Source of the DNA: an uncultured Planctomycetota bacterium
GTDB lineage: Bacteria > Planctomycetota > Planctomycetia > Isosphaerales > Isosphaeraceae
Direction of reading: 5' to 3'
NCBI GenBank assembly: GCA_963823665.1
Contig: CAWGMQ010000004.1
Location: 3,011,606-3,075,605, forward strand
Length of the DNA stretch: 64,000 bases
A program made the position numbers and the translations under genes. The notes under the pieces are model-generated. The model did no database searches. It worked only from the letters and a program-made list of their open reading frames with translations, and was not told the DNA's origin. Below are positions 1 through 64,000 of the stretch, one piece after another (position 1 is the stretch's first letter; every line of letters starts with the position of its first letter).

Positions 1-86
1 CAGACGTACATGCCGACCTTGCCGGGATGAACGGTCTGGAAGGGTTCTTTGGTCTGGGTGAGTGTGTTGTAGACGCGCAACGGCAT
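1..86 (-). CDS. cysS: cysteine--tRNA ligase, N-terminal part (runs off window)
   Basis: Reverse strand from ATG at 86 reads [29 protein letters not shown], the typical CysRS start; it follows ispF, a common arrangement. Confidence 0.85.
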
Positions 87-103
87 GGAATTCGGAGACT
101 CCG

Positions 104-579
104 TCATTTGCTTGGCTCGATCAACACAACCGCCTGGCAAACCATCACCTCACCTCGGCCAACCGGCCCGGTGTGTTCCCCGGTTTTGGCTTTGACATTC
201 ACGGCCCCCTCTTCGAGACCGAGCAGCCTTGCCAGGTTCGCTCGGATCGCCGGCTTGTGGGGGCTTAGCTTCGGTTCCTGTGCGTGGATGATGACGTCGC
301 AATTTGACGGCACCCACCCGGCCTGCTTGATTCGTTCAACAACTTCGGCCAGCAACCTGGTGCTATCCAATCCGCGCCACTTGGGATCGGTGTCGGGTAG
401 TGCTCGCCGATATCGCCCATGCCGGCGGCGCCGAGCAGCGCGTCGGCGACAGCGTGGCAGACGACGTCGGCATCCGAGTGCCCGACCAGGCCCCGGGGAT
501 GGTCGATCCTGAGCCCACCCAGGAGAAGAGGGCGTCCCTCGCTTAGCTTATGCGTGTCATGCCCGATTCCCACCCGCAC
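104..579 (-). CDS. ispF: 2-C-methyl-D-erythritol 2,4-cyclodiphosphate synthase (1-nt frameshift near 396)
   Basis: [10 protein letters not shown]...GHSDADV...GDIGEHYP (ORF 265-597) continues as DSTRLL...NVKAKTGE (ORF 104-370); adding one C in the CCC run restores YPDTDPKW. Confidence 0.9.
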
Positions 580-599
580 CAGAACTAACCCCCCCATTT

Positions 600-625
600 G
601 TAGGAGTTACACTCCGTGTGCCGCC
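600..625 (+). repeat. degenerate REP-like element
   Basis: GTAGgagttACACTCCGTGTGCCG shares GTAG and a 15-nt core with the palindrome repeated inside dnaX. Confidence 0.4.
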
Positions 626-777
626 TGTCAGCCCTCAACGCTTAGTCATCTCAGAACGAGGATCGTAGCGTTTTCCACGCGACCCGGCTATCCCGGCAAA
701 TGAGCGGCTGCCTACCGACATTGTGGCAGGTCGTTTCCTGCCAATTACGCAAAAAATCCTTCAAGACCGGCAGCATC

Positions 778-807
778 TTGACAAGCGTACCCCTGTGACA
801 TTAGATT
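778..807 (+). promoter_or_regulatory. candidate sigma70 promoter for csrA
   Basis: TTGACA-N18-TAGATT. Confidence 0.45.
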
Positions 808-874
808 CACTAACGCAAATTAAGAGCTGTTTGCGACACTGCTTCGGGCGAATCGTGCGCGAGCCAGGTCACGA

Positions 875-890
875 TGGCATTCCACGTGCA
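875..890 (+). promoter_or_regulatory. candidate sigma54 (-24/-12) promoter for csrA
   Basis: TGGCAT-TCCAC-GTGCA has the GG-N10-GC spacing. Confidence 0.55.
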
Positions 891-913
891 GTAGAGCTCA
901 TTGCAGAAAAAAA

Positions 914-1030
914 ACGGAGCATGGACGAGCCCGGAGAGCAGCCCGATCCAATGGAAGATCGGGCTTGAAAGGACGCAGGGGGCATCATCGGAGGTAGACC
1001 CCTCGAGCCAACATTTTGAGACGAAGGAGC
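914..1030 (+). promoter_or_regulatory. cluster of CsrA-binding GGA motifs in the csrA leader
   Basis: Seven GGA motifs in about 115 nt (five match ANGGA); one lies in the loop of the perfect hairpin AGCCCGATC-caatGGAa-GATCGGGCT (940-965) and one overlaps the SD. Confidence 0.6.
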
Positions 1031-1035
1031 AGGCA

Positions 1036-1230
1036 ATGCTGGTTCTCAGCCGGAAGCTGAATGAGAAGATCGTCATCGACGGTGGAATCGTTGTGACGGT
1101 GGTGAAGATCGATCGCAACCAGGTCCGGTTGGGGATCGAGGCGCCCGCGAACGTGCGGATTTTCCGCGAGGAAATTGCCGCCGCAGAAGGCCACACGTCA
1201 TCCGAGCGACCCGTTGAAGTGGGTGTGTGA
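1036..1230 (+). CDS. csrA: carbon storage regulator CsrA
   Basis: MLVLSRKLNEKIVI...VRLGIEAP..V.IFREEI; AAGGAG SD upstream. Confidence 0.95.
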   Translation: MLVLSRKLNEKIVIDGGIVVTVVKIDRNQVRLGIEAPANVRIFREEIAAAEGHTSSERPVEVGV

Positions 1231-1492
1231 CGCCAACCGGTGCGATCGTTGATGCCAGCGCTCGCCGCCGCGGTCATCGCGCGGCGACAGTCTGGCGGCC
1301 TGGCGATTTCACACGTCTAACGGTGCGCAACCCGGCCGGCAGCCTCATTCAGTTTTCCCCCGCCGTCTTTGCCACGCCCCAGGCGATTTCACTCGACAAC
1401 GAATCGGTCGTAGAGTACCTTTTTGCGGTGTTCGACCGTTGTTTTACATCGCCCATAGGCGCCGCGGCGATTTCGCAAGAGGGTGACCCGTC

Positions 1493-2740
1493 ATGACCGA
1501 GCATCGTCACAGCGACCCGGACCGGGCCTGTTCGATCAACCGTCGCGGCTTTCTGGGCGCGACTGCCGGAGTGGCGGCCGCGACGTCGCTGGGCGCGGGG
1601 GCGAAGCCGCAGGCGCAGACCGCTCCCGCGGAAAAGCAATCCGCGGTTCTTCCCAAGCGCAAGCTGGGACGCACGGGTGTCGATGTATCGATCCTCAATC
1701 TGGGAACGTGGCGGAGTGTTGGGCTGGATCGGATCCTCCGTTTTGCGTGGGCTAACGGCGTCCGCTACGTCGACACGGCCCAGAGCTACGGTTCCGAGCC
1801 CGCGATCGGGCGCTGGCTACAAACCATGCCGGAGGTCCGCAACGATCTGTTCCTCGTTACCAAGGACCATCCCAACACGCCGCGCGAGCTGATCAAGAAG
1901 CTCGATCAGCGGCTCGCAGCGCTGCAAACCGACTACGTCGATTTGATCTTTATTCACGCGCTGTGTGACGAACACACCGAAACGCAGATCCAGTGGCCCG
2001 TCAGCAAGGAGTTCATGGAAACAGCCGAGGCGATTCGCAAGTCTGGGAAGGCAAAGTTTGTCGGGTTCTCGACGCACCACATTCGGCGGCCGGAGATTCT
2101 CGAGGCGGCTGCTCGAGGTGGGTTTGTCGACGCGATCATGCTGCAGAACAATCCCTGGATCGTCGAGGAACGACCATACCGGAACATCAACCGCGCACTC
2201 GACGCCTGCCACAAAGCCGGTATCGGTCTCATCTCGATGAAACAGCTCGCCGGGAATTACAACCTCGATTACGTCAGTCGAAAGCTTCCCGAGCTGGAGC
2301 AGAAGGGGCTGAAGCCCTATCAAGGATTGCTGCACGCCATCTGGACCGACGAGCGTTTTTCATCGTGCTGCGTATCGATGCGGAATACGGACCAGGTTCG
2401 CGAGAATGCGGAAGCGGCGCGGAAATTCAAGCCGTTGACGGCGGCCGAGATGACGCGGATGCGCGATGTGTTTCTCGCGGCCGGCCCAATGCTCTGCGCC
2501 GGATGCGACGGGCGGTGCAGCCACGCGGGAGGCACCACGGCCGAGCTGGGTAACCTCACGCGGTTCCTGACCTATCACGAGCATCACGGCTACCGCGGCG
2601 AAGCACGGCGGCTCTACTCCGAGATGACGGAAGCTGCCCGCGACTGGTCGGGCGCCGATCTGGAAGCCGCGCGGCAAGCTTGTCCGAGCAAGCTCGACTT
2701 CGCCAGCCTTCTCCCCAAGGCCGACCGGCTGCTGGGGTGA
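1493..2740 (+). CDS. Tat-exported aldo/keto reductase with C-terminal Cys (Fe-S-like) motif, copy 1
   Basis: NRRGFL twin-arginine signal; KLGRTG, DTAQSYG, LQTDYVDL AKR motifs; CAGCDGRC...CP. Confidence 0.85.
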   Translation: MTEHRHSDPDRACSINRRGFLGATAGVAAATSLGAGAKPQAQTAPAEKQSAVLPKRKLGRTGVDVSILNLGTWRSVGLDRILRFAWANGVRYVDTAQSYGSEPAIGRWLQTMPEVRNDLFLVTKDHPNTPRELIKKLDQRLAALQTDYVDLIFIHALCDEHTETQIQWPVSKEFMETAEAIRKSGKAKFVGFSTHHIRRPEILEAAARGGFVDAIMLQNNPWIVEERPYRNINRALDACHKAGIGLISMKQLAGNYNLDYVSRKLPELEQKGLKPYQGLLHAIWTDERFSSCCVSMRNTDQVRENAEAARKFKPLTAAEMTRMRDVFLAAGPMLCAGCDGRCSHAGGTTAELGNLTRFLTYHEHHGYRGEARRLYSEMTEAARDWSGADLEAARQACPSKLDFASLLPKADRLLG

Positions 2741-2784
2741 TCGAAGACCGACCACACCCCGTTAGCGCCCGGCGTCTCTAACCT

Positions 2785-2822
2785 GGCCGGCCCCGGCGAA
2801 GCCGTGGCGGGCCGGCCTTTCT
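2785..2822 (+). terminator. putative intrinsic terminator
   Basis: GGCCGGCC...GGCCGGCC hairpin followed by TTTCT after the first AKR gene. Confidence 0.35.
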
Positions 2823-2931
2823 GGGCGACTGTCGACACTCCGAAGAATCTCGGGTAGGTTATTTGTTACCTGTTTCATTCTTACGCCAGTGCGCAGAGAG
2901 ACGCCGCGATTCCGCGAGAGGAGAATCCGTC

Positions 2932-4170
2932 ATGAGCGACCACCATGATCAGGCCTGCAATGGAGCCTGTTCAATCAACCGTCGTGGCTTCCTAGGGGCA
3001 AGTGCGGGCATCGCCGCGGCGGCGTCGCTGGGGCAGGGCGGTGAAGCCGAGGCTCAGACCGCGGCCAAGACAACGCAGTCGACGCCGCTACTCAAGCGGA
3101 AGCTCGGCCGCACCGGTGTGGAGGTCTCGATTCTCAACTTCGGGACATATCAGCCCGATAGCCTCAACCGGCTTTTGCCCTTTGCGTGGTCTCTTGGCGT
3201 CCGGTACGTCGACACCGCTCAGAGCTACGGATCTGAGCCCGCCATCGCCAAGTGGTTGAAGACCTCACCGGAGATGCGGAAGGAATTGTTCCTGGTCACC
3301 AAGGACACGCCGCACACGCCGCGGGAGTTGATCGCGAAGCTCGACGAGCGCCTGGAGGCGCTCCAGACCGATTACATCGACCTGATCTTCATCCACGCCG
3401 TCGGCGACCACAACACGAACGCTCAGGTCGAGTGGCCGGCGAGCAAGGAATTCAAGGAGACTGCCGAGGCGATTCGCAAGTCGGGCAAGGCGAAGTTCGT
3501 CGGGTTCTCGACCCATCACGCGCGGCGGCCGGAGATTTTGCAAAACGCGGCGAAGGGCGGTTTCGTCGACGCGATCATGTTGCAGAATAACCCCTGGAGC
3601 GCCAAGGAAGACGACATGAACCGGGCTCTTGACGCCTGTCACAAAGCGGGCATCGGCCTGGTCTCGATGAAGCAGATGGCCGGAAACGTGAACCTCGCCT
3701 ACGTCGAGCGAAATCTGCCGGAACTCAAGGAAAAGGGACTCAAGCCGTATCAGGGACTGTTGCACGCGATCTGGACGGACGAGCGGTTTTCGGCGTGCTG
3801 CGTGTCGATGCGCAATACTGACCAGTTGCGCGACAACGCTGAAGCGGCCTGCAAGTTCAAGCCGCTGGAAACCGGGCTGATGGACCGGATGCGCGACGTT
3901 TTCGTGGCGGCAGGCAAGACGCTTTGCAATGGCTGCGACGGTCGTTGCAGCCACGCCGCCGGCACGACGGCCGAGCTTGGCAACCTCACACGTTACCTGA
4001 CGTACCACGAGCATCACGGCGACCGCCAGGAAGCTCGCCGGCTTTATTCCGCGATGTCCGAGGCCGCACGTGCCTGGTCGGGAGCCGACCTCGAGGCCGC
4101 GCGGCAGGCTTGCCCGAGCAAGCTTGACTTCGCCAGTCTTTTGCCGAAGGCAGATGAGCTGCTCGGCTGA
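2932..4170 (+). CDS. Tat-exported aldo/keto reductase, copy 2 (tandem paralog)
   Basis: Same motifs as copy 1 and colinear over the whole length; GAGGAG SD before ATG 2932. Confidence 0.85.
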   Translation: MSDHHDQACNGACSINRRGFLGASAGIAAAASLGQGGEAEAQTAAKTTQSTPLLKRKLGRTGVEVSILNFGTYQPDSLNRLLPFAWSLGVRYVDTAQSYGSEPAIAKWLKTSPEMRKELFLVTKDTPHTPRELIAKLDERLEALQTDYIDLIFIHAVGDHNTNAQVEWPASKEFKETAEAIRKSGKAKFVGFSTHHARRPEILQNAAKGGFVDAIMLQNNPWSAKEDDMNRALDACHKAGIGLVSMKQMAGNVNLAYVERNLPELKEKGLKPYQGLLHAIWTDERFSACCVSMRNTDQLRDNAEAACKFKPLETGLMDRMRDVFVAAGKTLCNGCDGRCSHAAGTTAELGNLTRYLTYHEHHGDRQEARRLYSAMSEAARAWSGADLEAARQACPSKLDFASLLPKADELLG

Positions 4171-4194
4171 GGCCCGAGCGTCAGACGACCAGAG

Positions 4195-4245
4195 GAAAAA
4201 GAAGGCCGGCCGGCCCGCATCTCTGCGGACCGGGCCGGCCTGTTC
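4195..4245. terminator. GC-rich hairpin, possibly a bidirectional terminator
   Basis: GGCCGGCC..CCGCA-tctc-TGCGG..GGCCGGCC flanked by an A-rich run and TGTTC. Confidence 0.4.
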
Positions 4246-4358
4246 AGTCCGTGGTCGTGGGAAAACCTGAGAAGCGGTCCTGGCGGAGTTGGGAAGGTGG
4301 GAGGGGGGCGAAGCGGGTTTAGACGAATCGTCTCCGCTGGACGAAAAGTCGAATTCTC

Positions 4359-4387
4359 TTGGCTTCCATCCGCAGACGATATAAGAT
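4359..4387 (+). promoter_or_regulatory. candidate sigma70 promoter for rpsU
   Basis: TTGGCT-N17-TAAGAT. Confidence 0.35.
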
Positions 4388-4576
4388 CTAGGGTTCCCAA
4401 TCGCTTCCGGGTGTAGCCCCAGCGGAGCCTCGGGGTCGTCGGGGCGATCGAAGTCGGGAGCGGTCGACGAGGCGGGCTGCGCGGGAGTTCACGAGCGAGC
4501 GCGCTCGGCTGCGGCGCTTCGGGTCTTGTTTTATTCCGGTTGGTTTCATTTTCGAGAGGAGTAGGAGTTTCGGCCT

Positions 4577-4771
4577 ATGGTGAAGTTACGGGTTCGTGCC
4601 GGTGAGTCGATTCAGGAGGCGGTGCGCCGCTTCCGCAAGCTTTGTGAACGCAGCGGATTACGCAAGGAGATGCGCCGCAAAGCCTACTATGAAAAGCCCA
4701 GCGAACGAAGGCGCCGCGAAGAGCTGAAACGCTTACGCAAGGCTCGCCAGCATATGACCTCTCGGGTCTGA
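4577..4771 (+). CDS. rpsU: 30S ribosomal protein S21
   Basis: [12 protein letters not shown]...[11 protein letters not shown]. Confidence 0.95.
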
Positions 4772-4873
4772 CCGAACAGGACAAAAGGCCGACTTCGCTC
4801 CGCTTCTAACCGACACGCGCCGGAACGATTGAGTTCGAGGCGCCGGGCCGGCCCGGAGTGATTGCTCCTCCCG

Positions 4874-6313
4874 TTACACTCGCACTGCGGCATCGTCGAG
4901 ATCGATGGCGTCCGTGATCGGGTAGCGCCGGCGAATCGGGTCGATGACGCTCGCGACGAATTCGTCAACCTGGGCGGCCGAGCGGCCGGTGTATCGGCTG
5001 GGGTCGAGAATACGGTCGAAATCGAGGCGAGGAAACGCCGCATCGCTGCGAATGCGGTCGAACAGGTCGTTCCGGGCAGCTCCTTGGTTCAACTGCTCGG
5101 AAGCCGCGATTGAGTGAACCCTGATCCGCTCGTGGAGTGCCTGGCGGTCGCCGCCGGCCTGGACCGCGGCCATGAGCAGGTTTTCGGTTGCCATGAACGG
5201 GAGCTGTTCGGCGACATGCCGCGCGATCACAGCGGGATGCACCACCAAACCGTGGGCGATATTCAAGTAAAGGTTGAGGATCGCATCCACCGCCAGAAAC
5301 GCCTGAGGGATGACCAGCCGACGAATCGCACTGTCGTCGAGCGTGCGCTCGAGCCACTGGGTGGCCGCTGTCTGGCTTCCGGCCGGAGCCAGCGCCAGCG
5401 TGAACCGGGCAAGCGAGCACATCCGCTCCGCCCGCATCGGATTGCGCTTGTAAGCCATCGCGGATGAGCCGATTTGCTCGGACTCGAATGGCTCTTCGAC
5501 CTCGCGTTCGTGCGCGAGCAGACGCAGATCCGTACCGAAGCGATGGCCGCTTTCGGCGAGGCCGGCCAGGGTGGAGAGCACCTGGGCGTCGACCTTCCGC
5601 GAGTACGTCTGACCGGAGACCGGGTAGACCTCCGAGAATTCAAATGCCGCGGCCACCCGTCTGTCGAGCTCGACGACCTTGGCATCGTCACCATCAAAAA
5701 GCTCGAGGAAACTGGCCTGAGTTCCTGTGGTCCCCTTTGCGCCGAGGAATTTGAGTCCGGCGATCCGTTGGTCGATTTCTTCCAGGTCCAGAACCAGCTC
5801 GTGGCACCAGAGCGAGGCCCGCTTGCCCACCGTGACCAGTTGGGCCGGCTGAAAATGGGTGTAGCCCAGGCAGGGCAGGTCCTTCCACGTCCGCGCGAAG
5901 GCAGCGAGTGCATCGATCGCCGCGACGGTCTTCTGGTGCACGAGCGCAAGGGCCCCCCGCATCAGAATCAGATCAGCGTTGTCGGTGACGTAGCAGCTCG
6001 TGGCGCCCAGGTGAATGATCGCGCGGGCGGCAGGGGCTGCATCCGCGAACGCATGAACGTGCGCCATGACGTCGTGTCGGAATCGCTTTTCGTAAGCATC
6101 CGCGCGATCGAAATCGATTGTATCGACCTGGTCGCGAAGCGCGGCAATCTGAGTGTCGGTGATTGAAAGCCCGAGCGCTTGCTGTGCCTCGGCGAGGGCG
6201 ACCCAGAGCCTCCGCCAGATCGAGAACTTGGTCTGCGGCGACCAGAGCCGCGCCATGCCCGGGCTGGCATACCGAATAATCAACGGATTTTCATAGATAT
6301 CATTCTGGCTCAT
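4874..6313 (-). CDS. purB: adenylosuccinate lyase
   Basis: RHDVMAHVH, IHLGATS, GYTHFQPAQ, GSSAMAYKRNP signature. Confidence 0.95.
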   Translation of the reverse strand: MSQNDIYENPLIIRYASPGMARLWSPQTKFSIWRRLWVALAEAQQALGLSITDTQIAALRDQVDTIDFDRADAYEKRFRHDVMAHVHAFADAAPAARAIIHLGATSCYVTDNADLILMRGALALVHQKTVAAIDALAAFARTWKDLPCLGYTHFQPAQLVTVGKRASLWCHELVLDLEEIDQRIAGLKFLGAKGTTGTQASFLELFDGDDAKVVELDRRVAAAFEFSEVYPVSGQTYSRKVDAQVLSTLAGLAESGHRFGTDLRLLAHEREVEEPFESEQIGSSAMAYKRNPMRAERMCSLARFTLALAPAGSQTAATQWLERTLDDSAIRRLVIPQAFLAVDAILNLYLNIAHGLVVHPAVIARHVAEQLPFMATENLLMAAVQAGGDRQALHERIRVHSIAASEQLNQGAARNDLFDRIRSDAAFPRLDFDRILDPSRYTGRSAAQVDEFVASVIDPIRRRYPITDAIDLDDAAVRV

Positions 6314-6438
6314 TGTGGGACGATCCTCTCCCGGACGACGCTATCGTAGCGCACGACCAAGCTCCGGGGCAAGTGGTTGCCGGCGGGGAAATCGACACAA
6401 GACTATGTCGCAAAGGCGTTTGGAGATGGTTTTCCATA

Positions 6439-6465
6439 TTTTTCGCAATTATTCTTGTAAAAAAA
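6439..6465. promoter_or_regulatory. candidate operator (AT-rich dyad) upstream of the suf operon
   Basis: TTTTcGCAA-ttattc-TTGtAAAA imperfect inverted repeat. Confidence 0.35.
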
Positions 6466-6586
6466 GCGAAAAAGGGATCTGGCGCGATGGACGGCACGGG
6501 GTTCGGCTTTCTAGAATGAGGGAGTCGAGCGTTTGCTATCGTTCGGTCTGCGTGTTGTTTTTCGCTGGTTCGACGCGGAGGTTCCG

Positions 6587-7225
6587 ATGTCCGAATCGTC
6601 GGATCGAGGATTGCTGGATCTGATCCGCCGGAGCGGCCCGCTCACGGTTGTGGAGATGGGTGCGCGTCTGGGTGTGACGGGCACAGCCGTGCGGAACCGG
6701 CTGGCGCGGTTGCTGGGGATGGGGCTGGTTGAGCGGAAGTCCGAGCACCAGGGGCGCGGCCGACCGCGGCACACGTACGAGGCGAGCGTCCTGGCGCGGA
6801 AGCAGCTTGGCCAGAACTATGCCGACTTGGCGGTTGCGCTGTGGGACGAGCTGATGGGCACCATCGCCGACCGCAAGCTGCGCCGGCACTTGTTTATCCG
6901 GGTGACCGAGCGGATGGCTGAGACGTATCGGGCGCAGGTCAGCGGCCAGGAATGGGAAGGGCGGCTCGTGCAGCTCACCGGCTTGCTGGTCGATCGGGGT
7001 GTCGAGGCCGAAGTTGCCGAGGGTGCGCGGGGGGCGATTCCGCTCTTGCGCCAGCATTCGTGCCCTTACTACGAGCTTGCCGAGGCCGATCGATCGATCT
7101 GTGCGCTCGAGCGGAAGATGTTTGAGAAAGTGCTGGGGCGAGGCCTCAAGCTCAGCCAGTGCCGGCTAGACGGTGACCGATTCTGTGATTTCGAGGCGAA
7201 GCCCGCGCCTACTTCGCAAACGTGA
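6587..7225 (+). CDS. sufR: SufR-like HTH Fe-S-sensing transcriptional regulator
   Basis: N-terminal HTH with GRGRP wing; C-terminal HSCPY..C..C..C; first gene of the suf cluster. Confidence 0.75.
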   Translation: MSESSDRGLLDLIRRSGPLTVVEMGARLGVTGTAVRNRLARLLGMGLVERKSEHQGRGRPRHTYEASVLARKQLGQNYADLAVALWDELMGTIADRKLRRHLFIRVTERMAETYRAQVSGQEWEGRLVQLTGLLVDRGVEAEVAEGARGAIPLLRQHSCPYYELAEADRSICALERKMFEKVLGRGLKLSQCRLDGDRFCDFEAKPAPTSQT

Positions 7226-7287
7226 CGATTGGTAGATGAGACTTCTCGGGCCAACTCAAGACGGGTGTCCAACAGGAAGAAAGAGTG

Positions 7288-8127
<840 letters not shown>

Positions 8128-8159
8128 CTTTCGGAATCACTTACCAAGGAATGCTTGCC

Positions 8160-9578
8160 ATGTCGACCGATCTGAACCTGCAAGTAGCGGGCATCAAAGA
8201 CGACTACAAGTACGGCTTCCACGACTCGGAGGAGAACTATTCGTTCAAGAGCGGCAAGGGATTGACGCGCGAGATCGTCTGCCAGATCTCGGAGATGAAG
8301 AGCGAGCCGGGCTGGATGCGCGACTTCCGCCTCAAGGCGCTTGACGTCTTCAATGCCAAGCCGATGCCGAGCTGGGGGGGCGACCTCTCGCACCTCAATT
8401 TCGACGATATCCACTACTACATGAAGGCGGCGGACCGCCAGGGAAAGAGCTGGGACGATGTTCCGGCCGAGATCAAGAGAACGTTCGACAAGCTGGGAAT
8501 TCCAGAGGCCGAGCGCAAGTTCCTGGCAGGTGTGGGCGCCCAGTACGAGTCAGAGGTCGTTTATCACAGCCTCCGCGAAGACCTGCAGAAAAAGGGCGTG
8601 CTCTTCACCGACACCGACACGGCGATTCGTGAGCATTCCGACCTCGTGCGCGAGTATTTCGGCACGATCATCCCGATCGAGGACAACAAGTTTGCCGCGC
8701 TCAACTCGGCCGTGTGGAGCGGCGGCTCGTTCGTGTATATCCCCTCGGGCGTGAAGGTTGACATTCCGCTTCAGGCTTATTTCCGGATCAACGCCGAGAA
8801 CATGGGGCAGTTCGAGCGTACTCTGATCATCGTCGAGGAAGGGGCGCAGGTCCACTACGTCGAGGGTTGCACGGCGCCGATCTACACGTCCGAAAGCCTG
8901 CATTCGGCGGTGGTCGAGATCGTGGTGAAGAAGCACGGGCGGTGCCGGTACACGACGATCCAGAACTGGGCGAACAACATCTACAACCTGGTCACCAAGC
9001 GAGCGGTGGCCCACGAGGATGCCTTGATGGAATGGGTCGACGGCAATCTGGGGAGCCGGCTGACCATGAAGTATCCGTCGGTTTACATGGTGGGCAAGGG
9101 GGCGCGGGGCGAGATCCTTTCGATCGCGTTTGCGGGCAAGGGGCAGCACCAGGACGCCGGCGGCAAAGTCGTTCATGCCGCGCCTTACACCAGCTCGCGG
9201 ATCATCTCCAAGAGCATCAGCAAGAACGGCGGGCGGCGCCAGCTATCGCGGGCTCTTGAAGGTTGCGCAGCGGGGCCGTCGGGTCGAAGTCGAACGTTGT
9301 CTGCGACGCCTTGATCCTGGACGCAGCACAGCCGGTCGGATACGTATCCCTATATCGAGATTGATGAAGACGACGTCAAGATCGGGCACGAGGCGAGCGT
9401 CTCGAAGATCGGCGAGGAGCAGCTCTTCTACCTGATGAGCCGCGGGCTCTCCGATGCCGAGGCGTCGACCTTGATCGTGAGCGGCTTCATCGAGCCGCTC
9501 GTCAAGGAACTGCCGATGGAATACGCGGTGGAGATGAACAAGCTGATTCAGCTTCAGATGGAAGGCTCGGTGGGGTGA
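8160..9578 (+). CDS. sufB: Fe-S cluster assembly protein SufB (three +1 indels at about 9235-9325)
   Basis: GAQYESE, GQFERTL, EGCTAP, LHSAVVE; removing three extra bases gives ASYRGL...CDALILD...SDTYP...[10 protein letters not shown]...QMEGSVG*, whose stop is in the start frame. Confidence 0.92.
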
Positions 9579-9592
9579 GAGGGGACTTTGAC

Positions 9593-9790
9593 ATGAGTTC
9601 AGCCGTTCAAGCACTAAACGACGCTTACGATCGACTGACATCTGAAGAGCGCCGTGAGGCGGTATGCGAGATTCTCCGCCGCGAAAAGCTCGCAGATTAC
9701 CCACCGCTTGACGACGAAATGATTGACCGGATTGCCGACGACTCGTTCCTGGAAAATGACGTGCGCGAGTTCGTTGATGTCGAGCACTGA
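9593..9790 (+). CDS. small acidic protein, putative antitoxin
   Basis: 65 aa with an acidic C-terminus (YPPLDDE...ADDSFLE); its end overlaps the start of a PemK/MazF-like remnant. Confidence 0.55.
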   Translation: MSSAVQALNDAYDRLTSEERREAVCEILRREKLADYPPLDDEMIDRIADDSFLENDVREFVDVEH

Positions 9791-9860
9791 TCGCGGCGAA
9801 GTCTGGATGGTTGACCTGGGGTATGTTGAAGATGCCGTGAGGCACTGGCTCGGTTTGTGA
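9777..9860 (+). pseudogene. internally deleted PemK/MazF-family toxin
   Basis: Translates to MSSTDRGEVWMVDLGY-VEDAVRHWLGL*: a PemK-like N-terminus (RGEVWxVDL) joined directly to a PemK-like C-terminus (VExAVRxxLGL). Confidence 0.7.
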
Positions 9861-9876
9861 TGAGAATCAAAGCGCG

Positions 9877-11214
9877 ATGAACACCAATTCGGCGTCTCTC
9901 ATGTCTCAGGCGAAGACTGGCTTCACGGAAGACGCGTTCGAGGTATTCCTGCGCCAGCGTGACGAGCCATCGTGGCTGCTCGAGCGCCGTCGCGAGGCGT
10001 TTGCCCGCTACCAAGCTTTCGCGTGGCCCAGTGCACGCGACGAAGAATGGCGCCGGACGGATATCCGCGCGCTCAAGATGGATGCGTTTGCGCCCCCATC
10101 TCGCAGCGAACCGAGCGCAACAGACCGCGCTTCCCTCGAACAGCTCTGGCAGAGCCTGAGCGCGCACTACGCCACCGGCATCGCGCACGTCGCCGGCGCA
10201 CTGGCGCGGAAAGCCGATCCATCGCGTCTTGGACGGGCAGTGTTCATCGATCTGGACCAAGCGGTCAAAGATTATCCGGAGCTCCTCGAGCGATATCTTT
10301 TGACGGAAGCCGTCACGCCCGGAGCAGACGTGCTTGCCGCGCTTCACTCGGCGTTCTGGAGCGGTGGCACGCTGTTGTATCTGCCGAAGGGTGTGACGCT
10401 CGAAGCCCCGCTCTTCAGCCTGGCCGCACTGGGCCGAACCGGACGTGTCGACACGAGTCACACGCTCGTTGTGCTTGAGGAGGGAGCCGAGGCCACGCTG
10501 GTGCGGGAAGCGAGCGGGCAGGGGGGTGGCGATTCGCCTGCGGGGCTGCATGTTGGTGCGCTCGAGGTCTTTCTGGGACAGGGAGCCCGTCTGCGATTGG
10601 TGAGCATCCAGAACTGGGACGAGCAGACCTGGCACTTCAGTCGCGAGCGGGCGATCGTGGGGCGTGATGCCTCGCTGCAATGGACTGTCGGCGGACTGGG
10701 GTCGCGTCTCTCAAAAGTCAATCAGGAGGTTGCTCTCGCCGGGCAAGGGGCGAAGGCCCAGGTCAACGGGGTGATGTTCACGACGGGCCGCCAGCACCTT
10801 GCTTATTTCACCAGACAAGACCACCAGGCGCCGCATACGACGAGCGACCTGTTGTACAAGGCCGGCCTCAAGGACAAATCGCGAATCGTGTGGAAGGGAA
10901 TGATCCGGGTCGAGAAAGACGCCCAGCGCACGGACGCTTATCAGAAGAACGACAACCTCGTGCTCTCGCATTCGGCCCGCGCGGACTCGATTCCCGGGCT
11001 CGAGATCGAGGCCAACGACGTGCGCTGCACCCACGGTGCGACGGCGGGCCGTGTCGACGACGAGATGATCTTTTACGCCCAGGCACGGGCGATTCCCAAA
11101 GAAACCGCGATCCGGCTCATCGTCGAGGGCTTCTTCGCCAACGTTTACGATCGAATCACGATCGATCCGGTTCGAGAAGCGCTTCGCCAGGCGGTCGAGA
11201 ACAAGCTCGCTTGA
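9877..11214 (+). CDS. sufD: Fe-S cluster assembly protein SufD
   Basis: DEEWRRTD, TDAYQKN, SIPGLEIEANDVRCTHGAT. Confidence 0.93.
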   Translation: MNTNSASLMSQAKTGFTEDAFEVFLRQRDEPSWLLERRREAFARYQAFAWPSARDEEWRRTDIRALKMDAFAPPSRSEPSATDRASLEQLWQSLSAHYATGIAHVAGALARKADPSRLGRAVFIDLDQAVKDYPELLERYLLTEAVTPGADVLAALHSAFWSGGTLLYLPKGVTLEAPLFSLAALGRTGRVDTSHTLVVLEEGAEATLVREASGQGGGDSPAGLHVGALEVFLGQGARLRLVSIQNWDEQTWHFSRERAIVGRDASLQWTVGGLGSRLSKVNQEVALAGQGAKAQVNGVMFTTGRQHLAYFTRQDHQAPHTTSDLLYKAGLKDKSRIVWKGMIRVEKDAQRTDAYQKNDNLVLSHSARADSIPGLEIEANDVRCTHGATAGRVDDEMIFYAQARAIPKETAIRLIVEGFFANVYDRITIDPVREALRQAVENKLA

Positions 11215-11244
11215 TTTCAGCCAAATTTTCCACGGAGAGCACAT

Positions 11245-12099
11245 ATGGGAGAACCTTACGTTCATCCGGAAGTCCTGGTTTCGGCCGACTGGGTCGCAGA
11301 CCACTTGAAAGATCCGAAGGTGCGCATCGTCGAGAGTGATGAAGATCTGTTGCTCTACGGCCAAGGCCATATTCCCGGCGCGGTCATGATCGACTGGCAG
11401 GGCGATCTCCAGGACCAGCTTGTTCGCGATTACATCAACGCCGACAAATTCGCGGCGATGTGCTCGAAAGCAGGAATTGGAAACGACACGACGGTGGTCT
11501 TTTACGGCGATAAGTCGAACTGGTGGGCCTGCTATGCGTTCTGGGCGTTCAAGCTCTTCGGACATCCTGACTGCCGCATTTTGAATGGCGGCCGCAAGCT
11601 CTGGCTCGACCAAAAGCGGCCTACCAGCACGGAGAGCCCTCAATATCACGCCGCGCAATACAAGGTGCGCGGGAGCGACGAAGATCGGATCCGGATCTTC
11701 CGTGACGCGGTTGCTGCCCACGCCAAGGCGGGGCTGCCGCTGATCGACGTTCGCAGTCCCAAGGAATTCACCGGTGAGATGCTGCACATGGAGGCATATC
11801 CACAGGAGGGTGCGCTCCGCGGTGGCCACATCCCTGGCGCCAGGAACGTGCCCTGGAGCCGGGCGGTCAATGAAGACGGGACGTTCAAATCGGTCGAGGA
11901 GCTGAAGGCGATCTACGAAGGTGAGATCGGTCTGAAGCCGAGCGACAATGTGGTGGCCTATTGCCGGATCGGCGAGCGATCGAGCCTGACCTGGTTTGTC
12001 TTGACCTACTTGCTCGGTTATGGGAGCGTCAGAAACTACGACGGCTCGTGGACGGAGTGGGGCAACCTCGTGCGAGCCCCGATCGCCAAGGGGGCCTGA
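11245..12099 (+). CDS. thiosulfate/3-mercaptopyruvate sulfurtransferase (two-domain rhodanese, SseA/CysA-like)
   Basis: GHIPGA twice, active-site [19 protein letters not shown]. Confidence 0.9.
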
Positions 12100-12117
12100 G
12101 TGCGACGCGAGGGAAAC

Positions 12118-12561
12118 ATGCCGACTGCACTCGACGCGATTGTGACCGATCTGAAGGGAAGTGACCGCCAGGAACGGATCGACATCCTGCTCGACTTCGC
12201 CAAGAGTCTGCCGCCGTTGCCGGAGAGGCTGCTTGCGCACAAGGATGCCTCGCATCGCGTCGAGGAATGCCAGTCGCCGGTTTATCTGTTCGTCGAGCTT
12301 GAGGACGGCCGCGTTACTTTGAACGCCGATGCGCCGATCGAGGCGCCGACGGTCCGCGGATTTGTTTCGCTGTTGCTCGAAGGCTTGAACACTGCAACGG
12401 TCGAGGAGATCCTTTCGGTACCGTCTGACCTGGTGGATCAATGCGGCCTGGGTGAAATCCTGGGGATGCTCCGGGTGCGCGGGCTCTCGGGTGTGCTCAG
12501 GCGACTGAAGGCCGAGGTAACCCGCGTGGCCATCGAGAAGGCCGCCTCGGTACCGAGCTGA
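12118..12561 (+). CDS. sufE: SufE-family sulfur acceptor
   Basis: RVEECQSPVYL, EAPTVRGF, LGEILGMLRVRG. Confidence 0.85.
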   Translation: MPTALDAIVTDLKGSDRQERIDILLDFAKSLPPLPERLLAHKDASHRVEECQSPVYLFVELEDGRVTLNADAPIEAPTVRGFVSLLLEGLNTATVEEILSVPSDLVDQCGLGEILGMLRVRGLSGVLRRLKAEVTRVAIEKAASVPS

Positions 12562-12580
12562 GAAAGGTAAAGCCCAAGGG

Positions 12581-12898
12581 ATGCCATCGTTCGTCAAAGT
12601 CGCCTCTGCCGCCAATTTGCCGCCCGGCAGCAAGAAACTCGCCGAGGTCGACGGCCGGCCGATCGCGGTGTTCAACGTCAATGGATCGTTTTACGCGATC
12701 GACGACGTTTGCACCCACGATGGGGGCCCGCTGGCTGAGGGCGAGCTACTCGGTTGCGAGATCATGTGCCCGCGCCACGGTGCGCGCTTCGACGTCCGGA
12801 CGGGCAAAGCGCTCTGCATGCCTGCCGTCGAGCCGGTCGCGGTGCATGCCACCGAGCTTCGCGGCGATGACGTGTACGTGGCTTTGAGCGACGACTGA
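12581..12898 (+). CDS. Rieske [2Fe-2S] ferredoxin
   Basis: CTHDGGPL...CPRHGARFD. Confidence 0.9.
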   Translation: MPSFVKVASAANLPPGSKKLAEVDGRPIAVFNVNGSFYAIDDVCTHDGGPLAEGELLGCEIMCPRHGARFDVRTGKALCMPAVEPVAVHATELRGDDVYVALSDD

Positions 12899-12958
12899 AT
12901 CACCGCGACAGGACAACAGCCACCAATTGAAATCACTGCGACAGGAGCGAGATGAGCC

Positions 12959-13258
12959 ATGCCCGATCAAGACGCGTTAATCGCCGCGCTGCGCAAGGTC
13001 AACGACCCCGAGCTGAATGTGAACGTCATCGACCTGGGCTTGATCTATTCGATCCAGAGCAAAGAAGGTGAGGTCGACGTCGAGATGACGCTCACCTCGC
13101 CGGCGTGCCCGGCCGGCCCGGCGATGCTGCAAAGCGCCGCCAAGGCGCTCGAAGGCGTCGAAGGGGTGAGCAAGGCCAACGTCAAGCTGGTGATGTCGCC
13201 CCCCTGGTCACCGGACAAGATGTCCGACGCGGCACGGGATGAATTGGGGATTTTTTGA
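12959..13258 (+). CDS. DUF59 metal-sulfur cluster assembly factor (SufT-like)
   Basis: DPELxVNVIDLGLIY, MTLTSPACP, PPWSPD. Confidence 0.9.
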   Translation: MPDQDALIAALRKVNDPELNVNVIDLGLIYSIQSKEGEVDVEMTLTSPACPAGPAMLQSAAKALEGVEGVSKANVKLVMSPPWSPDKMSDAARDELGIF

Positions 13259-13367
13259 CGTTCTACCGCCCGGCCCGCCCTCTGCTGTACGCCCTTGCAA
13301 TCCATCCGGGCATCAGCGATAAAAAACGTGAAACATCATTTTGAATCACGCCATCGCGGAGATCGCC

Positions 13368-14636
13368 ATGCGTGCACATCCCAATCGGCGAACGTTTATA
13401 GGAGCCGGCGCGGCGGGGCTGAGTTTGGCGCTCCAGCGCTCTGGCCGGGCGGCGCCGGACGCGCGGGTGCGAGTGGCAATCATCGGTTTGCGCAATCGCG
13501 GATATGACCACGCCAGGCTCTTCGCCGCGAATCCTCACTGCGAGGTGGTGGCCATCTGTGATATTGACGACTCGATGTTCGTCAAGCCTCTGGAAGCGGT
13601 CGAAGCGGCAACTGGAAAGTCGCCGCGGGTCGAGAAAGACTTTCGCCGGCTGCTCGATGACAAGACGATCGACGCCGTCACCATCGCCACGCCCGACCAT
13701 TGGCATGCAATGCTGACCGTGCTCGCCTGTCAGGCATCCAAGGACGTTTATGTCGAAAAGCCCGCCAGCCATAACGTCATGGAAGGCCGACGGATGGTCG
13801 AGGCCGTGCGCAAGTACAACCGCGTTGTACAGCTCGGTACGCAGCGGCGAAGCACGCCCCACGTCCAGGAGGCGATCGAGCACGTGCGGTCAGGCGCGCT
13901 GGGGAAGGTGAGCATGGCCAAGGCCTGGTGTCATCAGAAACGGGTCACTATCGGCCGCGGCCACGAGGGCGCGGTGCCACCGGGTGTCGATTATGCGATG
14001 TGGCAGGGGCCTGCACCCGACCGGCCCTATTATTCGAATCGCTTCCATTACTGCTGGCACTGGTTCTGGCACTGGGGCACGGGCGAGCTGGGAAACAACG
14101 GAATTCATGGCGTGGACGTTGCCCGCTGGGGGCTCGGCGTGGACGCACCTCTCACTGTCAGTTCCGGCGGTGGCAAGTTCTATTTCGACGACGATCAGGA
14201 AACGCCGGACACCCAGATCGCCACCTGGGAGTTTCCCCTCGCCTGTCTGGTCTGCGAGCATCGAATCTGGTCCGACCATCCAACCGAAGGCACCTTATTC
14301 GGCGTGTCATTTCTCGGCGACAAGGGAACGCTGGTCATCGACGACAAGGGCTGGCGCGTCGAACAAGGCGACGGCGCCAAGGGTTTGCGCCGGGAAGAAG
14401 GACAGGCGAAGCACGTCGAGAACTTTCTCGAGTGCGTGAAAACCCGTCATCGACCGAATGCCGATATCGAAACCGGACACTCCAGTACTCGGCTCTGCCT
14501 GCTGGGCAACATTGCTTACCGCACCGGCAAGAAACTCACGTTCGATGCGGCCAGTGAGTCGGTTCACGACACCGCGGCTGACGCGATGCTCGCACGAGAG
14601 TATAGTAATCGATTCGAGATGCCTTCGCAGGTTTGA
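13368..14636 (+). CDS. Tat-exported Gfo/Idh/MocA oxidoreductase
   Basis: NRRTFI signal, IATPDHWH, DVYVEKP, GTQRRS. Confidence 0.9.
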   Translation: MRAHPNRRTFIGAGAAGLSLALQRSGRAAPDARVRVAIIGLRNRGYDHARLFAANPHCEVVAICDIDDSMFVKPLEAVEAATGKSPRVEKDFRRLLDDKTIDAVTIATPDHWHAMLTVLACQASKDVYVEKPASHNVMEGRRMVEAVRKYNRVVQLGTQRRSTPHVQEAIEHVRSGALGKVSMAKAWCHQKRVTIGRGHEGAVPPGVDYAMWQGPAPDRPYYSNRFHYCWHWFWHWGTGELGNNGIHGVDVARWGLGVDAPLTVSSGGGKFYFDDDQETPDTQIATWEFPLACLVCEHRIWSDHPTEGTLFGVSFLGDKGTLVIDDKGWRVEQGDGAKGLRREEGQAKHVENFLECVKTRHRPNADIETGHSSTRLCLLGNIAYRTGKKLTFDAASESVHDTAADAMLAREYSNRFEMPSQV

Positions 14637-14690
14637 ACCAGGCGGTTCTCGAGATCGGCACGATCGGCCGCGCAGCGAGCGCCCTTCACC

Positions 14691-15788
14691 ATGCAACTCA
14701 GTCCAATCGGCCTGATGATTGATCAGCTCGACACGCCGGCGCTGCTGCTCGACCTCGAGGCGCTCGCGCACAACGTCGGAAAGATGGCAGGCCATTTCCG
14801 CGATCGAAATGTGCAGTGGCGGCCCCACGCCAAGGCATTCAAGTGCCCGGCGATCGCTCACATTTTGCAGAAAGCGGGTGCGATCGGCGTCACCGTTGCG
14901 AAGGTGTCCGAGGCAGAGGTGATGGCCGCAGGCGGGATCACGGACATCCTGATCGCGCATCTTGTCGTCGGACCAAGCAAGGTGGCGCGGCTCGCTGCAT
15001 TGCAGCATCAGGCCGACGTCAAGGTGACGGTCGACCACCCCGAGCATGTGGGAGAACTTAGCCGGGCGGCGCAGGATGCCGGCGTCACGATTGGTGTTCT
15101 TGTCGACGTCGACCTCGGCATGAAGCGAACCGGCGTTCCGACCGCCAAGGATGCTGTGACGCTTTGCCGGCAAGTTGCCGCCAGCCCGGGCTTGCGATTC
15201 GACGGATTGATGGGATACGAAGGTCATACGCTCATGATCGCCGATCCGGCCGAGAAACGGACGACGATCGCGTCGGCAATCGCCAAGCTGCTCGAGACCC
15301 GCGAATTGGCCGAGCAGTCGGGCCACGACTGCAGAATCATCTCCGCCGGCGGATCTGGGTCATACCAGTACACCGCCGATTTTTCCGGAGTGACCGAGAT
15401 TCAGGCCGGCGGCGGCATCTTCGCTTGCCAGTATTACACGCGGATGTGCCAGGTCGAAGGGCACCTCCCGGCGATCCGCGTTCTGGCGACCGTGGTCAGC
15501 CGGCCCGCCCGCGACCGAGCCATCCTCGACATTGGCCAGAAATCGATCAGCCAGCACCAAACTCCACCAGTCCTGCTAGACTATCCAAACTGCCTAGTCA
15601 TCGGGCTTTCGGCGGAGCATGCGACGATTGCGGTCGATTCGCAGATTAGCCTTCCGATTGGAGAAAAGGTGCAGGTCTTGCCCGGTTATAGCGATTTTAC
15701 TTTTGTGCTGCATGACCGAGTCTTTGGCGTTCGGCGCGGGCGCGTCGAAGTGGTGTGGGATCTCCTCGGCCGAGGAAAACTACAGTAA
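14691..15788 (+). CDS. DSD1 / D-threonine-aldolase-like PLP enzyme
   Basis: DTPALLLD, RPHAKAFK, GLMGYEGH, LSAEH. Confidence 0.85.
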   Translation: MQLSPIGLMIDQLDTPALLLDLEALAHNVGKMAGHFRDRNVQWRPHAKAFKCPAIAHILQKAGAIGVTVAKVSEAEVMAAGGITDILIAHLVVGPSKVARLAALQHQADVKVTVDHPEHVGELSRAAQDAGVTIGVLVDVDLGMKRTGVPTAKDAVTLCRQVAASPGLRFDGLMGYEGHTLMIADPAEKRTTIASAIAKLLETRELAEQSGHDCRIISAGGSGSYQYTADFSGVTEIQAGGGIFACQYYTRMCQVEGHLPAIRVLATVVSRPARDRAILDIGQKSISQHQTPPVLLDYPNCLVIGLSAEHATIAVDSQISLPIGEKVQVLPGYSDFTFVLHDRVFGVRRGRVEVVWDLLGRGKLQ

Positions 15789-16236
15789 CCTCGACCAAGC
15801 AAGAGAGTTACTGCTGGGTCTCCTCCGCGGACAGGCCCGGGAATATGAAAGGGGGGGACTGGCCAAATCAATGCATCCATGCTAGAATAACGGTCAGAAA
15901 CTTGCTCAACGAATAGGATGGTTTTGGCAACGGAGGTGATTGGCCCACAAGGCCGAGGAACGAGCTTCTTGACTCGAGTGCTCTGACTGTTGCCCGGTGG
16001 GAGGTGAACAAATCAGCCTGGTCAAACGCCTGGGTGGTTTGGGCTCGATGAGGGTTTCGGTTTCGATTAATTTGACGCGTGCGAGGCATGGATTGAATCG
16101 GAATGTTCTAGAATAATGGCGGTCGGGTGTCCCAATTGGCGGTGATCGTCAATACGTTATTGGGGCTGCAGTTCAGGATTCGCCTTGAGCGCGAATTGAT
16201 GAGAGGAGAGGGGGCGTGGGCAGCGCACGGGAGAAG

Positions 16237-17091
16237 ATGAGTCGGAAGCAAAGGCGCTACAGCCCGACCGTCGAGCTGCTCGAGGCCGTGCGCCTACTCT
16301 CGAGCGCCACCGAAGCGCACCCGCTCGCGACTCTTGCGGCCGAGCACGAGTTGCTGGCCGATCTGCCCGGTGCCGTATCGCATCTGGAAGATGATGCGAC
16401 ACCGTTCTCGACGGCGGCGTGGGATGAGGCGCTCGTACAGACCGAGCTTTCCGACATCCTGGGTTCAGTCGGTTCATCGAGCTCCAGTTCCACGGCGGCT
16501 ACGTCCGCCGCGAAGTCTTCGCCCACGGTCTTGTCGCAGCCGGCCGCGACCGTCGACTTCAAAGACCTGACGTCCGGGCTAAGCCAGTTGAGCAAGTATC
16601 TGAGTCGAGCTTGGTATCGAGCAGGCATTTCCCCGCAGCTCCACGACGACAGCACCCAGGCGGTGTATGTCACGCTGCTTCAGCAGCTCGGCCGGGGCAG
16701 CTTCGACTCGCTGATTGCAGACGTCGGCCACTCGGGAATCAAGGATGTTTTCACGCGGGAGACCTCCGAGGGTCTGGCCTTCTTCCGAGCCGTTGACATG
16801 GTGAAGAAGCGGGCTCAGCGCGAGCGGGTGCACCATTCGCTCGACGCACTCGATGTCGCTGGCCCGGTTGATTCGCACGGCATGAGTACATCGCGGCGGC
16901 AAGCGCTGCTCGAGGCGATCGAGAATACGCTCAGCCCTCGCGAAGCCGCCTTGATCCGGGCTACATTGATGGGCAAAACCCCCGCCGAGATCGCAGATCA
17001 GTGGGGAGTCTCGCCCAAGACGGTGAGCAACGAAAAGACCCGCGTCCTGCAGAAACTGCGTCTTGCACTCGCCGACCACGAGATGAACTGA
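16237..17091 (+). CDS. ECF-like sigma70 factor with N-terminal extension
   Basis: Region-2-like HDDSTQAVYVTLL; region-4 HTH LSPRE...GKTPAEIADQWGVSPKTVSNEKTR. Confidence 0.7.
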   Translation: MSRKQRRYSPTVELLEAVRLLSSATEAHPLATLAAEHELLADLPGAVSHLEDDATPFSTAAWDEALVQTELSDILGSVGSSSSSSTAATSAAKSSPTVLSQPAATVDFKDLTSGLSQLSKYLSRAWYRAGISPQLHDDSTQAVYVTLLQQLGRGSFDSLIADVGHSGIKDVFTRETSEGLAFFRAVDMVKKRAQRERVHHSLDALDVAGPVDSHGMSTSRRQALLEAIENTLSPREAALIRATLMGKTPAEIADQWGVSPKTVSNEKTRVLQKLRLALADHEMN

Positions 17092-17295
17092 AAAAGAGCG
17101 CGTGCGCATCGCACAGCGCGGGCTGGCCGTGCGCAGCGTACGTGAGGCATTGGCCTGACGCAGTTTCTCAAAAAACGCGTCTCCAACCGGCGCATCACGC
17201 CATGCACATTGCCCGTGCCCTTGCGCTGTGTTAACTTCTCGCGAAAGCTGGAAGAAGGCAAGGCGCACGCGACATGCCAGAATTGGAGCCGGACG

Positions 17296-18528
17296 ATGAT
17301 CCAAATTGCTAACAGCACGGGGTGCCTGCGGGCAACGACGACTTCTCTGGCACTCTATCTGTTCACAGTCGGCATCGCTTCAACAGGTGTTTCCCAAGCG
17401 GCGGAAACCACACCGACTGACCCCGAGTCGGGAGTGTTCCGGGTTTACGTGGGAACCTACACCAGTGGCGGAGGCGGCAGCCGTGGGATTTATCTGCTCG
17501 ACCTGGACTTGCACTCCGGCAAATTGAGTGAGCCGCAGCTTGCGTGTGAAGCGACCGACCCGTCGTTCCTGGCCATTCATCCCGGAGGAAGGCTGCTTTA
17601 TGCTGTAAGCGAGCGCACTGAGGTCGATGGTCGGCCCGGTGGGGCGGTGCTGGCATTTGCCATCGACGAGGCCACTGGAAACCTGGGCTTGATCAATCAG
17701 CAATCATCGCGAGGTGCGGACCCGTGTCATCTGGTGGTGGATAGGGCTGGAAAGAATGTCCTCGTGGCAAATTACACCGGTGGCAGCATCGCTTCCCTGC
17801 CGATCGACGCGGATGGACGGCTGGGCGCGAGCTCGACTTTCATTCAGCACAAGGGCAAGGGAAGCGATCCCAGCAGGCAGGACGGTCCGCACGCGCACTC
17901 GATCAACCTCAACCGGTCAGGCCGATTTGCCGTGGTCGCCGATCTCGGTTTGGACAGAGTTTTCGTTTATCGGTTTGACAGCGGCAAAGGAACGCTCGAA
18001 GCCAATGATCCACCGTTTGCCAACGTGGCGCCGAAGTCTGGTCCACGGCACTTCGCGTTTGCCCCCGACGGCCGATTCGGCTATGTGATCAGCGAGCTGG
18101 CGAACACGGTCACGGCGTTTGAGTACGACGATGCCGGGGGATCGTTGAAACCAATCCAGACGATATCGACATTGCCCGCGAGCTTTGAGGGAAAGAGTTA
18201 TACAGCGGAGGTGCAGGTTCATCCGTTGGGCAAATTCGTGTACGGGTCGAACCGCGGGCATGACAGCATCGTAGTTTTCGCCGTCGATCCCGGCACCGGC
18301 AAGCTCCGCTCAGTCGGGTTCGTGCCCACGCAAGGCCGGAATCCGCGCAATTTCGCGATCGATCCAACAGGTGCTTATCTTTTGGCAGAGAACGGCGATT
18401 CGGGGACGATCGTGGTGTTCCGGATCGATGCAGAAAGCGGTGCGCTTCGCGCCACTGGCCAGAGCGTCCGCGTTCCCAAACCGGTTTGCATCAAGATGAT
18501 TCCCAAGCCTCTCGGGCCGACGCGTTAA
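17296..18528 (+). CDS. lactonase family (6-phosphogluconolactonase-like beta-propeller), probably exported
   Basis: VYVGTYT, VANYTGG, PHAH, ADLGLD, GPRHF, SNRGHDS, PRNF. Confidence 0.9.
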   Translation: MIQIANSTGCLRATTTSLALYLFTVGIASTGVSQAAETTPTDPESGVFRVYVGTYTSGGGGSRGIYLLDLDLHSGKLSEPQLACEATDPSFLAIHPGGRLLYAVSERTEVDGRPGGAVLAFAIDEATGNLGLINQQSSRGADPCHLVVDRAGKNVLVANYTGGSIASLPIDADGRLGASSTFIQHKGKGSDPSRQDGPHAHSINLNRSGRFAVVADLGLDRVFVYRFDSGKGTLEANDPPFANVAPKSGPRHFAFAPDGRFGYVISELANTVTAFEYDDAGGSLKPIQTISTLPASFEGKSYTAEVQVHPLGKFVYGSNRGHDSIVVFAVDPGTGKLRSVGFVPTQGRNPRNFAIDPTGAYLLAENGDSGTIVVFRIDAESGALRATGQSVRVPKPVCIKMIPKPLGPTR

Positions 18529-18558
18529 GAACTGTTGGTTTTTGACGGTGAAGTCGAG

Positions 18559-19389
18559 ATGAAAGAACTTGCCCGCTACATGGATGGTCCGGGGCCCGAC
18601 CTTGAGCGTCAGGCGAAGCTCTTCGTGCTTCTCTATTCGACGGAAGAAGTCGCGGCCCGGAAAGGGAGGATTTACGAGTCGCTGATCGCGCAGTCGCCGC
18701 AAGTGCGCGATGGGAATTTCCGGCTAATCGGCACGGATGACCTGGAGCGTCTATTCAACTGGTATGACCGCGAGTTCTTCGCGGGGCGGCTCGGCGAAAT
18801 GCTCATGGAGGACGAGGCCCACCCGGTGACGTTTCGGTTGTCTCGGCGGCTGGTGAGCGCCGCCGGTCAGACCATCCGGCAAGTGACTCGCGTTCAGAGG
18901 CAAGGCACGCCGTTCGCGAAGGTGGAATACGAGATCACGATCTCGGCCACGCTTCTCTTCAACACGTTCCAGGACGTGGATCGGCCGGTGACGGTCGGCG
19001 GCTTGCTCTGTCGCGACCGGGTCGAGGCGCTGCAGCGTATTTTCGAGCACGAGCTGCTGCACCTGGCGGAGTTTCTGGCCTGGGGACGCTCGAACTGTCG
19101 TGCCGATAATTTCCATAAGCTCTCCAGGCGCATCTTCGCCCACGAAGGTGCTTTTCACGACTTGATCACACCCGGCGAACAGGCGCGGGCAGCGTATGGC
19201 ATCCGGATCGGCGACAACGTCAGCTTTGAAGTCGAAGGCAGGCAGCACGCCGGCCGCGTCAATCGCATTACGCGGCGCGCAACCGTGCTCGTCGAAGACC
19301 CGCGCGGCGTGCTGTTCGACGACGGCAATCGATACCTCACGTTTTACGTGCCGCTGCCGCTCCTGAGGAAGGAATCGCGAGCGGGTTGA
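18559..19389 (+). CDS. SprT-like zinc metalloprotein
   Basis: FEHELLHL (HExxH); C-terminal GRVNRITRRATVLV SH3/KOW-like segment. Confidence 0.65.
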   Translation: MKELARYMDGPGPDLERQAKLFVLLYSTEEVAARKGRIYESLIAQSPQVRDGNFRLIGTDDLERLFNWYDREFFAGRLGEMLMEDEAHPVTFRLSRRLVSAAGQTIRQVTRVQRQGTPFAKVEYEITISATLLFNTFQDVDRPVTVGGLLCRDRVEALQRIFEHELLHLAEFLAWGRSNCRADNFHKLSRRIFAHEGAFHDLITPGEQARAAYGIRIGDNVSFEVEGRQHAGRVNRITRRATVLVEDPRGVLFDDGNRYLTFYVPLPLLRKESRAG

Positions 19390-19421
19390 GCTTCGCGTGA
19401 GTATGATCGCTTGCAGGTGCC

Positions 19422-19976
19422 ATGAATCGACTTCACCCGCGTTTCAAAGTGCGTACGATGATGCTTGTCGTCGCGCTCGTCGGCGTGGCTTGCCTGGGCG
19501 GGCGGGAAGTCTGGCGGCGATGGCTCCGCCCACAGTACTCAAGTCCGGTCTTCCCGTCGCGCGTCAGTGCACAGGTTGGCTCGGGTTCGGGGCACGAGCT
19601 TCTCTGGAACCCGGACCAACCAACGCTCGTCTTCATAACATACGATTTCAAGTTCGGCCCGCGGAAGCCCCCTCCCGGTTTGAGCGTGGTGCTCTTCGCA
19701 GAGGTCTGGTTCGAAGAGGTTGCAACGGGCGCGGCCGTGGAGACTTACACGTTCGATTCGGTTCTCACCGCCGGTACGCGCGACGCGACGTCAGGAACTT
19801 TCCCCTGGGAGGCGTCGCTTCCACACCCCGGACGGTATCAGCTCCGGTCCATGTTGCATTGGAAAACTCCGACGGGTGAGCTTCGAGGGATGAACGGAAA
19901 CGGTCGATTGTTTATAGTCGTGCCAGCCAACGAGCAAGGTCAGCCAAAACACAGCGTAATCCCACTCCAGGAATGA
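19422..19976 (+). CDS. hypothetical membrane-anchored protein
   Basis: PRFKVRTMMLVVALVG N-terminal anchor of a type common in planctomycete orphan genes. Confidence 0.55.
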   Translation: MNRLHPRFKVRTMMLVVALVGVACLGGREVWRRWLRPQYSSPVFPSRVSAQVGSGSGHELLWNPDQPTLVFITYDFKFGPRKPPPGLSVVLFAEVWFEEVATGAAVETYTFDSVLTAGTRDATSGTFPWEASLPHPGRYQLRSMLHWKTPTGELRGMNGNGRLFIVVPANEQGQPKHSVIPLQE

Positions 19977-20121
19977 TCTCCGGCTTTCGAATTTGAACGC
20001 TTCGTGAACTGGAAAACCTCGTCTCGACGCTCCGCGCCGGAAGGGCCTGCGTGCCGCTCAGTGGCGCGCTCGCTGTCGATCACTGCGGATCCGGCCCGAC
20101 CCATTCCTCAGGAGCGAAATC

Positions 20122-20472
20122 TTGATCCCTCTCAGTTCGCGCCTTCGGAAGCTACTTCTCGCGCTGGCGCTCCTGCCATCGATCGCCGCAGTGTACTGCA
20201 GCGGCTATCACCTGGGTTATCAGGCCGGCCTGAACGATAAGGGTCCCCAACGTCGGGTGCTCGTGCTCGTGCGGCAGAACCCAGGCAGCAGTAGCTCGAG
20301 CAATTCAATCGCTGGCTGGTTCGACATCAGCGATCCTCGAGACGCCACGAAGCTCGCAAAGGAAGAGCAGCGACTGAAAGCCATCGGCGCGAATTACTAC
20401 GTGGCCAAGGTGCGAGCCGAGACCACGCTCAGTCCCGAGCCTGATCCGCGAAGGGTTAACGCGCACAAATGA
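20122..20472 (+). CDS. hypothetical exported or membrane protein
   Basis: AGGAG SD, TTG start, LRKLLLALALL hydrophobic N-terminus. Confidence 0.45.
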   Translation: MIPLSSRLRKLLLALALLPSIAAVYCSGYHLGYQAGLNDKGPQRRVLVLVRQNPGSSSSSNSIAGWFDISDPRDATKLAKEEQRLKAIGANYYVAKVRAETTLSPEPDPRRVNAHK

Positions 20473-20553
20473 TATTACGATTCAGTTATCCGGATCTGTC
20501 GTCGCGGGATTCAGTGAATGCTCACCGGTCGCTCTCTCGGAGTTAATGCTGTG

Positions 20554-20985
20554 ATGATGCCATCTGAAAGCAAACAGAACGTCCGATTCCAGTTGCGGGT
20601 CAATGGTGAAGTCAAGGCGACCGCGGGTCTGGATTCAATCGGCGTGTTGAGCCAGACCCTTACGTGGGTGCGCCGAGATCCGGATAAGGCGCCGAGCGAC
20701 GAGACCGACATCGCGTGCTGGGTGTGCAACAAGATCCATGTCCGTCTGGGCGGGTTGGATTCGACGAGCGACGAGCACCTCGATTGGCACCGGGCCGAGC
20801 TTCGAGTGGGTGATGAAATCCGCGTCCAGATCCTGGCGCCCGGCGAGTTCGACGTCCCAATCAAACGCTTTTGCTCGAGTTGTGGCCTCAAACACAGGCC
20901 GCGCTCTCCGAGGGGCTCGTATCGGAGACGTCAAATCAGAGGCCCGTCGTGGCGTAAACGCTGGATGTGTCCGTCAAACCGTTAG
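20554..20985 (+). CDS. hypothetical protein
   Basis: Protein-like beta-rich composition (VNGEVKATAG..GVLS..LGGLDS..EHLDW..VGDEI); start uncertain. Confidence 0.5.
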   Translation: MMPSESKQNVRFQLRVNGEVKATAGLDSIGVLSQTLTWVRRDPDKAPSDETDIACWVCNKIHVRLGGLDSTSDEHLDWHRAELRVGDEIRVQILAPGEFDVPIKRFCSSCGLKHRPRSPRGSYRRRQIRGPSWRKRWMCPSNR

Positions 20986-21022
20986 CCGCAGGCGATCCCG
21001 CTTTTTCTTCGCTTGAAAGGGT

Positions 21023-21050
21023 CCGGCTTGCTGCCGGAAAAGCAAGCCGG
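21023..21050. terminator. perfect 10-bp stem hairpin
   Basis: CCGGCTTGCT-N8-AGCAAGCCGG. Confidence 0.35.
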
Positions 21051-21258
21051 CTGCGGGGTTTCCGACGATCGAGGTAGTCGATGGCTCTGCTCAGGCGGTC
21101 CAATCTCCCTATCGGCTGGCGCGACGGGTATCGTGAGTTCCCCGAACGCGTTCAAGTAAAAGCTTTCCCCTTGTAATTATAATGAGTGTTCGTGACAGGA
21201 ACGGAAAGCCCGGCTCCCGACACCGAATCGCGAGGCTTCTCCGATGGTGGGTAGTTCC

Positions 21259-21894
21259 ATGCAACGCGTTCGAGTGTTCCTCATCCGGCTTTCGATCATT
21301 GGACCGCCGGCGCTAATCGTCGCGTGTGCTCTGACGATGGCCTACAAGGAATTCTCTGCCCGCCGGGACGTGGTCGACTATCTCAAGCTCGCGGCCGATG
21401 CGCCGACTCTGCCACTTGCAGAACGATACCTTTCCACCGCTGTCCGCAACATGGAAGCTCGCCGCTGGACCTCCGGCAGTACGGCCTTGATCTTCAAAGT
21501 CCCACTTCGGGACCTTGGCTTCTGGTACCAGAATACGAAAGGCGCGCTCGACGCGATCGAAACGCTGATCGCCACCGATGCAAGTCTCACGCCTGTGGAC
21601 CGCTCGAACGCACTCGTGAAACTACGCGAAACGCTGATGGACGGAAACCACTTGACGTTTCCAGAGTGGGCCGAGCTCGCGCCCTATAATGCCCTGTTTT
21701 TCTGGATGGTGGTCGTGGGGGCGGTCGGATCGATTCACTCGAGTTGTGCATTTGTGGCGTGGATTGCCCGGTGGATGCTGGCACAGTCGCGATTGAGTGC
21801 GACTCTTCGCATGCCGGCGTGGTTCCAAAACTACTGGCGGTGGATCGATCGACAGGCCGCATCATTCGGCCCAAGCCGAGGCACATGGGGTTGA
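21259..21894 (+). CDS. hypothetical membrane protein
   Basis: Two hydrophobic segments around a soluble domain (DLGFWYQN...RSNALVKLRETL). Confidence 0.55.
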   Translation: MQRVRVFLIRLSIIGPPALIVACALTMAYKEFSARRDVVDYLKLAADAPTLPLAERYLSTAVRNMEARRWTSGSTALIFKVPLRDLGFWYQNTKGALDAIETLIATDASLTPVDRSNALVKLRETLMDGNHLTFPEWAELAPYNALFFWMVVVGAVGSIHSSCAFVAWIARWMLAQSRLSATLRMPAWFQNYWRWIDRQAASFGPSRGTWG

Positions 21895-21972
21895 GTGAAC
21901 GCGCGATTTTGACGCCCTGAATGGGGCAATGGTCAACGGCCGGAGTCGTCCAGCCCCGGTAAGCAGCGCTCA

Positions 21973-22400
21973 TCATCGGCCTGTGCTGGGTGGTCGAGCG
22001 TTCTCCGGCGTGATCGTACCGAGGGCCACAACCCCGGGGTTCGCTTTCGATGCCGGCTCGGGAACGATGAACGGCCGCTTGAGCACGCCATCTCCACCTC
22101 GATGAGCTCGCAACTCGCAGGCACCGGGTTGGATCTCCTCGACGCGGAACGAGCCGTCTGCCTCCACGTCGAGCCCGTGGCCGAATCCGCGCCTCGCTTG
22201 CCAGGAAGCCGCGCCCGTCTCGATGAATCGCCAGCGATGCAGCCACTCCTGGCGCTCTGCCTCGGTGAGATAGGGCGGTAACGGAACCACTGGCTCCTTC
22301 ACGACGCTGAAAGTCTCGATCGTGTAACGCGCCGAGACAATTGTTCGTTTTCTCTCAGAATCCAGGGAGCCGACGGCAACGTCGTCACGGTTGATTTGAC
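21973..22400 (-). pseudogene. C-terminal remnant of a carboxypeptidase-regulatory-like domain protein
   Basis: VEADGSFRVEEIQPGACEL...FIVPE...VALGTI fragment with no credible start. Confidence 0.35.
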
Positions 22401-22537
22401 CGATTGGGCAGGACCGGCGAGGCCTTGCCTGAGCTTTCGATTCGGGCAAAGATGACAGGCCGAGACGGGGAGTCGGCGTTCGGCTCAACCAACCCGAACC
22501 GGATGATCAAGCTTCTATTTGCACGCGAGGAGATGAA

Positions 22538-22987
22538 ATGTCGAGGACGAGGATTCTCGTGATACTCACCGGGTTGCTGGCCGTGGCCGCGGTCGCACTC
22601 ACGTGTCCGCTGGGCATCGGTGCCACCAGGACCGCCGCCGGTCCAAAGCTTGCCCATATGGTTTACTTCAAGCTCAAGGACAGTTCGCCTGGCAATCGGG
22701 CCAAGCTCATCGCTTCGTGCAAGCTCCTGCTCTCCGGACACGAAGGCGTTGAATACTTCTCAACCGGGAGCCTGGCGGCCGACTTCAAGAAGGAATTTAA
22801 CGACCGTGACTTCGACGTCTCCCTGAACCTTGTCTTCGTCGATAAAGACGCGCACGACAAATACCAGGAGAGCGAGCGGCACAAGAAATTCATCGAAGAG
22901 AATCTGGATACACTCGAAAAGGTGCGCGTTTTCGACTCGTATCTCTCTCCGACGCCCAGCGTGAAAGCCTCAGCCGTGGAGAAATAA
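22538..22987 (+). CDS. Dabb (stress-responsive A/B barrel) protein with signal peptide
   Basis: HMVYFKLK, FDVSL, YQxSxRH, VRVFDSY. Confidence 0.85.
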   Translation: MSRTRILVILTGLLAVAAVALTCPLGIGATRTAAGPKLAHMVYFKLKDSSPGNRAKLIASCKLLLSGHEGVEYFSTGSLAADFKKEFNDRDFDVSLNLVFVDKDAHDKYQESERHKKFIEENLDTLEKVRVFDSYLSPTPSVKASAVEK

Positions 22988-23052
22988 AGAACGGCAGATT
23001 CCTGAAACAGCAGCCCGGCGCCGCCGGCAACCCGCGGCGGCCGAGCCTGCGG

Positions 23053-23991
23053 TCATACTCGACCCTCGTCCGATGGGTCGTCAGGCTTTTGGCCGCCGCC
23101 GGTGCCTGGTTCGGGAGCGTCTCGGTCCGCGTCCGAGTTTTCCCGGTTGTTGCTCTCCTCGCCAGCGCCGCCGTTCTCGTCCGAACCGTTCTCGGATCCG
23201 AGCCGATCGAGTTCTTCTGATGCGTCATGCGTCTCCTGGATCGTATGTTTGGGCCGAATCACGAAGCTCAGGATCATGATCAAGACCATCACGGACCAGA
23301 ACACAACCTCAGGGATGTGAAAGGGACGAACGTTTTCTTTGCCGAAGAACTGGGTGGCGGCATCGGAAAGACCACTGATCGTGAGCTTCAGCCCGATCCA
23401 CGCGACGAGGCAATAGGCTCCTTCAGCCAGCCCCGGGAAGCGATCGAGCAAGAGCACGAAATATCGCACCACGAATCGCATCGTGATGATTCCAAGGATC
23501 CCCCCGGTCAGAACGATGAAGTACTTCCCTCGATCTTCGAACCGCTCGGGAAAGTCATCGGCCATGCCGACGGCGGCAACGATCGAGTCGATCGAGAAGG
23601 CAATGTCGGTCAGAGTAACGGCTGCTACAGTTCCCCAGAACCCGCGAAACCAGGCTCGCAGCTTCGATTGCGTTGGCGCGGTCGCACCTTCTGCCGAATG
23701 GCGCCGCGACCAGAAGTGGGAGATTGCCAGGTACAGAAGATAACCACCCCCGATCACCTTGAATTGCCACAGCTTGAGCAGGATCGCCGATAGAAAAACG
23801 GCAACCACACGGAAACCGATCGCGCCCCAGATTCCCCATTGCAAAACCCGGCGACGATCATGGCGCTCAAGGTGCCGGACCATGAGCGCCAGCACCAAAG
23901 CGTTGTCAGCGCTCAAAAGACCTTCCAGGAACACCAGCACAGCGATGTACCAGGCGACTAGGGGAACGTCTCCGGCCAAGGGGCCCATCAT
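23053..23991 (-). CDS. TerC-family membrane protein
   Basis: LEGLLSADNALV, DIAFSIDSI, GIITMRF. Confidence 0.9.
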   Translation of the reverse strand: MMGPLAGDVPLVAWYIAVLVFLEGLLSADNALVLALMVRHLERHDRRRVLQWGIWGAIGFRVVAVFLSAILLKLWQFKVIGGGYLLYLAISHFWSRRHSAEGATAPTQSKLRAWFRGFWGTVAAVTLTDIAFSIDSIVAAVGMADDFPERFEDRGKYFIVLTGGILGIITMRFVVRYFVLLLDRFPGLAEGAYCLVAWIGLKLTISGLSDAATQFFGKENVRPFHIPEVVFWSVMVLIMILSFVIRPKHTIQETHDASEELDRLGSENGSDENGGAGEESNNRENSDADRDAPEPGTGGGQKPDDPSDEGRV

Positions 23992-24153
23992 GAGGCTCTT
24001 ACCTCCGGCAGTCGTCTGGATACATTACTGGGGGGCTCCATCAGGCTCATCCGCCGATCGGCGTACTCAAAGACCGGCATTGAAACGAAGGAAATATCTT
24101 TACCACAACGGTGAAGCCGGGGCGACAGCCCGCACCGGCTCGCTTGAGCCACA

Positions 24154-25944
24154 ATGACAACCGGATCCGCCGCCAAGTCGAATGTGACCCGATCGGACCG
24201 CAGGTCCGTGAGCCGGCTCTCCCTGGTGATGGGCCTGGTTGCGGGCCTGGCCGTCCTGCTCACGCTGGACGGGCCGGGACTGACGATCGACGAGCCACTG
24301 GATGTTCGCCCCGGCCGGACTTATATCGCGACCATTCGCGAGTTCGGGTTTCGGTTTTTCGACCCCAAGGTGGTCGACCGTGTATTCCGAGACAACGCCG
24401 AACACCCTCCGCTTGGACGGTGGCTCCTGGGGATCGCCTCCACACTCGGCGAGCCATTCGAAGTGATCTGGATGGGGCCCGACCCGACCGGCCAATATGT
24501 CCTGGTCGGTCGGCTCGCTCCCGCAGCGGCGTTCGCGCTGCTGGTGAGTGTCGTAACCAGCACCGCCGGCCGCCGTTGGGGTTTGCCCGCGGCCGTCGCC
24601 GCCGGCTTCGCGCTGGTGGCGATGCCGCGCGTCTTTGCCCACGCCCACCTGGCCGCACTCGACACGTTTTTGAGCCTCTTCTGGACACTTGCGCTCCTGG
24701 CCGGTGAGCGAGCAATCTCTTCCCCGCGGCTCGTGCGCGACATGGCACTTGCAGGTGTACTCTGGTCGTTGGCTCTCCTCACCAAGATCCATGCCTGGTG
24801 CCTGTTACCCATTCTCGGCGTCTGGGCTTTTTTCCGCCTTCCGCCGCGCCGTGCACTGGTTGCGATGACGATCTGGACGCTTACCGGGATCAGCCTGTTC
24901 TGGCTCGGCTGGCCGTGGATCTGGCACGACTCTCTCGCCCGCATGCGGACTTACTGGGGTACGGGGATGGCCCGGCCAACCCTCCTCGTGCAATACTTCG
25001 GCCAGATATTCCCCGATCGGAATGTCCCCTGGCATTACCCCTGGTTCTATTTCGCTGCGACCGTGCCGCTTGGACTGCAGCTACTCGGCGTTCTGGGGCT
25101 CGTGCACGCCTTCAAGAACCGCCGTGACGACGCGTTCCCGCTACTACTGGCGGGTACGATCACGGTGTTCCTCGTTCTTTTCAGTACCAACGTCCCGGTG
25201 TACGACGGCGAACGGCTCTTTCTGCACGTGTTCCCGGCATGGTCGCTCTTGATCGGTTTCGGCTTCCAAACGCTTTGGAACCGATTTCGACCCACCGCGG
25301 CTTGGTCGAAGCTGCGGATCATTCTGGCTGGCTTCCTCCTCGCCCAAGGCTATGGGACCGTGCTCCTGCACCCATTCGGGCTGAGCTTTTACAACGGGCT
25401 GGTTGGCGGCCTCCCCGGCGCAGAACGCCTTGGACTGGAATTGACTTACTGGAGCGACCCCGTCGACCAGGTGCTGCTTGATCGGCTGGCACGTGAAGGC
25501 CAACCCGGAGCGACGGCGGCCCTCGTGCCGTCACTCTACCCCCAACAAGGTCTTCTGACCACGAACCGAGCCCTCGCGCGGGCCGGTATCTTCTTGCAAG
25601 ACGAGCAGGAAGCGGCTCGAGCCGAGTGGGTCGTCCTGTCGCGGCGAACCGCGTACTGGCGCCCGGAAGTCCTGGAGCGACTCGAGAACAGGAGCGCGGC
25701 CAACGCATCGCCATCCGTGCGCGGCAAGGTGTTTGGCTTTCAGCATTATGGCACTTTCCTCCGCAGGAAACACCAAGCCGAAACCCAGCACGGACCAACC
25801 CACCCAACGATGGAGGCTCTCAGCCAAGCAAAAACGATCCTGGCAACAGATGGCCTGCAAAAGACTTGCGGAAATGACCTCTTCCCTCTAGCCGACGCGG
25901 CGGCGATTCGTAGAATGTTTCAGAATGATTTGAACGAAACGTGA
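24154..25944 (+). CDS. ArnT/PMT-like glycosyltransferase (GT39-like); possible frameshift near 25695 with true end at 25877
   Basis: TIDEP, EHPPLG, LLTKI, many TM helices, YDGERLF; the alternative frame RQGVWLSALWHFP looks like the real C-terminus. Confidence 0.8.
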   Translation: MTTGSAAKSNVTRSDRRSVSRLSLVMGLVAGLAVLLTLDGPGLTIDEPLDVRPGRTYIATIREFGFRFFDPKVVDRVFRDNAEHPPLGRWLLGIASTLGEPFEVIWMGPDPTGQYVLVGRLAPAAAFALLVSVVTSTAGRRWGLPAAVAAGFALVAMPRVFAHAHLAALDTFLSLFWTLALLAGERAISSPRLVRDMALAGVLWSLALLTKIHAWCLLPILGVWAFFRLPPRRALVAMTIWTLTGISLFWLGWPWIWHDSLARMRTYWGTGMARPTLLVQYFGQIFPDRNVPWHYPWFYFAATVPLGLQLLGVLGLVHAFKNRRDDAFPLLLAGTITVFLVLFSTNVPVYDGERLFLHVFPAWSLLIGFGFQTLWNRFRPTAAWSKLRIILAGFLLAQGYGTVLLHPFGLSFYNGLVGGLPGAERLGLELTYWSDPVDQVLLDRLAREGQPGATAALVPSLYPQQGLLTTNRALARAGIFLQDEQEAARAEWVVLSRRTAYWRPEVLERLENRSAANASPSVRGKVFGFQHYGTFLRRKHQAETQHGPTHPTMEALSQAKTILATDGLQKTCGNDLFPLADAAAIRRMFQNDLNET

Positions 25945-25953
25945 GGCCTGGCG

Positions 25954-26496
25954 ATGGGCGAGTTGTCGCATTTCGATGAGACCGGTGCGAGCCGGATGGT
26001 GGATGTAACGGGCAAGGAGGTCACTCTCCGGACGGCGCGGGCGAGCGGGCGGGTCTGCGTGCAACCGTCGACACTCGCGCTGGTCCGGGATCGGCGATTG
26101 GCGAAGGGAGACGTTCTCGAGGTTGCCCGGCTGGCGGGGATCATGGCGGCGAAGCGAACCGGCGAATTGATACCACTTTGCCATCCACTAGGGTTAGACA
26201 GCATTGTGCTTTCGCTGTTTCCGATTGAACCCGACACAATCGGAATCGAAGCGACAGCGAAGGTGCACGGTCGCACCGGAGTCGAGATGGAAGCGATGAC
26301 GGCCGTGAGTGTGGCGGCTCTGACCGTCTACGACATGTGTAAATCTGTCGATCGCGAGATGACCATCGGCCCGATTCAACTCGAAGAGAAGACAGGTGGC
26401 CGCCGGGGGGCGTTTCGGCGCGCGAATGCACCGCCGGTTGTGGAATCCAAGCGACAATGCGACTCTGGCCAAGGGCGGTCGCCGGCTGATTCGTGA
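25954..26496 (+). CDS. moaC: cyclic pyranopterin monophosphate synthase MoaC
   Basis: MVDVTGK, KGDVL, LIPLCHPL, TGVEMEA, YDMCKSVD. Confidence 0.95.
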   Translation: MGELSHFDETGASRMVDVTGKEVTLRTARASGRVCVQPSTLALVRDRRLAKGDVLEVARLAGIMAAKRTGELIPLCHPLGLDSIVLSLFPIEPDTIGIEATAKVHGRTGVEMEAMTAVSVAALTVYDMCKSVDREMTIGPIQLEEKTGGRRGAFRRANAPPVVESKRQCDSGQGRSPADS

Positions 26497-26517
26497 GAGC
26501 GCACGGGGAGATGTCGG

Positions 26518-27525
26518 ATGTCGTCACGACCGTTGCTCGAGCTCGGCGAATCCCGGCAAGGTCTCTCCTCGTTGTACGAGTTGATCGCGGCCGAGCTGGC
26601 CTCCGCCGAGGCAATCTTTCAGAAGGAGCTTGGCAGCCGCTTCCCGTTTGTGCAATCGCTGGTCGATCACTGTGCAGATTTTCAAGGCAAGCGGCTTCGG
26701 CCTGCCCTTGTGCTCTTCTCCGGGCGAGCTTGCGGGTCGCTTTCCGAGGATCACTCCGTCCTGGCGGCCGTGGTCGAGATGATTCACACGGCGACACTCG
26801 TGCACGACGACGTCCTCGACGAAGCAGTGATTCGCCGGCATGCTGCAACAGTCAACGCCGAGTGGGGAAACGAGACGGCCGTTCTCCTGGGCGACTATCT
26901 GTTCACGCACGCATTTCATCTCGCCGCGTCGCTGGAATCGACCCGCGCCTGCCGCTGGATCGGCGCCGCGACCAATCGGGTCTGCGAGGGTGAGATGCAA
27001 CAGGTCTTCCACCGCGGAAACCTCGGCCTCCATGAACGCGACTACTTTGAAATCATTGAAGCGAAGACGGCCGAACTGACGGCCGTATCCTGTCGTCTGG
27101 GCGCCTTTTACGCAGGCGCAACCGAGCCCACCGTCGCCGCACTCGACGCCTACGGCCGCAATCTCGGCATCGCATTCCAGATCGCTGACGACGTGCTCGA
27201 TATCTGGGGTGAAGAACGCGCCACCGGTAAGAGCCTGGGAACCGACCTGAAGCAGCAGAAGCTCACGCTCCCGGTCATCAAGTTGCTCGCGCTCGCCGGG
27301 GAGGAGTCCGTGCCGAAAATACACAGTCTGGTTGCGGGCGCAAAACCAGAAGCGCGGCGCCGGCTCAAGCCGCTTCTGGAAGAGTCCGGCGCGCTGAACC
27401 ACGCCTGGCAAGTCGCCAAGCGGCACGTGAGGCTCGCAATCGACTCTCTCGATTGCCTCGCCGATTCCGAAGCCGCCGCCGCCTTGCGCACACTCGCCCA
27501 GTACGTCATCCGTCGGCCGTCCTGA
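26518..27525 (+). CDS. polyprenyl diphosphate synthase
   Basis: GKRLRP, LVHDDVLD, FQIADDVLD (FARM/SARM). Confidence 0.92.
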   Translation: MSSRPLLELGESRQGLSSLYELIAAELASAEAIFQKELGSRFPFVQSLVDHCADFQGKRLRPALVLFSGRACGSLSEDHSVLAAVVEMIHTATLVHDDVLDEAVIRRHAATVNAEWGNETAVLLGDYLFTHAFHLAASLESTRACRWIGAATNRVCEGEMQQVFHRGNLGLHERDYFEIIEAKTAELTAVSCRLGAFYAGATEPTVAALDAYGRNLGIAFQIADDVLDIWGEERATGKSLGTDLKQQKLTLPVIKLLALAGEESVPKIHSLVAGAKPEARRRLKPLLEESGALNHAWQVAKRHVRLAIDSLDCLADSEAAAALRTLAQYVIRRPS

Positions 27526-27826
27526 CGTCGAAAGTCGTGCCCGTTTGGGAGACTCACCACGGCGCGACGCCATCTCGGCTCTTGTCCAACTGCTCCTCGT
27601 ACTCACAATCCCACGCCTTTTTCAAAACCGAATTGAATCTACGCTGTGATCCGTTATCATGCAGCGAAGTCGACCTGCGAATGCCCTTTGAAAAACTCGA
27701 CCGACCATCCGAGTCTGCGATTTGTGCAATCTGGCCGGTCCTCGAAGTCGTTTCATGCGCGGGAGTCTTTTGTAATCTGGCGAGAAGCTTTGTTCCCCGT
27801 ATCGGGGAGAGATCGCACGGCCGGCC

Positions 27827-28294
27827 ATGATACTCAAAGACAAACTCCAGATCCTGATGGCAAAGTGTGGGTTGAACGGGCAGAGACTCGCCCGGGCTTC
27901 GCAAGTGAGCGATTCGGAGATCTCGCGAATCTTGCAGGGTAAATCGCGTCCCGGTCTCGATAACGCGTTTCGGCTGGCGAAAGCCGTCAACGTCTCGCTC
28001 GACTATCTCGCTGACGACAGCCTCGACACCGAGCCCCCGCAGCCGGCCGATCACCTCACGCCGGATGAGCGCAGGATCTTGACGATCGCACAGAAGATCG
28101 GCCAAGACGAGGTCTTGACCCTGCTCGAGAACATCCGCTTCCTGGGCTACGACGTGGCCATGAGCCGCTTGGTCGGTGGCAAGCCGGTGATCGAGATCGA
28201 GAAGGAAGTCGGCGAGACGCGGCCGGCCGTCGCTGTGGCGTCGTCGACCATGCCCGTTGGCGCGGGTCCGCGAGCCAGCTCCGCGAGCGCGTGA
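27827..28294 (+). CDS. XRE-family HTH regulator
   Basis: LARASQVSDSEISRILQGKSRP...LAKAVNVSLDYL. Confidence 0.85.
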   Translation: MILKDKLQILMAKCGLNGQRLARASQVSDSEISRILQGKSRPGLDNAFRLAKAVNVSLDYLADDSLDTEPPQPADHLTPDERRILTIAQKIGQDEVLTLLENIRFLGYDVAMSRLVGGKPVIEIEKEVGETRPAVAVASSTMPVGAGPRASSASA

Positions 28295-28487
28295 AATCCG
28301 TTCAACCCCTCGGCCCACGCCAACCAGGCGCTCGATCGATGCAGCGGCGCAAGCGGTTCGCGTGCTGTCTCAGCCGCTGCACGTGTTACAATGACGATGG
28401 CACGCTCGCTCAGGAAGGCTCTTAGAAGGATACTCGTCACCCGTTTGGACCGATCAGGTTGGATCATCGGTGCAGAGGAGGATTGTG

Positions 28488-29123
28488 ATGGCGACTGCCC
28501 CACACCGCCCAAGAGCGCGGCAGGTCGAGTACCCCACTGGGGACGGAAAACCCATGGCGGAAACAGATATCCATCGCGACGACATAATCGATGTCATCCA
28601 GACGTTGCAAAACCGGTTCGCTGCGGAGCCTATGGTTTACGTCTCTGGCAACTTGCTGCTGTTTTACGAGAAAGGCAATCGTCGAAAGCACGTCTCGCCC
28701 GATGTCTTCTTCGTGCGAGCCGTCGAGAAGAAGAAACGCCTCAACTACCTGATCTGGGAGGAAGGAAAAGCCCCGGACTTCGTGCTCGAGTTGACCTCCA
28801 AGACGACTCGGCGAGAAGATCAGGTGAAGAAACGGGCGTTGTATCGCGACGTACTGCGCGTACGCGAGTATTTCCTATTCGACCCGACCGAAGATTACCT
28901 CACACCGCCGCTTCAGGGGTTCCGATTGGTGGCAGGGCAGTATCTGCCGATCGAGTCCGTAGACGGCCGACTTCCCAGCGAGGTTCTCGGGTTGCACCTG
29001 GAGCAAAAAGGCGATGAAGTGCGATTGTACGATCCCAAAACGCAGTCTCGGTTGCTGAAGCCGGACAAACAGATCGAGCGATTGCGCCGAGAAATCGAAT
29101 CGCTTCGCAGTCAGTTGCCCTGA
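28488..29123 (+). CDS. Uma2-family endonuclease
   Basis: YPTGDGKPMAETDIH, SPDVFFV, PDFVLELTS, VREYFLFDP. Confidence 0.9.
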   Translation: MATAPHRPRARQVEYPTGDGKPMAETDIHRDDIIDVIQTLQNRFAAEPMVYVSGNLLLFYEKGNRRKHVSPDVFFVRAVEKKKRLNYLIWEEGKAPDFVLELTSKTTRREDQVKKRALYRDVLRVREYFLFDPTEDYLTPPLQGFRLVAGQYLPIESVDGRLPSEVLGLHLEQKGDEVRLYDPKTQSRLLKPDKQIERLRREIESLRSQLP

Positions 29124-29147
29124 ATCCAAGGCGACCTCGCCCCACGC

Positions 29148-30590
29148 TCAGAACTGTTTCCGCTGCCGGCTCGACGGGATGAGTAGATTCTGTCTGTACT
29201 TGGTGACCGTCCGCCGTGCCACCGTCACTCCCTGCCGTGCCATCTCGTCCACGATCTCCTCGTCCGACATCGGGTTCAGCTTGTCTTCCTTCGCGATCAC
29301 CTCCAGCAGCTTCTGCTTGATCGTATCCCACGCAATCTCATCCCCTTCCGCGGTTTTCGTGCCGCCTCCGAAGAACCGCTTGAGCGGGAAAATTCCCCGC
29401 GGGGTTTGTATCCACTTGTCGTCCACCGCCCGGCTCACCGTCGTCACGTGCACGCCCACACGGTCGGCAATCTGCTGCATCTTGAGCGGTTCGATGAACT
29501 CGGGGCCGCGGTCGAGCACGTCCTTCTGGTGCTCGATGATGGCCTTGGCGACCCGCAAGAGAGTGTTTCGCCGCTGCTCGATCGACTCGATGAGCCAGCG
29601 CGCCGACTGGATCTTCTTCTGAATGAAGTCCCGCGTCGCCTGGTCGGTATCCTTGTTGCGAAGCTGCTTCAGGTAATCTCGCGAGATGGCCAGTTGGGGC
29701 GTATTCTCATCAGCCAGGCGCACTTCATACACGCCCTGGTCGTTGGCCTCGACGATCAGGTCCGGAATCACGTAATGAGGGTCCTCGACCTGGAACCCCG
29801 CGCTGGGCCTCAAATTCAACCTGCGCAGATGCTCGAGCGATTCCTTGATCGTCTCGAGCGGGATTCCCGTTTTCTTCTCGATGAGCGGCAGACGGTTGTG
29901 CTCCAGATCGTCGAAGTGCTGCGAGATCAGAATCTGCAAGACGTCATGGCCGGGAATCTCGGGGTTGAGTTGCAGAAGCAGGCACTCACGCAGGTCGCGT
30001 GCGCCAACGCCGGGTGGGTCGAGCCGCTGCACAAGCCCGAGCGCTTCCGCAGCTTGCTCGGCAGTGGCCCGGCCGTTGAATTCGCGGATGACGTCATGCA
30101 AGTCGTGCGGATACAGGCCTTTCTCGTCCAGGTTATAAATGATGTACTCGGCGATCTCACGCAAGATTGGGCCACAGTCGAAAAAGCTGAGCTGATCCGT
30201 CAGATCGTCGTGAAACGAACGCGGACGCGAGGCCATATTCTGCATGGCCTCCTGCTTGCGGTCCGACTGTTCGCTGAGCGCAGCCCGGCTTCGCCTCGGT
30301 CCCTCCGCGTAAATCTCGCTCCAGTTCTCATCCAGCGAAATCAAATTGTCGAAGTCGTCCGAATCCGACACCGGCTCCTCTGCAACGGGAGCAGGCGAGT
30401 CGTCGTCACCTGACTGAGGTGAGGGCGTTTCTCTCAGGTCCTCCAGGATCGGATTCTCCCCCAGCTCCTGCTCGATCCTTTCCTGCAAGGCCATCACCGG
30501 AAGCTGCAGAATCTCCATCGACTGAATCATCCGAGGCGCCATTCGCAGACGCATCTCGGTTCGCATTTGTTGAGATGTATCGAGCCGCAT
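29148..30590 (-). CDS. rpoN: RNA polymerase sigma-54 factor
   Basis: MRLDTSQQM..QSMEILQL, DPPGVGAR, VHVTTVSRAV, RpoN box ARRTVTKYR. Confidence 0.95.
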   Translation of the reverse strand: MRLDTSQQMRTEMRLRMAPRMIQSMEILQLPVMALQERIEQELGENPILEDLRETPSPQSGDDDSPAPVAEEPVSDSDDFDNLISLDENWSEIYAEGPRRSRAALSEQSDRKQEAMQNMASRPRSFHDDLTDQLSFFDCGPILREIAEYIIYNLDEKGLYPHDLHDVIREFNGRATAEQAAEALGLVQRLDPPGVGARDLRECLLLQLNPEIPGHDVLQILISQHFDDLEHNRLPLIEKKTGIPLETIKESLEHLRRLNLRPSAGFQVEDPHYVIPDLIVEANDQGVYEVRLADENTPQLAISRDYLKQLRNKDTDQATRDFIQKKIQSARWLIESIEQRRNTLLRVAKAIIEHQKDVLDRGPEFIEPLKMQQIADRVGVHVTTVSRAVDDKWIQTPRGIFPLKRFFGGGTKTAEGDEIAWDTIKQKLLEVIAKEDKLNPMSDEEIVDEMARQGVTVARRTVTKYRQNLLIPSSRQRKQF

Positions 30591-30682
30591 TATCCCTGCT
30601 TCCATCAGTGCAAAATACCCGACGCCCAGCGCCAGCGCCTTCCTGTGCAGCGCCCTGCCGCGTCGAACGAGTTCCCATCTCC

Positions 30683-30698
30683 TGCAACTATTATGCCA
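30683..30698 (-). promoter_or_regulatory. sigma54 (-24/-12) site upstream of rpoN
   Basis: Minus strand TGGCAT-AATAG-TTGCA, near consensus, about 90 nt upstream of the start. Confidence 0.7.
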
Positions 30699-30737
30699 CA
30701 ACTGTGGGCAAGACAAGGGGTCGTTGTGTGGATTCGA

Positions 30738-31349
30738 CTAAAATGGCTGCCGGCCGGCAAATGCGTCGGCAAGCATGTCGCGATTCGCGAATTCAAGCGT
30801 GCTGCCGGATGCCAGCCCGCGAGCGAGCCGCGTGATGCGAATCTTGGCATTGCTCAGGCGATTGGCGATCAGAAGTGAAGTGCCGTCCCCTTCGAGGTTT
30901 GGGTTGGTCGCAAGAATCAGCTCGCGAATGGTTCCCTCCTCAACGCGCGCGACGAGCGCATCGATTGTCAATTGTTCCGGTCCCTGACCGGAGAGTGGGG
31001 CCAGGCGGCCCAGGAGGACGTGGTAAACTCCCTGGAATGCGCCGGCTTTTTCAAGTGCCATCAGGTCGCGGGACTGTTCGACGACGCAGACACTCGTGTG
31101 GTCCCGCTTGGGATTGCGGCAGATCGCACAGATCGGCTCTTCGGCCTCGGTGAGGTGGAAGCAGATCTGGCAGTGGCGGATCCGCTGTTTCGCCGCGCGG
31201 ATGGCCTCGGCGAGCTCGATCGCTTCTTCATCCGGGCAGCGCAGCAGGTGGTGGGCAAGCCGCTCAGCCGATTTGACGCCGATTCCGGGAAGGCGGCCGA
31301 AAGCCGTAACCATACGATCAACGGCCTCGGAGAAGCCGGGCCCGGCCAT
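30738..31349 (-). CDS. recR: recombination protein RecR
   Basis: LPGIGVKSAERL, C4 zinc finger, YHVLxG, ATNPNLEGD. Confidence 0.95.
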   Translation of the reverse strand: MAGPGFSEAVDRMVTAFGRLPGIGVKSAERLAHHLLRCPDEEAIELAEAIRAAKQRIRHCQICFHLTEAEEPICAICRNPKRDHTSVCVVEQSRDLMALEKAGAFQGVYHVLLGRLAPLSGQGPEQLTIDALVARVEEGTIRELILATNPNLEGDGTSLLIANRLSNAKIRITRLARGLASGSTLEFANRDMLADAFAGRQPF

Positions 31350-31351
31350 GG

Positions 31352-31696
31352 TCAGCTTCCTTTGTTGCCGGAGGTGCCGCCAAGATCGGGAAAGAGGCCC
31401 GCCGGCAGTCCGCCGGTAACGGAGGCCAGCGACTGGGCCGCCGCGTCTCGCGCCTTGGCAAGCCCAGCGTTGACAGCGGCCACCACCAGGTCTTCCAGCA
31501 GCTCGGCATCGCCATCGGCCACCAGCTTCGGGTCGATATGAACCGCGATCACCTCGAGCCGGCCGCTAACCTTGACGGTCACCGCGCCGCCGCCTGAATC
31601 GCCTTCCACTTCGACCTGGCTGAGCGATTCAACCGAATCACGCAGCTTGCCGGCGTTCTTGATCAATTCCGCAAGCATTCCCAGTTGATTGAACAC
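31352..31696 (-). CDS. ybaB: YbaB/EbfC nucleoid-associated protein
   Basis: GDSGGGAVTV, LLEDLVVAAVN; lies between dnaX and recR. Confidence 0.9.
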   Translation of the reverse strand: MFNQLGMLAELIKNAGKLRDSVESLSQVEVEGDSGGGAVTVKVSGRLEVIAVHIDPKLVADGDAELLEDLVVAAVNAGLAKARDAAAQSLASVTGGLPAGLFPDLGGTSGNKGS

Positions 31697-31802
31697 GGCG
31701 TAGTTGTCCCAGCCGGGGGCTCGATTTTCGATTCGTTAACCCTGCTCGAACCGTTCAAGCAAGGAAGTCAATCCTTGAGGCCGCCCTGTTACGTGCAGCC
31801 TG

Positions 31803-34426
31803 TCAGTTTTCGGGAGAAGTGTCGTCCTCGCCGTAATCCATCTGGACGGGCCGCGCCTCGAAGAGCTCGAGCACGCGCTGAACCATCGGGTCTTTTGACA
31901 ACGAATCGGCTCCCCGTGCCTCATTTCGCCGCGCTTCGCCGTCTCCTTTCTCCTCGACGAGCCGGCGGATGTATTTGATTCTGATCGGCCGGTGGACGAG
32001 GCGTTGCAACGCCTGCGCGATCTTCGATTGGGCTTCGGGAGAATCGACATCAGCGAATGTGGAATTATATCCAGGCTTGACCGCGATGACCAGCACGTCG
32101 CCCCCCTCGAGATCGATCGGCTCGACCTGAGTCAGCGTCAGCGCCAATCTCTTGTCCACCTTCTTCGCCAGCTCGGGCCAGAGTTTTCGAATCGTGTCCA
32201 GGTCGAGCGGGCCAGGCTCCCCGTGGTGCGCCGCAGCAACCGCCGGGACGGTCCCGCTCGCCGCACCATCCGGCTTCTTCGACGGCTCCTGCGCTGCACC
32301 GCCGTTCGATGCCACGCTCCCGCTGAGACCGGCCTGGGGTCTCGCAACCGCTGGCTCGGGTACTTCCGAACGCGGGAGCGACAGGCCCTCGAGCGCGTTG
32401 CCTCGCGCGCCACCATTGGCAGCCGACAGCGCCGGGCCGCGCGCTCCGGCATCAGCGGCCGGCGACTCCGGCCGCGCGGCCTCAATCGGCCGGGGCGGGT
32501 TCCGCTGCGTTGCCACAGGTCTCGCGCTGGGTTCGAGCGAATCCACAGCGCCGGGCTCGCCCTCAAGTCGCCCTCGCCCGGCTTCGAATCAGCCCGTGCC
32601 GGCGTTGCCTCCGCGATCGAAGCCCGCGGTCGCCCCTCGCCCGGGGCGGGTGCGGGCATGGGCATCGGCGTGGTTTGCGCCTCCGAAGTAGCAGGCACAC
32701 TCCGTGTGCCGTCCGCTCTTGGGGTGGGCGCGGACATCGCCGTGGTTTGCGCCTCCGAAGTAGCAGGCACACTCCGTGTGCCGTCCGCTCTTGGGGTGGG
32801 CGCGGACATCGGCGTGGTTTGCGCCTCCGAAGTAGCAGGCACACTCCGTGTGCCGTCCGCTCTTGGGGTGGGCGCGGACATCGCCGTGGTTTGCGCCTCC
32901 GAAGTAGCAGGCACACTCCGTGTGCCGTCCGCTCTTGGTGCGGGCGCCGGAATCGCCGAGCCGTCCGCCTCGATCACACCGGCCTTCATCTTCCCGGTAG
33001 TCGGTTCCGTTCTGCGCGGCGGCGGCACGCCCGACTCGAGCGCCGCGAGCCGCTCCACGAGCGAGCTCAGCGACGTCAGCTCTTCGAGCAGCGCCGCGCG
33101 AACGAGTGCCGTTTCCATCAGTATTCGGCCGTGAACACTCCCGCGCATCCTGCTGCGGCATTCGGAAAGGATCTGCAGCGACGCGAGAATCGGCGGCAGA
33201 GTCCATCGGTCAACGATCCGTTTCAATTGACTGCGATTGCGGGGCGAAATCGCCATCAGCAGCGAATCGGCGCCCCCGACGGCCAGGATCATCGCGTCAC
33301 GGACCAGGTCGATCAAGCCGCTCAAAAGCTCGGCCGGCTGAACTCCCTCAGACGCGCTCTGCTCCAGCAGCCCCAAAACAGCGCCGGGCTCATGCCCGGC
33401 CAGCGCCTCGAGCATCTTGAGCAGGCGCTCGTCGGAGGCAGTGCCCAGCAGCGAGTGGACAACCTCGACCGTCAGCTTGGGGCTGCCCGACGCCAGCAGC
33501 CGGTCAAGCAGCGACTGGGCGTCCCGCAATGAGCCGCCGGCTCGCCGCGCCACGAGCTGAAGCGCTTCGGGCTCCGATTCCATCCCCTCTCGCGTGCAAA
33601 TCTCGCCCAGCGTCCCGGCGATTGCCTCGGGTGTGATGCCGGCAAAGTCATAGCGCTGGCATCGCGAGAGGACGGTGATCGGAATTTTATTCGCTTCGGT
33701 GGTGGCAAAGAAGAACTTGACGTGCGCCGGCGGCTCTTCAAGTGTTTTGAGCAGTGCGTTGAAGGCCCCGGTCGAAAGCATGTGAACTTCGTCGATGTAA
33801 TAGATCTTGTATCGAGACCGGCTCGGCCTCAGCGAGGCATTCTGCCTCAGCTCGCGCACCTGCTCGACACCATTATTGCTGGCACCGTCGATTTCGATCA
33901 CGTCGACATCCTGCCCGGTGGCAATTGCCTGGCAGATGTCGCACGTCTGACACGGGCTTTCAGTAGGCCCCTTCACACAATTGAGGCACTTCGCGAAGAT
34001 CCGTGCGATGGACGTCTTCCCGACCCCGCGCGTTCCGCAGAAAAGATACGCCTGGGCGATCCGGTTCAGACGGATGGCGTTCCTGAGCGAGTGGACGACA
34101 TGGTCTTGGCCGACAACGTCCTCAAACCGCTGCGGCCGGTATCGCCGTGCGACAACGGTATAGGACGGCGCCGCAACTCTGGCCGCTTGAGGCCGGGTGT
34201 CCAGCACAGGCGCTCGTGGAGGTTGATCAGCGGGCGCCGCGGCAGGCATCGGTTCTGGGGGTGGAACACTCGCCGTCACAGGCGGCGAAGCCAGCTCGGG
34301 CGCCGCAGTCGCCGCCAAAGGCAGAGCCTCCTCGGCTAGGGGAGGGGGGGACGAGGGCGCAGACTCCTCCGTTGCCACGGCTGGCTTGCTGGTTCCTTTT
34401 TTCTTGGTCTCGCGGCGTACGGCCAA
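31803..34426 (-). CDS. dnaX: DNA polymerase III subunit gamma/tau (frameshift in the low-complexity linker, downstream of about 32590)
   Basis: ARRYRPQ, GTRGVGKTS, EIDGASN, IDEVHMLS, SRCQ; C-terminus DPMVQRVLELFEA in ORF 31803-32546; TTG start after a GAGGT SD. Confidence 0.92.
32663..32938. repeat. about four 72-bp in-frame tandem repeats in dnaX, each containing a REP-like palindrome
   Basis: Units start at 32671, 32743, 32815 and 32887; each has GTAGCA-GGCACAC-TCC-GTGTGCC and encodes PTPRADGTRSVPATSEAQTTxMSA. Confidence 0.9.
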
Positions 34427-34480
34427 CTGATACCTCGCACGGGCACGACTGCGTTCCCACCTGGCAAATCTAGTCCGCGC

Positions 34481-34612
34481 AGAGGTCCGGGAGAACCGGG
34501 GAGGTTCTCCCAGGCACATGAAGGTGTTGTTTATGGCTGCTGCGTTCCCGCCCTGACCAGGTTCACAAACCCCCATTGCCCGGGTCCCCCCCGGCTCACC
34601 CGGACCTCCGCT
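34481..34612 (-). ncRNA. ffs: signal recognition particle RNA (4.5S)
   Basis: Minus strand GUGAACCUGGUCAGGGCGGGAACGCAGCAGCC (helix-8 CAGG...GGAA...AGCAG motif) inside a long stem (GAGGTCCGGG/CCCGGACCTC); canonical position upstream of dnaX. Confidence 0.9.
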
Positions 34613-34706
34613 CGCCCCGGCATGAGTTTCTGAACCGCTCATTTTCGGTGAAGACGGGCGCGGCTTCAAGGGATAAGTCGAGCGGTGGTACGAAATGCTA
34701 CTCTGG

Positions 34707-34927
34707 TGTTCGGCGCGGGTCTCGGGCACCCGAAGGGTCGCCGCCGCGATTGCGACCGGAGTTCTCCAAACTGTTCGGCGCGGGTCTCCGACCCCGCCGC
34801 GATTGCGACCGGAGTTCTCCAACTGTTCGGCGCGGGTCTCCGACCCCGCCGCGATTGCGACCGGAGTTCTCCAACTGTTCGGCGCGGGTCTCCGACCCCG
34901 CCGCGATTGCGACCGCAGGTCTCCAAC
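34707..34927. repeat. four 52-bp tandem REP-like repeats
   Basis: CTGTTCGGCGCGGGTCTCCGACCCCGCCGCGATTGCGACCGGAGTTCTCCAA at 34771, 34823 and 34875 (last with a variant end), plus a diverged first copy; no spacers. Confidence 0.85.
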
Positions 34928-34976
34928 TTCTCTTACCCCCGTCTTCAATGTTCAACCGTCTACCCCGATGGACCAC

Positions 34977-35027
34977 TTCGTTTTGTACATTCGTCGCGCA
35001 CCCTTACGCCACAAGGACTACGGGAAC
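34977..35027 (+). repeat. 51-bp dispersed element, copy 1
   Basis: TTCGTTTTG...CCTT-N7-AAGG...GGGAAC, colinear with four copies at 38434-39262. Confidence 0.7.
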
Positions 35028-36053
35028 GCACTCGCTCGGTCGAGGTGGCGAGCCATCGGCCGAACTCGAAGCCGAAACCCCACCCGCGAGCACGTCGTTT
35101 TGACCCAGAATCGCCCCGGCGCGCCCCGCGAAGCGCTCCACCCTCCAAACCCGGATCCACCGCCCTCCGCAAGTGCACACGCAAAAACAGCTTCGGTCGA
35201 TCCACCAGCTCCTTTCCCCCTGGAGCAAAATGATCACAAACGATATCAAAAGCCGAAGATTCTAGCCTTTGATCCCGGTTCTGATTCCGGGGGAGCGAAC
35301 CCTGCTCTCGACTGACGACGCGGCAAAGCCGCCAAGGCGACGAAGTCGTCTTGCGCAACGACCAGGCCTGCCCGGTTTTCGGTATTGGTCTCAGCCTCTT
35401 TGCCCATTGCGGTACTTTGCATTGGATTGCACTCGGTGCGTGAATTTCGCCGCTGTTCTCAGGATGAATCGAGATCGACGAGAAGGAAGGAGAGCAAAGG
35501 GGAGCCGCCCAACGCGCCAGCATCGCGCGTTCGCAGACTCTGCCCTATGTATATATGCGACGGGTTTCAGCGACCGGCAACAAAAGCGTCCAAAAAAAGT
35601 GCAATCACTCGATCGACACGGCTGCAACGCCAGGAGCTATGGCTTTGCGCGATTTCTTTGTTAATTGTGAACACGCGGTCGAATCAAAACGGTCCAATCA
35701 GTCATCTCGGTCGAATCCCCATCCTGTGATCGTGTCATGTTCTCTTCCCTCATTCGTGAGATTCGTAAGATTCGTGGTTCGACGTCCCCCCGCCACCTCA
35801 CACGACAGCCTCGCCACGTTTCGCATGTTCCAAATAAGTAGAAGTGAATGGAATTAAATGGAACTCCCCATGAACTCCCCAAGCAATCAACAACATGACT
35901 CGATTATTTGGGGTTTGTTCCTGCATTTTGTAGCGAACGACGCGCAGATTTCCCCCAGACCCCCATAACAACGAATATGCGAGAAGTGGGCTTCGCGGCG
36001 TTGAGCATTGTGACACGCCTGTAGCGCGATGGCGACGGCCTCGATCGATTCCT

Positions 36054-37495
36054 CTATAGCGTTGCTATCGGACTGAGCTGGAAGCCCATCGCCGCCGCCT
36101 TCCGCTGGAGCGCTCTCACCAGATTGGCTTTGATCTTGGCCTCGTACTCCTCCATCGACTGGGTCACATACTCTTCGCCGTACTTGAGCATCCTGTAGAC
36201 CAAACAGGCCAGCTTGTGTGCAGTCGCCTTGACGGCTCCAAGTCCACCGATCCGACTTTTGATCCGTCGGTAGTACATGCCCAAGGGTGTCATCGTCTTG
36301 CCTGCTGACTGCGCGGCCATCCGTAGGGCGATAGCGACTCGGTTCTTCCCTTGGCGATGACCGCGACGTCTTTTGGTCTTATTGCTCTCATCCTGGGAAG
36401 GACAAAGACGCAGCCAACTTGCGAAGTGCTTCTCCGTGGGAAACCGACTGACGTCCACACCGATTTCGGCCAGAATGATCAGGGCCGTTCCCACGCCGAT
36501 TCCCTCGATTTTTGTCAGGTCTACACCCAATGCCTGGAACAACGGGCCCGTCGCCTCGAATCGGGCATCGTTGCTTTTGCGACCACGCGTGCGTGGCTTA
36601 CCAGTTTGTGTCTTCTCTCCCGCCCGGTTTTCGAATTTGGCCAGTTCGGCTTCAATCTGCTGGTCACACTCGGTGATCTGCCCATGATGGAACTGGTACA
36701 GCTCGCGCGCCTGCCGCAGCTCGAAGAGATGTTCGGGCCGCCATGTCCCTTCCAACGCTAGGGCAATCTGCTCCTCGCTGTGATTACAGGCGCCCATGCC
36801 GCAGTTTGGCCAGCTTCTTGGGATTGCGTTGGCCTCGCAGAATGGCGTCGATGATCGAAATGCCCGTCAGTCCCGTGATGTCGCTCATGACTTCCGTCAG
36901 TTTGACGTTCATCTGCTCCAAGGCCTTCTGCATGTGTTGGACATGAGCAGCGGCGTAACGCACCAGCATCTGCCGTTGCCGGGAGTAGGCGCAGGGCCAA
37001 CACGGAGTCCGGAGGTCGGAACGACCCACGTAAGAGGCCGTAGGAGTGCAACCGCTGGATCCACTGCGCGTCGAGTACGTCCGTCTTGGGGCGCGCGCCA
37101 CAACGCGAAAGCTGTCCCGGTTCGACCAGCATAACCTCGAAGCCCTGGGATTCGAGGAGCTCGAACAGAGGAATCCAGTAAATGCCGGTGGATTCCAACG
37201 CGACGGTTTTTACGCCGCATTTCTTTAACCACACGGCGATCTCCTGAAGATCGGCGGTGTTGGCACCGAACTGGCGGACTGGGTCAACGTCGCGGTCAGC
37301 GGGAACGCAGACCATATGCATGTCGGAATGAACATCAACTCCGGCTGCGTCTGGATTCACGACACTGAGCGGTGCAGAGGAGGCGGGGACGGGGACGGGA
37401 AGCGACCTGACCCGCGGCTTGTTGGTCGGCTCCTTGGGTTTGCTCGGCTTCTTGGGCTTGCGTGGCTTCTTCGGCTCTTCGTGGGGGACAAGCAT
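36054..37495 (-). CDS. IS110 transposase/bridge recombinase (frameshifts near 36990 and 36785)
   Basis: DEDD RuvC-like motifs AAGVD, ALESTGIYW, KTDVLDA; C-terminal GIG...AEIG.D.SRF...LCPSQDES; split over three ORFs. Confidence 0.9.
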
Positions 37496-37499
37496 GGGA

Positions 37500-37740
37500 T
37501 CTCTCCGCTTCGCGGGTAGGTGTGGTGAAACGACAAGGCGCCGCGAGCCAAGAGGGGTATCGGGAACGAAATAGTCTCCCCAACGGGATCAATACCACGC
37601 CGGAAAAACCCGGCATGGCAAGTCACCAATGACAAGGTCGAAGCCTCTCGGACCATGCTGAATGTCGGGCTAAAAGCACCAACGTGCCAACGGCCACTGA
37701 CGCGCGTCGCCATATGGCAACGTCGACATAATGAGGTAAA
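37500..37740 (-). ncRNA. candidate IS110 bridge RNA
   Basis: Upstream non-coding end with two TTGGTG...CCG-[8-mer ending AG] modules; one 8-mer (TTGGGGAG) matches the far end of the element. Confidence 0.55.
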
Positions 37741-38433
37741 CCAAACCAGACCTTTCTCGACCCAAGTTCACGGGCCGTGAGGGGGCCGTACGCGGCTCGA
37801 CCCGTTGTATGGAACTCCAAACCCAAAAACAGTCCCATCTTGCTTGCAGTCTTGAACCCCGTCCGATGGTTGGTCGGAGCATCCTGAAGCCGTACGGAAA
37901 TGCTGAGAGCCAAAGAGGATAACGCCACCAACCCGCTCCGTAACCCCTCGGCTCAACGCGTGAAAACTCACCCTCACCCCGGTCCATACCCGTCCCACGC
38001 TCGGCACAGCTCAGAATTCGGGCGGATTTCGTGGCGCACCGGTCCCCCTTCACGAGCGCGGGGCGGCCCCATTTTTCCCATTGCACACGCGTGGTCAGGC
38101 AGAGCCGAAATCCTCGAGCACGCGCTCGAGCAAACGAAGCAGTCATTCACGGGTCCAGAGACATGGGTGGTGCCCCGCGCCGACTCCAGTGTCGGCGATC
38201 GAGATTCGGCTACGTATATTATGCCACGGGTTTCCCGGACTTGGCCATTTCGCCGACCAAGAATCCTGGGATTTTTTTCGCGTCGCAACGGATGCAACGA
38301 CCAACTCGATCGACACCCCAGGTTTGCGCACGCCGCGGACAAAAACGGCCTGGTTCAATCACGCCGTTTTTCGGGTAACACCGCTACGCACCCACATGAG
38401 GTTGGGTGCCCTCCCTCTAGACGTGACCCTTCG

Positions 38434-39262
38434 TTCGTTTTGTAGATTTGACGATGCTCCTTTGCCTGTAAGCAGTAAGGGAACGCCAGTCATCGCCGTC
38501 AGCGTTCATGGGCGTGTCCGCGTGTCGTTTCTTTTCATCGACGCACCCTATCTTCTTTGCGCCTTGCGCCTTTGCGTGAGCTCATCTTCGTCTTCGATCT
38601 CAGAATTCCGCCTTGGCCGTTTTTATTTCTCTTACGGCCTTTCTTCTTGCGCCCTCGCGCCTTTTGCGTGAACTCATCTTCGTCGGCCGCCCTCAGACCG
38701 CAGCACGGACGTCCACGAGCATAACTCAGGCCAGCACCATTTTCATGGGGCTCGGGGCCCCTCCCTCCGGACATGACCGTTCGTTTTGATTATTTGTCGG
38801 GCGCCTTTTTCCCGTAAGGGTTAAGGGAACAGATTCATCCGGCTCCACGCGTTGATCGCTACAGCCGAGATCGATCGCAACAGGGGGGTCTCCCGATCTT
38901 CGTCCTCCGCCCTCCGCCCTCCGTCCTGATTCCGGCCCTCCGTCCTGAGTCCTGCGGCGGACCGTTCGACTTCAACACCTGCCGCTGCTCCTCTCCGTTC
39001 GGATTTCGTACTTCGAATTTCGGATTTCGTCCCCCCGAGTTCGTTTTGATTATTTGTCGCGCGCCTTTGTCCCGTAAGGGTTAAGGGAACAGATTCATCC
39101 GGCCTCACGCGTTGAGCGCGGGTCTACGGAGCCGCCCTGATTGATCGATCGCAACCCGAGGTGTCCCCGCCTTTGTCCTACGCCCTCCGTCCTTCATGCA
39201 CTCGTGGCGGGTTCGTTTTGATTATTTGACGCGCGGCCTTATCCCGTAAGGGTTAAGGGAAC
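38434..39262 (+). repeat. 51-bp dispersed element, copies 2-5
   Basis: Copies at 38434-38484, 38780-38830, 39040-39090 and 39212-39262; the last three share further downstream sequence (AGATTCAT.CGGC...GATCGATCGCAAC). Confidence 0.85.
38998..39030. repeat. heptamer tandem repeat
   Basis: TTCGGAT TTCGTAC TTCGAAT TTCGGAT TTCGT; CCTCCG(C/T) heptamers nearby at about 38903-38946 and 39350-39402. Confidence 0.6.
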
Positions 39263-40395
39263 AGATTCATTCGGCCCCACCCGTTGATCGCGTGTGTACA
39301 GACCTCGCCCTGATTGATCGATCGCAACCCGAGATGTCCCCTCCTTTGTCCTCCGCTCTCCGCTCTCCGCCCTCCGTCCTGATTCGGCCCTCCGTCCTCC
39401 GCCCTTCCCCCGGAAGGTCTCCCCGCCCATCCGACGAGCACAGACCACGTTTGGGGTCTGACCGACGAACCGCCCTGGATTCCCGTGGCGCCCCGGGGCC
39501 TCGCAAATTGGCACACCTACAATATGCAACATCTATCCCGAAAATGAGAATTCTGCCCCTGGGAGATTTGCAGATTGATTCGCGATTGCAGCGACTACAG
39601 CGATAAAATCGATCGCACCATTTGCAGCAAGTATGCGGGTACAACACGCCGCCGCCCGCGCGATTCTGCGTGTCTGCCGGGCGCGGGACGCAATCACGAG
39701 TCCGAAATCGTATCCGCGCCCAAGTTGAATCGCTCCGAAAAATCCTCACCGCTTCGCGGCAAGCTCCGCGAGTCTTCGCTCAAGCGATTGCATTGCCTGC
39801 TGGGCGAATTCACTGTCCGGATCGAGATCGAGCGCAACCTGGGCTTCCTTCCGGGCCAGCTTCATGTTCACTTCGACGCGAGCCAGGTCGTCGGTTTGAT
39901 AGGCGTTTTGTAAATCTGAACGTAAGCTTGACACAACGCGAGATGTGCGGTTGCCTCAGCCGAATAGCGCTCAACGGCGCGCTTGCCGAGCGCGAGCATC
40001 CTCTCGGCGATCCGCGCTGCGCCGTCCATCGTTCCAGCCCGATTGAACCGCGAGGCGGTGGCGCTGAGGTGCGCCGTCACCATGAAGACGCTATGCGATT
40101 CCCGACTCGCCGCGGCGGCGGAGACTGGGTCCTCGGCCGAACGAAGCGCCTCAGTCACAATTTCGGCCCAGTCTTCCGGAGTTTGCGACTCGTCCGCCGG
40201 CGACTCTAACCTCGACAACGCTCCCGTCTCGCCCGCCTCGCCGATGCCCGCACCGCCCACCGTGTCCGAACGCAAACCGGTCTCCAAGAGCCTGAAGTCG
40301 ATATGGGCAAGTAAACGCTGAACCGGCGTATTGACATCTTCGCACGCCGACGGAAGGGTTTGGAACAGGCGCCGATTCTCGGCGAATAAAGACCT

Positions 40396-42306
40396 GACGC
40401 TGCCGACAGAATGCCGCCTGTGAATTGTCAGTGATGCACGCTCAAGCGGCCCAACAGCCTCCAAGATCAACCGAACAGCCGTGAGAACCGCGGAAAATCA
40501 TCTGAAAACCGTCCCACAGCCTCAGAACGAGCGCGCAGAGTCGCCCAGTTGGCCCAGATTCAGCTCCTTTCAGCGTCTGGGCCACTTCGCGGCTCACCCA
40601 CGCGCACAGCTTCTTCGACGCTGCCGCCCGTAGCACGTTCCAGCCCGCCACTTTGTGCAGGATCACACGGAACACACTCCCGCGGCCTCGCACTCGCAGA
40701 CGTTCCAACCTCAGCCGATTCTTCAAGCCGCTATTGGTCGACTCGATGCCCGAGCGCATCCTGTACCGCTCCGCGAATACCGGTGTCTCTTGTTCCCGGC
40801 GACGCCCAGCCATCCGATGATCCTTGTCACTGAAATCCAGCTCGTAGCGACCATCCCGCGTTTGGTGGATCGGGCACGACGTGCGGAACGGGCATCCTTC
40901 GCACGCTGCCGCCGCCATCTGGATTCGCGTCGTGCCTACTTCTTCGTTCCGCTCGACCACAAGCGGCATGTGCCCTTGCGGACAGGCTTCCACCCGCCCG
41001 GTCCGTTCATCCACCGCGAAGTCGTCCAGCGTCAGCGCCCCAGGGTCGCTTGCCGGCTCCCGACCGGGGATCGGTCCGACCAGCTCCACGCCGCGGTCCT
41101 CGGCCGCTTGTACGTTCTCGTCGCCGCAGTAGAGCGTGTCAGCCAGCATCTCCTCGGGCAACAACTTCGAGTCTTCGAGTTGATCGAGCATCGGCACCAC
41201 CGCCGTGCCGTCGTGCTCCGCGGCACCCTGCGGCAGAGCGCCTGTGATCAACTGCACCTCGTTCTCAGAGCTGCACGTCTCGGTGATCTGCACCTGATAG
41301 CCCTTACCTTTGTGGGCGTCGTAGCCGGCGCTGAGGTCGGACGGGTTCTGAACGCAGTCACCGCCGGTCTTGGCCTTCACGACAACTTTGCCCTCACTCA
41401 GTTCGCACTGCTGGCTGAAGATCGTGACTAGGGCCTTGTAGCTCGACCGGGCCGTCATGTCGGGACAATTGGCGAAGTGGTCGATGATCCAGCACAAGTC
41501 CTCGGCTGCTTGCTGCCGCGACCGCTGTCGAGCCTCGGCATCCTTGGCGGCGGCGAACAACTGCGATTCTGCCGGTTCGTAGCGCCGCAGAACTCCGCGG
41601 GCAACGCGGCGTACCGCTCAGGGGCATGCCGGATCACCTGGGTCAGGAACCGCTTGATTGCCACGGCCATCAGCTTGGTGCGACCAAAGCTGGCCATGTG
41701 AGAAAAGACGTGGGTCGAGTCGAGCCGCTGGCGGGAGATGTCGAGTTCGAGCTTTTCCGCCAGTCCAATCGTCACGTCGTGGAAGACCTGAGCGGCCAGT
41801 TCGTTCTCGCGAAAGAGCTTTTGGTAACGCTCGACCGTGCGCGACGACACTTCAACGCCGGGCTCCAAGTTAAGGGCGTATTGGACGTCGCTGCGGAAGA
41901 TGTAAGCCTCGGCGGCCTCTTGGGCGGTCCAGTCGAAGAAGTCGGTCATGAAGACCAAGCCGGCCATCGAGTACAGTTCCTTGGTGGGGGCTCCCAGTTC
42001 CCGGCTGAAATGCTGGGCCAGTTGACCTACGGGCATCAGTTTGAGGAGGACGTGTCGAAAGACTCCCTGCCAGCCCGAGCTGATGATCCGTTGACCGGCG
42101 GGAGGTATGACGCCCTCGAAGGGGTCGAACAGGCGGTTTTGCCGCGGGTCAACGATGTGGATCATGGCGGGCGCAACTCCTTTCGCAGGGGATACTTGAA
42201 TGTAGAGGTGCGCCTCGCTAGAGTCAAGGGAGAAATGGACATAAACTCAGATTTTACATTAACTTGCGCAGAAAACTAAACTCGACGAACTTTTGTCGGA
42301 GACGTC
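40396..42306 (-). mobile_element. IS1182-like insertion sequence
   Basis: Imperfect terminal IRs GACGctgCCGACA / GACGtctCCGACA; flanking direct repeat AGACCT at 40390-40395 and 42307-42312. Confidence 0.85.
40442..42165 (-). CDS. DDE transposase (IS1182/IS5-like), frameshift near 41590
   Basis: DSTHV, QNPSD..A.Y..HKGKGYQVQ, ADTLY, CEGCP..C, YRMRSGIES..S.LK; split over two ORFs. Confidence 0.85.
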
Positions 42307-43084
42307 AGACCTGGTTTTTTCGTATTCTCCCCGGCTGAAGAGAAGCCATCCCAGACAACGCCGGCTTACGATGAGGTTCGCGAGTTCACGCGGATCCGGC
42401 TTCAGGCGTATTTCTTCCTCTTTCGATTGAATCGCACGCGACAGAAAATTGATGCAGTCTTCAGTCCGCTCCATTCCTCCGCAAACCGAAGCGAGCGCAC
42501 GAAACTGCAATGTGCGGAGATTTCGAAGTTCCTCATTCAAAGGAACGCGACGAGCAAGCACCTCGAGCCTCGCTTGAGATTCGAGCAGCACGGCCAGTGC
42601 GTCATCGCCTCGTCGGGCCTGCTGTAATCGTTCGGCCAGGCGGGTCTCGACATTTACGAGGTGATGCGCCATCAACAAATCATCGGGTTGGCTCGTCGCC
42701 GACACGAGGAGAAGCTTCTTGACCCGTTCGAGGTAGTGGACAAGCTGGTCCAGACTCGTCGCTTTGGGTGCGCCGCCACGTTCGCCTATGCTCGAATCAA
42801 GCTCGGCGAGAACCTCGTTGGAGAGTCGCAAGTTCGCCTCCGCGCCACTCTCGCCCCCTCCGCCTGCCTCCACAGCACGATCGCAGCGGCGAAGCCGAAC
42901 GAGACCGTCACAGCGAGCGCCCCGCTAGCGCCGCGATCACCGGCCGCCCGCGGCACCACCGCCAGCTCTTCTCGACTGGCGACGCCGCCCGCGCCGCGAT
43001 CTGCCGCCCGTCCCTCCACCGTCCCAGGTCGTCAGCCAGCAAATCCGCCCCGCGATATCGCCGCCCAGGATCCTTCCCCAGGCA

Positions 43085-43225
43085 CATTTCGGGGACAGCA
43101 TTCCGGGGACACCATAACAAACTCTTCGACCGTCCTTTCGGGCCAGGTTTTTCCTTCATTCTCGGGACACCAGACCTCATTCCTCGATCGTCCCTTCGGG
43201 CCAGGTCAGGCTTTCAGCCTGACGA
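43085..43225. repeat. cluster of REP-like elements
   Basis: Two diverged copies of ATTC..GGGACACCA...TCGA.CGTCC.TTCGGGCCAGGT plus the palindrome GTCAGGCT-TTC-AGCCTGAC (43205-43223). Confidence 0.6.
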
Positions 43226-43269
43226 TTCTCCTCCACAAGTCTTGGGACACGCATCCCAGGCTCCCCGCC

Positions 43270-44021
43270 TCACGGACGTTTTTCGCCCCGTTGCCGGAAC
43301 TCACCGAGCAAAGTTTGGAATGCCGGGTCCTTGCGGATCGGCTCAAGGTCGGTATCGGTCTCCAGGCCCAAGACGTCCTCAAAGCCTCTGTTCTTGGCGG
43401 CGCGTAAGCAGTCGAGGGCCCTCTTGTTGTAATGCTGAATGGGAGCCGCGGCGCCGCCGCCGGCCGCGCGGGCGGCGCCGACGGCGAGAGCAAATCCGCA
43501 AGCGGCCCGGACGTAGATGGCTTCGTCCTTGGGCGGTATTCGCACGAGCTCCTCGGCGATCGTGGCAGCCCCGGCATGATGGCCGCACCGGGCCAGCGCG
43601 AGCATCAGATAGGCCTTCTGCAACTTTGCAGTGGGCTCTGTGTCGGGCCATCGAGTCTCGGATCGGGCTCGTGCGGCAAAGTCGTTGTAAGCGAGAAGGC
43701 GTGGGTGAGGCTCTTGGGCAACCCGACGTCGCCAAGCTGATCGAGTCGCTCTCGGGCCGACGGGTTCGCGATCAGAGTCGCCAGGCCCTTGAGGGCATCG
43801 CCGCCCCCACGCTCGATGTATTCGCCGGAAAGCGACTCGACTACGTCGCACTGCACCGGCGTGAGGGCACCCTGAGAGACAAGCAGCTCGGCCAGCGATC
43901 GTACTGGTTCGAGGGCCCGGGCCCGCAGCGCGGCCGGAATGACCGCGGGAGCGACCAGGTTGTTGTTGAGGGCGATCAGACCGAAAAGCACGTCGGCTGG
44001 TACCTCGCCAAGTTGATTCAT
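43270..44021 (-). pseudogene. Ser/Thr kinase-TPR gene with a large internal deletion
   Basis: Planctomycete kinase-type N-terminus (DVLFGLIALNNNLV...LAELLVSQGAL) joined out of frame near 43620 to a typical C-terminal end (AACGFAL...LETDTDLEPIRKDPAFQTLL). Confidence 0.7.
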
Positions 44022-45311
44022 GGTCTCTCCCGATCTGGCCCTGCTCAGCGACCAATGACCGGCGATTCGCCGGTCGCCCGGGCGCCGTCCAAGGCTCGTC
44101 GAGTTTCTCCGTCGACACCTCGAACGAAGATGGCGTCTTGGCGCGATGACCCGGATCATCACGTGTTCGTCGGGGAACGGCGCTGTCGGTGTATGATAAT
44201 CTCAATTTCCCTGTCGCGTCCACGAGCCAGTCGCTCGCGGGAGCCGGTGGCGCCGCGCAAGTTGTTGGAGTGCCGTCCTCGCACGGGATTCGCGAGACCG
44301 CTTCCCCCGAGAAATCTTAGAAAGTATTTGGCAGTGGACGGACGAGTCGATTAACATCTGCCAGCGAGACCGCGGGATGAACCGCCCATTTGAACGTCGA
44401 GTCCTTGGTAGCGTCACCAGAGAAATCAAGAAAAGGGGAGTTTCTCCACCACCAGCATCTCGAGACGAACGGAAAGGTTCTTCTCAATACACGCGGGTGC
44501 TCGTGGCATGAGCATCGGTTGTGCCAGACTGTCGTCGGCTGGCAAGGGCGCCAGGTTCGCCAGGCTTGGAGTGCCGAACAGAACGCGGGGCAAAAAAGCT
44601 ACACGGGAGGTAGTAACGATTCACGCCCCGTCCGATCCTGAAATTTCATCAGTCGTTGCGGAGATCGTGTGAACATCCCGGTGTTCGGGATTCGCTGATT
44701 TTCACCCGGTACTTGCGCAAGTGGCGTCTAAGGTCTTCGTATTTCTATTAGGCGGGCGATTGTCGGTCTGCGATAGCCCTGCGTGCAGGAAGACCGAACC
44801 CCGTAGGCGATTTCCGGTGGGACGCCCCGCGCCGTTTCGCGAAGGGAATCTGCGAGATCGTTGGTGGATAGCCGGGCGCGGCGTTGTGTTCCACCGTTCG
44901 ATTCGCGGAGAACTGCTCAACTCCTTGAGGTGCAACCCATGAGGCCAGATGCTCGCGGCGATCGTTTGCTCCGTCTTCGAAACTCGCGCAAACCTGTAGT
45001 CTGGATCGCACAGCGAACTGCGACAAAGGGAAAGAACAAAGGACCGGGAACCCGATCGCATCGATCTCGGACGGGATTCTTCGATGAGAGGTCGTGGGGA
45101 TCTCGAAGGGGAATCCGCGCACTCTGGCGTCGTGAATTCTTGACGGCATGGCTCTCTTCATCGTCACGAGGGGACGGTCGCATGGCAATCTCCGCGGCCG
45201 CCACGGGCTCGACGATCCGTACGAACAACGCACAACCGATCTGAGTGGTCACACGAGAGACAGAGGCGTTCAACAAGTTCCGCATCGTCCCAAAGGCTAG
45301 GGTGACTCAAC

Positions 45312-48300
45312 ATGAACCGTCTACCGCGAAGCGGGTTGATTGATACGGGTTCTTCACGTCGTCGTCGCTCGGCGGGGCGCAGGCGGCTCTCCAACATGTG
45401 GCCCTCGATCGAGGGCCTGGAGAACCGCACGTTGTTGTCGACGATCAGTTGGGACAGCGTCGACTATCCCACCGGCGGAACCTGGGACAATGTGTCGCAC
45501 TGGCAGGGGGGTGTTCTCCCGGGCACCGCCGACACCGCCGTGATCGACCTGACGAGCGGAACCGTCACCACCGGCGCAAGCGATTCCGTTCTCAGTCTGA
45601 TGACCAACTCGTCGACGACCGTGAGCGTGGCGAACGGCTCGCTGACCCTCGGCGCGGCCACGTCCTCGATCGAAGGGTCTATCGCCGTGAGCAGCACCGG
45701 TACCCTCGCGCTCAGCGGCACGACCTTGATTGGCAGCGGGTCCGTGACCGACTCCGGCCATCTCACCACCAGCAACAGCAGCACGGCTTTGAGCAGCATC
45801 AACATGGCCAGCGGCAGTACGCTGAACATTGGCAACTTCACCGTGCAGCCAGGTGCGACCCTGAGCGTGAGTGCCAGTGCCAGCGTGACGATGGGGCCGC
45901 CGTCGGCCGCCAACACGTACACGACGCTGACCGACAACGGCACGGTGAGCTTCGCCTCGGGCGACACGGTGGGCCTGTACTGCTCGTACAACGGCAACTA
46001 CGGCTACGTCTACGGGGCGCAGATCGTCGTCGGCAACGGCGGGTTGCTCCAGGCCACCGGCACCGCCTTCAACTCCCCCGGCTCGGACGGCATCGTGCTA
46101 CACCAACATCACCGTCAACGGCGGCGGGCATCTCCAGGCCAGCTCCAGCACCTTCGCCGTCGGCTATGTCGATCTCGTCGACGGCGTCGTGTGCAACGCG
46201 GGCGACTTGACGGGCGACGGGTTCGACTCGCCGCTCTACATCCCCGCCATCGACGTGCAGTACCTGGCCAACAACCTGCGGTTCCAGTCGATCGACGTCC
46301 AGGCGGACACGATCGTCAGCGGCGAGACGCTGGCGTTGAACTCCATCGGGACGCAGACCACGACCAACCTCCGCTACGTGTTCCCCGGCGGTCTGACGGT
46401 GAATCAGGGGGGGAGCGTGACCGTCGCCGCCAGCGTCCCGGTCGTGCTCTCGGGCGGTCTGACGGTGAACCAGGGGGGCAGCGTGTCGTTCGGCGCCAGC
46501 GACGCGGTGACGATGGGGCCGCCGTCGGCCGCCAACACGTACACGACGCTGACCGACAACGGCACGGTGAGCTTCGCCTCGGGCGACACGGTGGGCCTGT
46601 ACTGCTCGTACAACGGCAACTACGGCTACGTCTACGGGGCGCAGATCGTCGTCGGCAACGGCGGGTTGCTCCAGGCCACCGGCACCGCCTTCAACTCCCC
46701 CGGCTCGGACGGCATCGTCTACACCTACATCACCGTCAACGGCGGCGGGCACCTCCAGGCCAGCTCCAGCACCTTCGCCGTCGGCTATGTCGATCTCGTC
46801 GACGGCGTCGTGTACAACGCGGGCGACCTGACGGGCGACGGGTTCGACTCGCCGCTCTACATCCCCGCCATCGACGTGCAGTACCTGGCCAACAACCTGC
46901 GGTTCCAGGCGATCAACGTCCAGGCGGACACGATCGTCAGCGGCGAGACGCTGGCGTTGAACTCCATCGGGACGCAGACCACGACCAACCTCCGCTACGT
47001 GTTCCCCGGCGGTCTGACGGTGAATCAGGGGGGGAGCGTGACCGTCGCCGCCAGCGTCCCGGTCGTGCTCTCGGGCGGTCTGACGGTGAACCAGGGGGGC
47101 AGCGTGTCGTTCGGCGCCAGCGACGCGGTGACGATGGGGCCGCCGTCGGCCGCCAACACGTACACGACGCTGACCGACAACGGCACGGTGAGCTTCGCCT
47201 CGGGCGACACGGTGGGCCTGTACTGCTCGTACAACGGCAACTACGGCTACGTCTACGGGGCGCAGATCGTCGTCGGCAACGGCGGGTTGCTCCAGGCCAC
47301 CGGCACCGCCTTCAACTCCCCCGGCTCGGACGGCATCGTCTACACCTACATCACCGTCAACGGCGGCGGGCACCTCCAGGCCAGCTCCAGCACCTTCGCC
47401 GTCGGCTATGTCGATCTCGTCGACGGCGTCGTGTACAACGCGGGCGACTTGACGGGCGACGGGTTCGACTCGCCGCTCTACATCCCCGCCATCGACGTGC
47501 AGTACCTGGCCAACAACCTGCGGTTCCAGTCGATCAACGTCCAGGCGGACACGATCGTCAGCGGCGAGACGCTGGCGTTGAACTCCATCGGGACGCAGAC
47601 CACGACCAACCTCCGCTACGTGTTCCCCGGCGGTCTGACGGTGAATCAGGGGGGGAGCGTGACCGTCGCCGCCAGCGTCCCGGTCGTGCTCTCGGGCGGT
47701 CTGACGGTGAACCAGGGGGGCAGCGTGTCGTTCGGCGCCAGCGACGCGGTGACGATGGGGCCGCCGTCGGCCGCCAACACGTACACGACGCTGACCGACA
47801 ACGGCACGGTGAGCTTCGCCTCGGGCGACACGATGGGCCTGTACTGCTCGTACAACGGCAACTACGGCTACGTCTACGGGGCGCAGATCGTCGTCGGCAA
47901 CGGCGGGTTGCTCCAGGCCACCGGCACCGCCTTCAACTCCCCCGGCTCGGACGGCATCGGCTACACCTACATCACCGTCAACGGCGGCGGGCACCTCCAG
48001 GCCAGCTCCAGCACCTTCGCCGTCGGCTATGTCGATCTCGTCGACGGCGTCGTGTACAACGCGGGCGACCTGACGGGCGACGGGTTCGACTCGCCGCTCT
48101 ACATCCCCGCCATCGACGTGCAGTACCTGGCCAACAACCTGCGGTTCCAGTCGATCAACGTCCAGGCGGACACGATCGTCAGCGGCGAGACGCTGGCGTT
48201 GAACTCCATCGGGACGCAGACCACGACCAACCTCCGCTACGTGTTCCCCGGCGGTCTGACGGTGAATCAGGGGGGGAGCGTGACCGTCGCCACCAGCGTC

Positions 48301-51300
48301 CCGGTCGTGCTCTCGGGCGGTCTGACGGTGAACCAGGGGGGCAGCGTGTCGTTCGGCGCCAGCGACGCGGTGACGATGGGGCCGCCGTCGGCCGCCAACA
48401 CGTACACGACGCTGACCGACAACGGCACGGTGAGCTTCGCCTCGGGCGACACGATGGGCCTGTACTGCTCGTACAACGGCAACTACGGCTACGTCTACGG
48501 GGCGCAGATCGTCGTCGGCAACGGCGGGTTGCTCCAGGCCACCGGCACCGCCTTCAAGTCCCCCGGCTCGGCACGGCGTCAGCTACACCAACATCGCCGT
48601 CAACTCCGGCGGCCAGTTCATCGCCTCTCAGGGGTCGCTCAGCGTTGGGAATGTGTATCTGTATTCCGGCTCGACCGACACTTTGAACTCCGACGTTTTC
48701 TACTCGACGCTCGCGATCAACAGTGGGGCGTTCATCAGTATCATCGGGAACGACTTTAGCAACGCGTCCGTGGTCGCCTCGGGCACTTCCACCGCCACGA
48801 TCAACCTCCTCAACAACTACTGGGGCACGACGAACCCCACGACTATCGCCGCCAAGATCACGGATCACCACACGAACTCCAGTCTTCCCACCGTCCTCTA
48901 CACCCCATTTCTGACTGCACCACCGCCAGACCTGGGCGCGATCCAGGGTGTGGTCTTCAACGACGTCAACGGCAACGGAGTGCAAGACAGCGGCGAGTCC
49001 GGGCGTGGCCGGCGTGGTCGTCTACGTCGATGCCAACGATAACGGCGTCCTCGACGCCGGCGAGCTCAGCACGGTGACGCAGGCCGACAATCCGATCACT
49101 CCTGTGAACGAGGCGGGCGATTTCAGTTTCCCCGGCCTGGCGCCCGGCACTTACGTCGTGCGCGAGCAGGCCCCAGTGGGCACGATCGAGACGACTCCCT
49201 CGGCGTCTTCGGTCATGAACACCATCGACTTCGACGGCACCGGAGCCGAGTCGGGCATCACCGGTGCCGGCGTCAGCAGCTTCACGTACCACGGCGCCAG
49301 CTTCTCCGGCGGCACCATCTTCGCCGCCAGCCAGTCGGCCCTGCTCGCGTCGGGCGCCCTGGCCTATAACGCCACTAGCGGTAGTGCCCAGGTCAATTTC
49401 AGCCTGCCCATCAGCTCCGTCACCTTCTTCTACGTCTCCGGTGACGGCTTCGCGGCCGGCACCGCCACGGCCTTCGGCCCCGACGGCACCAACCTCGGCT
49501 CGGTGAACAGCAACCCCGCCACCACCAACGACGCACCGGGCAACTTCGTGACCCTGAGCTTCGCGGAACCCATCGCGCAGATCACATTCAGCGGCGGTGT
49601 CGTCGATAACTTCAGCTTCACGACCGTGGCGAACGATCAGGCCGAGTTCGTGCACGTTACCGCAAGCCAGACCGTCAGTGGCATCAACTTCGGCAACCAG
49701 AGCACCGTCGCCTCGACCGATCTCGTGGCCACCAGTGTGACGACGACGACCACCGGCTTCACCGCGACGTTCAGTGCGCCGCTGAACCCGAACGTCCTCA
49801 ATCTCTACGACACCAGTACCATGGGGCCAGCCGACGCCACCCTCGTCGGCCAGAGCACCGGCCCGGTCACGGGGTCGCTGGTCTTGAGCGCCAACAACAC
49901 GACCATCACGTTCATCAACACCGCCGGCCTCCTCGCGCCCGACACGTACACGATCACGCTGAACAGCGGGGCGAACGCCTTCGTGAGCACGACCGGCGCC
50001 CTGCTCGACGGCAACGGCGACGGCATCCCGGGCGACAACCTCACGTCTACCTTCACGGTCAATCCCCTGCCCAGCAACGCGGTCGTGGTCAGCATCCCGA
50101 ATTTCACCCGGGGCTACGGCCAGCCGGTGAACGTGCCCGCCTCGAGCACGGCGGGCCTGCCGATCACGCTCAGCACCGGCGAGGACGTCAGCGGGGTCGA
50201 CCTCACCCTCCTCTACAATCCCGCGCTCTTGACGCTGAGCGGTTTCACGACATCGATCCCCGGCGCATCGGCGCTCTTCAACGTGACCACTCCCGGCACG
50301 GCGATCATCACCATCAGCAGCCTGGGCCAGTTCAGCTCATCGGCCGGATCGATCACCCTGGGCGACCTGACGGCCTCGGTCCCCGACAACGCACCGTACG
50401 GATCCAAGGAGATCCTCCAGATCACCAAGCTGTCGGTCTTCGATGATTCGGCGACTCCTCAGCCACTGCCCTCGGTGGCGCAGGACGCCATTCACATCGC
50501 CGCCTACTTCGGCGACACGAATGGCGATCAATCGTACGACACGCCGGACGTCACGCTCGAGCAGCGTTATATCGGCTTGGTCAACAACGGATTCCCGGCC
50601 TTCCCGCTGGCCGACCCCGCTTTGATCGGGGACATTACCGGAAACGGATCGATCCAGGCCAACGACACGACGAGCATTCAGCGCGTGATCGGACAGGTGA
50701 ACGTCCCGAACGTCCCTGCCCTGCCAACGGGCCTGCCTGCTGCCCCGAGCGGTGGCCCCGACCCGACGATCTTCATCCCCAACGTGAGCGGCAACCCGGG
50801 AGATACCGTCACGGTCCCCGTTGAAATGACGGTCACGGACGGCACCGGCATCACCGTCAGCGGATTTCAAGTCGCGATCGCCTACGACCCGACCAAGTTG
50901 ACCGTGAATTCCGCCTCGCTTGGGGCGATGTTCCCAGGGGCTCTCGGGTTCGCCCCCGTGTTGACGTTCCCTGCACCTGGCCAGTTGATTTTCAACGCCG
51001 CGTCCGCAACGGGCACGGGCACGATCCCGACGGGCACGACGACGGCGCTCTTCACACTCAGCTTCACCGTGGCCGCCGATGCCGCGGCGGGGCCCACGGT
51101 CATCAACCTACTGCAAAGCATCTCATCGACGACCACGGCGATCTTCGCCAATGACGCTGAACTCTCGCGGCTCAGTCTCTCTCCGGCCCCCTCGAACGCC
51201 TCTTACGATTCGATTGACGGAATCTTTGAGATAGCAACTCCCGCACCGAGTGGTGATGCGAGCGCCACCGGGGTCTCGGGCCGCTCGGGCTCGCAGTCCA

Positions 51301-52004
51301 CGCCCCCCCAGGGCAACGTGAGCGTCACCGGCGCCTCGGTCCGGTGGGGCTCGCAGTCCGCGCCCCTCCAGACCGCGGCGGACGGTCTGCGACTCCTTCC
51401 GGCCGGACGCAACCGCGACTTGCCCTGGTTCAACATCAACCAAATCGTTCTGACGCTCAGCGGGCCCGCCAACGTGAGCCCGGGCGACGTCACGGTCATG
51501 GGAATCACGGGCGGGACCTACGGCCCGGTGACGATCTCCGGATCGGGGACAAGCACGATCGTCATCACGCTCGCGAAAGGCATCACAAGCGCGGATCGGG
51601 TAACTGTGACGATCGCGAACAGCCAGATCGCCAGCTATACGAGAAGACTCGACATTTTGCCCGGTGACGTGAACGACGATGGCATGGTCAATCGGACGGA
51701 CGGCGATCTTATCCTCAAACACGAGACCCCGGCCCACGCATATCGTGCTTCTTTCGACCTCAACGGCGACCACACCGTGAACTCCGGCGACATCAAGCTG
51801 GACCGTGCCAGGGTCGGGACGAAACTGCCGCGCTTGCGAACTCCGGCCGAAACCCGAGGTCGAAAAGCGGCAGTAGCCTCGCGCGCGCTCGATCGGCGCG
51901 CTTCGGCGATCGCCGGCGCGTTTCGAAAAGCGGAACTCGGGGACGACTCCGGGCCTGGACCTGATTGCCGCTTGGGTGTTGCGGCCAACGTCAGCATCTG
52001 CTGA
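45312..52004 (+). CDS. giant extracellular repeat protein 1 (about 2230 aa): LEPR-XLL-type signal, beta-helix repeats, SdrD-B-like domain, cohesin/dockerin-like modules
   Basis: IEGLENRTLLS; three +1 indels near 46097, 48572 and 48998 join the ORFs; VFNDVNGNG..D.GE; dockerin-like GDTNGD..GDITGNG and GDVNDDG..DLNGD; the true end may extend to 52194. Confidence 0.85.
45884..48570 (+). repeat. about 4.3 near-identical 621-bp (207-aa) coding tandem repeats
   Basis: GTGACGATGGGGCCGCC recurs at 45885, 46507, 47128, 47749 and 48370. Confidence 0.95.
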
Positions 52005-52261
52005 GCCGTCGGACCATCCGGTCTCGGCCGCCCTCGCCGACGAGGTGTTCTCAGCCGCCGAACACGACCTTTTGCTTCGGCCGCTTTCGACACTCGCCGC
52101 GCTGATCGATGCTGACAGCAAGACCGTGGTGAGGCGGGCCACGGCACCGGAGCAATCACGACCGCATCGCGTGCCGCTTTTGACGGGGAAATGAGCGCCG
52201 AGCGAACCTTGAGCCGACAATTGAGGCGCGCCCTTTGTCTTAGCACGACTGGAGAGCAATC

Positions 52262-55200
52262 GTGAACTCGACGACGTTCCGCCGACAACGTGTGATGAAG
52301 CGCAGACGAGACCTCGCCTTGCAGCTCGTCGTCGAGGAAATGGAAGACCGGATCATGCTGGCGAGTCTCACGGCAAGCAGTGGTGTCGTATCGATCTCCG
52401 GCGCCCAGGGCGCCATCGGAACCGCTAACGTGCAAAGCACGCTCTCAGCGGCAGCTATTCCGGACCCGACCATTTTCATCCCTGTCGTGCACGGTAACGA
52501 CGGGGACACCGTCTCCGTTCCGATCGAATTGACAGTTACCGCCGCCAGCGGAATCACTGTCAGCGGGTTCCAGGTCGCGATCGCGTACGATTCTAGCGAA
52601 TTCTCGGTGAATAGCGTCGCTCAACTGGGCCCCATGTTTTCCGCGGCCCTCGGTTTCTCGGGATTGCTGAGTTTTCCGGCCCCCGGTGAGCTGATATACA
52701 ACGCGTCATCGGGAACGGGCACCGGCAACATTCCGTTCAACACGACCGCGCCGCTTTTCACCCTCAGTTTCACGGTAGCAAGCGACGCCCCGACCGGCCC
52801 TTCCGTCATCAATTTGCTGCAAAATATCTCCACGACCGCCACGGCGATCTTCGATAACAACCTTGACGAGCTGATCCTCACGCCTGCACCGACCAATGCG
52901 CCGACCGATTCGGTCGACGGGCTCTTCCAGGTCGGCCCTGCGGCGCTGGTTTCGATCGCGCTGTCCCCGGCAAGCCCCTCGGTGGCCGAGGGCCTGACGC
53001 AACAGTTTACCGCCACGGGCACCTACACAGATCGGTCCTCAGCGGTCGTGACCAATCAAGTGACCTGGGCATCGGGAACGACATCGGTCGCCACAATCTC
53101 CAACACCTCAGGCAGTCAGGGCCTGGCCTCCACATTGGCCACCGGCACGACTGCCATCACTGCGGCCCTTAGCGGGATCACGAGTCCAAGCGACACCCTG
53201 ACCGTGACCGCGCCTCTATTGACCTCGATCGCCGTTTCGCCGCTGAGTCCGTCGGTTGCCAAGGGCCTCGCGGAACAGTTCACGGCTACGGGAACTTACA
53301 CCAACAACACAACCGCCGACCTGACCACCCAGGTGACCTGGGCGTCGAGTACGACGTCAGTCGCGACCATTTCCAACACCACCGGCAGCCAGGGCCTGGC
53401 CTCCACATTGGCCACCGGCACGACCGCGATCACCGCGGCCCTTAGTGGGATCACCAGCCCAAGCGATACTCTGACAGTGACCGCGGCAGCCCTGGTGTCG
53501 ATCGCAGTGGCCCCGTTGAATCCGTCGGTGGCCAAGGGACTCACGGAGCAGTTCACGGCGACGGGGACCTACACCGATGGCTCAAACGCGAACCTGACCA
53601 CCCAGGTCGACTGGGTGTCGGGTACAACGTCGGTCGCGACCATTTCCAACACCACCGGCAGTCAGGGTCTGGCGTCCACATTGGCCACCGGCACGACCGC
53701 GATCACTGCGGCCCTTAGCGGGATCACGAGTCCAAGCGATACCCTGACCGTGACCGCGCCGCCCCCAACCGACTTCTGGACCGGGGCCTCGGCCGCGCAC
53801 GGCGGCAACGATGACTGGAGCAACGCCGGAAACTGGAGCCTCGGCGCGCCGCCAAGCGCGACGGAAACGGCCGATTTCACGGCATCGGAATCGCAGTATT
53901 CGACATCGATCGTCGACATCCCGTTCTCAATCGCCAACCTGACCATCGACAGCACTTGGGGGGGCACCGTCGACGCGAACGCGTCACTGACCATCTCCGG
54001 TAACCTGACCCTCGCGAGCGGCACGTTAAGCGCCAGTGGCTCTGTCTCGGTGGCCGGTAGCAACAGCCAGTACACGGGAGGAACTCTGAGTGGGAACGTT
54101 TCCAATTCTGGCACACTGACCATCGCCGGCTCGGGAACCAGGACGTTTAATGGCGCGCTGACCAACTCCGGCACGATCCAGGTGAGCGCCGGGTCGGGGA
54201 ACGCAAACACCATCACGGGGACGGTGTACAACGAGGGATTGATCGCCGTCGCCAGCAACGCGTACCTGTACATTTCCGGGAACTATTACGCTGCCGGCGG
54301 GTCGATCACCGGGCCGGGCTACCTGTATAACACCGCGCTATATGTCACCGCGAGCCCCACCGCGGCGACCACGATTCTGCTGGAAGGAACCGGCAACACG
54401 CTGGAAACCAATAACCTGGCCAACACGACGCTCTGGGTGCAGGGCAACGGCCACGTCGGCAACGCTGTCCTGAACGTCGCCGGTGGCACTGTCAACGACG
54501 GGACCATCCTGCTGGAGTCGCAGGACAACACCTATGCCGACACCCTGGCCATCGGCAGCGGCACCCTCACCAACGCGGCAGACGGGACAATCCAGGTCGC
54601 GCAGGGCTCGGGCGGTGGGCGCGGGATCAGCGGGACGGTGGTCAACCAGGGCCAGATCGACGTCGGCTCCAACACCGGCTTGGGCGTCTCCGGAACGCTG
54701 GAAAACCAGGGGCAGGTCGCCGTCTCCTCGTACACGACCATCAGCGGGACCTACGAGTACGACGGCGGCTCGATCACCGGGCCGGGCTACCTCTACAACT
54801 GCACCCTCGACTTCACCGTCAACCCGACCGCCCCGACGACCTTACTGCTCGAGGGGTCGGGCGACACGCTCGGTGGTGCCGACATCCCGGCCGACGCCAC
54901 GCTCTGGGTGCAGGGCAATGGATACCTCGGCCAGGACGCCGTCCTGAACCTCGCCGGTGACACGGTCAACGACGGGACCATCTTGCTGGAGTCGCAGAAC
55001 AACACCTATGGCGACACCCTGGCTCTGGCCGGCACCTTCACCAACGCGGCCGACGGCACGATCCAGGTCACGCAGGGCTCGGGCGGTGGGCGCGGGATCA
55101 GCGGGACGGTGGTCAACCAGGGCCAGATCGAGGTCGGCCCCAACACCGGCGTGGGCGTCTCCGGAACGCTGGAAAACCAGGGGCAGGTCACCGTCTCCTC

Positions 55201-58200
55201 GTACACGACCATCAGCGGGATTTACGAGTACGACGGCGGCTCGATCACCGGGCCGGGCTACCTCTACAACTGCACCCTCGACTTCACCGTCAACCCGACC
55301 GCCCCGACGACCTTACTGCTCGAGGGGTCGGGCGACACGCTCGGCGGCGCCGACATCCCGGCCGACGCCACGCTCTGGGTGCAGGGCAATGGATACCTCG
55401 GCCAGGACGCCGTCCTGAACCTCGCCGGTGACACGGTCAACGACGGGACCATCTTGCTGGAGTCGCAGAACAACACCTATGGCGACACCCTGGCCACCGG
55501 CAGCGGCACGCTCACCAACGCGGCTGACGGCACGATCCAGGTCACGCAGGGCTCGGGCGGTGGGCGCGGGATCAGTGGGACGGTGGTCAACCAGGGCCAG
55601 ATCGACGTCGGCCCCAACACCGGCGTGGGCGTCTCCGGAACGCTGGAAAACCAGGGGCAGGTCACCGTCTCCTCGTACACGACCATCAGCGGGACCTACG
55701 AGTACGACGGTGGCTCGATCACGGGGCCGGGCTACCTCTACAACTGCACCCTCGACTTCACCGTCAACCCGACCGCCCCGACGACCTTACTGCTCGAGGG
55801 GTCGGGCGACACGCTCGGTGGTGCCGACATCCCGGCCGACGCCACGCTCTGGGTGCAGGGCAATGGATACCTCGGCCAGAACGCCGTCCTGAACCTCGCC
55901 GGTGGCACGGTCAACGACGGGACCATCTTGCTGGAGTCGCAGAACAACACCTATGGCGACACCCTGGCTCTGGCCGGCACCTTCACCAACGCGGCCGACG
56001 GCACGATCCAGGTCACGCAGGGCTCGGGCGGTGGGCGCGGGATCAGCGGGACGGTGGTCAACCAGGGCCAGATCGACGTCGGCCCCAACACCGGCGTGGG
56101 CGTCTCCGGAACGCTGGAAAACCAGGGGCAGGTCGCCGTCTCCTCGTACACGACCATCAGCGGGACCTACGAGTACGACGGCGGCTCGATCACCGGGCCG
56201 GGCTACCTCTACAACTGCACCCTCGACTTCACCGTCAACCCGACCGCCCCGACGACCTTACTGCTCGAGGGGTCGGGCGATACGCTCGGCGGCGCCGACA
56301 TCCCGGCCGACGCCACGCTCTGGGTGCAGGGCAATGGATACCTCGGCCAGGACGCCGTCCTGAACCTCGCCGGTGGCACGGTCAACGACGGGACCATCTT
56401 GCTGGAGTCGCAGAACAACACCTATGGCGACACCCTGGCTCTGGCCGGCACCTTCACCAACGCGGCCGACGGCACGATCCAGGTCACGCAGGGCTCGGGC
56501 GGTGGGCGCGGGATCAGCGGGACGGTGGTCAACCAGGGCCAGATCGAGGTCGGCCCCAACACCGGCGTGGGCGTCTCCGGAACGCTGGAAAACCAGGGGC
56601 AGGTCACCGTCTCCTCGTACACGACCATCAGCGGGATTTACGAGTACGACGGCGGCTCGATCACCGGGCCGGGCTACCTCTACAACTGCACCCTCGACTT
56701 CACCGTCAACCCGACCGCCCCGACGACCTTACTGCTCGAGGGGTCGGGCGACACGCTCGGCGGCGCCGACATCCCGGCCGACGCCACGCTCTGGGTGCAG
56801 GGCAATGGATACCTCGGCCAGGACGCCGTCCTGAACCTCGCCGGTGACACGGTCAACGACGGGACCATCTTGCTGGAGTCGCAGAACAACACCTATGGCG
56901 ACACCCTGGCCACCGGCAGCGGCACGCTCACCAACGCGGCTGACGGCACGATCCAGGTCACGCAGGGCTCGGGCGGTGGGCGCGGGATCAGTGGGACGGT
57001 GGTCAACCAGGGCCAGATCGACGTCGGCCCCAACACCGGCGTGGGCGTCTCCGGAACGCTGGAAAACCAGGGGCAGGTCACCGTCTCCTCGTACACGACC
57101 ATCAGCGGGACCTACGAGTACGACGGTGGCTCGATCACGGGGCCGGGCTACCTCTACAACTGCACCCTCGACTTCACCGTCAACCCGACCGCCCCGACGA
57201 CCTTACTGCTCGAGGGGTCGGGCGACACGCTCGGTGGTGCCGACATCCCGGCCGACGCCACGCTCTGGGTGCAGGGCAATGGATACCTCGGCCAGGACGC
57301 CGTCCTGAACCTCGCCGCTGGCACGGTCAACGACGGGACCATCCTGCTGGAGTCGCAGAACAACACCTATGCCGACACCCTAGCTCTGGCCGGCACCTTC
57401 ACCAATGATGCCGACGGCGCGATCCAGGTTGCGGCTGGTTCGGGAGGAGCGCGCTCGATCACCGGCAGCGTCATCAACGCCGGCACGATCGATTTCGACA
57501 CCGCTACGACTTTCGGGGCCACGGGGGCCAGCTTGGTGAACACTGGCCTCATGAGCATCGCGGGCGCCACCGTCACTGTGGTGGGAAACACATTGACCAA
57601 TGGTGTTGGCGGATTGGTCAGCGGGTACGGAACCTTCACTACGTCCGGCGTCACCGTCAACGACACCAGCGGTACGGTGCAGGCGTCAGGCGGGACGCTC
57701 AACGTCACAAATTCCGGCCTCGTCTCCAGTGGCACGCTCGGCGTCGGCACGTGGCTTGTGGGACCTGCCAGCACGCTGACCATCAGCGGCGTCTCCTCGA
57801 TCTCCACTCTCTCGGCGAATGTCGCGCTCCAGGGCTCCGGAGCGACCTTCACCGGCCTCTCCAGCTTATCGAAGATCTCTTCCGGCGGCGAGCTCGAGCT
57901 CGAGAACGATGCCTTGACCACCGCCGGCAATCTCGACAATGCGGGGACCATCGACCTGGCGCCCGGTACGCTGAATGTTGCGGGCACCTACACGCAGGAG
58001 AGCACCGGCGCATTTGACGTCGGGGTCGGCGGCACCACGCCCGGGAGTCTCATTTGGCCAACTGAACGTGAGCCAGAGTGCGTCGCTCAACGGCGGCCTC
58101 AGCGTCAACCTGATCAATAACTTTACCCCGCAGCAGGGACAGAACTACCAGATTCTCACGTTCGCCTCGGAAACCGGTAATTTCTCCGCCGAGTTCGGCC

Positions 58201-61200
58201 TGTATCTCGGCGGCGGCGAGGGCTTTAGTCCCACCTTCACGCCCGGCACCAACCCCACCGCCCTCGATCTCGCGGTCATTTCCGAGTCCGCGGGCACTCA
58301 GACGACGGTCAAGTCGTCGGAGAACCCCTCGAACTACGGCGATACCGTCACGTTCACGGCGACGGTGGCCCCGGCTATCTCGACGTACCTCGTGCCGACC
58401 GGCCAGGTCAGGTTCGTGGACGGCTCGACCCAGCTAGAGACCGAGACCCTCGTCAACGGCGCCGCTTCGTACAGCACCTCCGCCCTCGCCGCCGGAAGCC
58501 ATTCGATCGTCGTGCAGTACGTCGGCGACCCGAACTTTGCAGGCAGCAATTCGACAACTCTCACCCAGGCGGTCAACCAGATTTCGACCACGACGGTGTT
58601 GGCGCCGTCTTCTGCTTCGACCACTTATGGCCAGCCGAAGACATTCACGGCGACGGTAGGCTCGACCATCGGCGCACCTCCAGACGGCTCGGTCCAGTTC
58701 CTCGTGAACGGCTCGAATTATGGGAGCCCCGTGCCGCTCTCCGGCGCCACGGCGCAGCTCGCGATCTCCGAGCAGGCAGGGAGCTACACCGTCGCCACGA
58801 CTTACACCGGCGACGCCAATTATGCGGCGACCCTGCCGGCTGCCGAGACAACGGCTGCGCTCACCGTTAATCCGGTGGCCACGACGACCGCGGCCCAGAG
58901 CGCGACGACCATCTTCAGCGCTTCGAATCAGACGATATCCTTGAGCGCGACCGTTACCAGCTCGGCGGGCATTGTCAACGAAGGGACCGAGAACCTTCAC
59001 GGTCCTGAGCGGGACGACACCGGTTGGAACTCCCGCCACTGCCGGCGTCTCCCAAGGGGCCGTCACTGCCAGCTATACGCTGCCCGGTGGTACGACAGTC
59101 GGCACTTACACGATCGAGGCCGTTTACAATGGGACCGTCGATTACGGCAGTTCCACCGACACGAGCCAGTCGTTGACGGTCAACGCCGCAGGCCCCACGA
59201 TCATGTGGAACACCACCACAGCCCCCACCGGCGGCGATTGGGACACACCCGGTAACTGGGTGGGTGGCGTGGTCCCGACCGCGTCCAACAATGTCGTCAT
59301 CAACTTGACGAGCAGCGGAACGGTCACCCATTCGACGGGTGCGAGCGACGCCGTCTTGAGCCTGACGACAAACGGAAACACGGCGTTGAGCATCGGAAGC
59401 GGGTCGATCGCGCTTGGCAACCGCAGTTCGACGTTTGGCGGTCCAGTTGTGGTGAATGCTGGTGCGACGCTCAGCGTCGGTGCGGGCGCCAGCGTGCTGC
59501 TCACGGATGGCCAGACGATTACCGACAACGGGGCGTTGACCTTCGCCACCGGCGACTCGATGAACTTCTATACCTACTACGGGGCGTCGCAGATCGTGGT
59601 CAACGGGACCATGACCGCCACCGGCGACACCTTCAACACACTCAGCGGCGGCGGCGCCTCGATCCAGGTCGGGTCCGGTGGCCACCTGACGGCCGCCAGC
59701 AGCACTTTCAACATCAACCAGCTTTCCCTGAACAACGCCAGCGTCTACGGCAGCGGTGATCTGACCGGCGACACCTTCAACATGTCCGTCTACGTCCCCT
59801 ACGGCGACGTGCAATATCTTGCCGATAACGTCAAGTTCGAGCAAGTCTACATCAACGCCAACACGCTGCCCGCCGGGCAGACGCTGGCACTCAACCAGAT
59901 CGGCACCAATTCGTCGAGCCTCCAGTACGTCTTCTCGGGCGGCTTCACGATTGCCTCGGGGGCAACGCTCAACGTCGCGCCCAGCATTTCCGTATTGCTC
60001 ACCGATGGCCAGACGATTACCGACAACGGGGCGTTGACCTTCGCCACCGGCGACTCGATGAACTTCTATACCTACTACGGGGCGTCGCAGATCGTGGTCA
60101 ACGGGACCATGACCGCCACCGGCGACACCTTCAACACACTCAGCGGCGGCGGCGCCTCGATCCAGGTCGGGTCCGGTGGCCACCTGACGGCCGCCAGCAG
60201 CACTTTCAACATCAACCAGCTTTCCCTGAACAACGCCAGCGCCTACGGCAGCGGTGATCTGACCGGCGACACCTTCAACATGTCCGTCTACGTCCCCTAC
60301 GGCGACGTGCAATACCTCGCTGGCAACGTCAAGTTCGAGCAAGTCTACATCAACGCCAACACAATGCCCGCCGGGCAGACGCTGGCACTCAACCAGATCG
60401 GCACCAATACGTCGAGCCTCCAGTACGTCTTCTCGGGCGGCTTCACGATTGCCTCGGGGGCAACGCTCAACGTCGCGCCCAGCATTTCCGTATTGCTCAC
60501 CGACGGCCAGACGATTACCGACAACGGGGCGTTGACCTTCGCCACCGGCGACTCGATGAACTTCTATACCTACTACGGGGCGTCGCAGATCGTGGTCAAC
60601 GGGACCATGACCGCCACCGGCGACACCTTCAACACACTCAGCGGCGGCGGCGCCTCGATCCAGGTCGGGTCCGGTGGCCACCTGACGGCCGCCAGCAGCA
60701 CCTTCAACATCAACCAGCTTTCCCTGAACAACGCCAGCGTCTACGGCAGCGGCGATCTGACCGGCGACACCTTCAACATGTCCGTCTACGTCCCCTACGG
60801 CGACGTGCAATATCTTGCCGATAACGTCAAGTTCGAGCAAGTCTACATCAACGCCAACACAATGCCCGCCGGGCAGACGCTGGCACTCAACCAGATCGGC
60901 ACCAATACGTCGAGCCTCCAGTACGTCTTCTCGGGCGGCTTCACGATTGCCTCGGGGGCAACGCTCAACGTCGCGCCCAGCATTTCCGTATTGCTCACCG
61001 ACGGCCAGACGATTACCGACAACGGGGCGTTGACCTTCGCCACCGGCGACTCCATGAACTTCTATTCCTACTACGGAGCGTCGCAGATCGTGGTCAACGG
61101 GACCATGACCGCCACCGGCGACACCTTCACCACACTCAGCGGCGGCGGCGCCTCGATCCAGGTCGGGTCCGGTGGCCACCTGACGGCCGCCAGCAGCACC

Positions 61201-64000
61201 TTCAACATCAACCAGCTTTCCCTGAACAACGCCAGCGTCTACGGCAGCGGCGATCTGACCGGCGACACCTTCAACATGTCCGTCTACGTCCCCTACGGCG
61301 ACGTGCAATATCTTGCCGATAACGTCAAGTTCGAGCAAGTCTACATCAACGCCAACACAATGCCCGCCGGGCAGACGCTGGCACTCAACCAGATCGGCAC
61401 CAATACGTCGAGCCTCCAGTACGTCTTCTCGGGCGGCTTCACGATTGCCTCGGGGGCAACGCTCAACGTCGCGCCCAGCATTTCCGTATTGCTCACCGAC
61501 GGCCAGACGATTACCGACAACGGGGCGTTGACCTTCGCCACCGGCGACTCCATGAACTTCTATTCCTACTACGGAGCGTCGCAGATCGTGGTCAACGGGA
61601 CCATGACCGCCACCGGCGACACCTTCAACACACTCAGCGGCGGCGGCGCCTCGATACAGGTCGGGTCCGGTGGCCACCTGACGGCCGCCAGCAGCACCTT
61701 CAACATCAACCAGCTTTCCCTGAACAACGCCAGCGTCTACGGCAGCGGCGATCTGACCGGCGACACCTTCAACATGTCCGTCTACGTCCCCTACGGCGAC
61801 GTGCAATATCTTGCCGATAACGTCAAGTTCGAGCAAGTCTACATCAACGCCAACACAATGCCCGCCGGGCAGACGCTGGCACTCAACCAGATCGGCACCA
61901 ATACGTCGAGCCTCCAGTACGTCTTCTCGGGCGGCTTCACGATTGCCTCGGGGGCAACGCTCAACGTCGCGCCCAGCATTTCCGTATTGCTCACCGACGG
62001 CCAGACGATTACCGACAACGGGGCGTTGACCTTCGCCACCGGCGACTCCATGAACTTCTATTCCTACTACGGAGCGTCGCAGATCGTGGTCAACGGGACC
62101 ATGACCGCCACCGGCGACACCTTCACCACACTCAGCGGCGGCGGCGCCTCGATCCAGGTCGGGTCCGGTGGCCACCTGACGGCCGCCAGCAGCACCTTCA
62201 ACATCAACCAGCTTTCCCTGAACAACGCCAGCGTCTACGGCAGCGGCGATCTGACCGGCGACACCTTCAACATGTCCGTCTACGTCCCCTACGGCGACGT
62301 GCAATATCTTGCCGATAACGTCAAGTTCGAGCAAGTCTACATCAACGCCAACACAATGCCCGCCGGGCAGACGCTGGCACTCAACCAGATCGGCACCAAT
62401 ACGTCGAGCCTCCAGTACGTCTTCTCGGGCGGCTTCACGATTGCCTCGGGGGCAACGCTCAACGTCGCGCCCAGCATTTCCGTATTGCTCACCGACGGCC
62501 AGACGATTACCGACAACGGGGCGTTGACCTTCGCCACCGGCGACTCCATGAACTTCTATACCTACTACGGGGCGTCGCAAATTGTCGTCAACGGGACCAT
62601 GACCGCCACGGGCGACACCTTCAACACACTCAGCGGCGGCGGCGCCTCGATCCAGGTCGAGTCCGGCGGCAAGCTGACGGCCACTAACAGCACCTTCGGC
62701 GTCAACGAGGTGAGCCTGAATGCCGGCTCAACCGCCAATCTTCAGTTCGTGACGTTTGCCACTCAGCTCGCCATCAACAGCGGGGCCTCGAACAACATTC
62801 ACGACGACGACTTCAGCAGCGCAAGCGCGACTGTGGTCGCCTCGGGCGGTTCCACCACCACCATTGATTTGACAAACAATTTCTGGGGGACGCTCAACAC
62901 CACGCAAATCGCAGCCAAGATCACGGACCACACAAAGAACTCCAGTCTGCCGACGGTCGTGTATCAACCATTCCTTAGCGAAGACGCGACGGGCGTCACG
63001 GCAGCCAACGCCGCGGCAACCTTTAGCACGGCATCCCAGTCGGTTGCGCTCAGCGCCACTGTGATCAGCGCGGCCGGTCTGGTCAACACCGGCACCGCGA
63101 CATTCAGCGTTCTCAACGGCTCCGCAGTTGTGGGCACGCCGGTCGTCAGCAACGTCATGAACGGCGCCGCGAACGCCGAATACGCACTGCCGGCTGGAGC
63201 GCCAGGAGGCGTTTACACAATCCAGGTTGTCTTCAGCGGAACGTCCAGCCTGTTGGGCTCCGATGACACCAGCCACTCGCTGACCATCAGCAATGCCTCG
63301 ACGAGCACCGCGGCCGCGAGCACCGGGACCACCTTCAGCGTGAGTGCGCAGTCAGTCGCGCTCAGCGCCACCGTCACGAGCCCGATCGGCATCGTGAGCG
63401 AGGGGCAAGAGACCTTCACGATTCTGAGCGGAAACACGGTAATCGGCACCCCTGTCAGTGTGAACGTGAACGCCGGAACCGCAAGTGCCGGCTACGTTCT
63501 TCCCGGCGGCACGACAGCAGCAACGTACACCATTCAGGCGGTCTTCGATGGGACTGCGGAGTACGGCAGATCAATGGATAGCAGCCAGACCCTGACCGTC
63601 AACGTCGCGACGACTGCGACTGCGGCGGCGGGTGCCACGGCGACGTTCGGCGATGCGTCGGTCACGCTCTCCGCGACGATCACGAGCCCGGCGGGCACAG
63701 TCAATCAGGGGACCGAGACATTCACGATACTCAACGGCACGACGCCGGTGGGAAATCCCGTGACGGTCAACGTCAGGACCGGCAGCGCGAGCGCGAGCTA
63801 CACGCTGCCTGACGGCACGCAGCCTGACACGTACGAGATCCAGGCGGTCTATAACGGCACGGCCGACTTCGTCGGATCTACCGACGCTAGCCAAACACTT
63901 GTCGTGAGCGCGGCAACGACAGTCACCGCCGCCTCCAGCGCGACCGCCCTGTTCGGCGACGCTTCCGTCGAGCTCTATGCGACCGTCACAAGTCCGGCCG
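52262..64000 (+). CDS. giant extracellular repeat protein 2 (>3900 aa, 3'-partial): LEPR-XLL-type signal, cohesin-like domain, three Big_2-like domains, beta-helix repeats, Big_3-like domains
   Basis: VEEMEDRIMLAS; three LxSIAVxP..G.T.QFTATGTYT units; +1 indels near 58045 and 58992; open to the window end. Confidence 0.85.
54483..57430 (+). repeat. about 6.2 coding tandem repeats of 471/474 bp
   Basis: Unit starts 54483, 54957, 55428, 55902, 56373, 56844, 57318 (spacings 474, 471, 474, 471, 471, 474). Confidence 0.95.
59498..62660 (+). repeat. about 6.3 coding tandem repeats of 498 bp (166 aa)
   Basis: Near-identical shadow ORFs recur every 498 nt (59847, 60345, 60843, 61341, 61839, 62337). 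Confidence 0.95.

Follow-up and report, generated by a model that had tools for sequence, protein, structure and literature searches.

Gene coordinates and domain architecture

The window, by which we mean the whole stretch of 64,000 nucleotides of planctomycete DNA that was analysed, contains on its forward strand a gene whose predicted product is an ECF-like sigma-70 factor. We refer to this protein as paralogue A, and to a sister family with the same core as paralogue B. The features of the gene are as follows.

16039..16074, + strand: conserved two-part upstream element TTGnnCTCSA-N-TTYGATTAAGTT with fixed spacing (79-locus comparison)
16201..16215, + strand: purine-rich, ribosome-binding-site-like stretch before GTG 16216, in an arrangement conserved across loci
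16216..17091, + strand: ECF-like sigma-70 factor gene, paralogue A (open reading frame, TIGR02937, start conservation)
16243..16305, + strand: variant planctomycete export motif, an Arg-rich stretch followed by YxPxVExLEx[LV]RLLS, with a hydrophobic residue at the canonical Arg position
16408..16464, + strand: conserved amphipathic helix around WDxAL (alignment, predicted helix, hydrophobic moment)
16465..16554, + strand: variable Ser/Ala/Thr-rich linker, predicted to be disordered (alignment, AlphaFold model)
16555..16845, + strand: sigma region 2; contains the DxxQ motif and, compared with paralogue B, ~12 inserted residues
16882..17088, + strand: sigma region 4 helix-turn-helix (GerE, 37.2 bits; Sigma70_r4_2, 24.3 bits, below its cut-off)

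The preliminary description read the protein from ATG 16237 to position 17091, and this frame translates as quoted there. To assign the start, we compared 79 loci (78 orthologues and the window) and called in each the nearest start with a ribosome-binding-site-like stretch. A GTG or TTG lies 11–15 codons before the motif tyrosine in 74 of the 79, and the starts called in this way are almost always GTG or TTG. The column of the window's ATG is Lys or Asn in most homologues. Since the start position is kept and the ATG column is not conserved, GTG 16216 is the probable start; it adds seven residues in frame and gives a protein of 291 rather than 284 residues. The export-like motif lies downstream of both starts and belongs to the protein in either case.

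The whole protein matches TIGR02937 with 46.3 bits, above the curated cut-off of 42.9. In Pfam, the C-terminal helix-turn-helix alone is matched, and Sigma70_r2 gives no match in paralogue A. The region 2 motif D-x-[TS]-Q is present in 200/201 paralogue A sequences, and the recognition helix of region 4 is nearly invariant in the alignment. In the AlphaFold model, two helical domains are predicted with confidence and a short linker of low confidence connects them, which is the arrangement of sigma2 and sigma4 without sigma3; the N-terminal 100 residues are modelled with low confidence (pLDDT mostly <50, pTM 0.40). In Foldseek, the best matches are sigma factors, although they are weak (best E 2.2e-3, none at E <= 0.001), and a sequence search of the PDB returns LuxR-type helix-turn-helix proteins as the best matches. 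On this sequence evidence, paralogue A is an ECF-like sigma-70 factor, and binding to the polymerase is predicted from the kept DxxQ motif.

Between the motif and the core, the preliminary description placed an amphipathic segment and a Ser/Ala linker. In the paralogue A alignment, the Ser/Ala/Thr-rich linker varies, whereas conservation holds for the motif, for the helix around WDxAL and for the sigma core. Residues W62, D63, A65 and L66 of the helix are invariant in 55 aligned sequences; the helix is predicted with low confidence for residues 60–74, with a hydrophobic moment of 0.61.

Comparison of the N-terminus with the canonical LExRxLL motif

The motif with which the N-terminus was compared is present, as first described, in two giant proteins of the same window.

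45417..45440, + strand: canonical LExRxLL motif of the giant protein 45312–48686 (profile score 25.3 bits)
52340..52363, + strand: canonical motif of the Ig-repeat protein 52262–58120 (profile score 19.4 bits; Big_2 domains)

In the passages of PMC8567305 that treat it, the planctomycete extracellular motif PF07595 has the consensus RRLxxExLExRxLLA. The same passages date the proposal of LExRxLL as an export signal to 2004, note that the largest proteins of planctomycetes bear it, and say only that it is 'thought to represent' such a signal. Machinery for the LExRxLL route was not found in the literature searched. We scanned the first 170–520 residues of 32 canonical-type proteins of the same genome; 14 of the 32 have Pfam matches, mostly to Ig-like, fn3, beta-propeller, beta-helix and cyclophilin domains, and none of the matches is to a DNA-binding domain. 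The segment 45312–63999 of the window is a cluster of giant surface proteins (Ig-like, cohesin, dockerin), in which the frames 45312/48948 and 52262/57975/58972 resemble fragments of longer genes that frameshifts or stops have interrupted.

The N-terminal motif of paralogue A, RRxYRPxVExLEA[LV]RLLS, was first noticed in a single protein and proves to be conserved across the family. The homologue search found 880 proteins, and the alignment is made up of the 120 matches listed and the query. The motif region is reached by 118 of these 121 sequences, in all of which E13, L15 and R19 are invariant. The motif codons vary synonymously across 78 loci, which indicates that selection acts on the motif as protein. 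Paralogue A resembles the PF07595 motif in its Arg-rich N-terminal stretch, in ExLE and LL[SA], which lie in register with the canonical motif, and in its position at the N-terminus. It differs in that the Arg of L-E-x-R-x-L-L is replaced by a hydrophobic residue and an Arg sits one place later, and in that the passenger is a sigma core instead of surface domains. The shift of the Arg, which the preliminary description had noted, is fixed: the canonical position is occupied by Leu (68), Val (46), Met (3) or Ala (1) in the 118 sequences and by Arg in none. This count is the unbiased one, since the patterns used to extract motif sets preset a hydrophobic residue (paralogue A) or Arg (canonical) in that column; the Arg-position columns of those sets are therefore not evidence. 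The Y/R-P prefix is common to the paralogue A motif and several canonical motifs of the same genome.

Library models do not recognize the motif. PF07595 (cut-off 25.5 bits) gives no match in paralogue A with Pfam, and the Pfam and NCBIfam scans miss the motif there and likewise in the two giant proteins, which served as positive controls. The scan on which the preliminary description would have relied is thus negative but uninformative. In the genome of the window, PF07595 has at least 86 matches among the 150 of 512 candidates that were scored; paralogue A is absent from these 86, and just one of them is above the cut-off, so the model is insensitive here.

We therefore used 28 canonical motifs of the same genome to construct a profile; one row (L018) was dropped because of a mis-picked frame, and L030 is absent from the set. 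From 80 loci, 77 paralogue A motifs were obtained (three loci gave none), of which six are in a different frame from the sigma core, probably because of assembly frameshifts. The median score is 16.0 bits for the 77 motifs, and the window protein has 12.3 bits; for the canonical motifs themselves the leave-one-out median is 28.7 bits. In a six-frame background of 1,860,052 windows from the window and the other loci retrieved, only 13 others reach 16.0 bits, and 12 of these 13 are canonical motifs. At the N-termini of 597 gene-like ORFs, the best score that is neither canonical nor paralogue A is 8.0, against a paralogue A minimum of 9.7. Shuffling the first 60 residues reproduces the observed score in 15/20,000 cases for the window protein and in 0/10,000 for a typical orthologue. 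In the reciprocal search, a profile of the paralogue A motif against the same genome returns canonical-type motifs as its top three non-self matches and as 5/12 overall, with weak E-values.

These results bear on the reading that the resemblance is due to chance, that is, that an ordinary orphan regulator of the ECF-like or LuxR type happens to begin with an Arg-rich amphipathic stretch, which was picked post hoc. The motif has no Pfam or NCBIfam match, about six chance windows in 1.86 million reach the 12.3 bits of the window protein, and the PDB sequence matches are LuxR-type, all of which would suit an accidental likeness. Against it stand the orthologue median of 16–17 bits, the shuffles of the typical orthologue, the reciprocal matches, the sigma factors among the top structural matches, weak as these are, and the Sec-type signal in paralogue B. 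The profile background, the reciprocal search and the shuffles largely refute this reading, and we consider it very improbable. One such N-terminus picked post hoc from a whole genome could be chance; among sigma factors, and given paralogue B, this is unlikely. The claimed likeness to the export motif is thus borne out by profile, reciprocal search and shuffles, and the N-terminus of paralogue A is, as far as sequence comparison can tell, a conserved, altered relative of the planctomycete LExRxLL motif, with a resemblance beyond chance.

The altered form itself is not widespread. The canonical pattern occurs 143 times against 24 in controls in the genome of the window and 183 times against 74 in five relatives, whereas the variant pattern, paralogue A included, occurs 8 times against 5 in the control and 22 times against 28, respectively. 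At such background levels the variant appears to be private to paralogue A, and it seems not to serve as a signal in any other protein.

A paralogue with a predicted Sec-type signal

Paralogue B came to light as a second, weaker match of the paralogue A profile in most Isosphaeraceae genomes and in another family. It has the same core as paralogue A (HHalign probability 99.7%, E 3.6e-26). Four members score 50.9, 43.3, 37.1 and 35.8 bits with TIGR02937, two of the four above the cut-off, and the best structural match is the ECF factor SigL (E 4.0e-4). The polymerase- and DNA-contact motifs, DxxQ and the helix-turn-helix, are conserved in both paralogues. Where paralogue A has its extension, paralogue B has a run of basic residues followed by a short hydrophobic core and, immediately ahead of region 2, an AxA-type site. 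By our own heuristic, in which the AxA pattern is loose, 154 of 156 N-termini have a positive n-region, all 156 a short h-region and 153 an AxA-like site; 120 of the 156 come from close relatives. For the best 11-residue hydropathy the median is 2.41 in paralogue B and 1.14 in paralogue A, and the uncharged run of paralogue B has a median of 17 residues. From a search with 921 hits, the 150 best representatives at 50% identity were taken, of which 132 could be scored: 119 are signal-like, 11 have no signal and two are of the A type. The signal-less B-like proteins (P0272, P0274, P0278, P0285, P0292, P0306, P0311, P0323, P0375 and two others) are natural forms or truncated gene calls. A search for viral homologues of paralogue B gave 120 pattern matches, none of them confirmed, and no signal-less B-like form turned up in viral contigs. 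As predicted from sequence, then, one sigma family bears two unrelated export signals, LExRxLL-like in paralogue A and Sec-type in paralogue B, which makes the feature stronger than the preliminary description had it.

The two paralogues also differ at the other end. The C-terminus of paralogue B is small or non-polar in 60/63 representatives (crude background about 0.42) and in 35/37 loci, and that of paralogue A is Asn or Asp in 50/69 and lacks this non-polar tail. The title of a reference in PMC9382460 reports a preference of Tsp, a periplasmic protease, for non-polar C-termini. A TATAAT hexamer lies upstream of 17/36 paralogue B genes. Region 2 of paralogue B contains three conserved cysteines, a CxxC and a third Cys, of which the CxxC is lost in paralogue A; a redox or disulphide layer in paralogue B is possible.

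The copy of paralogue B in the genome of the window (G000:C11:926717-927199; L111:4161-4736, − strand) has a frameshift just past the hydrophobic stretch, from a sequencing error or a broken gene, and follows a phosphomannomutase-like/HAD frame. A supplementary table of PMC8567305 on Tuwongella has 51 'sigma factor' rows, two with a SignalP Sec/SPI call; one of the two is a 23.0-kDa sigma-70 protein that has no Pfam match in the table and was undetected by proteomics. This protein may be paralogue B, which its size fits.

The anatomy of paralogue B raises the reading that both proteins are true cargo and work outside the producing cytoplasm, in periplasmic storage, in a bud or another cell, or in a non-transcriptional role. 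Gemmataceae and Isosphaeraceae, in which the family is common, are budding bacteria, and a textbook signal peptide followed by three region 2 cysteines would suit a protein with a life outside. However, DxxQ and the helix-turn-helix are conserved in the way that contact with RNA polymerase and DNA would require, the non-polar tail of paralogue B suggests turnover over storage, and we know of no re-import route for an exported sigma factor. We regard this reading as improbable.

Distribution and phylogeny

Paralogue A is present in 114 of 121 Isosphaeraceae genomes; 119 match the profile, five of these via paralogue B alone. No orthologue-level match was found in 227 class-level and 300 phylum-level genomes outside Isosphaeraceae, and the named orthologues all belong to this family (Singulisphaera, Aquisphaera, Paludisphaera, Tautonia and Tundrisphaera). 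Paralogue B belongs to a family of Planctomycetia with a wider range: it occurs in 73/73 genomes of the window's own family, in 52/66 of a second family (f95) and in 2/2, 1/1, 2/73 and 2/7 genomes of four others, and it was not found in the remaining families sampled. Its named members are in Gemmata, Frigoriglobus, Urbifossiella and Paludisphaera. The wider range suggests that the Sec signal is the older of the two. In a quick, unrooted tree, from which the window protein was left out, paralogue A comes out as a single long-branched group (26 rows, SH-aLRT 100) among signal-bearing paralogue B proteins, with its placement unresolved, so the order of events is taken from the distribution. An atlas search gave strong matches to planctomycete sigma clusters only. 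In two soil RNA runs (share 0.05), contigs of relatives cover the coding region alone, motif included, which we do not read as transcription.

Upstream element and gene neighbourhood

The two halves of the upstream element at 16039–16074 are offset by 23 in all 47 good matches among the 79 loci, and the element is likely to be an alternative-sigma promoter or an operator. It does not lead to a regulon. In the genome of the window there is one exact match, as in the control, and 79 against 56 with one mismatch allowed. The element is absent before 33 motif-bearing genes, where the best scores average −10.8, compared with −8.6 for the opposite strand and a median of 38.6 for true sites, and before 13 paralogue B genes. 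We also tried the element as a regulon marker in five other genomes and rejected it, as the extra matches fell inside or before unrelated genes. Target genes of paralogue A were thus not obtained from these searches of its own genome, five others and the 33 motif-bearing genes. Further short sequences lie upstream of the gene: TAGAAT hexamers at 15870–15890 and 16100–16115 of the window, TGCATG in 39/79 loci and GTCCTAT in 17/79. These are possibly further promoters or an operator.

In the window, the neighbours of paralogue A are a gene for a PLP-dependent enzyme upstream and a lactonase gene downstream; the preliminary description was right that an anti-sigma gene is not adjacent. No neighbour is conserved in a majority of 80 loci, the commonest being a Gfo/Idh/MocA oxidoreductase (33), a PLP enzyme (22) and a convergent TerC gene (21). 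Anti-sigma and secretion genes do not occur among the annotated neighbour clusters of these loci, five clusters having no Pfam match. The TerC genes of the 21 loci lie on the opposite strand and usually directly downstream, and the window has a gene for a TerC-family membrane protein at 23053–23991 (− strand). TerC proteins have a role in the metal loading of secreted enzymes. Translations of the segment 8151–13258 include SufD-like, sulfurtransferase, SufE-like, Rieske ferredoxin and metal-sulfur cluster assembly genes. A canonical-motif protein is encoded near paralogue A in the orthologue loci L089, L092, L093 and L095 (downstream) and in L101 and L105 (upstream), and this is not general.

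Proposed control by export

A sigma factor with a conserved export signal is, at face value, a contradiction, and this family presents two cases of it on one core. The signal of paralogue B would send its sigma domains to where there is no DNA, yet the contact motifs are conserved; control by removal is the simplest reconciliation. In such a mechanism, paralogue B would be synthesized at all times, leave the cytoplasm by Sec and be broken down in the periplasm, and it would act when Sec export fails. Paralogue A would have arisen in Isosphaeraceae by swapping the Sec signal for the LExRxLL tag and would monitor this second route. We consider it an evenly balanced proposition that the tag hands the sigma factor to the LExRxLL export route and so prevents it from reaching RNA polymerase as long as the route is neither blocked nor saturated. 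The change from Arg to a hydrophobic residue could make paralogue A a poor or uncleavable substrate, docked or slowly exported and out-competed by true substrates; as none of the 118 homologues has the canonical Arg, we regard normal export and docking or slow export as equally likely.

The conserved motif, its canonical kinship, the surface domains of the canonical proteins, the signal-bearing paralogue B, the non-polar tail of paralogue B and the TATAAT before its genes all speak for control by export. The fixed loss of the Arg, the private variant and the Asn/Asp end of paralogue A, as well as the 11 signal-less B-like representatives, speak against it, as do the lack of a secretion gene as a conserved neighbour in the 80 loci and the absence of the upstream element before the motif-bearing and paralogue B genes.

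The loss of the Arg and the second conserved helix, WDxAL, which has no counterpart in paralogue B, are also what would be expected if paralogue A had been fused to the 5' end of a surface-protein gene and the relic had turned into a pro-sequence. The tag and the helix would then form an inhibitory or protease-sensitive extension in the cytoplasm, comparable to BldN and SigC, whose N-terminal extensions are said in the relevant part of PMC7826278 to be processed or to inhibit. The AlphaFold confidence in the extension is low and speaks neither for nor against its packing on the core. However, the paralogue A family has kept the Arg-rich stretch and almost every other canonical position, and the sister family independently has an export signal at the same end, which makes a relic rather unlikely, if less so than true cargo.

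Control by export, extended to the family, reads as follows: sigma factors of Planctomycetia may be export substrates that gauge secretion capacity, paralogue B on Sec and paralogue A, with a weakened decoy signal, on the LExRxLL route. We put this forward tentatively, with somewhat less than even confidence. If it is true, the regulon of paralogue A would name the machinery that exports the giant surface proteins of planctomycetes, and an export-regulated paralogue A would make the old question of LExRxLL export testable.

Comparison with known systems

In the literature searched, no planctomycete sigma factor is described as carrying an export signal; an earlier mention within the definition of ECF87–89 is possible. 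Wiegand et al. 2020 reportedly defined the profiles of these groups. In the part of PMC8103513 that concerns them, ECF87–89 are planctomycete groups with N-terminal extensions of unknown mechanism; compared by description alone, paralogue A or B may belong to them. We conclude from the sequences that the export-signal feature of the two paralogues is real, conserved and apparently undescribed, with the mechanism as a proposal. Demonstrated export would make them a new kind of bacterial regulator, and regulation by export, if it occurs, would add a control mode of ECF factors to the five that the 2021 review lists in the same part (PMC8103513).

BldN/ECF121, SigC and SigR resemble paralogue A in having a sigma2–sigma4 core, an N-terminal extension and no neighbouring anti-sigma gene, but no export signal is described in those extensions in the relevant part of PMC7826278. 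In Escherichia coli, sigma-32 is routed to the protein-targeting machinery (SRP) as part of its control, as stated in part of PMC3866087, and is thus alike as a sigma factor routed to such machinery.

The preliminary description proposed that the sigma factor couples transcription to secretion by FlgM-like logic in one protein. The coupling gains from the motif kinship and from the Sec-type signal of paralogue B, which strengthens the link to export; FlgM is the less close analogue. The export of FlgM, which controls sigma-28, reports the state of the secretion machine to transcription. FlgM is a separate anti-sigma factor whose export turns genes on; here the sigma factor itself bears the signal, and its export would turn genes off. 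No candidate for a separate exported anti-sigma factor occurs among the conserved neighbour clusters annotated from the 80 loci, though one may be encoded elsewhere in the genome. The structures 1rp3 and 9wsf, which we take to be FlgM/sigma-28, are listed in the structure search with paralogue B.

The closest functional analogue of paralogues A and B would be ATFS-1 of Caenorhabditis elegans, rather than FlgM, because the regulator itself is the transport substrate. According to the part of PMC5835775 that describes it, working transport leads to import and degradation of ATFS-1, and a failure of transport lets it activate genes. Its targeting signal is reported there to be weaker than those of its targets. 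ATFS-1 is a eukaryotic bZIP protein that responds to mitochondrial import and has no homology to the sigma factors, whose mechanism we infer from their sequences; the likeness lies in a regulator that carries its own targeting signal.
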